64,000 nt of DNA from an uncultured Candidatus Poseidoniales archaeon. GTDB taxonomy: Archaea; Thermoplasmatota; Poseidoniia; Poseidoniales; CAYMED01. The translations under genes and the position numbers were made by a program. Positions 1-64,000 of this stretch are shown piece after piece. The number at the start of each line of letters is the position of its first letter. Within the stretch, counting starts at the first letter, position 1. The notes under the pieces were generated by a model that saw only the letters and a program-made list of their open reading frames with translations, made no database searches and was not told where the DNA came from. Where the stretch lies: positions 39,163 to 103,162 of the forward strand of contig CAYMED010000003.1 in NCBI GenBank assembly GCA_964389655.1. The letters run 5' to 3'.

Positions 1-2256
1 TGCTTCAAGAGCCACATGCGACATTGCAGACCAAGTTACAATGGTTAGGTCATCACCCCATCTTAGCACATGTGCTTGGCCAATTTGGAATGGTAATGCC
101 CCATTATCAATCGCAAGATTAACAGGGTTAGAATCAACTTCTTGATCAATTCGATCACCCCAACCAGTACGACCACCTCGAAGGCCATACAATCCAATAT
201 GTTCAAGGAAAACACATGGATCTGGGAGAGCAATCGCCTCAAGAAGCAAATCATATGCTGCTTGGGGAGTAGAAGGTGCAAGAAGGACGAGACCTGGGTC
301 ATTTGCAAACCATGCTTCAACTTGCTTTGCATGGAATGGGCCAGAGTATGTGCGAGCACCCACGGGTATGCGCACAGTCAAAGGAACATCTGCGCCCCAC
401 CTCCATCGAAGCATAGCCGCATTGTTCACTAAAGGATTCATCGCAAGAGAGGAAAAACCACCAAATTGTATCTCTGCTACTGGACGTAGTCCCCCTAATG
501 CTGCACCTGTCATCGAATGGATAATCGCAGACTCGGACAAGGGTGCATCGACTAACCTTTCAGAATGCTGAGATAGCAAGGCTAGGTTTAGTCCAAAAGC
601 CCCTGCAGTTTCCATATCTTCTCCAAAGAAGATGACCTCATCCGGCCAACGGTCTGCTGCGGCAAGCAATGCCTGCTGGATTGCCTTGCTATAGGTCCAA
701 GCACCTGGTGCATCACTAAACGAAAGCGTCTCAGCCCCAATTCTTCTAGATGAGGTTGAATGTTGAATAGGCGTCTCAAAACGCGCAATTTGCTCTTCCC
801 GCGCTGGAGCATCATGGAATGAGAATATGCCACGAGTCACACTCATTGGAGTTGGCCATGGCATCGCCTCAACTTGAGAACGAGCAACGGCTACAAGTTC
901 ATGTTCTTCTAGGTCTATTGCATTGAGTTCATCAACATCAACCCCAAATTCTAGTAAGCGATTACGATGTTGGGGGATGGGGTCTTTGTTGGACCAATAT
1001 TCCATCAATTCCTTGTCTACAAACCCCGGTGGCTGGCCACTAGGTGACCCCAAATAGAGATCATCATGGTGATGTGCATGCCCACAACCCCTCATAACTT
1101 CCAAGTGAATGAGAACTGGGCCGCCATCCTCTGAAAGCCCAAACTCCCGGGCTACGGCAATCGAAGAGTGTATTTTCTCGGGAGATGTACCATCAATAGA
1201 CCATGCTGGAATTCCCATTGCCATTGCTTTATCCGACCATAATTCAGCTGCACTTTGATGGATGGGGGGGGTATCAAGTGCAATCTGATTATTCTCTAAA
1301 ATAAAGGCAATGGGCAACCCTCGCACAGCCGCTAAGTTTAGGGCTTCCCACCATTCACCTGACGATGATCCGCCCTCCCCAATACAAGCCACAGTGTATC
1401 GATTCGTTGCTTTTCGTAAAGAGGCAAATGCCAGCCCCACCGAGGTTGCAGTGGCGATTGGGAGGGGAGCCGAAGGGGGGAGGATGCCGGAGTCCCACTT
1501 ACCGATATGGAGGTCTCTTCCCCCCGAACCAGAAATTCCGCCATCCATCAATGAACCTGACTTGCCCATCTGAGCTGCAATCGCCTCAGTCGGTGATTGA
1601 CCCATGGCTAATGCAAGACCAAGGTCACGGATCATTGGAGCCACGATGTCACCAAAACCGGCCCTCACATCACCCGGTTCTGGTAGGTTGAGGGCAGTGG
1701 CCACTGCAACAATCGCTTCTTGCCATGTCGAACGAAATCCTTTACCCCCAAATTTCGTCCCAAAGGGAGTTTCCATGCCTTCGCCAAAGAGGTTCTTTAG
1801 CACCTCATCAACTTCACGTGTACGGACCATCCAGCGATACCACTGAATTCGCTGAGGCAAGGTAATTGCGGCTTCATATAATCGCCTTTGCAGGGCCAAT
1901 CGAAGGTCGATCAACATGTGGGAGTCGCGACGACCTAAGTGCTCTGCCCAAGATCTCCGCGGAAGGATTTCTTCATGATCAAACAATCCTTTTCGTGATT
2001 CCAATATGGCACCAATAATCGCCTCTTCGATTTGGGATAATGCAGAATATGCTGTTTCTGAATCAAGAAGGCCATCTCTTTGGGTAAGGGAAGAAATTGC
2101 GGAAACAGCTATGGGAAGATGGCCTTCATGTCGTTGACAAAGAATATCCCTTACAGATACCTCAAGATCATCCCAAGTGAGCGAGTTTTTGTGTTCAATG
2201 ATGGCTGGTTTCCATTTGGCGCCCCATATGCGCGGACGGTCGCCCTGTTCTGCCAT
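1..2256 (-). CDS. Fused 2-oxoacid dehydrogenase E1 alpha+beta subunit (TPP-dependent), 3' end runs off the window
   Basis: Not in the ORF track; translated by hand from ATG at 2256 (MAEQGDRPRIWGAKW...), open to position 1. TPP motif GEGGSSSGEWWEALNLAA...ENNQ; beta-subunit motifs FGEDM, DAPLSESAI, RPVAEIQF, GPFH, DPCVFLEH, GDDLTIVTW. Confidence 0.9.
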   Translation of the reverse strand, partial: MAEQGDRPRIWGAKWKPAIIEHKNSLTWDDLEVSVRDILCQRHEGHLPIAVSAISSLTQRDGLLDSETAYSALSQIEEAIIGAILESRKGLFDHEEILPRRSWAEHLGRRDSHMLIDLRLALQRRLYEAAITLPQRIQWYRWMVRTREVDEVLKNLFGEGMETPFGTKFGGKGFRSTWQEAIVAVATALNLPEPGDVRAGFGDIVAPMIRDLGLALAMGQSPTEAIAAQMGKSGSLMDGGISGSGGRDLHIGKWDSGILPPSAPLPIATATSVGLAFASLRKATNRYTVACIGEGGSSSGEWWEALNLAAVRGLPIAFILENNQIALDTPPIHQSAAELWSDKAMAMGIPAWSIDGTSPEKIHSSIAVAREFGLSEDGGPVLIHLEVMRGCGHAHHHDDLYLGSPSGQPPGFVDKELMEYWSNKDPIPQHRNRLLEFGVDVDELNAIDLEEHELVAVARSQVEAMPWPTPMSVTRGIFSFHDAPAREEQIARFETPIQHSTSSRRIGAETLSFSDAPGAWTYSKAIQQALLAAADRWPDEVIFFGEDMETAGAFGLNLALLSQHSERLVDAPLSESAIIHSMTGAALGGLRPVAEIQFGGFSSLAMNPLVNNAAMLRWRWGADVPLTVRIPVGARTYSGPFHAKQVEAWFANDPGLVLLAPSTPQAAYDLLLEAIALPDPCVFLEHIGLYGLRGGRTGWGDRIDQEVDSNPVNLAIDNGALPFQIGQAHVLRWGDDLTIVTWSAMSHVALEA

Positions 2257-2298
2257 TAAAGTGGGGGCGCTACAGGACAATCATGAAGGATTCCCTCC

Positions 2299-3315
2299 TC
2301 ATTCTTCGCCATCTGCTGTAAGAAGGCTGGCAAGTTCGACTGGGCGAGGACCACGTGCATGTATTCCATGCAATATTTCAGAAACAGGTCCACCTTCTGG
2401 GAGGAGTTCAAGAAGTTCTTCAAGCATTGAAATGGATTCAACAATCCTGTCTGATTGGCTCGGATCCACTTCTGAGAGAGGACGGTACAAATCGAATAAA
2501 AGTGTCCGCACCTGATCAACAACACTCCGGGAAAACCGGACCACATCCCGATCTATTTGTGAAATGCCAGCATAATCCGTATGCAATTCGACGGTCGGAA
2601 CTGGCTCTTGAAGTGTTTCAAAAATATCATCTACTTCTTCGTCAAGTTTCCCCAATGCGCTGTCCAAAGCACTCTGCAGGTCAATCTCATCACCGAGCCC
2701 TTCGTCTCCAATCACGAGGCGGCCGATTCCCTTATCCAAAATAGAAAGTACGCGATGGACTGCAATCTCATCGATATCTTCATCCAATTCAGTAAGTATT
2801 GATTCTGCCAATTCAGAATTGATGCGAGATGGGTTCAACAAACTGGAAATGATGGGCGTAGCCCATGCAGGCTGATCAATGTCGATTTCAAGTCCTCTGA
2901 CTTTTATTGCGTCGATATCCGGCCCAGATACACGTGCAGGTGGTGGGACATATTCACCCCTAACATGCCGTTGTAAGCGATCAATCAGATGCTCGAGCCG
3001 AATGGGTTTTGTGAGAACTTCATTGACGCCTGCTCGCGTTGCCTGAACCAAATCATCAGCAACTGGTTCAGTTGCCATCAATATAATCCGGCCGCGGAAT
3101 GATGATGACATCGCTAATGCCTTAATTGTGTCATAGAGGCTTCCGTCTCTCCACGTTTCATCAAAAAGAATCGCATCATGGGAACCTGCCTCTCCGGTGT
3201 TGAGAGCTTGAGAAAGAGTGTGCGCTCTTGTAGGCTGAAAACCTGCGCGCTCAAGTGATATTGCTAGCAACGAGCGGCGGCCTGCATCTTCGTCAGCAAT
3301 CAGGATGCTGGCCAT
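2299..3315 (-). CDS. Response-regulator receiver (REC) domain protein with unknown acidic helical C-terminal region
   Basis: ILIADED acidic pocket, AILFD putative phospho-acceptor, AGVNEVLTKP. Confidence 0.75.
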   Translation of the reverse strand: MASILIADEDAGRRSLLAISLERAGFQPTRAHTLSQALNTGEAGSHDAILFDETWRDGSLYDTIKALAMSSSFRGRIILMATEPVADDLVQATRAGVNEVLTKPIRLEHLIDRLQRHVRGEYVPPPARVSGPDIDAIKVRGLEIDIDQPAWATPIISSLLNPSRINSELAESILTELDEDIDEIAVHRVLSILDKGIGRLVIGDEGLGDEIDLQSALDSALGKLDEEVDDIFETLQEPVPTVELHTDYAGISQIDRDVVRFSRSVVDQVRTLLFDLYRPLSEVDPSQSDRIVESISMLEELLELLPEGGPVSEILHGIHARGPRPVELASLLTADGEE

Positions 3316-3383
3316 GGGAATCGGTTAGACGAAGCATATCCACGATTCAACACTATGGGAACAAAGAGACGATATTATTGCAA

Positions 3384-4316
3384 TCAATGGAGTTCTGACT
3401 CAAGCCAGCGCTCACAATCAATCGCCGCCTGACAACCCATGCCCGCTGCAGTAATTGCTTGTCGATATCGTTTATCCACGACATCTCCTGCTGAAAACAC
3501 ACCTGAAACAGAGGTCATTGTATTGGAATGATGGATAATGTAGCCCTCATCATCTAGATCAACTTGACCTTCAAGAAAGGCGGTAATTGGTTTATGCCCA
3601 ATAGCAATAAAAGCGCCCGTGCATGCAATTTCTTCAGTGGTTCCATATCTTGGATCTTCTATTATCGCACCTGAAAGACCTCGTTCATCAGATAACCATC
3701 TTTTGACGATGCGGTGGGAGCGAAAATCGATTTTCTCGTGATTACGGGCACGGTCAAGCATCACCTTGGAAGCACGGAAGACATCTCGGCGATGTAATAT
3801 AGTTACTTTTGAGGCAAATCTCGTCAAAAATGTTGCTTCTTCCATAGCGGAATCACCGCCACCAATGACAATCACTTCTTGATCACGGAAAAACGCACCA
3901 TCACATGTTGCGCATGTACTAATTCCACGACCTTTTTGTTCACTTTCACCCTCTGCATCCAACCATATCGCTTCAGCGCCAGTACACACAATTAATGAAC
4001 GAGTTGCAAATTCATTGCCTTCAACCCACACTCGAAAAGGATGGGCAGAAAGGTCAACACGGTCTACATCTTTATCAGCAATTTCTGCTCCAAACTTTAC
4101 TGCCTGTTCTCGGAGATGAATCATCATTTCCGGGCCGGAAACGCCATTTGGATAGCCGGGGAAGTTTTCAACATCTGAAGTCAACATTAGTTGTCCGCCG
4201 GACATATAACCTGCGAAGACAAGTGGGTTGAGCATTGCACGCGCCGTATAGAGAGCAGCAGTATAGCCAGCAGGCCCACTTCCAATGATGATCACGTCTC
4301 TCAAATCATGTGCCAT
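3384..4316 (-). CDS. trxB: Thioredoxin-disulfide reductase
   Basis: GSGPAG FAD motif, CATCDG redox centre, GGGDSAMEEA NADPH motif, GVFSAGD, RQAITAAG. Confidence 0.97.
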   Translation of the reverse strand: MAHDLRDVIIIGSGPAGYTAALYTARAMLNPLVFAGYMSGGQLMLTSDVENFPGYPNGVSGPEMMIHLREQAVKFGAEIADKDVDRVDLSAHPFRVWVEGNEFATRSLIVCTGAEAIWLDAEGESEQKGRGISTCATCDGAFFRDQEVIVIGGGDSAMEEATFLTRFASKVTILHRRDVFRASKVMLDRARNHEKIDFRSHRIVKRWLSDERGLSGAIIEDPRYGTTEEIACTGAFIAIGHKPITAFLEGQVDLDDEGYIIHHSNTMTSVSGVFSAGDVVDKRYRQAITAAGMGCQAAIDCERWLESELH

Positions 4317-4357
4317 AGATCACTGCGAGTTGCCGAATCAAATCAACTTTCGTGCAA

Positions 4358-4789
4358 TTAAGTCTTCAAAGAAACCTCCGCTAATCGCTCACCCTTCGCC
4401 ATCCATTCAAGGCCTTCATCTACCCAATCATGCATCGCATTCAAGCGGTTAGAGGGGATGTGAGACCCATCTACAATCTGTTGTATTGTACGTACTTCTT
4501 CTGAATGGATCTCACCATCAATTTTCGCCATCAGTAGTGCATCTCGAATGGCTGCAAGAATCGTGTAATCATCTACACCAGATACGACTTCTTGAATGGA
4601 TGATTGCTCTGACAAAAATGTCCGATATACGGCTCTAGTATCCGGATGAATGAGCAAACGAGCCATTCGCTCTTCATAAAGCGCAAGTTCTTCGCGTTTG
4701 ACGGTTCCATCTGCCATTGCAACAAGTGCTAGAATTCGGGCATATGCCTCATGATCGATTCGGCCAAACGCAAACGGTCTTGGTATCAT
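4358..4789 (-). CDS. TerB-family metal-binding protein
   Basis: Two AMADG..REE / AKIDGEIHSEE motifs; start moved to ATG 4789. Confidence 0.7.
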   Translation of the reverse strand: MIPRPFAFGRIDHEAYARILALVAMADGTVKREELALYEERMARLLIHPDTRAVYRTFLSEQSSIQEVVSGVDDYTILAAIRDALLMAKIDGEIHSEEVRTIQQIVDGSHIPSNRLNAMHDWVDEGLEWMAKGERLAEVSLKT

Positions 4790-4849
4790 GATAGGCCATC
4801 CACCAGCACCCACTTAGGATTTGGGAAAGCATGACGGTAAAAATAGCCA

Positions 4850-5245
4850 TTATTGCAATCTTGCAACTGCGCGGACAGCTGCTCGAGCATGTTTCTCAAG
4901 CCTAGTTTCTAAATGCGCTTTTCGGGCACCGGGACCAATAATTCCAATTCCAATCGGCTTATCGTGTATCAACTGAAGTTCAAGAAGTGTCTTGATTACC
5001 GCTTGTCCAATGACCAATCCATGATGCGTTTCACCCGCCTCAATTACACCAAGAACAATCGAGCCTGCGATAGTTTCATCTGAAAATGTTCGGTCAACGG
5101 AAAGAGGGATTTCTAGGGCACCGGGAACCCATATAGGGTTGTCAAAAGTCAAACCTAATTTATTCGCCTCATCTTCTGCCCATTCAAGCATTTGGGCAAC
5201 ATGGTCACGGTGAAAGTCAGTGCATATACACGAAATTTTCAACAC
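4850..5245 (-). CDS. ribH: 6,7-dimethyl-8-ribityllumazine synthase
   Basis: VPGALEIPL, LGVIEAGETHH, KPIGIGIIGPG; last gene of the rib operon. Confidence 0.9.
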   Translation of the reverse strand: MLKISCICTDFHRDHVAQMLEWAEDEANKLGLTFDNPIWVPGALEIPLSVDRTFSDETIAGSIVLGVIEAGETHHGLVIGQAVIKTLLELQLIHDKPIGIGIIGPGARKAHLETRLEKHARAAVRAVARLQ

Positions 5246-5862
5246 GCCACCCCCTTTTCAGCAAGTAGCCGCTCAACTGTTTGAACTACAGCAATTGTTT
5301 GTCCATCGAATTCGAGGTTCACCAAATCACCTACTGATTTCTCTCCGAGAGTCGTACGTTCAAGTGTTTCAGGAATCAAATGTATGTGAAATGAATCCGT
5401 CAATGGGTCAACATGGCCTACTGTAAGACTGATGCCGTCAACTGCAATATACCCTTTAGAAAAAATCACGGGAAGACTAGGGTCCTCACAACGTATAACA
5501 CAAACCGCACTTTTGGTGTTTTTTTGCCAAAATTCGATGATGCCTTTTGCATTAATGTGACCACTTAGTAGATGACCACCAATCTCATCACCTATCTTGA
5601 GAGATCGTTCGATGTTCAATGGGTCACCGACATTTTTCTGAGAAAGGGTTGTACAGCGCAATGTTTCGGGAATTAAGTCAAAATGGACCACATCCCCTTC
5701 GATCTTGACAACAGTGAGGCAGACGCCCTCAACAGAAATGCTAGCACTTGGAATGAGACCTCCCAATGATGAGAAAGGAATTTTCACGCTAATTCGCCAA
5801 GTATCATCACCCTTATCGAGTGAAACGAGAGTGCCAATTGTTTCAACAATACCTGAAAACAA
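5239..5862 (-). CDS. ribC: Riboflavin synthase, bacterial alpha-chain type
   Basis: (M)FSGIVE N-terminus if TTG 5862 is the start; duplicated SISVEGVCLTV / IAVDGISLTV barrels; GGHLLSGH; VNLEFD. Confidence 0.92.
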   Translation of the reverse strand: MFSGIVETIGTLVSLDKGDDTWRISVKIPFSSLGGLIPSASISVEGVCLTVVKIEGDVVHFDLIPETLRCTTLSQKNVGDPLNIERSLKIGDEIGGHLLSGHINAKGIIEFWQKNTKSAVCVIRCEDPSLPVIFSKGYIAVDGISLTVGHVDPLTDSFHIHLIPETLERTTLGEKSVGDLVNLEFDGQTIAVVQTVERLLAEKGVAC

Positions 5863-5867
5863 TTTGG

Positions 5868-6341
5868 TCACTCCCCCTCTGTGATCCCTGCCTGATCAAG
5901 ACTAGTGCGGGGTGGCCATAGATCAAGAATGCGCGAGATGATGAGGCGGGTACCATCGAGGTCGCCAGAAAGGCCACCTACCCGGATTAAGTCAATCTCA
6001 CTGCGCCCACGCAAGTCTAAATCCGCACGAATTGCATCTTCACTGTGTTTTTGGTCGTAGCCTAATGCGATAACATTTGGTTGCACGGTATCAAGAATTT
6101 CGAAAATTGGAATTGATGGGGGGTTTCCAATGATTGCTGCATCTACAGGTTTCAAGCCGGCAACCATGCGCCGGCGAAATTCCATTTTTGTCACGGGTTC
6201 ATGTTTTCTTTTTCGAACCGTATCGTCATGTGCAACGACGACAGTAAGGTGCTCGCCTAGGGATTTAGCCTGTTCAAGATAATGAAGGTGGCCCACATGG
6301 AGTAGGTCGAAAGCGCCAACAGCCATCACTCGGCGAACCAT
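5868..6341 (-). CDS. ribL: Archaeal FAD synthase (cytidylyltransferase family)
   Basis: GAFDLLHVGH HxGH motif, VVVAHD, ALGYDQ; lies within the rib operon. Confidence 0.85.
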   Translation of the reverse strand: MVRRVMAVGAFDLLHVGHLHYLEQAKSLGEHLTVVVAHDDTVRKRKHEPVTKMEFRRRMVAGLKPVDAAIIGNPPSIPIFEILDTVQPNVIALGYDQKHSEDAIRADLDLRGRSEIDLIRVGGLSGDLDGTRLIISRILDLWPPRTSLDQAGITEGE

Positions 6342-7066
6342 CAGGATGCCACCTCTTGTGAAGCGGAAGTGAAACCTTTGAGGAGGTCTGACCCTAGAAC
6401 AAAAGGTATGTTGTTCTCAAGCCCCCACCTTTTTGCACGTTCAAAATCAAGAGCACCATCACCCTCTGGGTCAAGCATTTCAGCACCAATAACTACGGGA
6501 GGTAGGTTTGCAAGGCGGGCTATGGCAACAGCTAATTCGGTGTGCCCTTGACGGTTCACGATTCCCCCGCTGGCCTCACGGCAAACAGGTATGTGGCCAG
6601 GGGTACGAAATTCATCACCCAATCGGGAGGAGGCAATTTCAAAATCCCACGAAAATTCGATTCCTTCAGCACTAAGTTCTGCAAAACGCTTCGTGGTTAG
6701 AGCACGATCACGGTCAGTAATCCCTGTATAGGTGTCTCTGTGATTAAGAGAAAGAGTGAAGGCTGATTTTTCATCATAAGGAAGATCATCAGTAACCAAA
6801 TGAGAGAGCAGGGGCCACAGTGCTGTTGCGGCAGATTCCGTATGCAGTTCTTGAAGAAAGGGCATATCAAACATTTCACCTATTTCTTCGCCAATTGCAA
6901 GGAAAAGAAGGCCACCACAAGTTCTCCGAAGGCGGCGGATGCGGCTGGGGGTGATTGCTCCACCGGGATAAAGAAGGTCAGTTTCCCCCTCTCTCATTGC
7001 TGAATCAAACACTAGAACGGGATCCCCCTGCCCGAAGGCAGTGATAGCAGCATCGAGAGAGGTCAT
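6341..7066 (-). CDS. ribB: 3,4-dihydroxy-2-butanone 4-phosphate synthase, archaeal type
   Basis: VFDSAMREGETD, DLPYDEKSAF archaeal insertion, TGITDRDRA, FRTPGH, RQGHTE, AEML. Confidence 0.93.
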   Translation of the reverse strand: MTSLDAAITAFGQGDPVLVFDSAMREGETDLLYPGGAITPSRIRRLRRTCGGLLFLAIGEEIGEMFDMPFLQELHTESAATALWPLLSHLVTDDLPYDEKSAFTLSLNHRDTYTGITDRDRALTTKRFAELSAEGIEFSWDFEIASSRLGDEFRTPGHIPVCREASGGIVNRQGHTELAVAIARLANLPPVVIGAEMLDPEGDGALDFERAKRWGLENNIPFVLGSDLLKGFTSASQEVAS

Positions 7067-7253
7067 TGACTCATTTCGGCGATTCGGGACTCCTTCATCA
7101 AGGGTCGGATGATTCGACAGGATGAATTATTCCCAAAAATCATCAGATTTGAGGTGCTCATTTTTTCCCTAAGACGTATCGTCATTCTTTCAAACCTCCA
7201 AGGGAGTGATGTGAGTGAATGGACTTGAAGCAAGCCCTGCGCGCTCATTGCGG

Positions 7254-9122
7254 ATGCCTGTTTTGGTCATTTACATCACAATAATCCTAATCGTATCTCC
7301 TCTAGTCGGGGGTAATTCCATGGCGAAAGAGTCCCCTCGATTTGTAGACGCAACATCGTCTTGGGGGTTAGAAGACATCAGCCCCGGTGAATTGGTAAAC
7401 ATCGCATCATATGGTCCTGGAATCTCATTGTCTGATTGCGACGGAGATGGGGACCTAGACCTATTCATCACCCCACGTTTCCACCATTTTGGACCATCAA
7501 CGGGAGATGAAGAAAACTACACAGGTGTTGGAAATTCGATATTGTTACGTAATGAAGGAAATCACTTCACCAACATTACAAAGGGATCTGGTATCGAATT
7601 GATCAATTCCACAGTTATTGGATCGGCTTGGGGTGATTATGACAATGATGGAGATGTGGATGTCTATTTGAGTAATTACGGATATACAGACACATACAAC
7701 ACCTCATCAGGAGCCCCCAACTCATTGCATCGAAATGACGGAAATTGCATATTCACCGATGTCACATTAGAGGCAAATGTGGCCAACCCAGGGCACAGTT
7801 CAACCGCTCTTTGGGCTGACTACGACCATGATGGTGATTTGGACCTCTATTCAATGAATATTGGAAGTGTAAATGAATTTGAGTATCGAGTCAGAGCAGA
7901 GACTAATATTCTCTACAAGAATCAGTTAGTCGAAACTGGAGTTCCTAATTTCATCGATGACACACTTTTTGCGGGTGTTTCCGGGCAAATTGAGTTTTCA
8001 GACATCCCTAATTTGATTGTTAGCCCTGAACCTGTCAATATCGATGTCGCATCTCCTTCAAATCCATCTGCTCAAATGGATACAATGCACAATGATCATC
8101 GCGGTTCTGGACTTTCTTGGGCGGGGGTCTTTTTTGATTATGATAATGATGGCTGGGAAGACCTCTTTGTAGCCTCAGATTTTGCAATATCACCTATTTA
8201 CCGCAATAATGGAAATGGAACATTCACAGTTGTTACGCATAAACTGCTGATGAATAGAGCGGGAACTGGAATGGGAGCTCATGCATCTGATATAGACGGG
8301 GACGGGGATTTGGACTTATGTCAGACGAACTTCGGCCCAAACTACATTTGGTTGAACAGCCAAAGCCCCAACGGAAATTCGTATTTCAAGCAAATTCAGG
8401 AAGAATCTGGGATCTCCAATACCGAAGAAGTGAATTGGGCCTGTTTGTGGTTTGATCATGATCTCGATGCTGATCAAGACCTCTTTTTTGGGGTTGGACG
8501 AATATCACCCTATGTATGGGTCAACAACAACAGTTTCTATGTAAATGATGGCACAGGCAGCATGACTGACGTTACAGATCAAAGTGGCCTTGAACATTCA
8601 TACAAGACAATGGGGGTTGCAATGGGGGACATCGATAATGATGGAGATATTGACTTGGTTCTTGGAAATTCAGATGGGCCAATTCAAATGATGCTTAGTC
8701 AGGCGGCACAAATTGACGGGAATACATGGATCTCGATTCGGCTTGAAGGAAATCAATCAAATTCACGCGGGATTGGGGCAAGAGTAACCATCGTCATGCA
8801 AGATGGATCTTCGCAAACTCAAATGGTATATGCTGGTCAAGGGTTCCTAGGAACGAGTGATTCTAGAGTTCATTTTGGCTTGAACAAAAATACCGTAATC
8901 AAGGAGGTCAAAGTTCTATGGTCAACTGGCCATGAACAAGTGCTTCACAATGTTGCGGCAAATCAGTTCCTTCTGATCAAAGAAGATGCACCGATTGTGA
9001 GCTACACCACCTCAAGCCTCAATGCTGGCCTAGCAGGTTCTACTATCATCTTACTTTCTGTTGCCAGTGCAGTTCTTCTTCTCCCGGAACTATTTGGGAG
9101 GGGTAAAAAAAATATCGAATGA
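7254..9122 (+). CDS. CRTAC1-family FG-GAP repeat / ASPIC-UnbV surface protein, membrane anchored
   Basis: Signal peptide; repeated D[YI]DNDGD.D motifs; UnbV motifs NSRGIGARV and RVHFGL; C-terminal TM followed by a basic tail. Confidence 0.88.
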   Translation: MPVLVIYITIILIVSPLVGGNSMAKESPRFVDATSSWGLEDISPGELVNIASYGPGISLSDCDGDGDLDLFITPRFHHFGPSTGDEENYTGVGNSILLRNEGNHFTNITKGSGIELINSTVIGSAWGDYDNDGDVDVYLSNYGYTDTYNTSSGAPNSLHRNDGNCIFTDVTLEANVANPGHSSTALWADYDHDGDLDLYSMNIGSVNEFEYRVRAETNILYKNQLVETGVPNFIDDTLFAGVSGQIEFSDIPNLIVSPEPVNIDVASPSNPSAQMDTMHNDHRGSGLSWAGVFFDYDNDGWEDLFVASDFAISPIYRNNGNGTFTVVTHKLLMNRAGTGMGAHASDIDGDGDLDLCQTNFGPNYIWLNSQSPNGNSYFKQIQEESGISNTEEVNWACLWFDHDLDADQDLFFGVGRISPYVWVNNNSFYVNDGTGSMTDVTDQSGLEHSYKTMGVAMGDIDNDGDIDLVLGNSDGPIQMMLSQAAQIDGNTWISIRLEGNQSNSRGIGARVTIVMQDGSSQTQMVYAGQGFLGTSDSRVHFGLNKNTVIKEVKVLWSTGHEQVLHNVAANQFLLIKEDAPIVSYTTSSLNAGLAGSTIILLSVASAVLLLPELFGRGKKNIE

Positions 9123-9192
9123 ATGAGATGTGTCAAGTATGATGCCGACATCGCAAGAATTAGGATTCTCTTGTAGGAGATGAGGTGGGACT

Positions 9193-9753
9193 ATGAAATC
9201 ATGGCCGGCTGACCAATGGTTTATGCCAAATCCAAGTCTTGTTGATAAAATACGAAAGCTTCGCATACTTGTTCTTGACGTGGATGGTGTATTGACAGAT
9301 GGAACTATACTTCGGTTAGCTGATGGAACTGAAGCGAGAAAGTTCTCAGTATACGATGGCCATGGACTTGGCCTTCTAAAATCCGAAGGATGGGTATTGG
9401 CAGCTGTATCTCGAGAACCCTCTATGATTACTAAATCAAGATTAGAGAAATTGAACTTTGATGAAATTCACATTGGCATTGAGGATAAAGGAAGCACGAT
9501 TGTGGAAATGCTAAATCGGTTAGGAATAAAACGAGAACATGCTGCTTTTTTTGGAGATGATCTCCCTGATATTTCAGCATTTGAAAATGTTGGAATACGG
9601 GTCGCACCAAATGGCGCTCATCCAGTAGTGGAAGATGCTGCTGACATAGTAACAATCTCAAGGGGTGGGTATGGGGCCGTTCGAGAAATTTGTGAGATCT
9701 TCAGGGCATGTCATGGAAAAGGGCCCTATGTTGGCGCACTTACCCAGCAATGA
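9193..9753 (+). CDS. KdsC/YrbI-family HAD phosphatase (probable nonulosonate-9-phosphate phosphatase)
   Basis: LDVDGVLTDG, FSVYDGHG, FGDDLPD, GGYGAVRE. Confidence 0.85.
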   Translation: MKSWPADQWFMPNPSLVDKIRKLRILVLDVDGVLTDGTILRLADGTEARKFSVYDGHGLGLLKSEGWVLAAVSREPSMITKSRLEKLNFDEIHIGIEDKGSTIVEMLNRLGIKREHAAFFGDDLPDISAFENVGIRVAPNGAHPVVEDAADIVTISRGGYGAVREICEIFRACHGKGPYVGALTQQ

Positions 9754-10429
9754 AATCATGCGATAAGGCAACTTGTTCCAAAATTTCCCAATCCAATTCG
9801 CTATCGATTTCTAAACTCTGCCAATCTTGCATGGGGTAAAGACCTATGTAGCCCTCTAGGCGACAGGAATGTTTCTTCCAAATTTGCATCTTAGTGACAT
9901 AAAAAGCGCCATTTTCCCTAAATCGACCGCTCATTTCTTGCCGCCTAGGTCTCAAGTGAGGATCATAATTAGGGATGGCAAGATCACCATCGAGGTTCCA
10001 AATAAAATCGTGGGATTCCGTAGCAGTAACCAGACTATCATAACCTCCATTCACAAACTGCTGCATTGCTGAATCTAAATCACTAGACAGAGTCAATGGA
10101 GAAGTAGGCTGGACCAGAAAAACAACATCATATTCAGAAATGCCTTTCACAGAAGTTATTACATCAATAACAACAGATTCACTTGTTGCTTCATCGGTTG
10201 CAAAAATATCTGGGCGCCTATGCGTTTCCGCTCCCGCAAAGTGTGCGAGATCAAGAATCTCTTGAGAGTCGCTTGAAACAATCACACGCTCAATCGCAGA
10301 GGATGCCAGGCATGCAGAGATCGTCCACTCAACCAATGGGCGACCAAGGAATAAGCGTGTGTTTTTTTTCGAAATACCTTTGGATCCACCTCGCGCGGGT
10401 ATGATTGCAACAGAAGATAGCTGAGTCAA
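9740..10429 (-). CDS. neuA: CMP-nonulosonate (acylneuraminate) cytidylyltransferase
   Basis: IIPARGGSKGISKKN, QPTSP, RPRRQE, ENGAFY, EIDSELD. Confidence 0.93.
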   Translation of the reverse strand: MTQLSSVAIIPARGGSKGISKKNTRLFLGRPLVEWTISACLASSAIERVIVSSDSQEILDLAHFAGAETHRRPDIFATDEATSESVVIDVITSVKGISEYDVVFLVQPTSPLTLSSDLDSAMQQFVNGGYDSLVTATESHDFIWNLDGDLAIPNYDPHLRPRRQEMSGRFRENGAFYVTKMQIWKKHSCRLEGYIGLYPMQDWQSLEIDSELDWEILEQVALSHDFIAG

Positions 10430-10438
10430 ATATCTCCC

Positions 10439-11317
10439 TCAACTAGAACGGCGCAATTTATCACGTATTGGTAATTCATCCTCATATACTTGCTTAATTC
10501 CATCACCAATTGCCGATTCTAACGCTCTAATATCGCGAACAAGTCTCTGCAATCCAGGTGGTTCGAGACTTGCAGAATGATCACTTCCTCTTTGTGTTCG
10601 ATCAAGAGTGAAGTGCCGTTCTAACACCTGAGCGCCAAGTGCTACTGCAGCAACATCCATCGAAATACCCCTATGATGTCCACTGAAACCAACAATAAAA
10701 TCATCATACTGTCTTTTCATGACAGGAATATGGGCAAGATTTAGTTGATCAAAACGAGAGGGATAAGTCGAAGTGCAATGTAACATCACTCTAGTACTCG
10801 ATTTGGAAGACCTAATCCATTCAGCACATGTCAAAATTTCATCAGGAGTTGACATACCAGTTGACATGATCAAAGGGAGGCCTGTGTCAACCATTGCGCG
10901 CACAGTTTCTTCATCGGTGACGGAGGCACTAGCAACCTTCCACATGCTGACACCAATCTTGCAGATCTCTTCAACAGATACAGGATCCCACGGCGACACA
11001 AAGTAAGCAATTCCCAGCGATGAGGCATGAGCAAGTAATTCTGCATGTTCAGATGGAGATAATTCTAATGCATCTCGATGTTCACCATAAGTACTTCCAA
11101 ATGCATTCGGCGAGTCATAAGGACGGTCATACTGTTCGGGAGTCAGAAGAGTACGTGTGTGTCGTTTCTGCGATTTTACAGCATTGACGCCTGCACTGGC
11201 TGCAGAAGAAATAAGGCGCTTCGCGTGGTCTAGAGATCCTTGGTGATTTTGGCCAATTTCTGCTATGATATAGGTCTCGCTCAATGCAGCTGCCGCGAGG
11301 AGATCGGTATTCACCAT
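10439..11317 (-). CDS. neuB: N-acylneuraminate/KDN(-9-phosphate) synthase, lacking the C-terminal antifreeze-like domain
   Basis: IIAEIGQNHQG, KSQK, HCTSTYP, GFSGH, ERHFTLD, GSDHSASLEP. Confidence 0.93.
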   Translation of the reverse strand: MVNTDLLAAAALSETYIIAEIGQNHQGSLDHAKRLISSAASAGVNAVKSQKRHTRTLLTPEQYDRPYDSPNAFGSTYGEHRDALELSPSEHAELLAHASSLGIAYFVSPWDPVSVEEICKIGVSMWKVASASVTDEETVRAMVDTGLPLIMSTGMSTPDEILTCAEWIRSSKSSTRVMLHCTSTYPSRFDQLNLAHIPVMKRQYDDFIVGFSGHHRGISMDVAAVALGAQVLERHFTLDRTQRGSDHSASLEPPGLQRLVRDIRALESAIGDGIKQVYEDELPIRDKLRRSS

Positions 11318-11365
11318 GCACCAAGGGTGGGGGAGGAGCCGTTAACTCCTTTCCAACAATGAATA

Positions 11366-12262
11366 TCATTCACGTCCAATCAAACGAGCAATAAATGAGC
11401 GGGCACGGGCAATGAAATCTGGAAAAAACTGCTTGCGAGCATGCCTACGTATTACTCGCAACTGATGAATCGCATGATTTTGAGAAATATTATTCTCCAA
11501 TTCCACCTCACCAACCCCAACAACACACCATAATTCACTTTCGACCTCTTTGATCTCAAGAATTTGTAAGCCAGACCTCCCAAGTAAGACTTCAAGGGTG
11601 GGAGGTGAAAAATAGGAAACATGAGGTGCGCGGAAGAAGTAATTTTTCAGACTCCCATTGGGAGACATCATATTTGGTACCGCTATGTAGGCACAACCCG
11701 ATTTGGTGAGGGAAAGGCGTATTTTCTCTAACGTAGCAAGAGGATCAAGCAGGTGTTCAAGAACATGCCTAAGTATGATAATATCAAATTCCCCTCTGCA
11801 TTTTTCATCCCATTTCCCCTCAACGTCATCACTCAATACCTGAAATCCCCTTACTTCTGAAAGGTGATTCCTACACTCAGATGATGGCTCAATTGCAGAA
11901 CAACTCAGCCCAGAGTACTTTGTTTCAAGTAATCTCAGAACACTCCCTTTACCTGCACCGATACTCAAAGCACGGTTGGGTGCTTCACCAATAAATTTAG
12001 AGACTCGCTCTACAACCAAATCATAACATGGATTAGATAAATCATCTCCTGTTTCAACACGATATTCGGTATCAAATTCTTGCGCATAATAAGCTGAATA
12101 ACCATCTGCGTCCCACCGTGGGCTCAAATAGACAAATCCATCATCAAGGCAAATTACAACATATGCGGGATCTCCAAATTGTCCTTTCCTTGCAAGTCGC
12201 TTGATATGCGTTCCATCACAGATGGCGCAACTTGCATCCACCATGGGCCAAGTATGCTCCAT
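11366..12262 (-). CDS. Class I SAM methyltransferase with N-terminal Zn-ribbon-like segment (glycan-associated type)
   Basis: CAIC...C N-terminus, SIGAGKG, IEPS, HVLEHL, AVPN; co-oriented upstream of neuB. Confidence 0.85.
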   Translation of the reverse strand: MEHTWPMVDASCAICDGTHIKRLARKGQFGDPAYVVICLDDGFVYLSPRWDADGYSAYYAQEFDTEYRVETGDDLSNPCYDLVVERVSKFIGEAPNRALSIGAGKGSVLRLLETKYSGLSCSAIEPSSECRNHLSEVRGFQVLSDDVEGKWDEKCRGEFDIIILRHVLEHLLDPLATLEKIRLSLTKSGCAYIAVPNMMSPNGSLKNYFFRAPHVSYFSPPTLEVLLGRSGLQILEIKEVESELWCVVGVGEVELENNISQNHAIHQLRVIRRHARKQFFPDFIARARSFIARLIGRE

Positions 12263-12572
12263 CAATTGCGGAGTATATCTTAACTTATTGAGTGCTGTGG
12301 CTCTTCTTCAAGCACATACTACGCCATTGGCTGGAGCCATTTGTACGAATCAAAATACGGGCTCTTCGTCTTTCGACTATGATGATAATAAAAATGCTGA
12401 ATTTAGGTGCTGGCGCTTGTTATAAATCACATTAGTAAAATATAGATTTTTTGCCACACCACCCGCACCCCCCCATGGATCCTCAAGAGGAAACTACTGA
12501 AATAAATTCAGTTACGAATCACAATTAGCGATTAACCCGTCATCTTGAATTACAGTTCTCCAAGCCCATTCC

Positions 12573-13196
12573 ATGGGGGACAGAGATGCCATAGAGGTCT
12601 TCTCCGAGTGGGCCCTGAAAGACAGAGACCTTGGCATGGAGAGCGGCCATGCAGACTCCGTGCACGGTATGCTCTCTATCGCGCTACAGAGGCTCGATGG
12701 CCCGTTCTCCGCCATCGATGTGGGGTGCGGTAATGGGTGGGTGTGCAGGAGCCTCGAGCAGACGGACCGCTGTACCGAGGCTGTCGGTGTGGATGGCTCA
12801 GAGGAGATGATAAAGAAGGCCAAGTCTAGGGGGAACGGGGATTTTCACCATGCCTTCCTGCCGGAGTGGAGGCCGACTCGGAGGTTCGACCTCGTCCATT
12901 CAATGGAGTTTCTCTACTACCTCCGTGATCCTATTTCGATGATTTCCGCGATCCACGACGACTGGCTGAAACCCGGCGGGGTGCTGGTGGCAGGTGTAGA
13001 CCACTATCTAGAGAACGAGGACAGTCTAGACTGGTCGGAAGGCCTGAGCGTACACATGACCACCCTCAGTGAGGTGGAGTGGGGGCAAGGCATGCTAGAC
13101 GCGGGCTTCGAGGACGTCGAGATACGCAGGGTCGGTATCAAGGATGGGTTCGTGGGGACTCTCGCCATGATCGGGACCAAGCCTGCATCAACCTGA
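12573..13196 (+). CDS. Class I SAM-dependent methyltransferase (GC-rich gene)
   Basis: IDVGCGNG, GVDGS, FDLVHSMEFLYY, LKPGG. Confidence 0.88.
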   Translation: MGDRDAIEVFSEWALKDRDLGMESGHADSVHGMLSIALQRLDGPFSAIDVGCGNGWVCRSLEQTDRCTEAVGVDGSEEMIKKAKSRGNGDFHHAFLPEWRPTRRFDLVHSMEFLYYLRDPISMISAIHDDWLKPGGVLVAGVDHYLENEDSLDWSEGLSVHMTTLSEVEWGQGMLDAGFEDVEIRRVGIKDGFVGTLAMIGTKPAST

Positions 13197-13300
13197 GTTG
13201 GGGATCAGCACGTGTTTATTCCAGTACCCCATGATGTAGCAGTTCCCTAGCACGGAGTTGAAAATCAGGGTCACCAATGCGACGATGCAGTCCATTAGAT

Positions 13301-14503
13301 CTACGGAAAGGGGTCCTTCCAATTTGGTGCTTGGCCACCTAAGGCAAGATGTTTAACGAGACTTGCAACTCTTGCTCCATTCTTTCCATCGGAACGATAT
13401 CCAAAACGAGTGAATGCAGCATTACTGGCTTTTTCATCAGCCACTAAAGTACCAAGCACTGCATCATTCAGTTTGTCGGGACCAAACACGGCCTTGCCCA
13501 ATGAATCATCAAGGATTTGTAGTTCAGATTCTTCTGCCGCACCAGAACCCAGTGGAATAAGATTAACGAAGGGGATGCGGCATGCTAAAGCTGCTGCAAC
13601 GACTGAAGTCGCAGGAGATATAATCACAGATGAATGTCGGACAAGGGAGAGAAAGGAGGAAGATTCTTCAATCACAAAAACATCATTTGGAAATTTCATA
13701 GATGATTTCTGCGCAATTTCAACAGGATGGGGTTTGAACACGATTTGGACATTTTTAACTGATTTCGAGAATTCAATGACTTTCTGGAAGGCCTTGTCTG
13801 CGATCTCTTTGATTGGAGAGCGATGTGTGCCAAGTAACAGGATAATTCGAATTTCAGGGTCCAGCCCGTATGTTTTAAGGGGTTCAAAGTCAACTGGGTC
13901 AGACAATCCATCGATTGAAGGAGAACCCGTAATAATTTGCAACTCAGGGGGGGCTCCTGCACGCACATTTACATCGCGATTTACTTCTGACCAAACCGCA
14001 CATGCATCACAACCCATCATGCTTCCACGGTAACTCAGCCAAGGCCAATTGATGGTTGGCATACCATGATCAATTGCAAGAACTGGAATGCCCAGTTTAC
14101 GGGCCCATGGGATCAAGTGATAGCGAGTGTGACCTTCATGTGGAGATGTCACAAGAACAAGATTTGGTATCCAAGGCAAATGCCCTTTCAAGGGCCGACA
14201 ACGGATGGGCCATGATGGTAATGATGATGACAAAACAGTCTCCCTATCACCTGCATTGCGAAGACGCCATTTCCACTCGGTACGGGTAAAAAGATTGCGT
14301 GCAAGGCCGAAGCGGTCCCAAGAAATATCCCTCACAAGGTGCGCAAATCGATTTGTTGGTCGGAAAATAGCATCACTTGGTTCATTCATCGCTGAAATAT
14401 GAAGCCAAGAAATATCCGTTTCTAGAGCCGAGAGTACTGACTCCACATGGATAGACATTGCTGGACGCTCGCCAGTGAATGCCAATACTCGCAGCGAACT
14501 CAC
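13301..14503 (-). CDS. GT-B fold protein: divergent UDP-GlcNAc 2-epimerase-like or nonulosonate/glycerophosphate transferase-like
   Basis: FTGERP, AIDHG, TGSPSID, VFKPHP, FLSLVRHSSVII...ALACRIP; GTG start. Confidence 0.6.
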   Translation of the reverse strand: MSSLRVLAFTGERPAMSIHVESVLSALETDISWLHISAMNEPSDAIFRPTNRFAHLVRDISWDRFGLARNLFTRTEWKWRLRNAGDRETVLSSSLPSWPIRCRPLKGHLPWIPNLVLVTSPHEGHTRYHLIPWARKLGIPVLAIDHGMPTINWPWLSYRGSMMGCDACAVWSEVNRDVNVRAGAPPELQIITGSPSIDGLSDPVDFEPLKTYGLDPEIRIILLLGTHRSPIKEIADKAFQKVIEFSKSVKNVQIVFKPHPVEIAQKSSMKFPNDVFVIEESSSFLSLVRHSSVIISPATSVVAAALACRIPFVNLIPLGSGAAEESELQILDDSLGKAVFGPDKLNDAVLGTLVADEKASNAAFTRFGYRSDGKNGARVASLVKHLALGGQAPNWKDPFP

Positions 14504-14598
14504 CTACCTGAGCCTAACCGCCGCTCTGAAAAAGGGAGCGGTCATGTGAAGGGACATCATAAGCGATCTGCAAGAGTAGAGTGGATTCTGGAAGTGTG

Positions 14599-15480
14599 AT
14601 GGAAATGCGCCGCAAGACGATCAAGTTGAGAGAGAAATTGCAACGAGATGGGTTCGTCGTTATTCGGGAATTATTGGACAAGAATACAACTGATAAGTTA
14701 CGAAAACAAATATCTGAAGTATCTGAAATTCATGATGCCGATTTTGTTGGGATAGAAAAGGGAACAAAGAGGCTTTGGACAATGCCAAATGGAGTAGCAA
14801 AGAGAAAAGAGTTTCAGCACATAATATGGAATCCCCACATTACAAATGCTGTGAAAGAGGTTTTGGGTGAAAATATATCCTACCTTCATCACAATGACCT
14901 CCATGCGGGATATGGGTCACCTGGCTGGCATCGTGATAGTGTGAACCGAGTATTTCCTGAAGGAAGTGATTTTGATGAAACAGGGCACCCATATAGGGTC
15001 GTTCGCGTGGCAATTTATCTCCAATCCCATGCTGAATCGGGATTCAAGATGGGATTTATTCCCAAAAGTCATCGGCGTGAGAAAAGAATCACGAAATGGG
15101 AACGGAAAGCCCCTCGTGTCTCAACTGTGCGGCGATGGTTGATTGGGCAAAAACTCCTGACAGCCAAATCTAAGTGGGTTGCCACAAACCCGGGTGACGT
15201 AGTAATTTTTGATTGCCGTACGCTTCATTGTGGGGGCCACATTCGCGGTCCAAAGTATGCAGTATACATGGGATATGGAATCCAAAATCACCACTTCGAC
15301 CAACATTGGAATTATTACGAACATATCCGAAAAGACCTCGGTTATGGAGAAGTTGAACCATCTTTACAGAAAAAGTTGGAGGAAATGAATTTGTGGCCGA
15401 AGAAGCAAATAAAAAAAGTAGATGAAATAGGTCATGCATATATTCCGAAGCTCGACATTCTAGACAAAGAGACGATGTAA
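14599..15480 (+). CDS. PhyH-family Fe(II)/2-oxoglutarate dioxygenase
   Basis: DGFVVIRELL, WHRD (HxD), PGDVVIFDCRTLHCG distal His. Confidence 0.85.
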   Translation: MEMRRKTIKLREKLQRDGFVVIRELLDKNTTDKLRKQISEVSEIHDADFVGIEKGTKRLWTMPNGVAKRKEFQHIIWNPHITNAVKEVLGENISYLHHNDLHAGYGSPGWHRDSVNRVFPEGSDFDETGHPYRVVRVAIYLQSHAESGFKMGFIPKSHRREKRITKWERKAPRVSTVRRWLIGQKLLTAKSKWVATNPGDVVIFDCRTLHCGGHIRGPKYAVYMGYGIQNHHFDQHWNYYEHIRKDLGYGEVEPSLQKKLEEMNLWPKKQIKKVDEIGHAYIPKLDILDKETM

Positions 15481-15484
15481 CGTC

Positions 15485-16594
15485 CTATGATAAGATCCGG
15501 TCAAGGCGACCTAATGAATTGGCGACGCGGATTGAACGCGCAATTCGCCGCCCTGTTGACATTCCGGGTTCAATTAAGTCAGAATAGGGAGAACCACTAA
15601 CGAATGGATTCGATCCCGCAACAATGCGCGCAGATATCTCAAACACGCGGAATTCTAATTGATCTGTCACAATTGTTTCCAAACAAAATGCCCCAATCAT
15701 GCCACGAGCTTGTGCTTCAAGGTCAAATGAGGCGCGAACTGCCCCTTCTGCAAGTTCAAATGCCTTTGGAAGAAGACTCTCGCGTAACACAACAGGCACA
15801 TTCCCTGTAACCACGAATGATGGTTCCACTTCCAATTCCCTTAAATCACGCAGGCTACCAAGTTTGTAAAATTCATCGACATTTGCCTCGTCTCGTCGGT
15901 CGATGGATAACAATTCTAATCTCCCTTGGGGATTTGAACGGTTTCCTCGACCATATACTTGGAAACCATCTTCTGCATTAGGGTCGAAGAAAAAATGCAG
16001 ATAATAGCGGGTTCCAAGGACGTATTCTTGTATCGTAAATTCCTCCTCCAAATTGACATTTCGGCGAAAGTCTCGATAGTCACGTGCTATGAAATATCCA
16101 CGTCCACCACGCGCTCCAGCATATTTCACAATCACAGGGCCTGATATTTCTTCAGGGTTTGTGATGAGACGCGGCATCCGGCATCCACCTGCTTCAAGCC
16201 ACTGCCGCTGTTTCTCACGGCTTGATTCCCAGCGCAGAATGTGCCGATTTCCAAAAGTAGGAACGGCTAGGGAAGCAAAATTGTCAGCCCCAAGATATTC
16301 GACCAAAGATCCATGCGGAATTATGATTACATTATTTGACCGCATTTGCTCAGCCATTCCCATCAATTGTGAATAATCATCTAGAATCATCCAATCATCA
16401 GGACTCGCTAAAGGGAATGCATTGTACATCCGTTGTCTTTCATCCCCAACTGAAATGCCTAGGGTACGAAACCCCTCTGCTCTCGCACCGTGAAGAATCT
16501 GAAGTGCAGAGTGGGAAGTAACAACTCCAATCGTCAGATTCTCAAGGTCGTAGTCCTCTATCCACCCGGACAGGTCGGAGAGAGAGATAGCCAT
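15485..16594 (-). CDS. purP: Formate-dependent FAICAR synthetase (ATP-grasp)
   Basis: SHSALQILHGA, IPHGS, FGNR, GGRGYF, IQEYV, LRESLL, FEISARIVAG. Confidence 0.93.
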   Translation of the reverse strand: MAISLSDLSGWIEDYDLENLTIGVVTSHSALQILHGARAEGFRTLGISVGDERQRMYNAFPLASPDDWMILDDYSQLMGMAEQMRSNNVIIIPHGSLVEYLGADNFASLAVPTFGNRHILRWESSREKQRQWLEAGGCRMPRLITNPEEISGPVIVKYAGARGGRGYFIARDYRDFRRNVNLEEEFTIQEYVLGTRYYLHFFFDPNAEDGFQVYGRGNRSNPQGRLELLSIDRRDEANVDEFYKLGSLRDLRELEVEPSFVVTGNVPVVLRESLLPKAFELAEGAVRASFDLEAQARGMIGAFCLETIVTDQLEFRVFEISARIVAGSNPFVSGSPYSDLIEPGMSTGRRIARSIRVANSLGRLDRILS

Positions 16595-16695
16595 ACCGCC
16601 GGCTGACAAGGTTTCGCTATGACAATTACGATTGAAAAAAAATAATATTATGTGTTAGGGGGAATCATGATGCCGAAGCAGCCTCCCGACAGGCC

Positions 16696-17793
16696 ATGGC
16701 AGACGAAGGTGCAAAGGCCGAGACACCCATGAGTTATGGGGAATATTTGCGGGTCACTGAACTGATTTCCATGCAAAATGGGCGAGGGCCAGATGACCCA
16801 CCAGGTGGCGAAGAGATCCACTTTATCGTAGTGCACCAAATCTATGAGTTATGGTTTCGCCTAATATTAAGCGAAATTCGATATGCAAGGAATTTGCTCG
16901 CACCTGAAATCGTTCCAGAACCAAACATACAGGCTGCTGTGCACCACTTCAAACGGATCTCAGAAATTTTGAGACTAATGATGGTTCAGTGGCGAGTTGT
17001 TGAAACCCTATCACCACAGGACTTTCTTGCATTTCGACATCGACTTGGGTCTGCATCTGGATTTGAGTCAGTTCAAATGAGAGAAATTGAACAATTACTT
17101 GGCTATTCAACTTCAAAGCGCACAGATGAATTTGATCCCGCATCTCACATCAGGCGGCTTGGCACAACAAAGAAAGGTGCTGAAGATTTGGAGAGATATC
17201 TGAACACCTGCAAAGAAAAAACACTTCCTGAAGTTCTCTCTCAATGGCTCTACAGGACACCTGTCCGGGGTTCGAAACCCGTTGATGAGAGAGATCAAGA
17301 GATAGTCCATGGTTTTGTCATAGAATACCTTGATGTCATGGATAAAGTAGGCCAAAGGGGGATTGAATCCACCCTTAGTGGTAAATCTGCCGCTTCTTCT
17401 GAAGCATTATTGCAGCGGCACACAAGATCAATTGAAGGAGCAAGAGAATTTCTTCTACCTGGTGGAAATGTCGATCGGAGTCGTGTCGGGTTATTGTTTA
17501 TTGAATCCTATAGGAGGCTCCCCCTTCTTGCTTGGCCACGCGCCCTTGTAGATTCAATTGTAGAAGTAGAAGAAGCCATGTTACTGTGGAGGAATGCTCA
17601 TGTGAGAATGGTAGAACGAGTAATTGGACGAAGAGTTGGGACTGGCGGCTCAAGCGGAGTAGACTATCTTGATGCCACCCTCAAGATGAGAGCATTTCAT
17701 GACCTTTGGACTGTACGTTCGATCCTAATCTCAGAAGATGACTTGCCAGAAATTGAGGACCTAACGCCATATGGGTTTGAGGCTGATGCCTAA
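16696..17793 (+). CDS. kynA: Tryptophan 2,3-dioxygenase
   Basis: SYGEYL, FIVVHQIYELWF, FRHRLGSASGFES, MVERVIGRRVGTGGSSGVDYL. Confidence 0.95.
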   Translation: MADEGAKAETPMSYGEYLRVTELISMQNGRGPDDPPGGEEIHFIVVHQIYELWFRLILSEIRYARNLLAPEIVPEPNIQAAVHHFKRISEILRLMMVQWRVVETLSPQDFLAFRHRLGSASGFESVQMREIEQLLGYSTSKRTDEFDPASHIRRLGTTKKGAEDLERYLNTCKEKTLPEVLSQWLYRTPVRGSKPVDERDQEIVHGFVIEYLDVMDKVGQRGIESTLSGKSAASSEALLQRHTRSIEGAREFLLPGGNVDRSRVGLLFIESYRRLPLLAWPRALVDSIVEVEEAMLLWRNAHVRMVERVIGRRVGTGGSSGVDYLDATLKMRAFHDLWTVRSILISEDDLPEIEDLTPYGFEADA

Positions 17794-17844
17794 CTCATGC
17801 TGTCGCGATGTAGACCTTTGATAGGCACGCTCCCATTCGCGTAT

Positions 17845-18708
17845 GTGGCTACGATAGGGAGAGGTCTGGCAAATGCCTCGCTGACACTGCTTCCTGCTGC
17901 TGCATTTGGATACGCTGCTGGCATGGCAATTGACCTCAAAGTTACGGCGCGCCTCCGTGATGACCCCGCAAATAGCCCGCCTGATGACCCAGATAGACTT
18001 CTACCCGCAATATATGACGCATGGTTGGAATCTGGTTTTCCATCACCTGCTGAACATATTGATTGGATCATCGATTCAGGAATCCCAATTCAAGAAGGAC
18101 TAAATTCGTCATCTGCAGTGGGCATGGCTGCAGTTCGAGCCCTTGCACAAGCAACAGGTACTGATCTCTCAGATGCTATGGCAGTTGACCTCGTTGTCTA
18201 TGCTCATGCCACTTCAGGAATATCAGAGTGGGGTGATCCTGCACAAGCCTGGGCATCTGCAGTTCCAGGATGGCATGTTAGTGTGATTGGCCATTCTGCT
18301 GATGAAGGGAGAGTGCTGCATGGCCCATCTCCAAACCCTGAGGATTATCGCTGTTTCCTCTTGTTGCGGGATGAAGATGCGCCCACACCAGCAACTATTG
18401 AGCAGATCCAAGCACATGCCTCTGCATATGAGCCGGCTTTAGCAGCGCTGCAAAAGGGAGATGCAATGGGAGCAATTACTCATTCTGGAAGAGCAAGTGC
18501 ACAAGCAGCAGGGGACCATCCCGGACGGCATATAGCAAATGATGCTGTGATAAAAGGGGCAAGGGCTGCTGGGTTATGTCCCGATGGCCCTACAATTGTT
18601 GTTTTTGTTCTATCATCACTTACGCCTACTGTTGAATTTCTTACATCCACATGGAAGCAGCGAGGACTTGAGGTGTTTGAAGCAAAAACAGTCATCATTG
18701 CTTCTTGA
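17845..18708 (+). CDS. Archaeal shikimate-kinase-like GHMP kinase (divergent)
   Basis: IGRGLANASLTLL...GYAAGMAIDL, SGIPIQEGLNSSSA, GARAAGLCPDGP; start moved to GTG 17845. Confidence 0.65.
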   Translation: MATIGRGLANASLTLLPAAAFGYAAGMAIDLKVTARLRDDPANSPPDDPDRLLPAIYDAWLESGFPSPAEHIDWIIDSGIPIQEGLNSSSAVGMAAVRALAQATGTDLSDAMAVDLVVYAHATSGISEWGDPAQAWASAVPGWHVSVIGHSADEGRVLHGPSPNPEDYRCFLLLRDEDAPTPATIEQIQAHASAYEPALAALQKGDAMGAITHSGRASAQAAGDHPGRHIANDAVIKGARAAGLCPDGPTIVVFVLSSLTPTVEFLTSTWKQRGLEVFEAKTVIIAS

Positions 18709-18713
18709 AGAAA

Positions 18714-19667
18714 CTAAGAATCTCTTGACTCTCTCCAAGAATTTATTCTAGAAGGCAAGTCAATTGCGAAAAGAAGGCCCACAACTAAGAAAACAATCAA
18801 AGTTCCAAGGGCGACCCCATAAACGCTGGTTAACTCAACACTCTCTTCTAGCCGAAGGGCTGCATCTGCGCTGAAAATTGAAGCAATGGTGGGAATGATC
18901 GTATTAAATGAGAGAGCAAACCAAGCAACTGCACCTGCCATCAGAGGATTTATGATCAATGATCTTCGGTACTTTCCTGCAACCTTTTTGATGTTCATAA
19001 CATATACTTCATTTGTCCGAATGCTCGTATCTAACATGCTAAAACGAAGAACACCATTCGATAATTCAAAAAAGAGCACAAGAGAAATTGCATATCCAAT
19101 GACCAATAAGTTCTGAGACATTTCAGACTCAAGGAAGGCAATATCTTGAGAGAGAGTCAAATCACTTGATGCAAATCGGAGAGCTGTAATGATGAAAAGA
19201 ACATATGAAATCAAGAGATAAAGTTGATCTCGCTTCATGATCCCGATACCCCCAACTGCAATGCCTCCAACAATAATCAAAGTATGAATTAGTACAGCAA
19301 TTTGCCCTCCATTGAGTAAAGCAAACCACATTGTTCCTGAAACTGGGTTCACGATGTATGTCAAAATACCAAGAATACCGAGAATGATATAACTCAGTAA
19401 CTGTAAATTCCGAACCATGCTATCTGCTCGAAGAAATTTAGTGCGTTGGACAATTGGACCACCAAGAAGTGATTCTACAAATCCAGGTACATGAACATCA
19501 GGTATTGCATCTTCAGGAATAGACGAATCTGCAGATTGATTTCCAGCAGCACGGCGGCGACTTGGGGCTGATGAGCGTACATCTTTCGTGTAAAGGTCAA
19601 TTTTCTTCCCACCAGCAGTACCAGATGGGGGAGGAGAGCCAGCATTTGGAGGAGGGGGGGCTACCAT
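18714..19667 (-). CDS. Polytopic membrane protein (about 6 TM) with Pro-rich N-terminus; last gene of the MoxR operon
   Basis: Multiple hydrophobic helices; 1 bp from the DUF58 stop. Confidence 0.75.
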   Translation of the reverse strand: MVAPPPPNAGSPPPSGTAGGKKIDLYTKDVRSSAPSRRRAAGNQSADSSIPEDAIPDVHVPGFVESLLGGPIVQRTKFLRADSMVRNLQLLSYIILGILGILTYIVNPVSGTMWFALLNGGQIAVLIHTLIIVGGIAVGGIGIMKRDQLYLLISYVLFIITALRFASSDLTLSQDIAFLESEMSQNLLVIGYAISLVLFFELSNGVLRFSMLDTSIRTNEVYVMNIKKVAGKYRRSLIINPLMAGAVAWFALSFNTIIPTIASIFSADAALRLEESVELTSVYGVALGTLIVFLVVGLLFAIDLPSRINSWRESRDS

Positions 19668-19668
19668 T

Positions 19669-20994
19669 TCAGAACCCCCTTGCCCCTGCTAATGCAGTTG
19701 AAAGTAACATATCCGGCTCCCAATCACAGACAAATACACCAAGGCTTCGCAATTCATTAATCAATACATTACGCTCCGTTTTTAGGACTTCATAACCCGT
19801 GCGATCGATCCTTCGTGCATCAAATTCAAAATCGATGCTTGAAGGTGAAAGAACAGTCACATCAAATTCTCTTGCTCTAAAATCCCTAAGTGCATTGACG
19901 ATGGTAGGATCATCCTCTAAACACGATAAGAGTATGATGGGGCTTCCCCTATTGATGTGAGGGAGTAATCGGTTTGTGACAATCTGCAAAGGTGTCTTCC
20001 CACGTGCTTGTGCACCCGCTAATTTAGTGAGCAAAACATAGAGTTGCTTTTTCCCAGTGTCTCGGTCAACTGAGACAATCTCGTCCCCATAAACGACGAG
20101 GCCAACGCTGTCTCTTCGAGAAAGAAAATATTTCGCCAAAGATGCCGCTGCTCGCGTAGCATTAACAAGAGAGTTGCGAGATACGGGACCTGTTTCCGCA
20201 ACTGAACGGCCATCAATGATGAGGATAATGTCGCTAACTGCATCACGTTCTCTTTCATTAACCATCAATTCACCTGATTTCGCATAAGCATTCCAATTGA
20301 TGGCTCTGAATGTGTCACCCTCAACATACTGACGCAAACTGTAGAATTCAGTGCCGGGGCCGGGATTTCGTATTTGGACCGCACCTGTGAATATTTTCGG
20401 TACGCGGCTCTTGACGAAGGTATCTTTTAGATCCTCCATTTTTGGAAAAATCAAGAAATCATCATACACATGAATCTCTTTTTCTTTGTGAAAAAGTCCA
20501 AAAGCATCTTGAATTCGCACGCAAACAGGCCCAAGGCTGTAAAATCCACGCAAAGGACATTCCAAAGTATATTCTAGAAGTGTTTCGCGGCGGGGCCCGA
20601 GTTCCATCAATGCATAATTAGCTCCTTCCTTAATTCGCATAACTTCAGGGACTCTATCCCGTATTTCGATTGTTTTTGCAAACCGAGATCGATTTTGAAT
20701 GCGAACGGTGACACTAATTTGCCCATCCTCAAAAATTCTTGCTGAAGAGAGGCGTCGCATGGCTGAAACACCAGAAAGAGCCTGTCCTGCTTCATCTAAT
20801 TCCCCATCATCATCAAGACGACGGCCCGATGAAGCAACATCAGCATGACTAGATCTCCAAGCGGCATATGTGAGGAAAGAGAACAGTACGACGGCAATTG
20901 TCACCAATTGCTGATTGCGCAGGGTTAGGCCAAGCAGATAGAGGCCCGTCGCAAGGCTTGCGAAGAGTGCCGACTTGCGGCTCCACATCGCCAA
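19669..20994 (-). CDS. DUF58 (vWA-like) membrane protein
   Basis: Two N-terminal TMs; RGFYSLGP, GPGTEFYSLRQYVEGD, INWNAYAK, RRDSVGL. Confidence 0.9.
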   Translation of the reverse strand: MAMWSRKSALFASLATGLYLLGLTLRNQQLVTIAVVLFSFLTYAAWRSSHADVASSGRRLDDDGELDEAGQALSGVSAMRRLSSARIFEDGQISVTVRIQNRSRFAKTIEIRDRVPEVMRIKEGANYALMELGPRRETLLEYTLECPLRGFYSLGPVCVRIQDAFGLFHKEKEIHVYDDFLIFPKMEDLKDTFVKSRVPKIFTGAVQIRNPGPGTEFYSLRQYVEGDTFRAINWNAYAKSGELMVNERERDAVSDIILIIDGRSVAETGPVSRNSLVNATRAAASLAKYFLSRRDSVGLVVYGDEIVSVDRDTGKKQLYVLLTKLAGAQARGKTPLQIVTNRLLPHINRGSPIILLSCLEDDPTIVNALRDFRAREFDVTVLSPSSIDFEFDARRIDRTGYEVLKTERNVLINELRSLGVFVCDWEPDMLLSTALAGARGF

Positions 20995-21028
20995 TCATAC
21001 CCCCTTAATATATCTCAACTTCCGCACA

Positions 21029-22138
21029 TCACGCTGTTGGAACAGGAACTTCTCGAAGAATTGTCTGAATAACCTCATCGGGCTCTAAACCTTTGATTTG
21101 GTGTTCTGGTTTCAGGATTAAACGGTGGGCGAGAGCAAGTACTGAAATCGCTTTGACATCGTCAGGAGTTACAAAATCCCTCCCACGCATTGCTGCAACT
21201 GCACGTGAACACTTTAGCAAGGCTTGACTGCCTCGGGGACTGCTTCCAACTAATACGCGAGGGTCTTCTCGAGTACGTGCAACGATCTCAACAATATACA
21301 TTCGAATTGCTGCATCGATATACACATCCTCTGTTGCTTGCTGCATCGCAATAACCCTTTGAGGATCGGTGATAACTTCAACGTCCACTGCATCTTTCTT
21401 TCGCGAAACACGGCGGGCTAGAATTTCATCCTCATCTGCACGATCTGGGTAACCTACACTCATTTTCATCATGAATCGGTCTAATTGTGCTTCAGGGAGG
21501 GGGTAGGTACCCTCTTGTTCCACAGGGTTTTGAGTAGCCATTACGAGGAAGGGGGCGGGGAGCTTGTGAGTTACAGTACCAATTGTAACCTGCTTTTCCT
21601 GCATCGCTTCAAGCAGTGCTGCCTGCGTCTTCGGGGGGGCACGATTGATTTCATCAGCAAGCAATAGATTACAGAAGATCGGGCCCGGCTTGAAAGTAAA
21701 TTCTCCCTTCTTTGCATCATAGACGTTGGTTCCTGTGATATCTGCTGGAAGCAAGTCAGGAGTGAATTGAACACGCTTAAAGTCACAGCCTAGAGCATCT
21801 GCAAAACTGTTAGTCATCAGCGTTTTTGCTAGGCCCGGATAATCCTCAAATAGAAGATTTCCTGATGAAAGAATATTCACTAGAACATTATCAAGCACGT
21901 GGCCCTTTCCGATGATAACTTTGGCTACTTCTGATGTGAGAGCTGTGCAAATTGCGCCCACGGCCTTTAGTTTCTCACGTACTTCTGCACTTCCCTGATA
22001 TCCTGAGGGTGGAGAACTGTAACCTGCTTGGACTGGAGCTGCTGCCATAGGGGGTGGTGCGGCAGCCATTGGTGGCGGGGCAGCCATAGGTGGTGGCGGG
22101 GCAGCGGCGGGCGGCATTGGGGGCGGGGGCTGGGCCAT
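21029..22138 (-). CDS. moxR: MoxR-family AAA+ ATPase with polyproline N-terminal arm
   Basis: DYPGLAKT Walker A, RVQFTPDLLPAD, LADEINRAPPKTQAALLEAM, YPLPEAQLDRF, SPRG. Confidence 0.95.
   Translation of the reverse strand: MAQPPPPMPPAAAPPPPMAAPPPMAAAPPPMAAAPVQAGYSSPPSGYQGSAEVREKLKAVGAICTALTSEVAKVIIGKGHVLDNVLVNILSSGNLLFEDYPGLAKTLMTNSFADALGCDFKRVQFTPDLLPADITGTNVYDAKKGEFTFKPGPIFCNLLLADEINRAPPKTQAALLEAMQEKQVTIGTVTHKLPAPFLVMATQNPVEQEGTYPLPEAQLDRFMMKMSVGYPDRADEDEILARRVSRKKDAVDVEVITDPQRVIAMQQATEDVYIDAAIRMYIVEIVARTREDPRVLVGSSPRGSQALLKCSRAVAAMRGRDFVTPDDVKAISVLALAHRLILKPEHQIKGLEPDEVIQTILREVPVPTA
22040..22138 (-). repeat. Coding tandem repeat encoding PPP(P)MAA(A) units
   Basis: Imperfect 18-21 bp units encoding MAQPPPPMPPAAAPPPPMAAPPPMAAAPPPMAAAP. 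Confidence 0.8.
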
Positions 22139-22157
22139 ATTTTCATCTCTCCTGTTT

Positions 22158-23840
22158 CTATTCTTTATCCCATCGTCGGATTGTTTTCAGTAATTCTTGA
22201 AGTTCTTCATGTGCATAATCACGTTGGCTGTATACCAACTCAATCAAGCGTGGATCTGCGATCATCTGCTGCACCTCTGCTGGGGCCTTCAAAGCCATCT
22301 GATCACGCGTTAGGTCATAACGGAGTCGGACTGTTGTGAAAAGCGCATCCCTCACTCGCTGTTTATAATCAGCGGGCGCTATTTTGTTTGGGCGCTCTCT
22401 AAATCGCGTAAGATCAAACACGTGTCGCCAATTTTCCTTGGCAGGGACGATCATTATCCCAAGAAGTATCAAAAGCATAAGATTTCCTAGGATTAGCCAT
22501 TTTAGCCACGCATCTGAAGTAACCAAAACCACTGTGCTCATTGCCTCTACAAAAGGTGAAGATACGGCATTTGATGCGTGCCTGCTTTCATCAAATACGA
22601 TGTTAAAATTCTCTTGATTGCGCATAATCTGTGCATTAATTACGTCTTCATCTGCTAAGAACATGTCCTCAATAAGCGCTCGGAAATATTCTTCATTCCC
22701 AGTCCATGTCTTACCACCTGCTTTTGTCCAACAACGGCGTTGGTCTTGGCCAGTACGGTATAGTGAACAATCATCCATAAAGCCCGCTGCAGTAGCCGAA
22801 TCACCATCCCACATCATATTGCTAAATGATTCATCATCCGCAACAAAGACAATACTTCCAGTGACTTCAATCTCAGCTTCAGTGTTATTTTTGTCAATGT
22901 CAACACCGATAGCTTTCGAATAGTCTATTCTGACAATGAGGGCATGCTCTTGAGCAGTTGTAGAATCACTCCAATCAGTTTCTTTGCCCAATTTCATTAC
23001 GGCATACGCTGAAGGTACTGCCAATTCATGCAATGTACGAGTTACGCCTGCTGCAATTTCTGCCTCTGTCCCATCTGGTTGAAGAACCTCAATCGAAGTT
23101 GGACCATCAAAAAGTACGGGAAGGACGCAATTATCCCTATTCTTAGATGATTTCAATGGGTTACTGCAGGGTGAAGTTGCGTTGGCACCCATATCTTCGA
23201 CATTGCTACGAATTGCTGCTAGGGCCCATACTTGATCCTCTTCATTGATGCGGTTGTCAGCATCTTCACAGTCACTTACCTTGGCCAGGTTTCGCAAGCA
23301 TTTTTGATATTGATTTCCATGCGTTGGCCCTTCACCAAGGTCAAGCCCTGTAAATTGGAGGCCAAAACGATCTGCAATCATTCTTGAATTTGAACCATCA
23401 CCTGCAATAATTACCTTCCCCCCGCGATTTACGACAAAGTCGTAAATCAAATCCGCTTCAGCTTGATCAAAGGGTTTCTCTGGGCTGATAATAACCAACA
23501 ATGTTCTGTGAGGTTTAAGCCAGTCATTTACGAGCATCGGGGTTGACATCGTGTTTGCAATGTTGTGTTGACCATATGTCAAAAAAGAGCAATCACTGAT
23601 TGCTTCTGGAGGGCACTCACCGAGAGATTCCTTCATCTCTGTTAATTGAAGATCGGAAAATGGCACATTTGTCGAACCAATCATAGAAGTATCTGTGGAA
23701 TAAGCACTGTAAGTGGAGGCTTGCCCTGCGGTTGTCATCATGATGGCAATTGATGATAAAAGTAAGACCACAACAAACGAAATCATCGCCCATTGCTGGA
23801 GGCGATCTTTCTTCACTTGTTCTTCTGACATTTCTCTCAT
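22158..23840 (-). CDS. DUF4350-like membrane-anchored extracellular protein of the MoxR operon
   Basis: N-terminal TM; LVIISPEKPF...FVVNRGGKVIIAGD; IVFVADDESFSN; IVFDESRH; second TM near the C-terminus. Confidence 0.75.
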   Translation of the reverse strand: MREMSEEQVKKDRLQQWAMISFVVVLLLSSIAIMMTTAGQASTYSAYSTDTSMIGSTNVPFSDLQLTEMKESLGECPPEAISDCSFLTYGQHNIANTMSTPMLVNDWLKPHRTLLVIISPEKPFDQAEADLIYDFVVNRGGKVIIAGDGSNSRMIADRFGLQFTGLDLGEGPTHGNQYQKCLRNLAKVSDCEDADNRINEEDQVWALAAIRSNVEDMGANATSPCSNPLKSSKNRDNCVLPVLFDGPTSIEVLQPDGTEAEIAAGVTRTLHELAVPSAYAVMKLGKETDWSDSTTAQEHALIVRIDYSKAIGVDIDKNNTEAEIEVTGSIVFVADDESFSNMMWDGDSATAAGFMDDCSLYRTGQDQRRCWTKAGGKTWTGNEEYFRALIEDMFLADEDVINAQIMRNQENFNIVFDESRHASNAVSSPFVEAMSTVVLVTSDAWLKWLILGNLMLLILLGIMIVPAKENWRHVFDLTRFRERPNKIAPADYKQRVRDALFTTVRLRYDLTRDQMALKAPAEVQQMIADPRLIELVYSQRDYAHEELQELLKTIRRWDKE

Positions 23841-23886
23841 CTCAAGGAATAACAGCAACGGTGCAGAGTGATGGACTCTCGGTGCA

Positions 23887-24861
23887 CTATTGAAGATTCC
23901 CGCAGGGCGTTTTGTCATGCATCAGCAAATTTCGTTGTCTTCGGTTGTACTGTGCCGTGAAAAGCAAGACTAAAATTGTACAAATTGAGGCGTCATATCG
24001 GCCAAGAGATTCTGTTGATGGTGATGATGTATTTTTTCCAATGGAAAGTTCATCAATCTCTTCCGCATCCCTAATAGCAACAACATCAACTGTAATTTCA
24101 ACATTATCTGCGACTCCTGAATCACCCGCATCAGCATCGGCACTAGACCATGCGCGCATTGCAAGACGACATAAAGTGGAGGGATGGGCACTAGAAGGCG
24201 TCAGGAATACATTAACGGTCACTACGGAACTGGGATTGATGATGAGATCCACTGCATCTTGCTCCCCAGAGATCTCGAGTTGAGGGCAAGACGTATCGCT
24301 TTCAATTCGGTCCACTGAGTCCTTTCCATTTCCTTTATTTTCGATTTTGAGTGCAATTTCAGCCGATGTTCCAGCAGTAATGGGCCCACCTGGTTCAGAC
24401 AAGTGCAATTCCAATTGAGTAACTCGAGGAATCTCCGCAAGCGCTTCAAGTGTCAGAGAATCTTCGCCATAGCCACCAGACACGCCATTTGTACTCACCC
24501 TAGTAATTTCAATTTTGAATGAGTCCGTGGTCCCAGCATCATGATCACGGACAGTTATGTCTTCGAATATAGCATCGAAGGTCTTGTTTTCCCCACTTTC
24601 AAGCGTGAATTCCCTTTCCGCACCATCACCGATTTTTGCCGAAAATGGTACGTCAAATTCAACACTAAACTGAACAGACCCCGGGCCCCTATTATCCACC
24701 CAATATTCTACTTGAAGAGATCCATCGCTACCAACCATAAATGCATTCGATTGTTCGACAAAATCAGTATCCCAAGACCCTACTCCTTGTGCAGATACCG
24801 TTAAAAAAATACCACTAAGCATCAAAAGAGTGCAAAAGTAGATTCGGCTTCGCACGCTCAT
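23887..24861 (-). CDS. Secreted Ig-like beta-sandwich protein with C-terminal membrane anchor
   Basis: Signal peptide; repeated V.N.G / IENKGNGKD motifs; hydrophobic C-terminus plus RRQR; 4-bp overlap with the upstream FAD subunit gene. Confidence 0.65.
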   Translation of the reverse strand: MSVRSRIYFCTLLMLSGIFLTVSAQGVGSWDTDFVEQSNAFMVGSDGSLQVEYWVDNRGPGSVQFSVEFDVPFSAKIGDGAEREFTLESGENKTFDAIFEDITVRDHDAGTTDSFKIEITRVSTNGVSGGYGEDSLTLEALAEIPRVTQLELHLSEPGGPITAGTSAEIALKIENKGNGKDSVDRIESDTSCPQLEISGEQDAVDLIINPSSVVTVNVFLTPSSAHPSTLCRLAMRAWSSADADAGDSGVADNVEITVDVVAIRDAEEIDELSIGKNTSSPSTESLGRYDASICTILVLLFTAQYNRRQRNLLMHDKTPCGNLQ

Positions 24862-25844
24862 AGCCCCCGCAACGCGGACAAGGCACGTTTAGTAAGAACA
24901 CGCAACATCTTTCTACGATAACGCGGTGGAAATGCGGTATTATTAACTGGCTTGATTGATTTTTTCACCGCCTCAGCCAAGGAATCAATCGATGAAGAAG
25001 AATCCCATGAGGATAAAAATGAAGCGACCTCCTCTGCATGTAATTTTGGAATGGATTCACAACCAGTGGTAGCTATACGAAGCTCCAGTGGAATCCCTTG
25101 CTCGTCAAGACGCCACGCTGCTGCAACCCCTGCTTCTGGAAAATCCCAAGATTCCCTAAGTCGCAATTTCTGATAGTCACCCTCTAGAGAAATTGCGCGT
25201 TCGTCAAGTGTGACGTGGGTAATCATTTCACCTGGTTGCAATATATTTCGGGAAATTCCATCTAGTTGAAAAAAATCCTCAAGAGGCATGCTTCGCATAT
25301 CATCTACTGAAGCAAGATGAATCACAGCACCAAGACACATCAGTACCGGCGCCAAATCTGCCTGATATGTCGCAACACATAGGGTATTTTGGTTCGGAAT
25401 TACTCGACAATCTGCTCCAGTATCATAATCACATTTGTGACACCATTCAATGCTTCTACGCCAATCTTCTGTTTGATTAAACCAAAAACACCTCGTGTCA
25501 AGACAGAGATTTCCCCCCACCGTTGCTGATTGTCGAATAAGAACACTGGCAATTGATTCTGAGGCCTTGCTGATTAGTGGGTGAGTTAATGGAGATTCAG
25601 CCAAATCATGCAATCGCACCATGGCACCGATATGGGTTGCTGTGTGCTTAGTTAACTCCTCAACTTTTGCCAAAGAGATTACGTGTCCTTTTGAATTAAG
25701 ATGCCATTTGTAATTAGGTAACAAATCCGTTCCACCGGCTATCCAATCAAACTCAGTATTTGCAGACACAAACTGCGAAGACAGATCTAGAGCCTCCGCC
25801 AAACTCTCAGGTAGGTGAAGAATGAATGGCGGGGTGCGCATCAA
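24858..25844 (-). CDS. Mo-hydroxylase FAD subunit with [4Fe-4S] insert (4-hydroxybenzoyl-CoA reductase beta-like)
   Basis: IAGGTDLL, IGAMV, ATVGGNLC, Cys insert DTRCFWFNQ..WCHKC..DC..LCVATYQADLAP, KLRLRESWDFP. Confidence 0.88.
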   Translation of the reverse strand: MMRTPPFILHLPESLAEALDLSSQFVSANTEFDWIAGGTDLLPNYKWHLNSKGHVISLAKVEELTKHTATHIGAMVRLHDLAESPLTHPLISKASESIASVLIRQSATVGGNLCLDTRCFWFNQTEDWRRSIEWCHKCDYDTGADCRVIPNQNTLCVATYQADLAPVLMCLGAVIHLASVDDMRSMPLEDFFQLDGISRNILQPGEMITHVTLDERAISLEGDYQKLRLRESWDFPEAGVAAAWRLDEQGIPLELRIATTGCESIPKLHAEEVASFLSSWDSSSSIDSLAEAVKKSIKPVNNTAFPPRYRRKMLRVLTKRALSALRGL

Positions 25845-28618
25845 ACACCACCCCTATGTCTCCGCTCAAGGTGTTTCCAAGCACCACCTGCTAAGCGAGG
25901 AGAGGACAAATAATCCGAAGGCGGCGTTACTGAAACAACCCAGTCGTCTGATTGCTCATCCGGTGGCATTTTTGGATCATAGCCAAAAATTGCACCATTA
26001 TGATATGGCTCTCGGTCTTCTGTATGTCGGCGGGCTAAATCACGTTCTGCATGTTCTTCGGCTCGAGACTCTAACATCACTTGTAATGGGGAAAAATCAA
26101 GCCTTGGTGGAGGAAGTTCAAACTCATTATCGATATTCAGATCATTGCATTTAGATTCGATAGCACTGTGCAAACGGTCAGGAGTCACGGGGAGTTCAAA
26201 TGGACGGACACCGGTGGCATCATAGATTGCATTGCATACTGCTGGGAGCACGGGTAAAAGTGGGCCCTCTCCCGCTTCCTTAGCGCCGAATGGCCCTTCA
26301 GGATCATTGCTTTCAACAATAATGGGAACAACTTCTGGCATTTCATGAATGGTTGGAATCTTGTACTCTAACAAATTTGGATTTAGCAAGTGACCAGTTC
26401 GGCCATATCTCATCTCTTCAGTGATTACTTGCCCGAGGCCCATATGGCAACTCCCGATTATCTGGCCCTCTACGGATAATGGATTGAGGGCTTTTCCACA
26501 GTCATGAGCGGCCCAAACTTTGATCACTTTTGTGTGCCCAGTTTCTACGTCCACCTTCACTTCGGCAACATATGCTGAGAATGAATAAGCCGGGGCAAGG
26601 CCTGCTGCAGCGCCTTTATGTGCGCGCCCCATAGGAGGCGTTCTATAGGACCCTGAGGCGACAAGCGCCCCACGATCTTCCTGAGCTTTGTGCAAGGCCT
26701 CAAGATAAGATACACCTAGTCCCGGGTCAGACTTGACATAGATTCTACGGTCCCCTATGATGAGATCTTCTATTCTCGAATTAGTAATTTCTGCAGCGGA
26801 AGTTAGTAAGTCCTTGCGAACCTCCATGGCAGCAGAAATCGCTGCATTTGCGTTCATAAACGTAACTCGGCTCGAATACGATCCGAGATCGACAGGAGAC
26901 GTATCTGATTCTTGTGATCGCACGCGAATCATATCAAGAGGAAGGCCAAGGACTTCAGCAACTGCTTGGCTGACAACAGTATCAGACCCCTGCCCAATAT
27001 CGGCGGCGCCCGTGTGAACCGTTACGCCTCCATCCATGTCGACTTTCAAATGGACAGTTGCATGCGGGAATTTATTTGGGTCCCAATGGATTGGTAAGCC
27101 ACTTCCTGAGATAAAGAAACCACAACCCACACCAATTCCATGCCCAAGTGGTAATTTTCGAAACTTATTTTTCCAATCTGATGCTTCAGCAACTCGTTCT
27201 AAACATTCCCGCATCCCAATACTAGTCACTCTAAATCCAGTGATTGTTGTGCTATGTGGAGGGAGAATATTAGAAAGGCGAAATGTAATTGGATCAACGC
27301 CCAATTGTTCAGATAAATCATCAATTGCAACTTCAAATGCGCATCTTGAATTTACTGCCCCGTGCCCACGCATCGCTCCACTTGCTGGCTTATTTGTCCA
27401 CACTCTTGCTCCAGTATAATGAAAAGATCCAATCTCATAAGGTGCCGAGTGTAGAACACCATTGTAGTAAGTAGTTACATGCCCAAATGAAGCAAACGCT
27501 CCGCCATCAATCAAGGCATCTGTTGCAACACCGCTAATTCTGCCTTGATCATCTGAATAAAGATTCATTTCGATTAAAGATGGATGCCTTCCCCGGTTTA
27601 CCCAAAAAACCTCTTCCCGATCAAAATTTATCCTAACTGGCTTCCCGGATTTTCGAGCAAGAATGGCAGCACACATCTCATGAGGGAACGGGTCAGATTT
27701 CCCACCAAACCCGCCACCGACAAACGTTCTATATACATTAATCTGGTGCATCGGAATCTCTAGAACATCTGCGAGAGCCCTGTGAACATAATGGGGAACT
27801 TGTTGAGGGGTATAGAGGGTCAAGCGACCAGATGGTTTCCAATGTGCAACAACAGCATGAGGCTCAGTAAATCCATGATTCACACCTGAAAATTTCCAAT
27901 TAGATGAGTGACTAGCTGCAGCAGATTCTGCGACGCCCCCGACATTTCCAAATTCTTGGAACACTCGCTTTTGGATATTTGATTCACCAATGTGATATAT
28001 GCCACGGTCATGGATTGGCTCATCGCAGTCATCAAGGCCGGAGCGCATATCATGAGTGGCATCAAGAACATCATATTCAACTTCAATCAATTGGATTGCA
28101 TGTCTAGCAGTCATCTCATCATCTGCTGCCACACATGCCACAGGGTCACCCACATGGCGTACTTTCTCAACGGCCATCGCATGCTCGTCTTTCGTGACTG
28201 GTAATACACCAAATTTACAGGTTGCATCTAGACCGGTTGCAACTGAGATGACACCAGGAAGGGCTTCTGCTTTTGTTGTATCAATAGAGGATATTCGGGC
28301 ATAGTGGTGAGGGCTCCGAAGAATCCTCCCAATCAATTCACCCGGTAAACGGATATCATCACCATATCTTGCTTGTCCAGTAACTTTCCAACGACTATCC
28401 TTTAGAGGAGTACGTTTCCCAATTGCGGCACCAGTTACGTATGGGTCATGGGCATGTGGCCCCCATGGTTGCTTTTTTTTACCGCCCTGACTTTCAGGAA
28501 TCATTGAGAGGTCTCGCAGTGAACTAAATGATCCCTTGCCTCCACTACCTGGTCGAGAAAATGGAAGTTTCCCCGGTTGCTGGCGATAACCGACCATTTC
28601 CTCAGGTTTTTCAGACAT
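25841..28618 (-). CDS. Xanthine-dehydrogenase-family molybdopterin subunit (4-hydroxybenzoyl-CoA reductase alpha-like)
   Basis: KVTGQARY, QVPHYVH, GGGFGGK, GAMRGHG, GAADIGQGS, GSYSSRVTFM, GPFGAKEAGEG; start ATG 28618 overlaps the end of the upstream gene. Confidence 0.9.
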   Translation of the reverse strand: MSEKPEEMVGYRQQPGKLPFSRPGSGGKGSFSSLRDLSMIPESQGGKKKQPWGPHAHDPYVTGAAIGKRTPLKDSRWKVTGQARYGDDIRLPGELIGRILRSPHHYARISSIDTTKAEALPGVISVATGLDATCKFGVLPVTKDEHAMAVEKVRHVGDPVACVAADDEMTARHAIQLIEVEYDVLDATHDMRSGLDDCDEPIHDRGIYHIGESNIQKRVFQEFGNVGGVAESAAASHSSNWKFSGVNHGFTEPHAVVAHWKPSGRLTLYTPQQVPHYVHRALADVLEIPMHQINVYRTFVGGGFGGKSDPFPHEMCAAILARKSGKPVRINFDREEVFWVNRGRHPSLIEMNLYSDDQGRISGVATDALIDGGAFASFGHVTTYYNGVLHSAPYEIGSFHYTGARVWTNKPASGAMRGHGAVNSRCAFEVAIDDLSEQLGVDPITFRLSNILPPHSTTITGFRVTSIGMRECLERVAEASDWKNKFRKLPLGHGIGVGCGFFISGSGLPIHWDPNKFPHATVHLKVDMDGGVTVHTGAADIGQGSDTVVSQAVAEVLGLPLDMIRVRSQESDTSPVDLGSYSSRVTFMNANAAISAAMEVRKDLLTSAAEITNSRIEDLIIGDRRIYVKSDPGLGVSYLEALHKAQEDRGALVASGSYRTPPMGRAHKGAAAGLAPAYSFSAYVAEVKVDVETGHTKVIKVWAAHDCGKALNPLSVEGQIIGSCHMGLGQVITEEMRYGRTGHLLNPNLLEYKIPTIHEMPEVVPIIVESNDPEGPFGAKEAGEGPLLPVLPAVCNAIYDATGVRPFELPVTPDRLHSAIESKCNDLNIDNEFELPPPRLDFSPLQVMLESRAEEHAERDLARRHTEDREPYHNGAIFGYDPKMPPDEQSDDWVVSVTPPSDYLSSPRLAGGAWKHLERRHRGGV

Positions 28619-29216
28619 TAGATCCCTCACTATCGGGGCCGCTAAATTCTGACACCTGATGCACATTATCGGCCAAAACAAAACCTGGATGCGGGTTGCT
28701 CTTCGGTTCTGTTGGATCGGGGGTATCTTCTTTCTTCGAGAAGAGAAGAGAAGCGGCGTGCACTGAATCTACAATTTGTTGATAACCGGTGCAACGGCAC
28801 AAATTTCCTTCAATCGCCTTTTTTATTTGTACATCACTAGGCGAGGGGTGAGACTCCAATAATGCTGAAATGACAACTAAGAACCCTGGTGTACAAAAGC
28901 CACATTGGCTTCCACCATAAGTTGCAAATGTTTCCTGAATTGGGTGCAAGTGTTGGCCATCGGCCAGGCCCTCAACTGTAACGATGGAGCACCCATCCAC
29001 TTCTTGTGCTAATAAAAGACACGAAAGTTTAGGCACTCCATTAATCAAGACCGCACAGCATCCACATGTCCCAAGATCACAGCCTCTCTTGACACCAAGC
29101 ATACCGACCTGTTCACGAAGTACGTCAAGAAGAATTGCATTCTGATCGATCAATTCTTCCACTAATTGTCCATTCACCTCTCCTTTCCATCGGCATGGAG
29201 GAAGAGAAGATTTCAT
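28611..29216 (-). CDS. 2x[2Fe-2S] small subunit (CoxS/HcrC family)
   Basis: GCDLGTCGCC..SC, QCGFCTPG, GNLCRCTGY. Confidence 0.93.
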   Translation of the reverse strand: MKSSLPPCRWKGEVNGQLVEELIDQNAILLDVLREQVGMLGVKRGCDLGTCGCCAVLINGVPKLSCLLLAQEVDGCSIVTVEGLADGQHLHPIQETFATYGGSQCGFCTPGFLVVISALLESHPSPSDVQIKKAIEGNLCRCTGYQQIVDSVHAASLLFSKKEDTPDPTEPKSNPHPGFVLADNVHQVSEFSGPDSEGSNV

Positions 29217-29331
29217 ATTGACCGTGGGCCCGGGACTCATGCGAAACAATTCTTCGGAACCATCAATGCACTTCAGTATTCGGACAGCAAATTAGCGTTA
29301 GAGCCTTGAGCAAGTAAATACTCAGCAACCC

Positions 29332-29607
29332 ATGGCAGAGCCGAGTGAGAAGGGGGGGATGGGCCTTCTCATTGAATGGGCACATAACATCACCGATGGA
29401 CTAGAGCCATGGGCTAGAACAGTTGTGTTATCGATAATTGCATTTGTTTCGTTTCTCTCCCTACTTATATTATGGGCATTGATTCGAATAGGATGGGCTA
29501 AACTAAGAGGAAAAGAAATCAAGTATCCACCACGCCAAGAATGGGAGCAAATGCGCAGAAAATACGGGAAAAAGCCCAAGTGGGATGAATGGGATGAAGA
29601 TCGCTAA
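29332..29607 (+). CDS. Small single-TM membrane protein
   Basis: ATG start, one long hydrophobic helix, charged Trp-rich tail; fills the intergenic gap. Confidence 0.65.
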   Translation: MAEPSEKGGMGLLIEWAHNITDGLEPWARTVVLSIIAFVSFLSLLILWALIRIGWAKLRGKEIKYPPRQEWEQMRRKYGKKPKWDEWDEDR

Positions 29608-31160
29608 GGACCAGGGCCAAATCCACAGACTGCACAATATGTCCAATTGTGGCTCCAGCCAACTAGACACATTTTACATTTTGATCCATTGACTGCCCCT
29701 CTCCCACCAGCTAATATTTCAGCAATACCCCCAATCTTTGGGCCCTCAAGTGATGAAGGGGGGTGGGAGTGACCAATCATTGGTCCAGTTTGAGGAATTT
29801 GAGGCACACTTCCCGTGGATGGGTCAGCGATCGGAGCACGTACTGGTTGTAAAAGGCCGCCTCCTAAAGGAGGAGAGGGAAGGTTTTCATTTCGCTTAAT
29901 TGGGACCGTAGTCGGCTCATGGTCCACGGTTTCTGCAACATCTATTTGGCCCACTGCCGCAGAGATTGGTGAGGGGTGAGCGTCCGCTACGGATTCAAGA
30001 GCCGAAGGTGAAGAAGAATCATCGGGATAGGCCACAAGCGGGGGTTTATCGTGCGGAATTATTTGCAAAGAAACTTGACAAGAAGTGCAATTGGGTTGAC
30101 TTTCGGGAGTAAATGCGCCACATGCCACGCACATAATCAAAGGACCTGAAACGTCTTGAGTTATTCCCACCTGAACATCAGAAGGGGTGCTTTCCTCAAA
30201 AGGAGAGGATTCAACTAGAGGAGATGGAGAAAAAGCATTCTCTATCATTTCATTGCCTGATGATAGGGGTTCAATTTGCTCAGAAATGAGTGGGGCCAAA
30301 TTTTGCTGCAGCGGAGGCTGAGGAAATTGACCAGGAACCATGCCAATTGGCCAAGAAAGGCCCGATTTTGCCATCATTTCTGCGGCAAAAGACTGAGGGT
30401 CAAGACCAGGGGGCATCATGCCCATCATATGGGCCATTGCAGCAGGTGGAACAGTTTGTGCTGAAGCAATGCCCTGATGTTCAACTACGTCTGCCATAGC
30501 ATGATGGGAGTGTTCCACTGGTTGTTCTATATCTAGAGATATGCTATTTTCTTTCTCTGGTTTAGAAAATGTACCTGGTGGAGGAAGGGAAAGGGGGCTC
30601 GGAATTACTGAAACCTCCCCCGCATCTTCGATATTTTTAGCAAAAACAAGGAGGTTCCCCCTATATACCGCTGGATCCGAGAGGAGAGCGGACAATTCAC
30701 CGTAGTAATTTCGTAGGCCTTCATCAGACCCATTTGCATAAGCAATTGTAAGGGCGCGCAACAAGTAATTATGGTCGGTGAATTTGGTCAGTTCTGCGAG
30801 TTGCTCTGAATCGATATCTGATGGAGCAACCCCCCCTGGATTCCCTGCTGAATCATCTAGTCCCAAATACAGACGAAGAGGGTCTGAAATCGACACAAGC
30901 CCAAGTGCTGAATTCATGAGATAGTAAACTTCACCACCCTCACAACCTAGCCTCTCGGCTATCGAAAAAAGATCAGGGTCATCAGATAGGAGGAGGTCAC
31001 CCGTGGAAGATATGAAATGAATGATTGATTCCTCTTCTGGAAGTTCAGAAAAACCGGTAATTACATCGGATGACGAAAAGATTCCAAAATATGCAGCAGT
31101 CTCATCGACCTCGATACCATCTGGAAGTGGTACGCTCCCAACTGAAAGGGTCTCAGACAT
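29604..31160 (-). CDS. Hypothetical protein: globular N-domain, Pro-rich linkers, two Zn ribbons
   Basis: CVAC..CTSC and CKMC..CAVC pairs; Pro/Ser-rich spacers. Confidence 0.7.
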   Translation of the reverse strand: MSETLSVGSVPLPDGIEVDETAAYFGIFSSSDVITGFSELPEEESIIHFISSTGDLLLSDDPDLFSIAERLGCEGGEVYYLMNSALGLVSISDPLRLYLGLDDSAGNPGGVAPSDIDSEQLAELTKFTDHNYLLRALTIAYANGSDEGLRNYYGELSALLSDPAVYRGNLLVFAKNIEDAGEVSVIPSPLSLPPPGTFSKPEKENSISLDIEQPVEHSHHAMADVVEHQGIASAQTVPPAAMAHMMGMMPPGLDPQSFAAEMMAKSGLSWPIGMVPGQFPQPPLQQNLAPLISEQIEPLSSGNEMIENAFSPSPLVESSPFEESTPSDVQVGITQDVSGPLIMCVACGAFTPESQPNCTSCQVSLQIIPHDKPPLVAYPDDSSSPSALESVADAHPSPISAAVGQIDVAETVDHEPTTVPIKRNENLPSPPLGGGLLQPVRAPIADPSTGSVPQIPQTGPMIGHSHPPSSLEGPKIGGIAEILAGGRGAVNGSKCKMCLVGWSHNWTYCAVCGFGPGP

Positions 31161-31234
31161 GGTTGTCACACTTAGGCCCACACTGCGATGGTTATGAAGG
31201 GTTCACATACTTTCTGTAATTGAGGAAAAAGGAG

Positions 31235-31912
31235 ATGAGAACTATCGGGGCGGTGGCTGCGCTTGATTTTCCGGACATATCATTGGTGTGCAATGGCGAA
31301 TTTGGCTTTATCGACAAAGAGCGCATTAATCGATTGCGGTATGAGGAAATTCCACTTATTGCAGTCGATGGAGGATTACGACACATGAAAAGAGAGCATG
31401 TTCTAGAAATTGTTGGGGATCTCGATTCCCTAGTTCAGATAAAAAGCGATGATGGGGGAATTGTAGAATTGTTAGACCAAGACCAATCGGATTTATGCAA
31501 GGCAATCGAGCGCGCTTCAACGACCTTTGGTGCAAATTCGATTGATATCCTAGCAGTCAGCAGAGGGAATCTTGCCCACCAAATCGGCGTTCAAATGTCA
31601 TTGGCTGCAACGGCTAAGATGATTGATCTCATTGCATTTGTTGATGACCACTTAATTGCAAACATACCATCATCACGAAAATTGGAGGTCGAAAAAGGAA
31701 GTCGGTTCAGCTTGTTCAGTTATGGGGAAGTGAAAGGCATATGCATATCTGGGGCAGAGTTTGGCCAGCGTGGATTTGACATGGGACCAGGTACTTTGGG
31801 GTTAAACAATGTGGCTACATCTAACGAAATAATGATTGAAAGAAAAGAAGGGAATGCTGCGCTTATCGTGGTGATAGAACAGTCAGTCCTCAAAAAGATA
31901 CGTCACTCGTAG
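31235..31912 (+). CDS. Thiamine pyrophosphokinase-like protein
   Basis: IAVDGG, VGDLDS, DQDQSDLCKA, FSLF, GLNNVA. Confidence 0.75.
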   Translation: MRTIGAVAALDFPDISLVCNGEFGFIDKERINRLRYEEIPLIAVDGGLRHMKREHVLEIVGDLDSLVQIKSDDGGIVELLDQDQSDLCKAIERASTTFGANSIDILAVSRGNLAHQIGVQMSLAATAKMIDLIAFVDDHLIANIPSSRKLEVEKGSRFSLFSYGEVKGICISGAEFGQRGFDMGPGTLGLNNVATSNEIMIERKEGNAALIVVIEQSVLKKIRHS

Positions 31913-33183
31913 GGAACCCACAACTCCGAGGCTGCATCCCACCAATCAATTCTGCCATCTACATGCCGCCTCCACCATTGCCCGTGCTCATCAGCACGCA
32001 ACTCACAGTCACCTGAATCCGGAGGGGATGTGATCTCAATGGCTTCCTCCATTTTAGACCTCCTTTGCCGAACTGCAAGAAGGATGATCAACGGTGAAAA
32101 AAGAGCAATCAAACTCCCAACGATAAGAGTGGTCCATACCTTGGCATCCTTGTAATCGGGCTCAAAGAGGGCTGCTTGCTCTTTTTGGACCCAGCCACCC
32201 GTTCCATCGCCTGAAAGTGTACCTGGTGGGAGACGGACAACATTGGTTGCTAGTAAAGTACTGGCGCCTATTGAATCAGTAATTTCAACTGTGACTAGGT
32301 GGCTCCCAGCTGCCCATTCGGTACAATCAATCGAGGGGCCTTGAACTAACCCGTCTGGCGTGGACCAAATCATTTTGACTTCTCCTTGACCTGCTGTCAA
32401 ATTAACGGAAACCCTACATTCTGTAAATGCAGCATCTTGCAAATTTCCTTCCACTTCGAGAACACCTGATGGAAGGGGAGCAGGATCAATTTGAAGCATG
32501 AGTTCTGATTCGGCGGTCATGCCAAGGCTATTGGATGCTGAAAAGCGGAGTTCATAGGACCCCGGCGTCCAATCTGAACAGTCAAGAAGACTCATCGTTC
32601 CTGATTTAATGTGCATGCGAGTAGGTGTTCCTTCAAGGATTATCTGCGTAGTGGTCTCGTAACGATCGGATACTTCATCACTGTGGTCAATTTCTACTTG
32701 GCATGAGGATCCTTGCACAATTGCATCAGAAACGGGGTATGCTCGAATGTTGACTGAAGGGCCTGAAAGTCCAGAACTAAGGGGGAATGCTGTGGGTTCA
32801 AGGCGAATTGGCGGCGCGGATAAACCCTCATCATAAGCATCTATTGTAAGTTGATGGAGGCCTGAAGTCCAAGCAGTTGCATTAAATGATACAGACCCTG
32901 ATTGCCCCTTTTCCAAAGTGATCAATTCGGCCATCTCAAATGAGGTTACTGCCTCAAAAATAGTTAAACGGACAAGAACAGGAATCGCCTCATTAATCGA
33001 AGGGCTGGGGGAAAGACCGATTGTAACCAATACTGTGTCATTTCTCAAATCACCATTGTGATCAAGAATCAAAATTTCTATGATTTCAGCAGTAAAGCGC
33101 GGATTGTCAGAACTCGCAGCTACTGAAGTTGCTGGTGCGACTAATGTCAAAATTGCCAGAATAAATACAAAGCGGGTATTCAT
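31903..33183 (-). CDS. Secreted beta-rich membrane-anchored protein with C-terminal Trp-rich module
   Basis: Signal peptide; repeated DC..W.PG/AG Ig-like units; TM; tail DEHGQWWRRHVDGRIDWWDAASELWVPYE. Confidence 0.75.
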   Translation of the reverse strand: MNTRFVFILAILTLVAPATSVAASSDNPRFTAEIIEILILDHNGDLRNDTVLVTIGLSPSPSINEAIPVLVRLTIFEAVTSFEMAELITLEKGQSGSVSFNATAWTSGLHQLTIDAYDEGLSAPPIRLEPTAFPLSSGLSGPSVNIRAYPVSDAIVQGSSCQVEIDHSDEVSDRYETTTQIILEGTPTRMHIKSGTMSLLDCSDWTPGSYELRFSASNSLGMTAESELMLQIDPAPLPSGVLEVEGNLQDAAFTECRVSVNLTAGQGEVKMIWSTPDGLVQGPSIDCTEWAAGSHLVTVEITDSIGASTLLATNVVRLPPGTLSGDGTGGWVQKEQAALFEPDYKDAKVWTTLIVGSLIALFSPLIILLAVRQRRSKMEEAIEITSPPDSGDCELRADEHGQWWRRHVDGRIDWWDAASELWVPYE

Positions 33184-35882
33184 TTTTGCACCCCATATTC
33201 ATGAGTTGGTGCACCCGCCAATGAAGATTGGGCTGACATTGCCCCATCAGCATATGTTTGTTGCCCAAGTGTCTGAGCACCAGCATAAGGCGAATGTGCT
33301 AATGCTTCTGCTTGAAGGTGAGCCGCCGTGGGGTTGAACGTTTGAGGGATCGCTGCGGCGAGATAGGGAGAGTCCATCAGCGCCTCTCTTGCCGCATCAA
33401 TCGCATCTGGATCCGTTAGATCACCAAATTCATCATCATCCGGAGAGCGGCGCAATAAAGCAACCAGCAATAACCCAACAAGACCAAATGCCGCCCAAAC
33501 GATCCAAGTAATTGATGATCCAGTCGGATCTTCACTTACTTCAAGGAAATTGGCTTCAAAGCGGTTGTAGCCCGAACTCAGGCCATTGCCATCCTCATCG
33601 GGGCACCCTTGTCTATCCTTGCTTGAAGTCCCTGCGCGGATTGGACAATCATCGCGGTTATTCCCCAAGGGGTTATCTGCAAATCCATCACCATCAGTAT
33701 CACTCCATTGAAGAGAGTCAGAAGGATAACGATCACCGCCATTCGACCAGCCATCTCCATCATCATCGATGCAGCCAAAACGGTCCATTACGCTAGATCC
33801 TTTGTAATTCGGGCAGGCATCGGGCTGATGGCCATCTTCAGCATCACCAAACCCGTCCCCATCTTCATCATGGAATTGTGTTGGATCAAAATCAAAGTCA
33901 TCTGCCAAATCTGAAACACCATCTCCATCTGAATCCGGACAACCACGGCGATCTGTCGATGATCTTCCCGGTTGAAGGGGGCAAGCATCGTGCAACAGGC
34001 TAGAGGCTGCGTCGCCCCACCCATCACCATCCGTATCTGCCCATTGCTCGGCTGCGAGGGACCACAACTCACCTTCTGTTAGGGAAGGAAAGCGACGCGC
34101 TAGGTCTTCAGAGGTCGGAAATGCATCACCCTCGCCAAAGGGGGAGGCTTCCCAATTTGAAGTAGGGTCTGAAGTACCATCACCATCGCTATCGATGCAT
34201 CCCCATCGATCTCGAGTGCTATTTCCAAATGTTCTCGGACAATAATCAGGTTGTGTTGCCCCTCTCGTTGATTCATCACCATAGCGGTCCCCATCAGTAT
34301 CACGCCATTGTGTAGGGTCATCGGGAAAAGCATCAGCAGGACCTAATGGGTGGATCAGCCATAGTTCATCAGGATCTGACCAGCCATCATTATCTGCATC
34401 TGCACATCCCTTCCGATCTTTGGAACTTGTACCGTGAATATAGGGACAAGAGTCACCACTTTCACTGGAAAAATTGTCACCCCATCCATCACCATCTGAA
34501 TCAATATATTGTGTAGGATCTAGTGGAAAGGCATCAACCCTAGATGCATCTGCAATCCATTCCCCGGGCCAAGATTCATTGCGATTGTCCAACATCGCAC
34601 GGTCTGCAAAATTGTCCCCATATCCATCTCGATCAGAATCACGCCATTGTGTAGGGTTAAGGGGGAAATCATCAACCAATACTGCACCTACAATCGGTTC
34701 ACCTGGCCACCCCACTTCACGTCGAGGAGGGTCAGTGGGGTCGTAATTATCCCCCCAACGATCACCGTCTGAATCAGTCCATTGCGTGGGTTCCTGACGG
34801 AAAGCATCTGCCCCATTGTTCATTGTCCAATTTGACACTGGATCTGATGAACCATCTTGATCAAGGTCGGGGCATCCAAATCGGTCCCTAGTTGAATTTC
34901 CAAATGTATCGACACAAGAATCAGACTCAAAACCTGCCACCTCATCTCCAAATCCATCCCCATCACGGTCACACCATTGTGTGGGCTCATGGGGAAAAGC
35001 ATCTGCCCCCCTCGCACACTCTAAATTGAAAATTGGGGGCCAATCCGGAGCCGGATTTGACCAGCCATCGCCGTCTTGATCAAAACAACCAAGGCGGTCT
35101 TGACTGCTATTACCCCATACTGAAGGACAAGCGTCAATCAATTTGGCACCTTCCACATATGCTCCGATAACTGGCTTCTCAGACTCGCGGTGAGTTGTCC
35201 AAGATGAATTTCCCCAGTTGTCACCCGACCCATCTGAATCTTCATCTGACCACTGGGTTGGCTCAAGATGGAAGGCATCGGCATGGTTCATGCGAACAGT
35301 CCATGATGGATCTGGATCTGACCATCCATCAAGGTCTGAATCAGGACAACCATTGCGGTCATAGATTGAAGCGCCTTGGGTGGAAGGACAGTCATCATAG
35401 ATGTCGATTGCCCCATCATCATCTGTATCGCGACCGAGTTGGTCCAGTTTCGGTTTCAGCGTGTAATCAATACCATCATTGCATGCAGTATCTTCACTCT
35501 TGACTCGGACATGGTACCATCCTTCAGAACCAATATTGGTTGAAAGGCTGGTACTAGATGCGCCGTTTTCAAACGTGTTATCACCTGCTAAAGTGGCCTC
35601 ACTTGAATCTGTAATTTTCACTTTTCCAGTATACCCATCATTGATGCAAATCCACATGGGATTGCTCATCGAAGAAGAGACGTCGATCTCTAATACATCT
35701 CCCGTATAAGCATAAATTTTCCACCAATCTATTGCATCTCCATCATAATCAACATTTTCAGTAACCGATTGTCCATCAAACATTAATGTAGAAGATGCGA
35801 GATCATCATCTGCAGATGCCACGAGAGGCATCAATGAAATGAGGAGAAGGGCCGCGATGAGCACTGCGCGGTAACCTTTCAT
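33180..35882 (-). CDS. Thrombospondin type-3 repeat (Ca-binding) surface protein with C-terminal TM
   Basis: Signal peptide; PPC-like N-domain (DWWKI..GD); many DAFP.DPTQW.D.DGDG.GD and DR.GC.D.DGDG repeats; TM. Confidence 0.88.
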   Translation of the reverse strand: MKGYRAVLIAALLLISLMPLVASADDDLASSTLMFDGQSVTENVDYDGDAIDWWKIYAYTGDVLEIDVSSSMSNPMWICINDGYTGKVKITDSSEATLAGDNTFENGASSTSLSTNIGSEGWYHVRVKSEDTACNDGIDYTLKPKLDQLGRDTDDDGAIDIYDDCPSTQGASIYDRNGCPDSDLDGWSDPDPSWTVRMNHADAFHLEPTQWSDEDSDGSGDNWGNSSWTTHRESEKPVIGAYVEGAKLIDACPSVWGNSSQDRLGCFDQDGDGWSNPAPDWPPIFNLECARGADAFPHEPTQWCDRDGDGFGDEVAGFESDSCVDTFGNSTRDRFGCPDLDQDGSSDPVSNWTMNNGADAFRQEPTQWTDSDGDRWGDNYDPTDPPRREVGWPGEPIVGAVLVDDFPLNPTQWRDSDRDGYGDNFADRAMLDNRNESWPGEWIADASRVDAFPLDPTQYIDSDGDGWGDNFSSESGDSCPYIHGTSSKDRKGCADADNDGWSDPDELWLIHPLGPADAFPDDPTQWRDTDGDRYGDESTRGATQPDYCPRTFGNSTRDRWGCIDSDGDGTSDPTSNWEASPFGEGDAFPTSEDLARRFPSLTEGELWSLAAEQWADTDGDGWGDAASSLLHDACPLQPGRSSTDRRGCPDSDGDGVSDLADDFDFDPTQFHDEDGDGFGDAEDGHQPDACPNYKGSSVMDRFGCIDDDGDGWSNGGDRYPSDSLQWSDTDGDGFADNPLGNNRDDCPIRAGTSSKDRQGCPDEDGNGLSSGYNRFEANFLEVSEDPTGSSITWIVWAAFGLVGLLLVALLRRSPDDDEFGDLTDPDAIDAAREALMDSPYLAAAIPQTFNPTAAHLQAEALAHSPYAGAQTLGQQTYADGAMSAQSSLAGAPTHEYGVQK
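33560..35440 (-). repeat. Coding array of degenerate TSP3-like Asp/Gly repeats
   Basis: Alternating C....G.S..DR.GC.D.D.DG and DAF...PTQW.D.DGD units; boundaries approximate. Confidence 0.8.
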
Positions 35883-35908
35883 AGAGGGTGAGCGCGCATG
35901 AACGATTA

Positions 35909-36349
35909 TCAATGAATTGATTGTTTGTAGACTGGGTCTGTACTTTGAAGAACATGCCTTTCTTGAAAAGAATATGTGTGGTTAGCCCGTTCAAACCCTA
36001 ATTTCATGGCAAATTCGCCAACCCATCCAGTGAGCAATAGAACACGGTTCGAATCTGAAAAGATGGCACCGCCAGAATACCCTTTGACGAGATCAAAGGA
36101 CGGCCCAATATCAAGCGCCAGATCAGTTGGGTTGAGAGACTCCCAAACACGCATATCAAAATGGGATGCATGCAATAGACCAAGTGGAAAAGGCTCTCGC
36201 TGATCTGAGAGAACGTGTTGCAACCTCCAACCGATATCATCACGATGTAAGGCAAATCCGAGAGGTTTTTGCACATCTATAGAGTTCGATTGTATAACAA
36301 GAAACGCCGTTGAGGGGTATGATGCCGAATCTAAAATGGAAAGACGCAT
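35909..36349 (-). CDS. Hypothetical protein
   Basis: Open frame between the GT4 and TSP3 genes; ATG 36349 lies 14 bp after the GT4 stop. Confidence 0.55.
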   Translation of the reverse strand: MRLSILDSASYPSTAFLVIQSNSIDVQKPLGFALHRDDIGWRLQHVLSDQREPFPLGLLHASHFDMRVWESLNPTDLALDIGPSFDLVKGYSGGAIFSDSNRVLLLTGWVGEFAMKLGFERANHTYSFQERHVLQSTDPVYKQSIH

Positions 36350-36362
36350 GATTACACATCTG

Positions 36363-37610
36363 CTATTTTTTGATTGCTTCTTGATAGATTGACTCAAAGA
36401 GCAAAGCATTGTACTCATAAGTAAACTTGGATTCTACAAGCGCCCTTCCCGCCTTTCCCATCTCTGCAAGGAGGTCAGGATTGGAGAGCAATTCAATAGC
36501 GATTTTTCCTAGAGCCACAGGGTCTGGAAATGGAGCAAGGCCGCCCACCTCAGGAGTAATCATCTCAGGTATGGGGCCTTCATCAAATCCAATTACTGGG
36601 ACACTAGAGGCCATGGATTCAATGGGTACGAGACCTTGACCTTCATACAAAGAAGGATAGATGACAAGGTCAACTGCTCGATGAAGTTTGGATAGGTCTT
36701 CAAAAGGGAGGGATGGAAGTATTTTGACAGAGGATTCTAGTCCTAGTCTCCTAGCACGGCGTAGCAATGGTGACTTCAGCCGGCCACGACCAACTATGAC
36801 TAGTTTCGCATTTGGAAATTTGTCGACGATAATACGCATGCTGCGCATAAGCAATGCATGTCCTTTTCTTGCTGCCAATCGACCTACTGCAAGCAATAGG
36901 GGAGGACCACCACCACCTGATGCAAGAGGGGTATGTTCAACTCCATGCATTGTGCGTACTCCACTAATCGTGTCCTCATCGGAAGAAGAAAGGGGGCGGT
37001 ATGCACGTGTATCAACTCCCCAAAGAACAACTCGTAAATCGCATTCTTGTTTCGCATTGTAGCGGGAACGAAGGTCAACTGCTGTTGCCTCACTATTGGC
37101 TACGCAAATGGATGCATGGGAAAGCGCTGCCCTCTCGTATCTTGCATAGTAACCTGCAGTAAACAATATCGCAAGATCATTCGGGTTTCGGAGGGCAGCT
37201 GGTTCTCGGTATCGCACAGCACGCCTCAATCCATCGCGCTCACCCAGCCAAGTTCCATGCATTGATGCTACAATTGGGGCAACTATAGATTTCAACTGGC
37301 AAATTGTCCGTTTTGACCAAGCTACAATGGGGAGATGTGCGTGTATCACATCCACTGGGTCTGTCTCATTAAGTGCCACTAAATCCTTGGCCGCGGCTTT
37401 GCCAAATGAGGTGGTAAATGCCATGGGTAAACGTGCCCAACCCAATTCACGGACATGAATCCCATCACATTCAACTGGAACGGTACCTGATCGTGTGAGA
37501 ATGGTAACACGATGACCTAAACGGGTTAACTCAATTGCAAGGTGATGGGCTGTCGTGCCCAAACCCCCCCAACGGGGGGGATACTCACCCGCTACCATGG
37601 CAATGTGCAT
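36363..37610 (-). CDS. Glycosyltransferase family 4
   Basis: EYPPRWGG, DVIHAH, VGRLAARKG, PSLYEGQGLVPIESMA. Confidence 0.93.
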   Translation of the reverse strand: MHIAMVAGEYPPRWGGLGTTAHHLAIELTRLGHRVTILTRSGTVPVECDGIHVRELGWARLPMAFTTSFGKAAAKDLVALNETDPVDVIHAHLPIVAWSKRTICQLKSIVAPIVASMHGTWLGERDGLRRAVRYREPAALRNPNDLAILFTAGYYARYERAALSHASICVANSEATAVDLRSRYNAKQECDLRVVLWGVDTRAYRPLSSSDEDTISGVRTMHGVEHTPLASGGGGPPLLLAVGRLAARKGHALLMRSMRIIVDKFPNAKLVIVGRGRLKSPLLRRARRLGLESSVKILPSLPFEDLSKLHRAVDLVIYPSLYEGQGLVPIESMASSVPVIGFDEGPIPEMITPEVGGLAPFPDPVALGKIAIELLSNPDLLAEMGKAGRALVESKFTYEYNALLFESIYQEAIKK

Positions 37611-37696
37611 GGCCTAGGTGAGCGGCATAGCATCAAGAGGGTTGCCGAGCATCAGTCAAGGGCGATTTGATAGGGGGGAGCCTTTCCAAGAGGTCC

Positions 37697-38431
37697 ATGG
37701 GCGGGAAATTGCCGATTTCCGTGACTGTAATTCTTCCAACACTGAATGAGGAGAAAGGGATCAAAGCAACCATTGATGCTCTGCCCCGTGATTGGTGTGA
37801 AGACCTCGAGATTCTAGTTATTGATGGAAATAGCAAAGATGATACCGTCAAAATAGCAAAACAGGCGGGAGCAAAAGTGCATATCGAATCTCGCAAGGGA
37901 TATGGACGTGCTTACCGAACGGGGTTTGCAATTGCAAGTAATGATGTTATCATCACAATGGATGCGGATGCAACTTATCCTGCTGAAGTAATCCCTGATT
38001 TGGTCAAAACGCTGATTGATGATGATCTAGATTTCATCACCTGTGACCGCCTGAAAAAGGCGGAAATGGGGTCGATGTCGGGGATGCACGGATTTGGAAA
38101 CCGCGTACTTTCTTGGACTGCAAGATTCTTATTTTGGTATGGTATAAAGGACTCTCAATCAGGAATGTGGGTGTTTTACAAGCGTGTATTCGAAAATAAA
38201 AAAGTACGACCAACCCATGATGGGATGCCACTTTCTGAAGAAATCAAAATTTTAGCTGCACGCCATCTAGGGAAAAAGAAAGTACGGGAAGTTTCTGTAC
38301 CTTACAGGCCGCGTGTTGGTGATGCTGAAATACAGACATGGAATGATGGAATGAAGAATTTATTGTTTCTTTGGCGGATGAGATTTGGAATGAGAAGGGA
38401 ATTAACCCCCTGGGGAGAAAATCAAAACTAA
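37697..38431 (+). CDS. Glycosyltransferase family 2 (polyprenol-phosphate glycosyltransferase-like)
   Basis: ILPTLNEE, IDGNSKDDT, GYGRA, MDADATYP, DSQSG, YRPRVG. Confidence 0.92.
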   Translation: MGGKLPISVTVILPTLNEEKGIKATIDALPRDWCEDLEILVIDGNSKDDTVKIAKQAGAKVHIESRKGYGRAYRTGFAIASNDVIITMDADATYPAEVIPDLVKTLIDDDLDFITCDRLKKAEMGSMSGMHGFGNRVLSWTARFLFWYGIKDSQSGMWVFYKRVFENKKVRPTHDGMPLSEEIKILAARHLGKKKVREVSVPYRPRVGDAEIQTWNDGMKNLLFLWRMRFGMRRELTPWGENQN

Positions 38432-41400
38432 TCAAGATCAATCACAGATCGAATTACGTCATCAGAAGTATTCGCTTGCTCTTGTATTTCTAAAGCCCAG
38501 CCGGTCATTTCTGCCGATAATAGGCCATCGAGGCGGCGTTTCTTTTGTAGACGGGCCCCCAATAGCCCAAGGGCACCAATAACAGCCATAATTGCAATTA
38601 CAATTGCAATCGCTGGTGAGGCAATGCTATTGGAAAGTACAGAACTCCACCCCTGACTAGCTGAAGAAACGCCTCGGATGGGGACGATAAGGTCTCGTGC
38701 ATCGAATTGGGCACCTGAAGTCGTGCCTAATGGGTCAATTGCCTGAACTGTAACGATGGAAGCGTCACAATCTATAGGAGGATAAAGAAGAATCACGGCG
38801 GTCCAATTCCCATCATTTTTGACATCATCTGGTGTTTTTCCATCATCTCGCATTTCCGTTTGAAGAGGTTCCATAGAACATGCTTCAATTTTGACAATGA
38901 CCGTATCAGTGGTATTGTCTGCATCAATCACTTTAGCGACAATGGTCATGTTTCCTTCAACGCCGCGCAATAACCGTTCAGGAGATGTAGAAATTAAATC
39001 AACAATTGGAGGGGCGTGTCGTATTGTAATATTGGCGTGAGCCTCATCACTATGCCCATCTTCATCTACCACGCGTAGGATAAATTGGTGTGTACCGGGG
39101 CCCAATTGGATATTGAGTGAAAGGACATCTCCAACGCGCTCAACATCACCTTCCTGCATCAATTCCCAAGAATAAGTGACGATGTTCCCATCAGCATCAG
39201 AAGAGGCAATTGCGGTCAAATTAATCGGTTCACCCGCCTCAACTGTCATCCTCAAGCATGTACCTTCAATGTCTGTCGCCGAACAAATCACGTCATTAGA
39301 ACTGGATATTCGAGCAATTGGAGGTGAGCCCTCAACAAATAAATCAAACACAGTGGAGCGGTTTCTACCAGTACTATCTTTCAACACAAACGTTAGTTGA
39401 TGTTCTCCGGATGACAACCAAACCTCATGAGATATTGACGGGTCTGCGGAAACAAGAAGGGGATTTGAGGAATGGTCGGAATAAAGGTCAAAGAGGAATA
39501 CATCATCATCTGGGTCAAAGCTCTGTCTTATATCAACAATAACTGAATTTACGGAGAGGTATGTGTTTTTTGATGTGGGAGAATCAATGATCAAAATGGG
39601 GGCCGAAGGAGAGACCATCACTTGGATACTGGAACTAAGGGTTCTCCCCGGTTCATCGATGCTGAGAGTGATTGTATGTTGCCCTGCAGACAGCCGTTTA
39701 CTCACCTCCCACTCAGTTGACAAAAGACCATCTAGATCGCTCTCCCACCGCACTGTCACTAGATCCCCTGATGCCACAAGGCTTGGAGAACAGATTGCAC
39801 CATCTGGTAAAGAAGAGCAAGGTGCGTCCCAGTCACCACTTCCTTGTGCTGAAAACATTATTTCAGTTGCTGAATCAGTCGCATGTCCATCCATAGGAGA
39901 ATGTATGACTGATTTTGCAGGGGTGTTGATCCGCTCAAGTTCAAACATGAGGGTATTTCCAAGACCAGAAGCGGCTGAACATGGGCCATCCACGGGAAGA
40001 AGACCATGGCCTTCATCCAATAGGCGGACCGAAACTGTGTTAACACCAGATGGCAAATATCCGGTCCAATTTACCACCTCCGCACCACCTTGTTTCAGAA
40101 CTCTCGTCTGGCCATCAACTACCGTCGACCAACACAATTGAAGTACGTCGCCCTCAGGATCCTGCAAATCAATTATCTCGAATATAACAGCATCTTCAGA
40201 AAGTGGCCCCGATGGCGTTAGAGAAAGTATGCCATTTGGCCATTCATTGAACAAGCGAATGGCACGTGTTATTTCAAGGGAGGGATTAACTGAATCGCTA
40301 ACAACAATTGAAAGTGCTACAATATCACCTGAATACTCCCTTAGCGAGAGATGAATGGAATAATTTATTGTGGATAATATTGATTCTTCCCTGTAGAGTT
40401 CTAATCCATCCCCATCCCTCATAACTAGGGTAAGTGGGTCATTTTCGGCATCACTAAGATTGAAAGTGAGATTAAGGTCATTGGTTCTATTGAGATGGAT
40501 CCACCCATCTGGCCGTACAGATGGATTTGTGTCAAGAGTTACTATTGGGGCAAGATTTCGTAATTCAATCGTTCGTGTTTCCTCTACAAAATGTATTCCA
40601 TCACTGATCCTCAAAGTGATCTGATGAATCCCATCAGAAAGTGGTGGACCATTTACATCATTGACAATGAAACGTGACCAAGCATACTGGGTTTGTGGAA
40701 CGGGATTACTAGCCGTCAAATCACCATCAATATCGCTGATCCATTGAAAGGTTAATTCATCTCCGTCAAGGTCCCATGAACCATTCGCCTCAAACAGAAT
40801 TTCTGCTCCGCTTCCATGTATTGAAGAGGTAATGGGGGATGCCCACTCAAGGAAAGGGGGTTGTTCACCTAATATTAGGGTGCAATGGGCAATTTCTGAT
40901 TGGGTGAGAGAAATGACTGATGTTGAATTTGTAGTGCCATCATAGGTACAATCCGACTGAAATGAAATTGGACCACTAGACCCAGAAACGGTCCATCGCT
41001 CACCAACCAAATTTAAGAATGTGAAACTACCAATGCTATTGGTCTGTCCATTTCTAGCAGCGTTAAGTGAATTACTAGGTAGAGTTAATTGTGCATTTGG
41101 AACTCTACGGTCATGTTGATTACGGACCCGCACCTCAAGGTCCCATTCCACATCAAGGCGCGAACTATCTGTGATGATGGCATTAGAAGCAAGAATACCT
41201 ATTGATCGATGAAGTGATATGATCGATGAACCAGATAGGTTGAGAGAATGGACACCCTTTGGATCTTCCCAGTCTGTCAATTGAACAATTGCATCACTGA
41301 AATTTGAAGGTGATGTGCATTCACTCACGCGGACATCAGTTGCCGTCAATGAATCATGCCCATCAATATTCAAGCAGCCACCTGATAATTCAGCATCAAC

Positions 41401-43251
41401 TAAAGTTGAAGAACCAGTTATCGAAGCACCATTCCCTCCACTCCAATTCATTCCCGAATGGTTCCCACGGATTTTGAGGCGTTCAATCCATGCACGGGCA
41501 TTCACAAGATCAACAGCAGGAGCTGTTGTTGAATTCATCTCAATCAAGGTGTCAAGAATATCAACGCGGCCACTACCTATGATAGCAGATTGATCAATAA
41601 TAATCCCTGAAGAGTCATTTTCAGGATTTCGCACTTCAGCACCTTCAAGAACTAAACCTGTGCTTCTTGAGGCTATGATACCACCCCACGCATCATTTGT
41701 GGAGTGGCAATTAACACAATGCACATTGCCTCGGTTTGTTGAGACTACCATGCTTCGCTCGAAGACAATTCCGGCACCATTTTGCGCATTTGTTGCATTC
41801 CACCCATTTCCATTTGTGGTGATGTCACTAAATGTTGTAAGGGATGCTGAACGAATTAACATTCCAGCACCTGCATTTGAAATTGCACTCAAGTTAGTGA
41901 TGGATGACTGAGTATCGTCGGCATGTAAGCCATGAAGGCCATTCGCTTCCACAACAGCGTGAGTCAGTATTGGGTTAGCCAACTGAAAATAAATTCCACT
42001 TCCATAAGACGCACGGACGGTGATGTGAGATAGTACTGCATCGGATGTGGAATGGGCATAAACGCCCACGGAATTATGAATTTGCGGAGAGGCGCGGCCT
42101 GCACGCTCAACAAGAAGATCCGATATTTGTGTGCCAATATCATTTCCAACCAACACCAATCCAGCTGCCGCGCTATCAAGGATTCGAACATCGCTTAGAG
42201 AAGCCCCTGTGTGGTTAATTTCGATTCCAGCCCTGCCCAAGCCCGGTTCAATAGAGGTGGATGTTCCAGTATCCTGTACTGTTAGATTGGTGAAATAACC
42301 GCGCGTCACTATGGTCGTATTCAGTGGATCTTCGCGGTCTGCTAAAATTCCCTGAAAGGTGCTATTTGAGATGATGCCATCCTTGGCTACAATAGCCATG
42401 GCCTCATCCTGATCAAAAATATAGAAACCACGTTCACTACGATCTATACGAAAACGCTCAAAAAATGGAGTTCCGCCTTCAATCCAAACCCCTGCTACTG
42501 CAACTGAATCGTGTCCCGTGATGTTTCTCACATTCAGATCCCTGATAACACCACCCATCCCTCCCCAAAAATTGAGCCCACGCAAACTTGCATTCTCAAT
42601 GTTGGCGCCTTCAATCAAGACAGATGAGCCGTTTCCAGCGGTAATGCCAATACCATAGTACCAATCACTAGTTGAGACCTTGGTGTGCATGATTCCAATA
42701 CGTCGAACATCTAAGTTTCGAATTGTGGCATGTCCACCATCATAGATATCAACACCGACTCGGTCTCCATCAAGAATTGTAACATTATCAAGAAGAATGT
42801 CGGCACCAAACAAGGTGACTGCATATTCTTGTTCAGAGATCGTTACATTGCGCAAAATGCTACCTTTCCCCCTTGCATCAGGGCGAAGAAGGATTCCGTC
42901 CCCGAATCCATTCCCGTCTGTCGAGAAAAATATAGGGTCCGCTACAGTTCCTTCTGCAACTAGCCTTCCAGAAATCTCAATTCGGCTATTTATTCCCATA
43001 GTTACATTAGCACTAGGAGAGATTCTCAATTCATCACTTGAATTTACGATCACTAATTGATTTTGAGAAATTGATACATTTCCCGTCCACATACTGGATG
43101 AGCGTGCACTAAATGCGATAAAATCGGGGCCATCTGAGTTATCTAGTTCCATGCGCAATGAACTTTGAGGGTCTGCGATAGAGATTACATGGAAGGCACT
43201 TTGGAGGACGAGGAGGGCGAGGATCAGGCACGGCAGCCGGGGCTGAATCAT
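38428..43251 (-). CDS. Large surface protein: right-handed beta-helix plus Ig/PKD repeats, C-terminal TM
   Basis: Signal peptide; AEGT..DPIFF and beta-helix repeats; S.D.DGD..W.SD.DG..G.H.ITL PKD units; MRDDG..D...NDG.WT; TM then KKRR. Confidence 0.85.
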   Translation of the reverse strand: MIQPRLPCLILALLVLQSAFHVISIADPQSSLRMELDNSDGPDFIAFSARSSSMWTGNVSISQNQLVIVNSSDELRISPSANVTMGINSRIEISGRLVAEGTVADPIFFSTDGNGFGDGILLRPDARGKGSILRNVTISEQEYAVTLFGADILLDNVTILDGDRVGVDIYDGGHATIRNLDVRRIGIMHTKVSTSDWYYGIGITAGNGSSVLIEGANIENASLRGLNFWGGMGGVIRDLNVRNITGHDSVAVAGVWIEGGTPFFERFRIDRSERGFYIFDQDEAMAIVAKDGIISNSTFQGILADREDPLNTTIVTRGYFTNLTVQDTGTSTSIEPGLGRAGIEINHTGASLSDVRILDSAAAGLVLVGNDIGTQISDLLVERAGRASPQIHNSVGVYAHSTSDAVLSHITVRASYGSGIYFQLANPILTHAVVEANGLHGLHADDTQSSITNLSAISNAGAGMLIRSASLTTFSDITTNGNGWNATNAQNGAGIVFERSMVVSTNRGNVHCVNCHSTNDAWGGIIASRSTGLVLEGAEVRNPENDSSGIIIDQSAIIGSGRVDILDTLIEMNSTTAPAVDLVNARAWIERLKIRGNHSGMNWSGGNGASITGSSTLVDAELSGGCLNIDGHDSLTATDVRVSECTSPSNFSDAIVQLTDWEDPKGVHSLNLSGSSIISLHRSIGILASNAIITDSSRLDVEWDLEVRVRNQHDRRVPNAQLTLPSNSLNAARNGQTNSIGSFTFLNLVGERWTVSGSSGPISFQSDCTYDGTTNSTSVISLTQSEIAHCTLILGEQPPFLEWASPITSSIHGSGAEILFEANGSWDLDGDELTFQWISDIDGDLTASNPVPQTQYAWSRFIVNDVNGPPLSDGIHQITLRISDGIHFVEETRTIELRNLAPIVTLDTNPSVRPDGWIHLNRTNDLNLTFNLSDAENDPLTLVMRDGDGLELYREESILSTINYSIHLSLREYSGDIVALSIVVSDSVNPSLEITRAIRLFNEWPNGILSLTPSGPLSEDAVIFEIIDLQDPEGDVLQLCWSTVVDGQTRVLKQGGAEVVNWTGYLPSGVNTVSVRLLDEGHGLLPVDGPCSAASGLGNTLMFELERINTPAKSVIHSPMDGHATDSATEIMFSAQGSGDWDAPCSSLPDGAICSPSLVASGDLVTVRWESDLDGLLSTEWEVSKRLSAGQHTITLSIDEPGRTLSSSIQVMVSPSAPILIIDSPTSKNTYLSVNSVIVDIRQSFDPDDDVFLFDLYSDHSSNPLLVSADPSISHEVWLSSGEHQLTFVLKDSTGRNRSTVFDLFVEGSPPIARISSSNDVICSATDIEGTCLRMTVEAGEPINLTAIASSDADGNIVTYSWELMQEGDVERVGDVLSLNIQLGPGTHQFILRVVDEDGHSDEAHANITIRHAPPIVDLISTSPERLLRGVEGNMTIVAKVIDADNTTDTVIVKIEACSMEPLQTEMRDDGKTPDDVKNDGNWTAVILLYPPIDCDASIVTVQAIDPLGTTSGAQFDARDLIVPIRGVSSASQGWSSVLSNSIASPAIAIVIAIMAVIGALGLLGARLQKKRRLDGLLSAEMTGWALEIQEQANTSDDVIRSVIDLD

Positions 43252-43392
43252 CTTAACTCACTTGATTGTGCAATACGGTCGTTTATGAGTGAATGGTAAC
43301 CCCGTGTCGGAAATAAGGTGCATAAATAGTGCCAAGAGATTGTCGGCACGATTTTGAACCTCACTCCTGTCGATGCTCATATTGGTGAAACG

Positions 43393-43626
43393 GTGAGTCT
43401 TGCTTTCGTCCTCATCAAAACGTTACCTGCAAGAGAACGAGAAGTCTACATCGCTTTGAGCCAGCTTCCGGAAATTGTAGAAGTTCATGCGCTATATGGT
43501 GAATTTGATCTGCTCGTTATGCTAAACACCGTTGATACAGAGAACCTCACGAAAGTCTTACTACTGCGTCTTCGCCAAATTGAAGGTGTTCGAGATACAC
43601 AAACAATGATAGCAGTGGATTATTGA
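43393..43626 (+). CDS. Stand-alone Lrp/AsnC ligand-binding (RAM) domain protein 1
   Basis: AFVLIK, LYGEFDLLV, LRQIEGVRDTQTMI; no HTH; GTG 43393 follows GGTGA. Confidence 0.85.
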   Translation: MSLAFVLIKTLPAREREVYIALSQLPEIVEVHALYGEFDLLVMLNTVDTENLTKVLLLRLRQIEGVRDTQTMIAVDY

Positions 43627-43634
43627 GGGATATT

Positions 43635-43868
43635 ATGACTACCGGATTCATCTTAATTATCACACAAACGGGATTTGAAAGTCGTGTTAGAGGAGCATTA
43701 GATGAAATTGAACTTGTTGTCGGAAGGTGGGGGCTTTTCGGAGAGTTTGACTTACTCGCCAGAATTGAAGCTGAAGGGACAGAAGCATTAACGCGGTGCA
43801 TTGTAGAAGAGATTCGGATGATCGAAGGGATTGTCGATACAAGAACACTTATCGGCGCCGAGATCTAA
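43635..43868 (+). CDS. Stand-alone Lrp/AsnC ligand-binding (RAM) domain protein 2
   Basis: GFILII, LFGEFDLLA, IRMIEGIVDTRTLI; ATG 43635 follows GAGGGA. Confidence 0.85.
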   Translation: MTTGFILIITQTGFESRVRGALDEIELVVGRWGLFGEFDLLARIEAEGTEALTRCIVEEIRMIEGIVDTRTLIGAEI

Positions 43869-45987
43869 GCATATCGCTAATTTTCACCCTCAATGCAGAA
43901 GCGGCTTTGACGCATCCAGCACTAGCATAACGTGAATGAGATTCAGACCAAGCATATTCTGTTCTCTTCGCATCTAATTTACCGATCCAATACCATGCAG
44001 ATGCGCCAATTCTTTGGGCATGCGAACCACCACCCACCACAAGGGAGAGAACATGCTCTGGCGCATGCTCCCCTAACGCATCAACATCAAGTCCAAGCAA
44101 CAATAACGACAATGATGCTTTTCGGTACGGATGTTGTGCCACTTGATAGGCTTTCATGAGGGCTGCCTTAGCTGTTGATTCAGATGCAGCTACCGCAGCC
44201 CTCGCGACGAGTTCAAGGACAAGAGGGTCATCATGACCGCCAAGTTCGCCAAGTCGCTGGCGCAATAGATCTGCTTGTGAAAAATCCTTGCGCAAAAGTG
44301 CAAATGCATGCTTTAGCATGGCTAAAGAAATTGTGATTGTCGGATCTCGGTCATCGCGTCCAACTTTTTTCTCAAGAGAAGAAATTGCCAATTCACTGAT
44401 TATCGAGTCATATTCAAGCGGCTCATCCGGCAAGTGGTCTGCCAGAAGTAGGCTTGAATATGCAATTGATTCTCGCAATTCTTCAACCGGCGAAAGTAAC
44501 TTACACAACGCACGATGAGACTCATCGGAGCGTTCATGGTCCCCTTGAATCCTTGCAATCCGCCTCTCACATCGGTGGCGGTCGAGGCTATCGAGTGCAC
44601 CTAATTTAGCCTCTGCCAACTCAACCAACCCCAATTCTAGTTGTGCCTCAACAACAAATTTCGTACCGCCATCAATATCCTCTAACTGGTTCATAGCACT
44701 CAATATTGCACCGGGCCTTTCAGAGATCAAATTACGGCCCTCCTCTGAAAGGAAATTTACTGCAGAAGAGGGGTCTGAATGAGCAAGGTGGTGCAAACGC
44801 AATTCAGAGCGAGCAATATCGCCGTCTCTCAACGAATGGTATTCTGCCAATTCTCGGTGCCTTTTTATGGAATATTCAGCAGACATTTGAGATAGATGTA
44901 CGTCAACAACCAAGGCCGCTAAAGATACATTATCACCCACGACACGAAGAATTGCTCGTTCATCGAGTTCTGGTAAAGCCTCAATTCCAGCCACCAAATG
45001 CGAAGGGATGCTCCCTGGTCCAAGGGCTAATTCATCTAGAGCATCTAGCGCTAAACCACCGATATGGTCGAGAACATTCTCTCTAACCCAAGATGATAAA
45101 TCAGTAGATGATGCATCTTCGATTGATTGCAGGCGCAATCCAAGTGGATGGCCACCAACTGTCGAATATATACGCTGACGAGTTTTCACATCAAAATTAG
45201 GTCCGAGAACGAGATCAGAAGCGCTAGATTCTAATTCATGCACACGTAGTTTTGGCATAGAATACGGACTGGGAGAACGGGAAATTAAGAGCAAAGGGGT
45301 ATTTATTTCAGAGGACCAATTCCGTAGGCGATCATCGAACTGGGCACGCAGGTCTTTGGGAAGACGTTCAGCGTTGTCGAGTACTAATAGAGAGCCACCG
45401 GGAGAAGAAGAAAGAGATGCACACTTCTGGAGAAGGCCATCTAAACTACGAATGTCTATTTCATTCGAAAACCATTCCCTAGCAAGGGTATTCCAGTCTG
45501 CATTTATATCGGCATTAGCCCAGTGCACTCTCTTTCCCGTTACGGCAATTTGTTCAGCAACTACCCGTCCTAGGGCCGTGCGGCCAATTCCTGCCAACCC
45601 AACTAGATGAACAAGGCGTTTCTCGTGGAGGTGAATCCGAATATCCTCAATGATTGTTGAGCGGCCATATATTTTGACAAGCGGGGGTGCATTGCCGTGG
45701 ATAATTGCTGTATCAGGGGGGGCTTGTCCTAATTCTGACCGGCCCATTTCAGTGATGTGAAACACTACTCGACGTCGACCGCCAAGCCCAATCACATGCG
45801 CTTTTCTACTCTGTATGTACTTGCCCTCTTCTAGGCGCTTAATGGGATCATGTAATGCCGCTCGACTTACACTAAGTGCTTCAGAGATCCCTGGTTGAGA
45901 TAAACTTCGAGGCACGTCCCATGCTGAAATCAAGGACCCCTCATGGGAAGCGAGGTGCGCAAGAATCCGCCCTGCCAGCCCTTCCAT
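43849..45987 (-). CDS. wHTH + STAND/NB-ARC-like NTPase + helical repeat protein (putative regulator)
   Basis: SQPGISEALSVSRA HTH; IYGR; GLAGIGRT Walker A; LLVLDNAE Walker B; ISR; GGHPLGL (GxP). Confidence 0.75.
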   Translation of the reverse strand: MEGLAGRILAHLASHEGSLISAWDVPRSLSQPGISEALSVSRAALHDPIKRLEEGKYIQSRKAHVIGLGGRRRVVFHITEMGRSELGQAPPDTAIIHGNAPPLVKIYGRSTIIEDIRIHLHEKRLVHLVGLAGIGRTALGRVVAEQIAVTGKRVHWANADINADWNTLAREWFSNEIDIRSLDGLLQKCASLSSSPGGSLLVLDNAERLPKDLRAQFDDRLRNWSSEINTPLLLISRSPSPYSMPKLRVHELESSASDLVLGPNFDVKTRQRIYSTVGGHPLGLRLQSIEDASSTDLSSWVRENVLDHIGGLALDALDELALGPGSIPSHLVAGIEALPELDERAILRVVGDNVSLAALVVDVHLSQMSAEYSIKRHRELAEYHSLRDGDIARSELRLHHLAHSDPSSAVNFLSEEGRNLISERPGAILSAMNQLEDIDGGTKFVVEAQLELGLVELAEAKLGALDSLDRHRCERRIARIQGDHERSDESHRALCKLLSPVEELRESIAYSSLLLADHLPDEPLEYDSIISELAISSLEKKVGRDDRDPTITISLAMLKHAFALLRKDFSQADLLRQRLGELGGHDDPLVLELVARAAVAASESTAKAALMKAYQVAQHPYRKASLSLLLLGLDVDALGEHAPEHVLSLVVGGGSHAQRIGASAWYWIGKLDAKRTEYAWSESHSRYASAGCVKAASALRVKISDMLRSRRR

Positions 45988-46039
45988 ATTTGCAGAAAAC
46001 ATGCATGGGTTGATGTGGCTTCGGGAAGCGTGTGCAAGT

Positions 46040-47773
46040 ATGCCTGTAGATCTCAACAGCCTAGATCTACCGGCCGGCCCTGGCGTTTACCTCTTCAAAA
46101 ATCATGCTGGACGCGTGTTATATGTTGGAAAAGCAACAGATCTACAAACAAGGGTTAGAGCATATTTCTCGCCATCACCCGACCGAAAAATGGTGCCAAT
46201 CCTATTACAAGAATCTGATTGGATTGATTGCATCGTCACGCCGACAGCATCTGATGCGCTAGTGCTTGAGCGTGAACTAATACGTGAGCATAGGCCACGA
46301 CACAATTCAATGCTAAAAGATGACAAATCATACCCTTGGATTGCACTAACAAAACATGCAATACCAAGATTGCAATACACAAGAAACCCTCCTCCAAACT
46401 CAAGACTCTGGGGGCCATTTCCAGATGCAGGAAGTGCTAAGAAACTGGTACAATTATTGCGGCGAGAGTTTGGCCTAAGGGATTGCAATGAATTGCTTGA
46501 ACAAGGATGCCTTTCAATGCATATAGGATTGTGCTCAGCACCATGCATCAATGACTCCGGATATCTAGATGACGTCAATGCTGCCGCCGCAGTATTAGAT
46601 GGCAATGCTAAAGTAATCAAAGAAAGCTTACTCAAAGAGATGGATGCGGCAGCAGATTTACTAAATTTTGAGCGCGCAGCGGTATTGAGAGATACAATCG
46701 CAAAAATTCAGAGAATGCTGTCACAGAATGTTGTTTCTTCGAAGTTTTATCAGGAATGTGATGCAATGGGGATTGCAACCGCGGGAGATCTAGCAGTTGT
46801 AAGTATCTTACATGCCAACAACTGCGTAGTAGGGGGGAAAACAGACCATGTTCTAAGGCATAGTGGCGATGATGTTGAGACATTTGAACGGTGTATAGAT
46901 GCACACTATGAGGCGCTGATCCCCCCACCCCTTGTTCTTCTTCCAGCAATTATTAGTGCTGAGATAAAAGATGAATTAAGCATCAAAAGGGGTTCAAGTG
47001 TCGAGATTCGAATACCGCGAAAAGGAGATTTAGCAATCCTGCGCAAACTAGCTGACCAAAATGCTCAGGTGAGATTGGAGAGGGCCATACGGAGGCATCC
47101 AAGTAATGATCCCGTAGCTGCAGCAAAGGAATGTGCTGAAGCACTTGATTTAGAGTCCCTCGAGAGACTTGTTTGTTTTGATTTAGCGCAGTTACAGGGC
47201 ATTGAGCGTGTGGGGGCTTCAATCGAATATCATCATGGAAAGCCAGAAAAGGCGATGTATAGGAAATTTACAATTCGATCTGACGCATTAGACGACCTTT
47301 CTATGATGCGTGAAATGGTTGGACGGTGGCTCAATCATCAATCAGAATATCCTGATTTGATGTTAATTGATGGAGGTAAAACACATCTCAAAATAATCTA
47401 TGAGTTGCTGCAAGAAAAGGGATTGAGTGACCGAATCCCTCTAGGTGCACTGGCAAAAAAAGAGGAAATACTCCACAGAGTGGGATACGACCCATGGAAG
47501 GTCGATAAGAGGGGACGAATTCTCATCATGGCAAGGGATGAAGCACATCGTTTCACAAATCACCATCACCGTACACGGAGGAAAAGAAGGCATCTGAAAG
47601 ATCCATTATCCGAAATTCTCGGATTAGGTCCAAAGCGGCAGCGAAATTTGCTACGTGCGCTGGGGGGAAGATCAGGAATCGAAAAAGCAGGCATAGAACA
47701 ACTTAGTCGTGTAGAGGGAATTGGCAAAGAACTTGCTGCAAGAATCTATCAGCATATTCACCCTAAAAGATGA
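46040..47773 (+). CDS. uvrC: Excinuclease ABC subunit C
   Basis: GVYLF..YVGKA GIY-YIG, LKDDKSYP, CSAPC, FERAA.LRD, PDLMLIDGG, RDEAHRF, C-terminal HhH. Confidence 0.96.
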   Translation: MPVDLNSLDLPAGPGVYLFKNHAGRVLYVGKATDLQTRVRAYFSPSPDRKMVPILLQESDWIDCIVTPTASDALVLERELIREHRPRHNSMLKDDKSYPWIALTKHAIPRLQYTRNPPPNSRLWGPFPDAGSAKKLVQLLRREFGLRDCNELLEQGCLSMHIGLCSAPCINDSGYLDDVNAAAAVLDGNAKVIKESLLKEMDAAADLLNFERAAVLRDTIAKIQRMLSQNVVSSKFYQECDAMGIATAGDLAVVSILHANNCVVGGKTDHVLRHSGDDVETFERCIDAHYEALIPPPLVLLPAIISAEIKDELSIKRGSSVEIRIPRKGDLAILRKLADQNAQVRLERAIRRHPSNDPVAAAKECAEALDLESLERLVCFDLAQLQGIERVGASIEYHHGKPEKAMYRKFTIRSDALDDLSMMREMVGRWLNHQSEYPDLMLIDGGKTHLKIIYELLQEKGLSDRIPLGALAKKEEILHRVGYDPWKVDKRGRILIMARDEAHRFTNHHHRTRRKRRHLKDPLSEILGLGPKRQRNLLRALGGRSGIEKAGIEQLSRVEGIGKELAARIYQHIHPKR

Positions 47774-47784
47774 GGAATGCTGGT

Positions 47785-50700
47785 TTACATCCAGTCATCT
47801 GCGCCCCAATCATCATCTCTAACTGATGGTGCACCCCTTGGAGGGGGAGGGGGGCTACCGCCCGTATCATCGCCCCCGTCAAATCCACCCATCCCAGTAA
47901 ATTCTGTTTCAGAAGTTCTCAATTTACTCGCATTCTCAAACTCCTTCTCCAATATTTTCTCTCTACCTTTTCGTTTGCGAACGCGGCTGAAAACAAGTAA
48001 TGCAACAATACCACCTGCTCCAAATACATAGCCACCCAATTCACCCATCAAAAAGCCCCAAGAAACCACGATTGAGAACTGAACCTCATCTGTTTGTCCT
48101 TCAGGGGGCAATGAATAAGTAACCTGTTGGCGGCCTTGCTCTGTAGACATCTTTTCCTTACCAAGTTGCGAGCGGAATTCCTTGAATCCAAGACCTTCGG
48201 GGAAGCGCACTGTGAAGATGACTTTCGGTGCAATCGTACTTGGGCCGGCATTCGATTCATCCATTGATAGTGAAAATGGTTTGATATCAGGGATTGTCAC
48301 ATATTCACCATCAGAGGGGGGGATAACCAGTCCATCTTGGCTTGAAGACGCCAAGGGGACTCCACCAATCAATGACTGTGAGATACCTTGGGAAAATGAT
48401 TGAAGTGCATTCATTGTCCAAGCACCATTTGTGTCGAGAGCGATTCCGCCATTTCGGTATTGAAGGTCGATTTTAGTCGAAAGCATGGTAAAGCGCAAAC
48501 GAACGGGATCACGGTCTTGCATTGCTGCCGTAGCAGGGGGTTCAATTTCATCGATTTCTCCGGCAAATGTGATTCCACCTAAATCAGCATCAACACCCGC
48601 GTCAGATAATTCAAGAGCACGGACTTTGTCGGTTACATCCGAAGCGATCCCGTCTAAAAATGAGGAAAGGCCACTCTTAGTTAGAGATAGATCTCGGGAA
48701 TTTCCCATCAGGTCAAGGGGGAATGAAAGTGGGGCCGAGCCAGTAGTGCTACGGCCCCCAATCTCAATGAATTTCCGAATTAGATCCGATGGCATGACTT
48801 CAAATTCGATCGAGGTATTCGCTGCAGAAGGGAATGATCCTGAAGGAATCTCAACCCTGTATACGTCAAGTTGCATATACCCCCCTAAAGTCAAAGAGAT
48901 CTCTTGAGACCACTCATTCACACTTAGGTCCTTGAAATCAAGAAATAGTTCGACAGTCATGCACGTTTTCCAGTGTGCTGGACATATACTTTCACGAGAT
49001 ACAGGGTCGATGATTGCGTGACGCCAATCATAATTCGATGTACCCATGACCGAAATTACTGATTCTGTAGTTCCGCCAACACGTTTGGCCAAGACAAGAG
49101 TATTTTCTCCATCTTTCGTTTGTACCCAACGGGGAAGATCAATAGCAATTTGAAGCTCTGTCGGTGGTAAATCGTCAGGGACCAAATCTTCAACAAATGA
49201 TGAACCAAGGTCTGTTTCAATAGTTAAACCAGAATTCAGAATAGATTCAAGGTCAGTACTTTGTAAGGTTGCGAAATCAATAGGTCCACCTTCCCCTCCT
49301 TGGCCCTGAATTAAATCAAGCAGTCGCATTCTAAAAGGCTGAGATGACGAGCTAAGGCGAACAGGAATCGTCGAATTCATGGCATAGGGGCCATCTGTGC
49401 AAAAGGAAACACCCGGTGGATCTTGACACTGTGTTTCACCGAGAGGGTCATGTGAATAATTTAGACTTGCATCTTCCCACTCGACTGGATCCATGACAAT
49501 TTCATCTTCAGTCATACCACCAAGCCCATTGGCCAATTGACCCACGGGGATTGCATCTGAAAGGGCAGATAATTCGAGTAACCCCATATGGTACGCCATG
49601 CGCATGCCATCTGAAGTAACTACCGGGAGAGATGCTTGCCCATCGGATTCAAACACGCTCAGGTTCCATGCATCCATCGTTATATTATCGACATAATTGA
49701 TGGTCATATCAACGGTAATTGTAGCCCAATTATCCGCTGAAAGGTCCAAGCGTACACTAATGCCAAGTCCCTGATCTTTCGTTCGGTCGAGATTTACCAC
49801 ACGCGTGCCACCTACGATTACTTCTTGCGAAGCCATTGTCATAGTCACGGATTCATTTATACTAGCAGAAGTTGCACCTGCAAGGTCCAATAATTCCCAC
49901 CGTGCATGTGGCTTCGGATTAAGACGAAGAGAGGCTGATGGGCCAGTAGATGCTACAACTTGTGCATAATCAGGTGGATAAAGGTCGAATGTTGATGCAT
50001 GTCCTGGACGAGTAATTAGGTCAAAAGGAACTGTAATTTCACCCCCCATGATTAAGATACCACGTACCGTTCGGTCAAGGCTATCTCCTTCGGAAAGAGC
50101 ATCAGTAAGGGCAAATTGATCAGCATTTAGATCAATGGTTGTTGAAATATCAAACACAAGAGGGGGATCGAAGACATTGCCAACCATCTGTCCTTCACCA
50201 CCTGCGGTGGGGTCACCCGCAGAATCGCTACGGAAATCCGTGTTCTGAGCAATTGGCATAGAAACTGAAACAGGTGTTGATCGTTGGCCGATTCCATCTG
50301 TGAATTGCTCAACAGAACCCTTGATTGTACCAATTAGAGTTTCTTCAATGGTAACTCCATCTCCTGATGTATCTACGTCAAGCAAATTCCGAATAATATC
50401 TGCTGGAATGCCATTCACGCCAGGCACGAAACCTCCTCCCAAGTCTACAGATCCCAAATCAAGGTCTGACGAGTCAAACTCATGGATGCTCCAGGTAATA
50501 TCAAGACGCATGCCGGTCATATTCAACATCGTAAATGTATAATCTGCAACAACCCATTCAGGAGCACCTGGAGTTTGATCACTACTCGCTTTAAAGTCAT
50601 CACATTTTCTTGGATCTGGCGTTTCCAGTGTGTTTGGGTCAACGGATGCTGTGGGTTGGCCGGCTGCTTCAAACATTGAATATGCGATTGGTTTGTTGTT

Positions 50701-50898
50701 GTACAAATTTGTTGAAGTACCTGAGATGTCGAATACTGAGCAAATCGTATTCGTTGGAATTGGGTCACCGGACCAAGCACCTTCTGCACGCTGGGAAAAG
50801 AACTCTTTCTCTGCTAGCCCACCCATCAAATCAACAAGAAGTAAAACGAGCACGGCTAGAACAACGCCTCTGCCGCGTGAATGTCCCGAGTTAATCAT
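47785..50898 (-). CDS. Large uncharacterised type-I membrane/surface protein
   Basis: 1037 aa; N-terminal signal/TM; acidic beta-rich ectodomain; C-terminal TM, RKRK, then Pro/acidic tail. Confidence 0.75.
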   Translation of the reverse strand: MINSGHSRGRGVVLAVLVLLLVDLMGGLAEKEFFSQRAEGAWSGDPIPTNTICSVFDISGTSTNLYNNKPIAYSMFEAAGQPTASVDPNTLETPDPRKCDDFKASSDQTPGAPEWVVADYTFTMLNMTGMRLDITWSIHEFDSSDLDLGSVDLGGGFVPGVNGIPADIIRNLLDVDTSGDGVTIEETLIGTIKGSVEQFTDGIGQRSTPVSVSMPIAQNTDFRSDSAGDPTAGGEGQMVGNVFDPPLVFDISTTIDLNADQFALTDALSEGDSLDRTVRGILIMGGEITVPFDLITRPGHASTFDLYPPDYAQVVASTGPSASLRLNPKPHARWELLDLAGATSASINESVTMTMASQEVIVGGTRVVNLDRTKDQGLGISVRLDLSADNWATITVDMTINYVDNITMDAWNLSVFESDGQASLPVVTSDGMRMAYHMGLLELSALSDAIPVGQLANGLGGMTEDEIVMDPVEWEDASLNYSHDPLGETQCQDPPGVSFCTDGPYAMNSTIPVRLSSSSQPFRMRLLDLIQGQGGEGGPIDFATLQSTDLESILNSGLTIETDLGSSFVEDLVPDDLPPTELQIAIDLPRWVQTKDGENTLVLAKRVGGTTESVISVMGTSNYDWRHAIIDPVSRESICPAHWKTCMTVELFLDFKDLSVNEWSQEISLTLGGYMQLDVYRVEIPSGSFPSAANTSIEFEVMPSDLIRKFIEIGGRSTTGSAPLSFPLDLMGNSRDLSLTKSGLSSFLDGIASDVTDKVRALELSDAGVDADLGGITFAGEIDEIEPPATAAMQDRDPVRLRFTMLSTKIDLQYRNGGIALDTNGAWTMNALQSFSQGISQSLIGGVPLASSSQDGLVIPPSDGEYVTIPDIKPFSLSMDESNAGPSTIAPKVIFTVRFPEGLGFKEFRSQLGKEKMSTEQGRQQVTYSLPPEGQTDEVQFSIVVSWGFLMGELGGYVFGAGGIVALLVFSRVRKRKGREKILEKEFENASKLRTSETEFTGMGGFDGGDDTGGSPPPPPRGAPSVRDDDWGADDWM

Positions 50899-50979
50899 GC
50901 CCGAGTCGCCGTACTTCCCTCATCCGGTCGGACCTATAACATGGTTCCCAACCGCAGGCATGTGGAAAAAAGGAGAAAG

Positions 50980-51921
50980 ATGGGCCGGAGACAGGCTCAA
51001 ATCGACCCTCATGAACGAATTCACGTGGCTTTAACAGAGTTGATTGAACAACATGCCATCAATTTGCGGACAGGAGCCGAGATGATCGAAAAGCGTCCGA
51101 AAAAGTGGACACGAATTGGAGATGCTGTCGTCCTTTCAGCGGAAATCAAAAAATTCGTAGATACCCTAGGAACTTATTCACTACAATATTGGACTAGCAT
51201 AGCCGGTGCGCTCGGCGCATCTGCAATCGCGATTCAGGGGGAAATCGAGGGAAGGGAGCGCCGCCCTCAAACAAAAATCGTATGGGGCGAAAAAAAACGC
51301 CAGATTCATCGTGAAGGGGGTATACAATACATTATCGATTTAGAGAACACCATGTTCTCATCAGGGAATGTCAGTGAACGGCTGAGAATGGGAAACATGA
51401 ACTGCAATGGCGAAATTGTAGTGGACCTTTTTGCAGGGATTGGATATTATTCAATTCCAATTTTGAAGCATGCAGGTGCATCGCATTTGCATGCATGTGA
51501 ATGGTCAAAAGACGCACTTAGGTCCCTTGAAGATGGGGTTTACCTGAACGAAGTTAATGAAAGATGTACAATTTATCCAGGTGATTGTCGAGAAACAATA
51601 CTAGATGCCGTTTCAGGTGCTGATCGCGCCATATTGGGATTGCTCCCCAGTTCAAGAATTGGGTGGGATATCGCCCTAGGTTGTCTCAAATCAGCAGGGG
51701 GTTTACTGCACATCCATGAGGTCATCGATTTACCATTGGGAAAAGGAGGAAAAGGTGCTCGAAAATCCATCGAAAAGAGTGGTTTATCGATTATTGAAGA
51801 GCTCTCCACCCTTGATTTTGAGCATAATGTGCATAGATCATTTAAGATTCAGCACATTGAATCTGTGAAGTCATATGGTCCCCATCGGCGCCATGTGGTT
51901 TTTGATATATTAGTTAAATGA
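50980..51921 (+). CDS. taw2: TYW2/Taw2 (Met10+/Trm5-like) tRNA wyosine aminocarboxypropyltransferase
   Basis: MFSSGNVSER, VDLFAGIGYY, ADRAILGLLPSS, LHIHE, VKSYGP; AGGAG before ATG 50980. Confidence 0.75.
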   Translation: MGRRQAQIDPHERIHVALTELIEQHAINLRTGAEMIEKRPKKWTRIGDAVVLSAEIKKFVDTLGTYSLQYWTSIAGALGASAIAIQGEIEGRERRPQTKIVWGEKKRQIHREGGIQYIIDLENTMFSSGNVSERLRMGNMNCNGEIVVDLFAGIGYYSIPILKHAGASHLHACEWSKDALRSLEDGVYLNEVNERCTIYPGDCRETILDAVSGADRAILGLLPSSRIGWDIALGCLKSAGGLLHIHEVIDLPLGKGGKGARKSIEKSGLSIIEELSTLDFEHNVHRSFKIQHIESVKSYGPHRRHVVFDILVK

Positions 51922-51926
51922 AGCAA

Positions 51927-52901
51927 TCATTGATCATCTAGCTCACTAGTTTTCTTGAGCATGACATGGCGATTTAGAAGCATACCAATTAGAAGAATTG
52001 GGAGTAGGACTAGTGAAGCCTTTACCCAGACTTGATGACTTAATCCAGCTATTTCATCAACTATTCCTGCTTCTTCAAAATCCATCGTTTCATTTTTCAT
52101 CACAACACCAAGCATACTCACTGAAAGAAGACGAACTTCATCGATTGGACGATCGGGGCCTGGTGGGATGTGAAAAGAAGAGCCGCCTAATGGGGCATTG
52201 CTGGTGGGTGCTGATGCAATCGCGCGGAGATGGGTCATTCCATCGCGGACAACACCAAAGGTAGCATAGCCCCCATCGTCCCTATTTTCAGGATCGAGCC
52301 CGTGTTGGGCTTGGTCACAGAGATAAAATTGGCTTTCAGCACTATCTTCCTCAAGTCCCCTTGCCATACCAATCGCCCCATCAACATGGCTCATATTTTT
52401 GTGATGCTCCAAGGATATTGTACTCCCGCTTCCCCCATCACCGCAATTCACATTTGTTGCAGGGTAAACCCCTATAGTTGTGCACAAAGGGTCACCAGAT
52501 TGTGCTACAAAATCATCGATTACACGGTGGAAAAATATGCCATCATATAATTCATCTTCAACTAAAGAGACAAAGTTCCCCGCCGTAATTGGAACCCATT
52601 CTGGAAATAACTCAAGGATGATTTCCCCTTCAACTTCTGCAACGCCTGTTTGAGGTGTGTAGCGGACTTGCATGTGAACCACGGGATTACCTGGTATGGG
52701 ATTATCCATTGGTGATCCTTCTAGAGTGGGGCCATCATCCCATTCGGATGGGTCAATGGTATTATTTTGCCATTCAAAGACAATAGATGCATTCCGGTTA
52801 TTGACGCTCAAATCTGATGGCTGAAAACCACTTGTAAGGGGCAAAGAAAGGGTAAAAATCGCGAAAATGGCGAGTGCCGAACGGCTAGAAGGTACCCGCA
52901 T
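51927..52901 (-). CDS. Exported, membrane-anchored cyclophilin-type peptidyl-prolyl isomerase
   Basis: PITAGNF, FHRVIDDFVAQSGD, GMAR, SAESQFY, YATFG; signal peptide and C-terminal TM. Confidence 0.9.
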   Translation of the reverse strand: MRVPSSRSALAIFAIFTLSLPLTSGFQPSDLSVNNRNASIVFEWQNNTIDPSEWDDGPTLEGSPMDNPIPGNPVVHMQVRYTPQTGVAEVEGEIILELFPEWVPITAGNFVSLVEDELYDGIFFHRVIDDFVAQSGDPLCTTIGVYPATNVNCGDGGSGSTISLEHHKNMSHVDGAIGMARGLEEDSAESQFYLCDQAQHGLDPENRDDGGYATFGVVRDGMTHLRAIASAPTSNAPLGGSSFHIPPGPDRPIDEVRLLSVSMLGVVMKNETMDFEEAGIVDEIAGLSHQVWVKASLVLLPILLIGMLLNRHVMLKKTSELDDQ

Positions 52902-52962
52902 TATAGGGCAGGAGGTTGTTGACCGGAAAGACGCTTCGACTACCAAAGTAGTCCTTCATAAC

Positions 52963-53352
52963 TCAGGATCCAAACCATGCAACATGATTGGTGCCAACCA
53001 TCCCAGCAAATATTGCAATACTAAATGCACCTGCAAGTATTTTGGAAGCATGTTCTGGTTTCCTCCGCAACAGAGCAAGGCCGCCGCCCAAAAAGACCCA
53101 TAGCAGTATTTTGATGTAGACCCAATTTGTTCCTGCTGGCGAGATCCCTAGGTTTGCTAACATACCAAATCCTGCTATGACAATGACCGCCAAGCCAATC
53201 CCATGGGATATGGTGGCTAATTTTTCATATTGGTTTTCAGATCCTTCCTTCCCATTCATTGCCCATATCGCAAGCCCCCCATATGAGGCCATCAATGCAA
53301 AAGCCCCGGCCAAGTGCAAGGTTTTGTACACCTCATAAGAGATCATCGACAT
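52963..53352 (-). CDS. Small 4-TM membrane protein
   Basis: YKTLHL, HGIGL, GFGML, WVYIKILLW helices. Confidence 0.7.
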   Translation of the reverse strand: MSMISYEVYKTLHLAGAFALMASYGGLAIWAMNGKEGSENQYEKLATISHGIGLAVIVIAGFGMLANLGISPAGTNWVYIKILLWVFLGGGLALLRRKPEHASKILAGAFSIAIFAGMVGTNHVAWFGS

Positions 53353-53436
53353 GGCCCAATCGAATTGATCACCGTTCATCAAAGCAGCGGTAAATCCAGT
53401 GCATTTCAGCAACATTTGCAAATAGATTAGTTAGCA

Positions 53437-55998
53437 TTATTCTCGATGGCCGACCCAAGCTGTTTCAGCATGCACTATTTGCTTTGTGGATGGGCTCACT
53501 CGGCGATACACATGTTTAGGGTCTACAACAACTCCATCCACCGTAAGAAGGCGCTCGATCGTAATTCCAAATTCCTTTGCATTCAACTCAAGAAGGGGGG
53601 ATATAACTGCCCAATCTCGATTTGATAAGTTCCTAAATTCCCCTCCATTAAGCTGGACCTCTGCAACTTTCTTATGAGGGTCACGAATGTATATTGCCCC
53701 CCCTGATCCTAAAGAGAACAAATTTCCACCGGGATAAGGAGTTGGAAGGTCTACAATCGTGCCATCACTCTTGATGGACAAGCCATTTACAATCACAAAC
53801 CCACCCCCATCAAGAGGGTCTCCTGCCATAAATGATTCAGCCAAGTAATCCAAACAAGTACCATTGATTACAACTTGAGGGGAGCCAACAGCATTGATCA
53901 TTGGGCGACCAGCAGCATCCCCAAGGATGAGAATCTCACCACCTTTTGCGCCATAACCAAACGCTTGCCCCACGTCCCCATGGACTACTAAACGGCCACT
54001 GCGCATAATTTGAGCAAGTTGATCCTGACCGCTTCCATGAACTTGAATCTCTAGACCATCGATCCCGGATCCTAAATAATCACCTGATGAACCAAGAATA
54101 TCAAGGCGGAGACCGCATGAATCTGGCCCGAAACCATTGCCGATAAAGCGGTGTCCTCGAGTCGAATGGACAATAATTCTCTTCCAACCAAGTTTCTGAA
54201 GAGCAATGAGTTCACGGGCTAGTGATTCGATTCCTTCGATGTCATGGTCGCGCGCATCAAGTGCTAAAACCTGAGTTGGGGATTCTGGAGATGGGCGTAA
54301 ACCGGGAGATTTAATCGAGATCAAATCTACACTTGAATCTGAAGATGCTTGGTGAAATATCTCTAAAATAGCAGATTCAATACATTCCTTCCAACGGCTC
54401 GGCCTAATTCCACCAAATGATCCTTTTCGGTCGAGAAGCGCAAAAAGCAAGTCGATTCGCTTGACCCGTTCCCCTGGCACAGCTGATATTACTTGATCTT
54501 GAAGCGCACCTAGGGCTTCATCTGCCGATAATCCGGAAAGAAGAAGGCGCATCTCATCAATGTTCGAGGGTATTTCTATCGATCCTATTTGTGCATCAGG
54601 AAGGTCATAGATGCCTTCAAATTCAGAGGGCACAGTTTGGCCAAATTTATCTGAGATGACGAGTCGTCTAGAACCATCGCCACTGTCCTCTAAATCAAAG
54701 ATGAACGCTCCACCGTCAGTATAACTACCACCTCTAGCAACCCAAGTCCTGTCCGGTTTGCTCCAAAAACGGCCATCTTCAACTGAAAGATCTTCAAGAA
54801 CTGCATCGATCACCTGTTTTTCCGAAGCACAAAATGCGATTCCCACCTCCCCACGTTGCACTGCAAACACTTGTGGACGAAGCATGCTAGTATCTGTAAT
54901 TCCAATCAATCGCCACGTATTTCTCCAATTTTGTGCAATTATGAAGAACCATGGGCCATCTGGTGAGCCGTGAATGTGGGTTGCTTGTATGTCCCGATAA
55001 ATCTCCTGTTTTTCAGCCGGAAGCAGGGCAAGGTCAAGCTCAGTTGTGGGAGCAAGACTCTCAATTACCATTTCCAAAGGGTATCCATATACACGCATGT
55101 GAAGATCAAAAGCTAAGGCTGCAACTTCCGTATCGGTAAGGAAAAGCGGGGCCATGCCACGTTGTGCAAGATAATGTCTCACCGATTCATAATTGGCAAA
55201 ATCACCATTGTGCACAAGTGCCTCATTTGTTCCGAGAAAGGGGTGAGCGCCTCCCGGATGCCAAACCCTTCCTTTAGTTGGATAACGATGGTGTCCAATC
55301 CAAATGTGAGCCGTAACTTCATCGAGTTGATAGTAAGAAATCACATCTTCCGCGAAACCAACTAATTTCAAGATCAGTAAGTCTTTTCCATGGCACAACA
55401 CAAATGCTTGATTTCCAAGTTCACTTGAATAAAATTCTGCATTTAATTCAAACGTCATTGCATTGACAAAAGCATCTTCCAATCCATCTCTGTCATCGAA
55501 CGATTGAGGGCGGAGTTTTGATTGTTCCAACCAAAGCGAAATGGCATCTTTTCGCGGATAAACAAAGTACAGCACAACATCGGGGGGTGCGACTTCAAGG
55601 CCGGGTATATTCCTCCAATCACCTACTGTTTTCATTTCATGAATATGAGCAATATCAAATATGTCATAAATGCGCTCTTCGATAGAGGGTCGGACTTCAG
55701 CATTCAGATATGCAACGCCATAAAGTCGAGCATTATTCATCGTATCTGAATCAACACCAAAGGCTGCTGGGTCAAGACCAACCATTGCAACACCACCTCC
55801 TTTTCCATTGCCCCTATTTCGCATCTGCCTCAATGCACGGTGCAGATATTTCCCCGCTACAGGAACTTCACTGGCGAGCCCAACAACGCCGCAGCCACCT
55901 TCTGCCGCATCGGGATCTGTTTTTTGTTGGAGAGAACCATGGAATTCTGCACGATTAAGACGCGCGGCTGTCCAATCATCGATGTCTCGGACAGTCAT
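53437..55998 (-). CDS. Glutamate synthase subunit: class II amidotransferase plus GXGXG domain
   Basis: AEGG|CGVVG Ntn Cys, RGNGKGGG, GHHRYPT, AHPF, HNGDFAN, TDTE, DGPW, LRP; C-terminal GSSGDYL..GYGAKGG..GGAIYIR. Confidence 0.88.
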   Translation of the reverse strand: MTVRDIDDWTAARLNRAEFHGSLQQKTDPDAAEGGCGVVGLASEVPVAGKYLHRALRQMRNRGNGKGGGVAMVGLDPAAFGVDSDTMNNARLYGVAYLNAEVRPSIEERIYDIFDIAHIHEMKTVGDWRNIPGLEVAPPDVVLYFVYPRKDAISLWLEQSKLRPQSFDDRDGLEDAFVNAMTFELNAEFYSSELGNQAFVLCHGKDLLILKLVGFAEDVISYYQLDEVTAHIWIGHHRYPTKGRVWHPGGAHPFLGTNEALVHNGDFANYESVRHYLAQRGMAPLFLTDTEVAALAFDLHMRVYGYPLEMVIESLAPTTELDLALLPAEKQEIYRDIQATHIHGSPDGPWFFIIAQNWRNTWRLIGITDTSMLRPQVFAVQRGEVGIAFCASEKQVIDAVLEDLSVEDGRFWSKPDRTWVARGGSYTDGGAFIFDLEDSGDGSRRLVISDKFGQTVPSEFEGIYDLPDAQIGSIEIPSNIDEMRLLLSGLSADEALGALQDQVISAVPGERVKRIDLLFALLDRKGSFGGIRPSRWKECIESAILEIFHQASSDSSVDLISIKSPGLRPSPESPTQVLALDARDHDIEGIESLARELIALQKLGWKRIIVHSTRGHRFIGNGFGPDSCGLRLDILGSSGDYLGSGIDGLEIQVHGSGQDQLAQIMRSGRLVVHGDVGQAFGYGAKGGEILILGDAAGRPMINAVGSPQVVINGTCLDYLAESFMAGDPLDGGGFVIVNGLSIKSDGTIVDLPTPYPGGNLFSLGSGGAIYIRDPHKKVAEVQLNGGEFRNLSNRDWAVISPLLELNAKEFGITIERLLTVDGVVVDPKHVYRRVSPSTKQIVHAETAWVGHRE

Positions 55999-57317
55999 CC
56001 CCGACCCTCATTATATCGTAACAAATCTGTGCGGCCTCGCAATTCTGCAACGGAATCAAGATTTAGGCCTGCTAAAATGAGGCGAATTCGGCGTTGGAGA
56101 GCAGTGTACAAATTATCGAGGCGCTGCATTGCCCATTGCTGGTCAATCCATTCGCTCAACTCTGGGTCTGTTGTTGTTAAGCCATATGTACAGCCACGAC
56201 CTCGTTCACAATTTGAACAGCGAGTACATCCAAGTGCCACTAATTCTGTTGTTCCAAGAACGCATCCATCTGCTCCAAGAGCAATTGCCTTGGCCATATC
56301 ATCTGCTGTACGAATACCTCCACTTGCAATTAGCGTGACTTGATCTCGAATTCCTTCAGATACCAAATAAGAATGGACTTTAGGAATGGCCAATTCAATT
56401 GGCATCGCGATATTTTTCTTAGCTATTTCCGGAGCAGCCCCCGTTCCACCATAAGATCCATCCAAGTGAATAATATGTGCACCTGCATAATACGAACCAA
56501 CAGCAACCATGTCCACATCATGAGGTGTCGATACTTTGACTGAAATCAGAGCATTTGGGTTAATGGTTTTGACCCAATCAATATGCTTCATATGATCTTC
56601 AACGGAGTAAACTGAGTGGAAAGGAAAAGGGCTGAATAAACTGACAAACGGCACAGCCCCTCGCATTTCAGCCACTTCCTCTGTTGTTTTCGCCGAAAGA
56701 AGGTGGCCACCAAGTCCTGGTTTTGCGCCTTGTGCATACTTAAATTCGATAATTGGAACTGCCTGTAGTGTTTTTTCTTCTACTCCAAAAAGACCTGTTG
56801 CAACCTGTGTGATAATTGCATCTTGATAATCAAACAGCGAAGAAGGAAAGCCACCTTCGCCCGTAGACGTATATGTCCCCCATTTTAGGGAATTAGCCAT
56901 GCGTGAACGCATCAATACTTCTGATACACTACCAAAAGACATGCCCCCCCCGTACCATGGGATAGGGGGTTTGAGGTTCGCTCCCCCTTCGCCTCTACGG
57001 TTGAGGAGTAAACTAGTGTCAATTTGTTCAAGATCGGCCTCGGAAATGGAAATTTCATTAAGCTCAAAGTCTAGGCAGTCGAAGCCTCCACCAGATCTCC
57101 CTTTGCAATACTCAATTTTTTCGGGAAGATCTCCTGTTTCAGCCATTGACCATGTAGAGAGAATTAATTCTTCAGTCCAGCGCGGATCACCTAAGGCTTC
57201 AGGTGGCTGAATATGGCCAAATGCTCGGGTGTTAAATCCGTCACGAAGGAGATGCCGAACCTTCTCGATGACCATTGGGCTTGGTTGGACAAAATCACTT
57301 GCAGACAAATTATGCAC
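55995..57317 (-). CDS. Glutamate synthase FMN-binding subunit with Fe-S cysteine motif
   Basis: GMSFGS, TGEGG, QVATGLFG, KYAQGAKPGLGGHL, DGSYGGTGAAP, SGGIRT, GCTRCSNCERGRGC; GTG 57317 is the probable start. Confidence 0.9.
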   Translation of the reverse strand: MHNLSASDFVQPSPMVIEKVRHLLRDGFNTRAFGHIQPPEALGDPRWTEELILSTWSMAETGDLPEKIEYCKGRSGGGFDCLDFELNEISISEADLEQIDTSLLLNRRGEGGANLKPPIPWYGGGMSFGSVSEVLMRSRMANSLKWGTYTSTGEGGFPSSLFDYQDAIITQVATGLFGVEEKTLQAVPIIEFKYAQGAKPGLGGHLLSAKTTEEVAEMRGAVPFVSLFSPFPFHSVYSVEDHMKHIDWVKTINPNALISVKVSTPHDVDMVAVGSYYAGAHIIHLDGSYGGTGAAPEIAKKNIAMPIELAIPKVHSYLVSEGIRDQVTLIASGGIRTADDMAKAIALGADGCVLGTTELVALGCTRCSNCERGRGCTYGLTTTDPELSEWIDQQWAMQRLDNLYTALQRRIRLILAGLNLDSVAELRGRTDLLRYNEGRG

Positions 57318-58710
57318 CTTCCCCAAATCCTGGAATGTCCTTGAATGCATCCTCTTCCAGATCACTCTGCAACATGCGCCGTCCATGCTCGCCGCGCAAT
57401 CTGCGAACTTCGCGCAAGCCCATTGCCCCCAAAAGCTCTAGAAGTTGATCTCTCCAAGCAGCACACATGTTCAATAGGCGCTGAACCCCCCATTCTGTAT
57501 CCATGGCATTGGGCATGGACATTGCAAATGTGCCACGGGTAGAGAGATCACCTTCTGCCCGGCCCTGTGCTGCAATATGCAATGGGAGGTCAAGTGCCAC
57601 TGCATCTGCACCACATAATATTGCCTTAGCCACATGTTCTGCTGCAACAATACCCCCTGTATGGATCAGAGTGATCTGATCTCTAATTCCAAATCTCACC
57701 AAATCAAGATGAAGTTGAGTTAAGGCATCCAATACAAAACTTCCACCTGTGGTCATCCCATGTAAATTAGAAACAAGATGTATCGTGCGCCATCCTGCCC
57801 CATGTAACATTCTTATTTCATCCGCTATGCCATCTGAGAAGGATATTCTTGCACCAACAATAAGTCCACCCGCACCGGGGTCAAGCGACGACAATTCAAC
57901 AGGGTTGCCCTCAACTTCTGCATACCTAACCTCTTTCGGGGGACGCCATCCTTCCGCCCAGTCAGCAGTTGAAATAATTGGTGCAGACCATGGGTTCCAC
58001 CGAGCCCTCTCTTCAATAACGTCATGGTGAAAAAGCGCAATTGAATCGAGATTTTCAACCGTATTTGCCCAGATTTCATTAAGTTCTTGATCTGCATTGC
58101 TAGGGAGGGGTGGATCAAAGATGAAGGGAACTTGTAGTTTGAGAACACGTGGCTTCAAACTTGAAATCAGTCCCTCTGAATCAAATGTGAGATGCATCGG
58201 CTTGGATCCAATATCAATACTTGTGCTGATGAATTCGCGGCCATGAATTCCATCGCGTGTGGGTCGAACGATTTCGGACATATCAGTCCACATCCCGTCC
58301 CATCCCGGCCCCCCAAACCGACCACGGAATCCTTGCCCGCGGACGGGAACATGGCCAGATGCGGCTTCTTCATCGATGGTTCCAATTTGCTGGAAAGAAA
58401 GGAAGGAATCACCCAAGAGAGAGCGCTCTGGATTCGGGAGAACACGCACGAATTTAGGGTGTTGTATTGTACACCTTAAGCAACCCACACACAAGTCAGG
58501 GCGGGGTGAAAAGCCACCCAGGGGGCCAGAAAAGACCCCATAGACGCAAGGCCGAGCAGTGATTACTTCAAGGGCTTCACGAACCCCGCTTGAACCGCGT
58601 AATATTGCTCTAGGAAGATATTGAAGAGTTTCTTTTAGAAGAAGTTTGGCGAGGCCAAATTTGCCAACTTTTACATTAAACCTGCGAGGGAGGGGGTGTC
58701 GGTCACTCAT
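57310..58710 (-). CDS. Degenerate glutamate-synthase FMN-barrel paralog with N-terminal Cys cluster
   Basis: PCVYG..CVGCLRC; GPGWDGMWTDMSEIVRPTRDGIHGRE; GIRDQITLIHTGG, KAILCGADAV, GAMG. Confidence 0.75.
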   Translation of the reverse strand: MSDRHPLPRRFNVKVGKFGLAKLLLKETLQYLPRAILRGSSGVREALEVITARPCVYGVFSGPLGGFSPRPDLCVGCLRCTIQHPKFVRVLPNPERSLLGDSFLSFQQIGTIDEEAASGHVPVRGQGFRGRFGGPGWDGMWTDMSEIVRPTRDGIHGREFISTSIDIGSKPMHLTFDSEGLISSLKPRVLKLQVPFIFDPPLPSNADQELNEIWANTVENLDSIALFHHDVIEERARWNPWSAPIISTADWAEGWRPPKEVRYAEVEGNPVELSSLDPGAGGLIVGARISFSDGIADEIRMLHGAGWRTIHLVSNLHGMTTGGSFVLDALTQLHLDLVRFGIRDQITLIHTGGIVAAEHVAKAILCGADAVALDLPLHIAAQGRAEGDLSTRGTFAMSMPNAMDTEWGVQRLLNMCAAWRDQLLELLGAMGLREVRRLRGEHGRRMLQSDLEEDAFKDIPGFGEGA

Positions 58711-59087
58711 GCCATTTGTGTGGATTGAATAACGAACATAATCCGTATCAGATGGGCGTTTATGCTGCAACTTTTGGGAGGATGAAGTGCTGGACCTCGC
58801 GTGGTCAATCAGGGTTGATTTCCCGACCACATAATGAAGACGAATAAGAAGGACCATAAGGTTGACTGAACACTCGATCAAAGATATTTATTCGGGGTTC
58901 ACATATGGTTAAAAAAGTGCATAAATATCAGACATAAATAAATTTAGTAGACATATGATTGGATGAATGAAAATACTATGTACCCCATTTCCCTAAATCC
59001 CAATTGTGAAGGCTATGATTCTCAGAAATCGGCTTGCTTTGCTGTCGCACAAATGTCCAACTGAATCAAGTCAGGGCCGTGAACATC
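58711..59087. promoter_or_regulatory. Divergent intergenic control region between the glutamate synthase operon and lrp
   Basis: About 375 bp non-coding with an AT-rich core; CATAAATA at 58920 and 58933; hairpin at 58801-58830. Confidence 0.45.
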
Positions 59088-59543
59088 ATGGATGATCTCG
59101 ATAGGGCCTTGCTCACAGCCTTAATTAATAATGCACGTACATCGATGCGAAAACTGGCTAAGCAACTCAATGTCGCTCCAGGAACTGTTGCTGCTAGGAT
59201 GCGGCGACTTGAAGATGAAGGGGTGGTTCATGGATATGCACCCTTACTCAATGCGACTGCTGTGGGGTGGGAATTTACCATAATTGTAGGATTACGCATC
59301 ATCAAAGGCCGATTGCTTGAAGTTCAAGAAAAAATTGGCTGTGATTCTCGAGTGGTAGCAATTTACGATGTAACTGGTGAAGTGGATAGCCTAATTGTTG
59401 CTCGAATGAGAGACCGGGAAGACTTAGATGATTTCACAAAAACAGTACTTTCCACTGAAGGTGTTGAAAGGTCGATCACACATGTAGTATTGAACACAGT
59501 GAAAGAGAATTTGGCCACGATCCCAAAACAAAGAGATGGTTAA
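59088..59543 (+). CDS. Lrp/AsnC transcriptional regulator
   Basis: MDDLDRALL..NARTSMRKLAKQL..GTVAARMRRLEDEGVV HTH; YDVTGEVD RAM domain. Confidence 0.95.
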   Translation: MDDLDRALLTALINNARTSMRKLAKQLNVAPGTVAARMRRLEDEGVVHGYAPLLNATAVGWEFTIIVGLRIIKGRLLEVQEKIGCDSRVVAIYDVTGEVDSLIVARMRDREDLDDFTKTVLSTEGVERSITHVVLNTVKENLATIPKQRDG

Positions 59544-60256
59544 CCATCATATGGGTGCCATTCATCGGGCCCATCTGGAAGTCGATACCACCATTGACCA
59601 TCGTCATCCTCCCACCATTCAGTCCCATCTTCATCAACTGAATAACGATCATCATCCGCACCTTCCGAGTGGGGTTGTTCTGGCGCATCTGGTTCCTTTT
59701 CGACTAAGCCCATATCTTCAGCAATTTTCCTGCGTGTTACTTCCGCTTCGTCTTCTGCGTCCCCAAATGTGCGGTGATCACCACCGCGAATCCGGCGGAC
59801 CGAACCTGAAGAAACTGCTTCATCCGATTCACGATAAAATTCTTCTGCGAGCCTCGCTTTTGCTTCATCATATTCATCGCGAGCAAATGTACCCCTAAAT
59901 GAGTCCTTTTTGCTCTTCATTAGATCATCGAGGTCGACTTCATCGCCCAATTCTAAATCGAGATCAGGTACGTCCCCTGCACTGCTATAGTACACATCTT
60001 CATTATCCCCAACTCTTTCAAATTCTCGCTGTTCGGGGTCTGCATCTTCGATCATCTCGATTAACAAGTCATGCTCATCTGGAGTGATGATTTCCTCCCG
60101 CAACTGAGAACGAATGAGTTTGGCAAGTTTGACCAAATCAGTTGCCAATTCGTCTAAATCTGTTGTCGTCCCGACCATTTTATCGAGCTGACGCTCCAAT
60201 TTGTCATAGGGTGTACCTGTTAATTTGGAAAGGATCCCCCCTTTCTTTCGAGCCAT
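59540..60256 (-). CDS. Acidic hypothetical protein with C-terminal Trp-rich module
   Basis: Start MARKKGG; helical N-terminal part; tail YSVDEDGTEWWEDDDGQWWYRLPDGPDEWHPYDG. Confidence 0.75.
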   Translation of the reverse strand: MARKKGGILSKLTGTPYDKLERQLDKMVGTTTDLDELATDLVKLAKLIRSQLREEIITPDEHDLLIEMIEDADPEQREFERVGDNEDVYYSSAGDVPDLDLELGDEVDLDDLMKSKKDSFRGTFARDEYDEAKARLAEEFYRESDEAVSSGSVRRIRGGDHRTFGDAEDEAEVTRRKIAEDMGLVEKEPDAPEQPHSEGADDDRYSVDEDGTEWWEDDDGQWWYRLPDGPDEWHPYDG

Positions 60257-60339
60257 GGAATGCGGAGGACTCCGGCGATCCGTATTTGAACTTAGAAGCA
60301 AAGCCGTGCAACGTGACCCCCCCTTGGCTAACCGCGGCC

Positions 60340-61101
60340 ATGAGCGAATACAATGTAGAGTCATGGGAAAAAAGGGGAGATTACCCCGCTCGCTTGTACG
60401 TGCGAGAAAGCATCATTACAGAAATCATTACTTGGGCATTTGAAGGGTTACCTGATGAAATTCTTGTAGGTTTAGATGCACCGGACCATCAATTCATCCG
60501 AACTGAAATAGATGAACTATTTGCGAATGAGGGGGAAAATAAGGACCTTTATGGGGGGCAGGGGTTAATCGTTAGCGAGGCTGCTTTTGTCAATCAAGGT
60601 AATGCAATGAGCGTACACCACCTTCCTGAAGAATGGACCGACGCTGCATTTGGAGCCGAACGGGGAAGGCGCGCCAGTCGTTTTCTCCATTGGCTACACA
60701 CACATCCCAACGCCCCGGCAATACCATCGGGTGCTGATGCTGATGCCGCCCAAGATACAACGGGCCTCGACTTGATATTAGGGTTAGAATTCACACCAAA
60801 TGCGGGTTTCCCATGGTTCGACGACGGCTCAGGAGGGAGAAGAAAGTTGGGCAATTCTGCAAAGAGAAATGGGCCAAATCGAGGTTCACGTAGTCGGAGT
60901 GGGCGGAGAAGAGGAAGAATGAGATCTAAACGGCCAGTTCTTGGACGCGCACACACCGGCCACACGATCCACGGCCTAGAACTAATTTCATTCCATAGAA
61001 CTGGAGTTGGTATAAACATCGTATTTGTTGATGAAGATGGATGGCCCCTCGGATGGACGCAGATTCTTGAAGAAAGCAAGAGTAAGCCGTCAAACCTTTG
61101 A
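60340..61101 (+). CDS. JAB/MPN+ (JAMM) metalloprotease domain protein
   Basis: PDEILVG (catalytic Glu) and WLHTHP...PSGAD (HxH-x7-S-x2-D). Confidence 0.75.
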   Translation: MSEYNVESWEKRGDYPARLYVRESIITEIITWAFEGLPDEILVGLDAPDHQFIRTEIDELFANEGENKDLYGGQGLIVSEAAFVNQGNAMSVHHLPEEWTDAAFGAERGRRASRFLHWLHTHPNAPAIPSGADADAAQDTTGLDLILGLEFTPNAGFPWFDDGSGGRRKLGNSAKRNGPNRGSRSRSGRRRGRMRSKRPVLGRAHTGHTIHGLELISFHRTGVGINIVFVDEDGWPLGWTQILEESKSKPSNL

Positions 61102-61123
61102 GGGAGGGTTAGACCGGAGTCCC

Positions 61124-61378
61124 ATGGCGAAATTTGAAGGGTGGGGGCAATGCGGTGTTTGCTCTATTTGGGTTCATGCAGGGGATTTTGTAGACACGTG
61201 GGATAATCACCACGGGCGAATCTGCATCCCATGCTATTGGGAGGATGTGAATCCATCACACCCAGATATTGATTCAAAAAGAGCAGATATTGCGAGTCGT
61301 CAGAAAAAGTGGAAATGCCTCAAATGGCGCCGTGAAGATTCAAAATCACCGAATGGGCCTCTTCAATCTCGCAAGTAG
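61124..61378 (+). CDS. Small Zn-finger protein
   Basis: CGVC...CIPC; ATG 61124, 84 aa. Confidence 0.6.
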   Translation: MAKFEGWGQCGVCSIWVHAGDFVDTWDNHHGRICIPCYWEDVNPSHPDIDSKRADIASRQKKWKCLKWRREDSKSPNGPLQSRK

Positions 61379-61389
61379 GATGTGCTAGA

Positions 61390-62001
61390 TTGAAAGTCCT
61401 CTTTGCCCATGGTTTTGAAGGATCAAATACGGGGTCAAAACCCACTTATTTATCTGAAATTCTTGGTTATGACGTTTCTGCACCAGTTCTCCACACCAAT
61501 GGATGGACAATTGAAGATGAAGTTGGAGTTCTTCTCAATGCCCTCGATGATAACAAAGAAATCGAGGTTCTCGTTGGATCTTCAATGGGAGGCCTTGCAA
61601 GTGCAATCGCATCAGCGCGCCGGCCTGAGCGAGATTTGAAGTTAATTCTCCTTGCACCTGCTTTCGACTTGCACATTTTGTGGGAAAATGGAGCAGGGGG
61701 GGATGGAATATTGGCATGGGAGCGCGAGGGTTCTGCGCCATACTTCCATCATGGTATTGGTCAAGAAATTATGCTCCCTTGGGCATTCATGGAAACCGCA
61801 AGGGCGGTTGCGGGAATACACCCAGTACACCCAACAGTCATCATCCATGGGTCTGGTGATGATGTCGTTCCCATATCCCATTCACGCGCGGTCAGCGAAG
61901 CATGTGAAATGGTTCGTGAACTCCTTGAAGTTGACGACGGACACCGGCTACAATATTCACTACATTGCCTCAATGAGGCATTTGAAATATTACGCACATA
62001 G
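61390..62001 (+). CDS. YqiA/YcfP-family alpha/beta hydrolase
   Basis: HGF, GSSMGG nucleophile, LLAPA, IHGSGDDVVP, DDGH. Confidence 0.9.
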   Translation: MKVLFAHGFEGSNTGSKPTYLSEILGYDVSAPVLHTNGWTIEDEVGVLLNALDDNKEIEVLVGSSMGGLASAIASARRPERDLKLILLAPAFDLHILWENGAGGDGILAWEREGSAPYFHHGIGQEIMLPWAFMETARAVAGIHPVHPTVIIHGSGDDVVPISHSRAVSEACEMVRELLEVDDGHRLQYSLHCLNEAFEILRT

Positions 62002-62008
62002 GAATCAA

Positions 62009-62725
62009 TTAGGAACGCACCCATAATTCATCTCGAAAGAGGTAGACAAGAGGAGAGCCTGTTTGAATCTCAACTTTAGAGATTTCTTCCTCAGAAAGTT
62101 GCTCAATTTCCATAACAGTCGCACGAAGGGTATTGCCATGTGCAAAAATGACAACGGCCCCTTCGGCCTTTTCAGCAATAGGAAGGATTATTCTCTTAAG
62201 GAGAGAATTTACTCGGCGACATGTATCTGCAAAAGATTCGCCATTTGGGGGGCTGACATCAAATGAACGTCTCCAAAGGTGAACTTGATCAGCCCCATAA
62301 ATCTCGCGAAGACGGTCCTTGTTGTGTCCTGCAAGGTCCCCATAAAAGCGCTCATTCAACTCATCATAGATCGCAATTGGAAAGAAATCGTCCATCTCTG
62401 ATTGCGGTCCTAGACGGTTCCAAGCATCAGACAAATTCTCCATCTGCTCCCCTTCTTCAGCCACATGAGGTGTGGGACGCCCATCACGGCACAAGATTGG
62501 GACGCGACCGCTAGGGTGCTGAGACAAAGCAAGAAGTGCTGTATGTTGTGCACGGACAAGGCGTGATGTGAATGTGGCTTCAATATCATGCTTTGCAAGA
62601 ATTTCGCCAACAGCTAGCGCTTCTTTAACGCCATTAGCAGAAAGTGGGACGTCAATCCACCCAGTGAATAAATTACGAGCGTTCCATATCGATTGCCCAT
62701 GACGCACCAAGATCAGGTGGCCCAT
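62009..62725 (-). CDS. gpmA: 2,3-bisphosphoglycerate-dependent phosphoglycerate mutase
   Basis: LVRHGQSIWN, FTGWIDV, LNERFYGDL, WRRSF, PPNGES, AHGNTLR; start set at MGHLILV. Confidence 0.93.
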   Translation of the reverse strand: MGHLILVRHGQSIWNARNLFTGWIDVPLSANGVKEALAVGEILAKHDIEATFTSRLVRAQHTALLALSQHPSGRVPILCRDGRPTPHVAEEGEQMENLSDAWNRLGPQSEMDDFFPIAIYDELNERFYGDLAGHNKDRLREIYGADQVHLWRRSFDVSPPNGESFADTCRRVNSLLKRIILPIAEKAEGAVVIFAHGNTLRATVMEIEQLSEEEISKVEIQTGSPLVYLFRDELWVRS

Positions 62726-62808
62726 GTTAGTTGCCCAACGCGGGAGGGTGATAGGCGTTGGCGTTGTAAATGCATTATTCAAGTACCATCAACGATTCAC
62801 CGGAAGCG

Positions 62809-64000
62809 ATGGAGTTTGAAACTGTCCTCGGGGTCGCGCTCACGGGGTTGGCTGGTGCCATTATTGGGTGGTATCTTTCGAAGTCAAAAAATACTGAAAA
62901 TCTGAATGAAGATAAAGTATCGTTGTTGCTAAATGAGAGCAACAAGGAGATCGGAAGTTCATTGAGAAAAGAGCTCAGAGAGATGAATGTCGAATCTACA
63001 GAGGCTCTTCGCAAGACTCTTGAGGGACTTGGTAGTGCCCAGCAGGCTCATTTGGATATTGTTTCAAAAAATATTGAGAAGTTGAAAGAAGGGAACGAAA
63101 AGAAACTCGATCAGATGCGCGAAACAGTCGACGAGAAGTTGCAAACTACACTTGAGAAGAGAATTGGTGAATCATTCAAACTCGTTAGTGAACGCCTTGA
63201 AGCGGTTCAGCGTGGTTTGGGCGAGATGCAGGCTCTGGCGACAGATACTGCGAACTTGAAGAAAGTCTTAGCGAATGTTTCTACACGTGGGGCAATGGGT
63301 GAAATACAAGCCGAACAGATACTACAGAGCATACTTTCTCCCAATCAATACGAGAAGAACGTGAAGACACATCCTGACTGCAAAGGCCAGATTGAGTTTG
63401 CCATCAAACTACCTGGTTCCGACGGGAAGATGGACAATCCAGTTTGGCTACCAATAGATTGCAAGTTTCCTAAGGAAGATTACGAGAGGTTAGTCGATGC
63501 ATATGATGGAGGAGATAAGAAGCTCATTGAGAAAGCATATTCCACATTTGCATCCAATGTTACCGCAAAGGCAAAGACGATTCGCAGAGAGTATGTTGCT
63601 ACTCCTTACACCACTGATTTTGCAGTAATGTTCCTCCCGACAGAAGGACTCTATGCCGATGTAGTCAGGAGGCCGGGGCTGTTTGAGGCACTTCAGCGCG
63701 ACCATCATATTGTTGTCACGGGTCCTTCGACACTAGCTGCCTTCGTAAATAGCCTACAGATGGGCTTCCGAACACTGGCTCTCGAGGCCCGTGCGAGTGA
63801 GGTTTGGAATGTATTGGGAGCAGTAAAGACTGAATTTGGTAAATTTGGAGACATGATGACCAAGTTGCACAAACAACTCAATACAGCAGCAAACTCAATC
63901 TCGAATGAGAAGGGTGAAGATTCTATGATGAGGAGGCTGAGGGCGATGGAACGTAAACTGAAAGATGTCGAATCTATACCATCCTCAAGTTCTTCCAACC
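62809..64000 (+). CDS. rmuC: DNA recombination protein RmuC family, 3' end runs off the window
   Basis: Not in the ORF track; translated by hand from ATG 62809 (MEFETVLGVALTGLAGAIIGW, TM), coiled coil TVDEKLQTTLEKR, TRGAMGE, LPIDCKFP, TTDFAVMFLPTEGLY, VTGPSTL. Confidence 0.92.
   Translation, partial: MEFETVLGVALTGLAGAIIGWYLSKSKNTENLNEDKVSLLLNESNKEIGSSLRKELREMNVESTEALRKTLEGLGSAQQAHLDIVSKNIEKLKEGNEKKLDQMRETVDEKLQTTLEKRIGESFKLVSERLEAVQRGLGEMQALATDTANLKKVLANVSTRGAMGEIQAEQILQSILSPNQYEKNVKTHPDCKGQIEFAIKLPGSDGKMDNPVWLPIDCKFPKEDYERLVDAYDGGDKKLIEKAYSTFASNVTAKAKTIRREYVATPYTTDFAVMFLPTEGLYADVVRRPGLFEALQRDHHIVVTGPSTLAAFVNSLQMGFRTLALEARASEVWNVLGAVKTEFGKFGDMMTKLHKQLNTAANSISNEKGEDSMMRRLRAMERKLKDVESIPSSSSSN

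Follow-up and report, generated by a model that had tools for sequence, protein, structure and literature searches.

A putative Kdn locus of the phosphorylated route in a Marine Group II archaeon, with a probable transferase and candidate tailoring genes

Introduction

In Bacteroides thetaiotaomicron, the pathway to the sialic-acid-like sugar Kdn consists of the Kdn-9-phosphate synthase BT1714, the Kdn-9-phosphate phosphatase BT1713 and the CMP-Kdn synthetase BT1715 (Wang et al. 2008, as cited in PMC6200933). This pathway and that of the alga Prymnesium parvum begin with mannose-6-phosphate (Man-6-P) (PMC6200933). Arg196 of the P. parvum CMP-synthetase, PpNeuA, acts as a gate-keeper for Kdn: it sterically excludes the 5-N-acetyl group, and the R196L mutation shifts the preference of the enzyme to Neu5Ac (PMC12934254). 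SAF-less NeuB proteins are also found in environmental bacteria, where the substrate of their group I is uncharacterised (PMC8208679).

Here, we describe a locus of an uncultured Poseidoniales archaeon, contained in a window of 64,000 nucleotides (the whole stretch of DNA that was analysed). Like the B. thetaiotaomicron pathway, it brings together in one cluster a synthase of the NeuB family, a CMP-synthetase and a YrbI-family C0 HAD phosphatase; its host, however, is archaeal, and its transferase and tailoring genes are different.

The locus and its genomic setting

The open reading frames place seven genes of the sugar locus at positions 9193-15480, exactly where the sequence-only reading of this DNA had put them, and they also bear out the 14-bp overlap (9740-9753) that it described between the 3' ends of the convergent phosphatase and neuA genes. 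A methyltransferase gene (MT1), neuB and neuA follow one another in this order on the same strand, separated by 48 and 9 bp. The locus is flanked by housekeeping genes (riboflavin genes, purP and tryptophan dioxygenase) and is therefore a compact island. The distribution of the module is patchy, with seven of the 151 Poseidoniales species genomes carrying it.

The synthase, the phosphatase and their linkage

The synthase gene (10439..11317, minus strand; PF03102, E 3e-72) encodes the sole NeuB of the genome, a protein of 292 amino acids that ends after the TIM barrel and has no SAF domain; it is a putative Kdn-9-phosphate synthase acting on PEP and Man-6-P. The absence of an antifreeze-like domain after the barrel is shared with the group I proteins of environmental bacteria (PMC8208679) and with a short NeuB from Leptospira (structure 6NCS), which among solved structures is closest to the synthase (E 4e-39). 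The equivalents of E25, E234 and H236 of Neisseria meningitidis NeuB are kept, and the catalytic Glu134 is replaced by Ser132, because of which the chemistry of the synthase may differ in detail. The corresponding residue of 6NCS is Asp, whereas the clade of the window's protein has no acidic residue at this position.

The synthase scores below the equivalog cut-offs of both the NeuB_NnaB (243 bits) and the PseI (194 bits) models. In the trees, it lies inside a Marine Group II (MGII) clade with 100% support, and this clade nests with 99-100% support in a clade of short, phosphatase-linked NeuBs, whose members nearly always adjoin or are fused to a KdsC-type HAD phosphatase and/or a CMP-transferase. 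The outgroup, three PseI references that come with complete pse clusters, is distant from it, so that the phylogeny, which had been proposed as a check, does not group the synthase with PseI. The trees also hold a point against a Kdn-9-phosphate reading: the synthase is outside the clade of Bacteroidales NeuBs that stand beside equivalog-level Kdn-9-phosphate phosphatase genes and serve as a proxy for the characterised BT1714. Unlike the window's protein, these NeuBs are about 346 amino acids long and form a separate long-branch clade.

The phosphatase (9193..9753, plus strand), a putative Kdn-9-phosphate phosphatase, contains the DVDG and GDD motifs and passes the model of the type C0 HAD family YrbI/KdsC (TIGR01670) with 115 bits at a cut-off of 107. 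It falls below the equivalog cut-offs of both the KdsC model (125 against 208 bits) and the BT1713-based KDN9PP-BT model (97 against 180 bits), and in the PDB its closest relatives are structures of KdsC (E 3e-31; BT1713, 3e81, E 1e-20). The better fit to the KdsC models counts against a Kdn-9-phosphate substrate.

The linkage of the three core genes extends well beyond the window. HAD, NeuB and NeuA occur together in every complete MGII locus, with the phosphatase orthologue adjoining NeuB. In a set of 80 species loci from many phyla, 59 have a KdsC-like HAD near NeuB, in most cases directly beside it or fused to the gene next to it, and 61 have NeuA there. Among the 120 best NeuB matches, 26 are HAD-NeuB fusions, in which a HAD domain with 38-47% identity to the window's phosphatase forms the N-terminus, and nine are NeuA-NeuB fusions; NeuA-HAD fusions of about 390 amino acids also exist, and in Nonomuraea a single reading frame contains all three domains. 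The conserved adjacency, the fusions and the phylogeny support the phosphorylated route that had been proposed for the locus; its label of "animal-type" is apt for the logic of the pathway and not for its ancestry. Direct observations are the identities of the genes, their linkage and fusions, the phylogeny and, as described below, the specificity residue of NeuA.

NeuA and the choice of sugar

The putative CMP-Kdn synthetase NeuA (9740..10429, minus strand; PF02348, CTP_transf_3, E 2e-22) is the product of the only CTP_transf_3 gene of the genome. Its closest solved relative is the Kdn-specific PpNeuA (9t4z, E 9e-45), with which it shares the gate-keeper arginine (R190, aligned with Arg196), the Tyr183 equivalent and a conserved glutamine. 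P. parvum differs in that it is a eukaryote, an alga, whose enzyme is anchored in the membrane and for which no dedicated phosphatase has been found. Arginine occupies the gate-keeper column in 64 of 67 NeuAs from these clusters, and the PseF references have Ile or Leu. The rule is not absolute, since trout CMAS prefers Kdn despite a Leu at this site (PMC12934254).

The window had been reported to contain no dehydratase or aminotransferase of the Pse or Leg pathways. This holds for its whole contig, on which neither a DegT aminotransferase nor a PseB/LegB-type dehydratase was found, but elsewhere in the genome contig C12 carries at its end a pair of genes, one PseB-like (251 bits) and one PseC-like (292 bits), with a GT4 gene beside them. 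As the window's NeuB is the only one in the genome, one may ask whether it uses an unphosphorylated 6-deoxy-diamino hexose of the Pse/Leg type made by the C12 genes, with the HAD protein having an unrelated role. We regard this as very improbable: both C12 genes score below equivalog cut-offs and have no PseG or PseH beside them, the synthase is distant from PseI in the trees, and the position of the NeuA arginine is Ile or Leu in PseF. Moreover, 6-deoxy sugars cannot carry a 9-phosphate, which would leave the conserved and often fused phosphatase unexplained.

Alternatively, the phosphorylated route could run on ManNAc-6-phosphate and yield CMP-Neu5Ac, as it does in animals. The higher score of the synthase on NeuB_NnaB than on PseI is compatible with this, as is the epimerase-like fold of the GT-B protein considered in the next section, and a table quoted in PMC6200933 gives Man-6-P as well as ManNAc-6-P as substrates of human NANS. 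Nevertheless, no Epimerase_2 (UDP-GlcNAc 2-epimerase) and no NanE was found in the 93%-complete genome, the module lacks a linked, conserved kinase, the GT-B family has neither the epimerase motifs nor profile similarity to a true Epimerase_2, and NeuA carries the arginine that in PpNeuA sterically excludes the 5-N-acetyl group, which together make this scenario improbable. Of the two products originally envisaged, CMP-KDN and CMP-Neu, the gate-keeper arginine thus favors the former, and the genome, with neither Epimerase_2 nor NanE, speaks against Neu5Ac.

A short phosphatase-linked NeuB, a Kdn-type NeuA and the lack of these two ManNAc-supplying enzymes therefore make conversion of Man-6-P to Kdn-9-phosphate, Kdn and finally CMP-Kdn the best reading of the core genes. 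A PGI/PMI-like SIS protein encoded in the genome, with a score below the family cut-off, could supply Man-6-P.

The GT-B protein

The gene at 13301..14503 (minus strand) encodes a protein of 400 amino acids that has no Pfam match. An alignment-based structure model (pLDDT 88) shows a GT-B fold, and the protein is TagF-like both in its fold and in its motifs (DHG, TGSPxxD and KPHP). Its orthologues pass PF04464, the family of the CDP-alditol teichoic acid polymerases TagF and TarL and of TagF-like capsule polymerases, and match Epimerase_2 only below threshold. The MGII family is tiny: seven representative clusters were found at E < 1e-30 among 1.8 billion.

It is nevertheless conceivable that this protein is a divergent NeuC-like UDP-sugar hydrolase/2-epimerase or a TagF-type phospho-alditol transferase that has nothing to do with Kdn. 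The best Foldseek matches are UDP-GlcNAc 2-epimerases, with NeuC among the matches listed, and the VIA-align Z scores of epimerases are within 1.5 of those of TarL and TagF; this tie, like the sub-threshold Epimerase_2 matches of the orthologues, counts against a transferase. An assignment to Epimerase_2 was rejected, as the family lacks the HVEAG, PEE and DSGG motifs of a true Epimerase_2 of the same genus, which served as the reference, and the hhalign probability is 0.3%. Furthermore, a phosphorylated Kdn route does not need an epimerase, and the gene stays beside NeuB where the cassette in the same chromosomal island is swapped for a PseF/PseG-like fusion and a SAF-type NeuB, a Pse-type set with its own PseG-like hydrolase domain that requires no 2-epimerase. 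As to phospho-alditols, the MGII family, in contrast to TagF and TarL, is linked to CMP-nonulosonate genes, and CDP-glycerol or CDP-ribitol genes were not found nearby. We consider both alternative functions unlikely and the protein to be probably a transferase that would use a CMP-nonulosonate as its donor.

The tailoring genes

The Fe/2OG dioxygenase KdoO, which converts the Kdo of lipid A cores to Ko by hydroxylation, provides a precedent for the tailoring of a 3-deoxy-ulosonic acid by a 2OG dioxygenase, although it belongs to another protein family and acts on another sugar in a lipid-linked substrate. The dioxygenase of the window (14581..15480, plus strand), a candidate Kdn or CMP-Kdn hydroxylase, is a PhyH-family Fe(II)/2-oxoglutarate enzyme (PF05721, 48.8 bits at a cut-off of 22) whose H-x-D...H triad (H117, D119 and H216) is kept across the family. 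MT1 (11366..12265, minus strand), a class I SAM methyltransferase of the Methyltransf_23 family with an N-terminal CxxC region, is a candidate sugar O-methyltransferase.

The sequence-only reading expected the tailoring genes to travel with neuAB, and in relatives PhyH, MT1 and the GT-B gene do so, but the second class I SAM methyltransferase, MT2 (12573..13196, plus strand), does not. Its GC content is 55-59% against 42-47% in the adjacent genes, its strand is opposite, and the related loci examined yielded no orthologue; MT2 is probably a recent foreign GC islet and not a conserved member of the system. Such an islet invites the suspicion that the methyltransferases and the dioxygenase are all chance neighbours, or that they act on other glycan residues. 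The suspicion is strengthened by the lack of PhyH from roughly half of the MGII loci, by the restriction of MT1 among MGII to the window's own genus, and by the absence of a CTP_transf_3 gene from two of seven bacterial PhyH contexts.

Within the order, however, both genes are limited to genomes carrying the module, PhyH being found only in those with a short NeuB (four of 151), where it is divergent from the GT-B gene wherever the contig covers both. MT1 lies directly upstream of neuB and neuA on the same strand, and an MT1 orthologue (35% identity) heads a same-genus operon of the order MT1-HAD-NeuB-NeuA. Full-length homologues of MT1 are also encoded in NeuB/HAD clusters elsewhere: in an Omnitrophota MAG (E 2e-18), in an ANME archaeon (E 6e-17) and at a bacterial locus, L155 (E 9e-9). 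Five of the seven bacterial PhyH contexts do contain a CTP_transf_3 gene. Bacterial homologues with about 40% identity to PhyH directly precede such a gene in L160, and they directly precede NeuA-HAD and a short NeuB in L155 (MT1-like, PhyH, NeuA-HAD, short NeuB) and in L159 (PhyH, NeuA-HAD, NeuB), so that the gene order is repeated, with PhyH abutting neuA. An accidental or unrelated association is accordingly doubtful, and the recurrence of PhyH and MT1 in bacterial Kdn-type clusters suggests that they are likely tailoring enzymes.

Conclusions

In the pathway that we propose, the SAF-less NeuB would condense PEP with Man-6-P to Kdn-9-phosphate, from which the KdsC-type C0 HAD phosphatase would remove the 9-phosphate. 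NeuA would then activate Kdn with CTP, its C5-pocket arginine presumably favoring a 5-hydroxy sugar and excluding N-acetyl sugars, and the TagF-like GT-B enzyme, which has an HP motif, may use CMP-Kdn as the donor to attach the sugar to a surface glycoconjugate. The PhyH-type dioxygenase may hydroxylate or oxidize the sugar, and MT1 may O-methylate it. In this scheme, the substrates, the acceptor and the sequence of tailoring steps are what we infer from the genes.

The core pathway is known chemistry from bacteria and algae. The proposal of an undescribed archaeal decoration system stands as regards the archaeal setting, yet the system is less singular than it appeared, the core module being widespread in bacteria. 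What is new is this setting, together with the probable transferase and the two candidate tailoring enzymes, in a pathway previously undescribed in archaea or with these partners. We think it likely that the locus is an accessory surface-glycan module of Marine Group II that follows the phosphorylated route to CMP-Kdn, or to a tailored form of Kdn, and uses this product.

Gene content and setting of the locus

The nonulosonic-acid locus (9193-15480) consists of seven genes, and every gene listed by the sequence-only reading was recovered by the ORF map and by the Pfam and NCBIfam scans. The type C0 HAD phosphatase gene (9193-9753, plus strand) encodes a member of the YrbI/KdsC family (TIGR01670, 115 bits; cut-off 107) and converges on the CTP_transf_3 cytidylyltransferase gene neuA (9740-10429, minus strand; PF02348, E 2e-22), with which it shares 14 bp at 9740-9753, exactly the overlap that had been reported. 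Next to neuA lies the synthase gene neuB (10439-11317, minus strand; PF03102, E 3e-72), followed by the genes of two SAM methyltransferases, MT1 (11366-12265, minus strand; Methyltransf_23) and MT2 (12573-13196, plus strand; matched by several Methyltransf models), of a 400-aa protein with no Pfam hit (13301-14503, minus strand) and of an Fe/2OG dioxygenase, PhyH (14581-15480, plus strand; PF05721, 48.8 bits, cut-off 22). The flanking genes are of a housekeeping kind, with riboflavin genes and an FG-GAP/ASPIC protein upstream and purP and tryptophan 2,3-dioxygenase downstream. A search of the host genome (2.1 Mb, 93% complete, 5.7% contamination) found no NeuB and no CTP_transf_3 gene other than those of the locus, and the nearest homologues of the synthase carry names like Candidatus Poseidoniaceae, Poseidoniales or Thermoplasmatota archaeon, which places the host among the Marine Group II archaea. 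Elsewhere in the window (24858-29249) lie the genes for the FAD-binding, large MoCo and 2Fe-2S subunits of a molybdenum hydroxylase (xanthine dehydrogenase / CO dehydrogenase type); this enzyme has no relation to the glycan locus.

A short synthase linked to a phosphatase

The synthase is 292 aa long and stops directly after the TIM barrel, without the antifreeze-like SAF domain, and its scores lie below the equivalog cut-offs of both NeuB_NnaB (TIGR03569; 243 vs 400 bits) and PseI (194 vs 340 bits). Alignment to the Neisseria meningitidis enzyme (1xuu, native numbering) shows that the equivalents of E25, E234 and H236 are retained, and H214 is invariant. The third catalytic carboxylate, Glu134 of the N. 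meningitidis enzyme, is replaced by Ser132; this column holds Glu in the PseI references, Asp and occasionally Glu in long SAF-containing forms, and Ser, Gly, Cys or Ala in the whole clade of short synthases. The position lies near the expected site of a 6-phosphate according to a survey of the family (PMC8208679), and the substitution is taken here as a notable deviation that in itself proves nothing.

The phylogenetic check that had been proposed for the synthase sets it apart from PseI. Two maximum-likelihood trees were built, of 116 and 93 rows and without a LegI or a classical NeuB reference. The window NeuB falls with 100% support inside a clade of Marine Group II (MGII, i.e., Poseidoniales) sequences, which is nested with 99-100% support in a clade of short, nearly all phosphatase-linked NeuBs, and the three PseI references, whose pse clusters are complete and annotated, form a distant outgroup in both trees. 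The Kdn-9-P synthase BT1714 of Bacteroides thetaiotaomicron was represented by proxies, namely NeuBs adjoining KDN9PP-equivalog genes in Bacteroidales, and human NANS was absent from the trees. These proxies form a long-branch clade of their own (100% support) apart from the short clade, so the window synthase does not group with them; the two clades are joined in one group with 95% support. The window synthase would then serve the same kind of pathway as BT1714, yet it lies outside the clade of the characterised enzyme.

The phosphatase scores 97 bits on the curated Kdn-9-P phosphatase equivalog NF058599, below its cut-off of 180. This model is narrow: among 14 control genomes it was passed by B. 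thetaiotaomicron only, and among 251 Bacteroidales genomes by 18, where a NeuB of about 346 aa is encoded directly upstream of the KDN9PP gene in 11 of the 12 best-scoring loci fetched. Of nine MGII loci drawn from metagenomes and species genomes, every one with a complete contig has the phosphatase, NeuB and NeuA together, and the phosphatase gene adjoins neuB in all of these complete loci. A scan of species-representative genomes across many phyla yielded 80 NeuB loci, with a KdsC-like HAD phosphatase near NeuB, mostly adjacent or fused to a neighbour, in 59 and a NeuA in 61. Among the best 120 NeuB homologues, 26 are HAD-NeuB fusions of about 465 aa and nine are NeuA-NeuB fusions of about 509 aa, and NeuA-HAD fusions of about 390 aa are found in Bacteroidota, in Nitrosomonas, on pSymB of Sinorhizobium meliloti and in Amycolatopsis.

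Pseudaminic (Pse) and legionaminic (Leg) acid precursors are 6-deoxy sugars, and a 9-phosphate is impossible on their products. A phosphatase fused to the synthase or encoded beside it is sensible only with a phosphorylated product, and the adjacency, the pairwise fusions and the phosphatase-linked NeuB clade thus argue for the phosphorylated route that had been suggested from the gene content.

Two further observations concern the same enzymes elsewhere. In Nonomuraea gerenzanensis (locus L041, 6633-8822) the NeuA, HAD and NeuB matches all fall within one 730-aa reading frame, an apparent triple fusion of what would be the whole CMP-Kdn-type pathway. Loci L054-L067 of Neomarinimicrobiota and L059 of an ANME archaeon of the Methanophagaceae encode NeuBs of ~347 aa, long enough for a SAF domain, directly followed by a 165-aa KdsC-like phosphatase; two of these phosphatases, from L054 and L059, were tested on the Kdn-9-P phosphatase model and reach 166-169 bits. 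The phosphorylated route seems to be common in marine bacteria and to be present in other archaea too.

Identity of the activated sugar

The best solved relative of the window NeuA is the Kdn-specific CMP-Kdn synthetase of Prymnesium parvum, PpNeuA (9t4z; E 9e-45), murine CMAS being matched with E 7e-33. In PpNeuA, Arg196 was shown to be the gate-keeper for Kdn, since the R196L mutant prefers Neu5Ac; at this site Kdn-only bacteria have Arg and PseF has Ile (PMC12934254). With an offset of 18 between chain index and residue number, set by Thr89, Gln110, Lys165 and Tyr183, R190 of the window NeuA aligns with Arg196 without gaps. The same column holds Arg in 64 of the 67 NeuAs encoded in phosphatase-linked clusters, and Ile and Leu in two PseF references.

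The supply of precursors points in the same direction. No match to Epimerase_2 (NeuC/WecB/GNE) at E 0.01 or better and no NanE was found in the 93% complete genome, which leaves both ManNAc and ManNAc-6-P without an identified source. The genome encodes an archaeal PGI/PMI-like SIS protein, scoring below the family cut-off, which could be a source of Man-6-P. On the strength of R190, of the missing Epimerase_2 and NanE and of PpNeuA as the best solved relative, the most plausible product is CMP-Kdn or a closely related 5-hydroxy derivative. Of the two sugars that had been offered, CMP-KDN or CMP-Neu, the former gains from the gate-keeper residue and the latter loses from the absence of the epimerases, which leaves a Neu5Ac-9-P route less likely. 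The bacterial Neu5Ac pathway (NeuC, NeuB, NeuA) differs further in combining a SAF-domain NeuB with a hydrolysing UDP-GlcNAc 2-epimerase, whereas the window has neither.

A Pse or Leg route is likewise less likely. Such pathways cluster a dehydratase, an aminotransferase, an acetyltransferase and a UDP-sugar hydrolase with PseI or LegI, unlike the window, and the reported absence of the dehydratase and the aminotransferase now extends to the whole contig, on which there are no DegT and no Polysacc_synt_2 genes. At the end of another contig of the same genome (C12; locus L023, 8644-10907), genes for a PseB-like dehydratase and a PseC-like aminotransferase, both below equivalog cut-offs, adjoin a GT4 gene, with no PseG or PseH beside them as far as the contig extends; this pair probably makes a 4-amino-4,6-dideoxy-HexNAc for another glycan.

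A candidate transferase

A model of the 400-aa protein built from the single sequence reached a pLDDT of 35, and the alignment-based model reached 88 and confidently assigns a GT-B fold. Foldseek ranked UDP-GlcNAc 2-epimerases at the top for this model, which suggested an epimerase. This reading is less likely and was set aside on motifs, profile comparison and context: the family has its own invariants (DHG, TGSPxxD and KPHP..E) and does not contain the HVEAG, PEE and DSGG..EE motifs present in the true Epimerase_2 of a sister species, and hhalign comparison of the family with a true Epimerase_2 from its own genus gave a probability of 0.3%. Orthologues of the protein pass PF04464 (TagF family) and stay below the cut-off for Epimerase_2.

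The strongest argument about its function comes from context. The protein is encoded in eight of 151 Poseidoniales species genomes, six of which also have the short NeuB. The remaining two belong to another genus, g2, and instead have a fusion of CTP_transf_3 with a PseG-like domain and a SAF-type NeuB, whose gene the GT-B gene directly adjoins. The genes flanking the island in one of these genomes (G002) match those of a Kdn-type island on another MGII contig, which suggests that nonulosonate cassettes can be exchanged while the candidate transferase is conserved. Since the GT-B gene is kept through the swap of the sugar cassette, its product is best read as an enzyme that uses the CMP-sugar, that is, a candidate transferase. 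The G002 island (contig C8; locus L153, 8256-13223), with its 555-aa fusion, SAF-type NeuB and the same GT-B protein, also encodes a BNR_2 sialidase-like protein. The family is tiny, with seven representative clusters at E < 1e-30 among 1.8 billion, and its distant homologues P0130 and P0139 are encoded in polysaccharide clusters whose contexts do not show the donor.

Candidate tailoring genes

The iron triad of PhyH (H117, D119 and H216) is invariant or nearly so across 17 family members. The gene is found in four of 151 Poseidoniales genomes, all four with the short NeuB, and is divergent from the GT-B gene wherever a contig shows both. The family is small (34 matches at E 1e-5 or better); its bacterial members, about 40% identical, are encoded in polysaccharide loci, with a CTP_transf_3 gene in five of the seven contexts examined. 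Comparison locus L155 has the order Methyltransf_23, PhyH, NeuA-HAD, a short NeuB 42% identical to that of the window, flippase and Wzy, and locus L159 has PhyH, NeuA-HAD and NeuB. A more distant homologue (35% identity) is encoded in a sugar cluster without NeuB (L157, 61-7765), together with a CTP_transf_3 gene, methyltransferases and an HpcH/HpaI-type aldolase, and this cluster may lead to a CMP-activated keto-deoxy sugar by another path.

MT1 lies on the same strand as neuB and neuA and directly upstream of them (intergenic distances of 48 and 9 bp), and its orthologue heads the operon of a sister species. Full-length homologues, including the N-terminal CxxC region, are encoded in L155 and in the NeuB/HAD clusters of an Omnitrophota MAG and an ANME archaeon. 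PDB sequence searches with PhyH and MT1 gave weak matches only, and the hydroxylation and methylation assigned to them are putative. Co-occurrence of the tailoring genes with neuAB in relatives, whose absence would have counted against the sequence-only reading, holds for PhyH and MT1 and fails for MT2, which has no orthologue in any related locus. That the methyltransferases and the dioxygenase are chance neighbours is a less likely reading. MT2 is a single-gene islet on the opposite strand with a GC content of 55-59% vs 42-47% around it, and it probably entered the glycan locus recently from a foreign source.

Distribution and significance

The short NeuB is found in seven of 151 sampled Poseidoniales species genomes from three families (both genomes of the genus studied here, four of five in a second genus and one of seven in a third), and four other genomes have an unrelated long NeuB. 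This distribution is patchy and bacterial sequences surround the MGII clade in both trees, a pattern consistent with transfer from bacteria and later exchange among members of the order. Locus L047 (CAXRAI010000043.1) is syntenic with the MGII loci.

The locus had been put forward as an undescribed archaeal sugar-decoration system. The core pathway is of a known kind, and what is new is the archaeal setting, the TagF-like candidate transferase and the recurrent pair of PhyH and methyltransferase. Our literature search found no paper linking MGII/Poseidoniales to sialic or nonulosonic acids, and according to a large phylogenetic survey of 2021 (PMC8208679) no archaeal Neu5Ac synthase had been characterised. 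It is possible, though we would sooner doubt than assert it, that the MT1-like methyltransferase, PhyH, NeuA, HAD phosphatase and short NeuB, common to MGII archaea and several bacteria, make an undescribed hydroxylated, O-methylated Kdn derivative, and that the MGII-restricted TagF-like protein founds a new family of CMP-nonulosonate transferases serving interchangeable Kdn/Pse-type cassettes of a surface-glycan island that is hypervariable, perhaps owing to pressure from viruses.

MGII archaea, which are uncultured, rank with the most abundant microorganisms in surface ocean waters, and to our knowledge the chemistry of their cell surface is essentially unknown. Our analysis predicts that some MGII lineages display Kdn-type sialic acids. 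The repeated pairing of PhyH with a methyltransferase next to neuA suggests that Kdn is modified in a way not yet explored, in bacteria too, and the TagF-like protein is a candidate for a new class of nonulosonate transferases. The gate-keeper arginine may provide a simple marker for distinguishing Kdn clusters from those for Neu5Ac, Pse and Leg. In haptophyte algae Kdn has been implicated in mediating infection by viruses (PMC12934254), and an MGII island that is patchily distributed and swaps Kdn and Pse cassettes would be in keeping with an arms race between viruses and their hosts.
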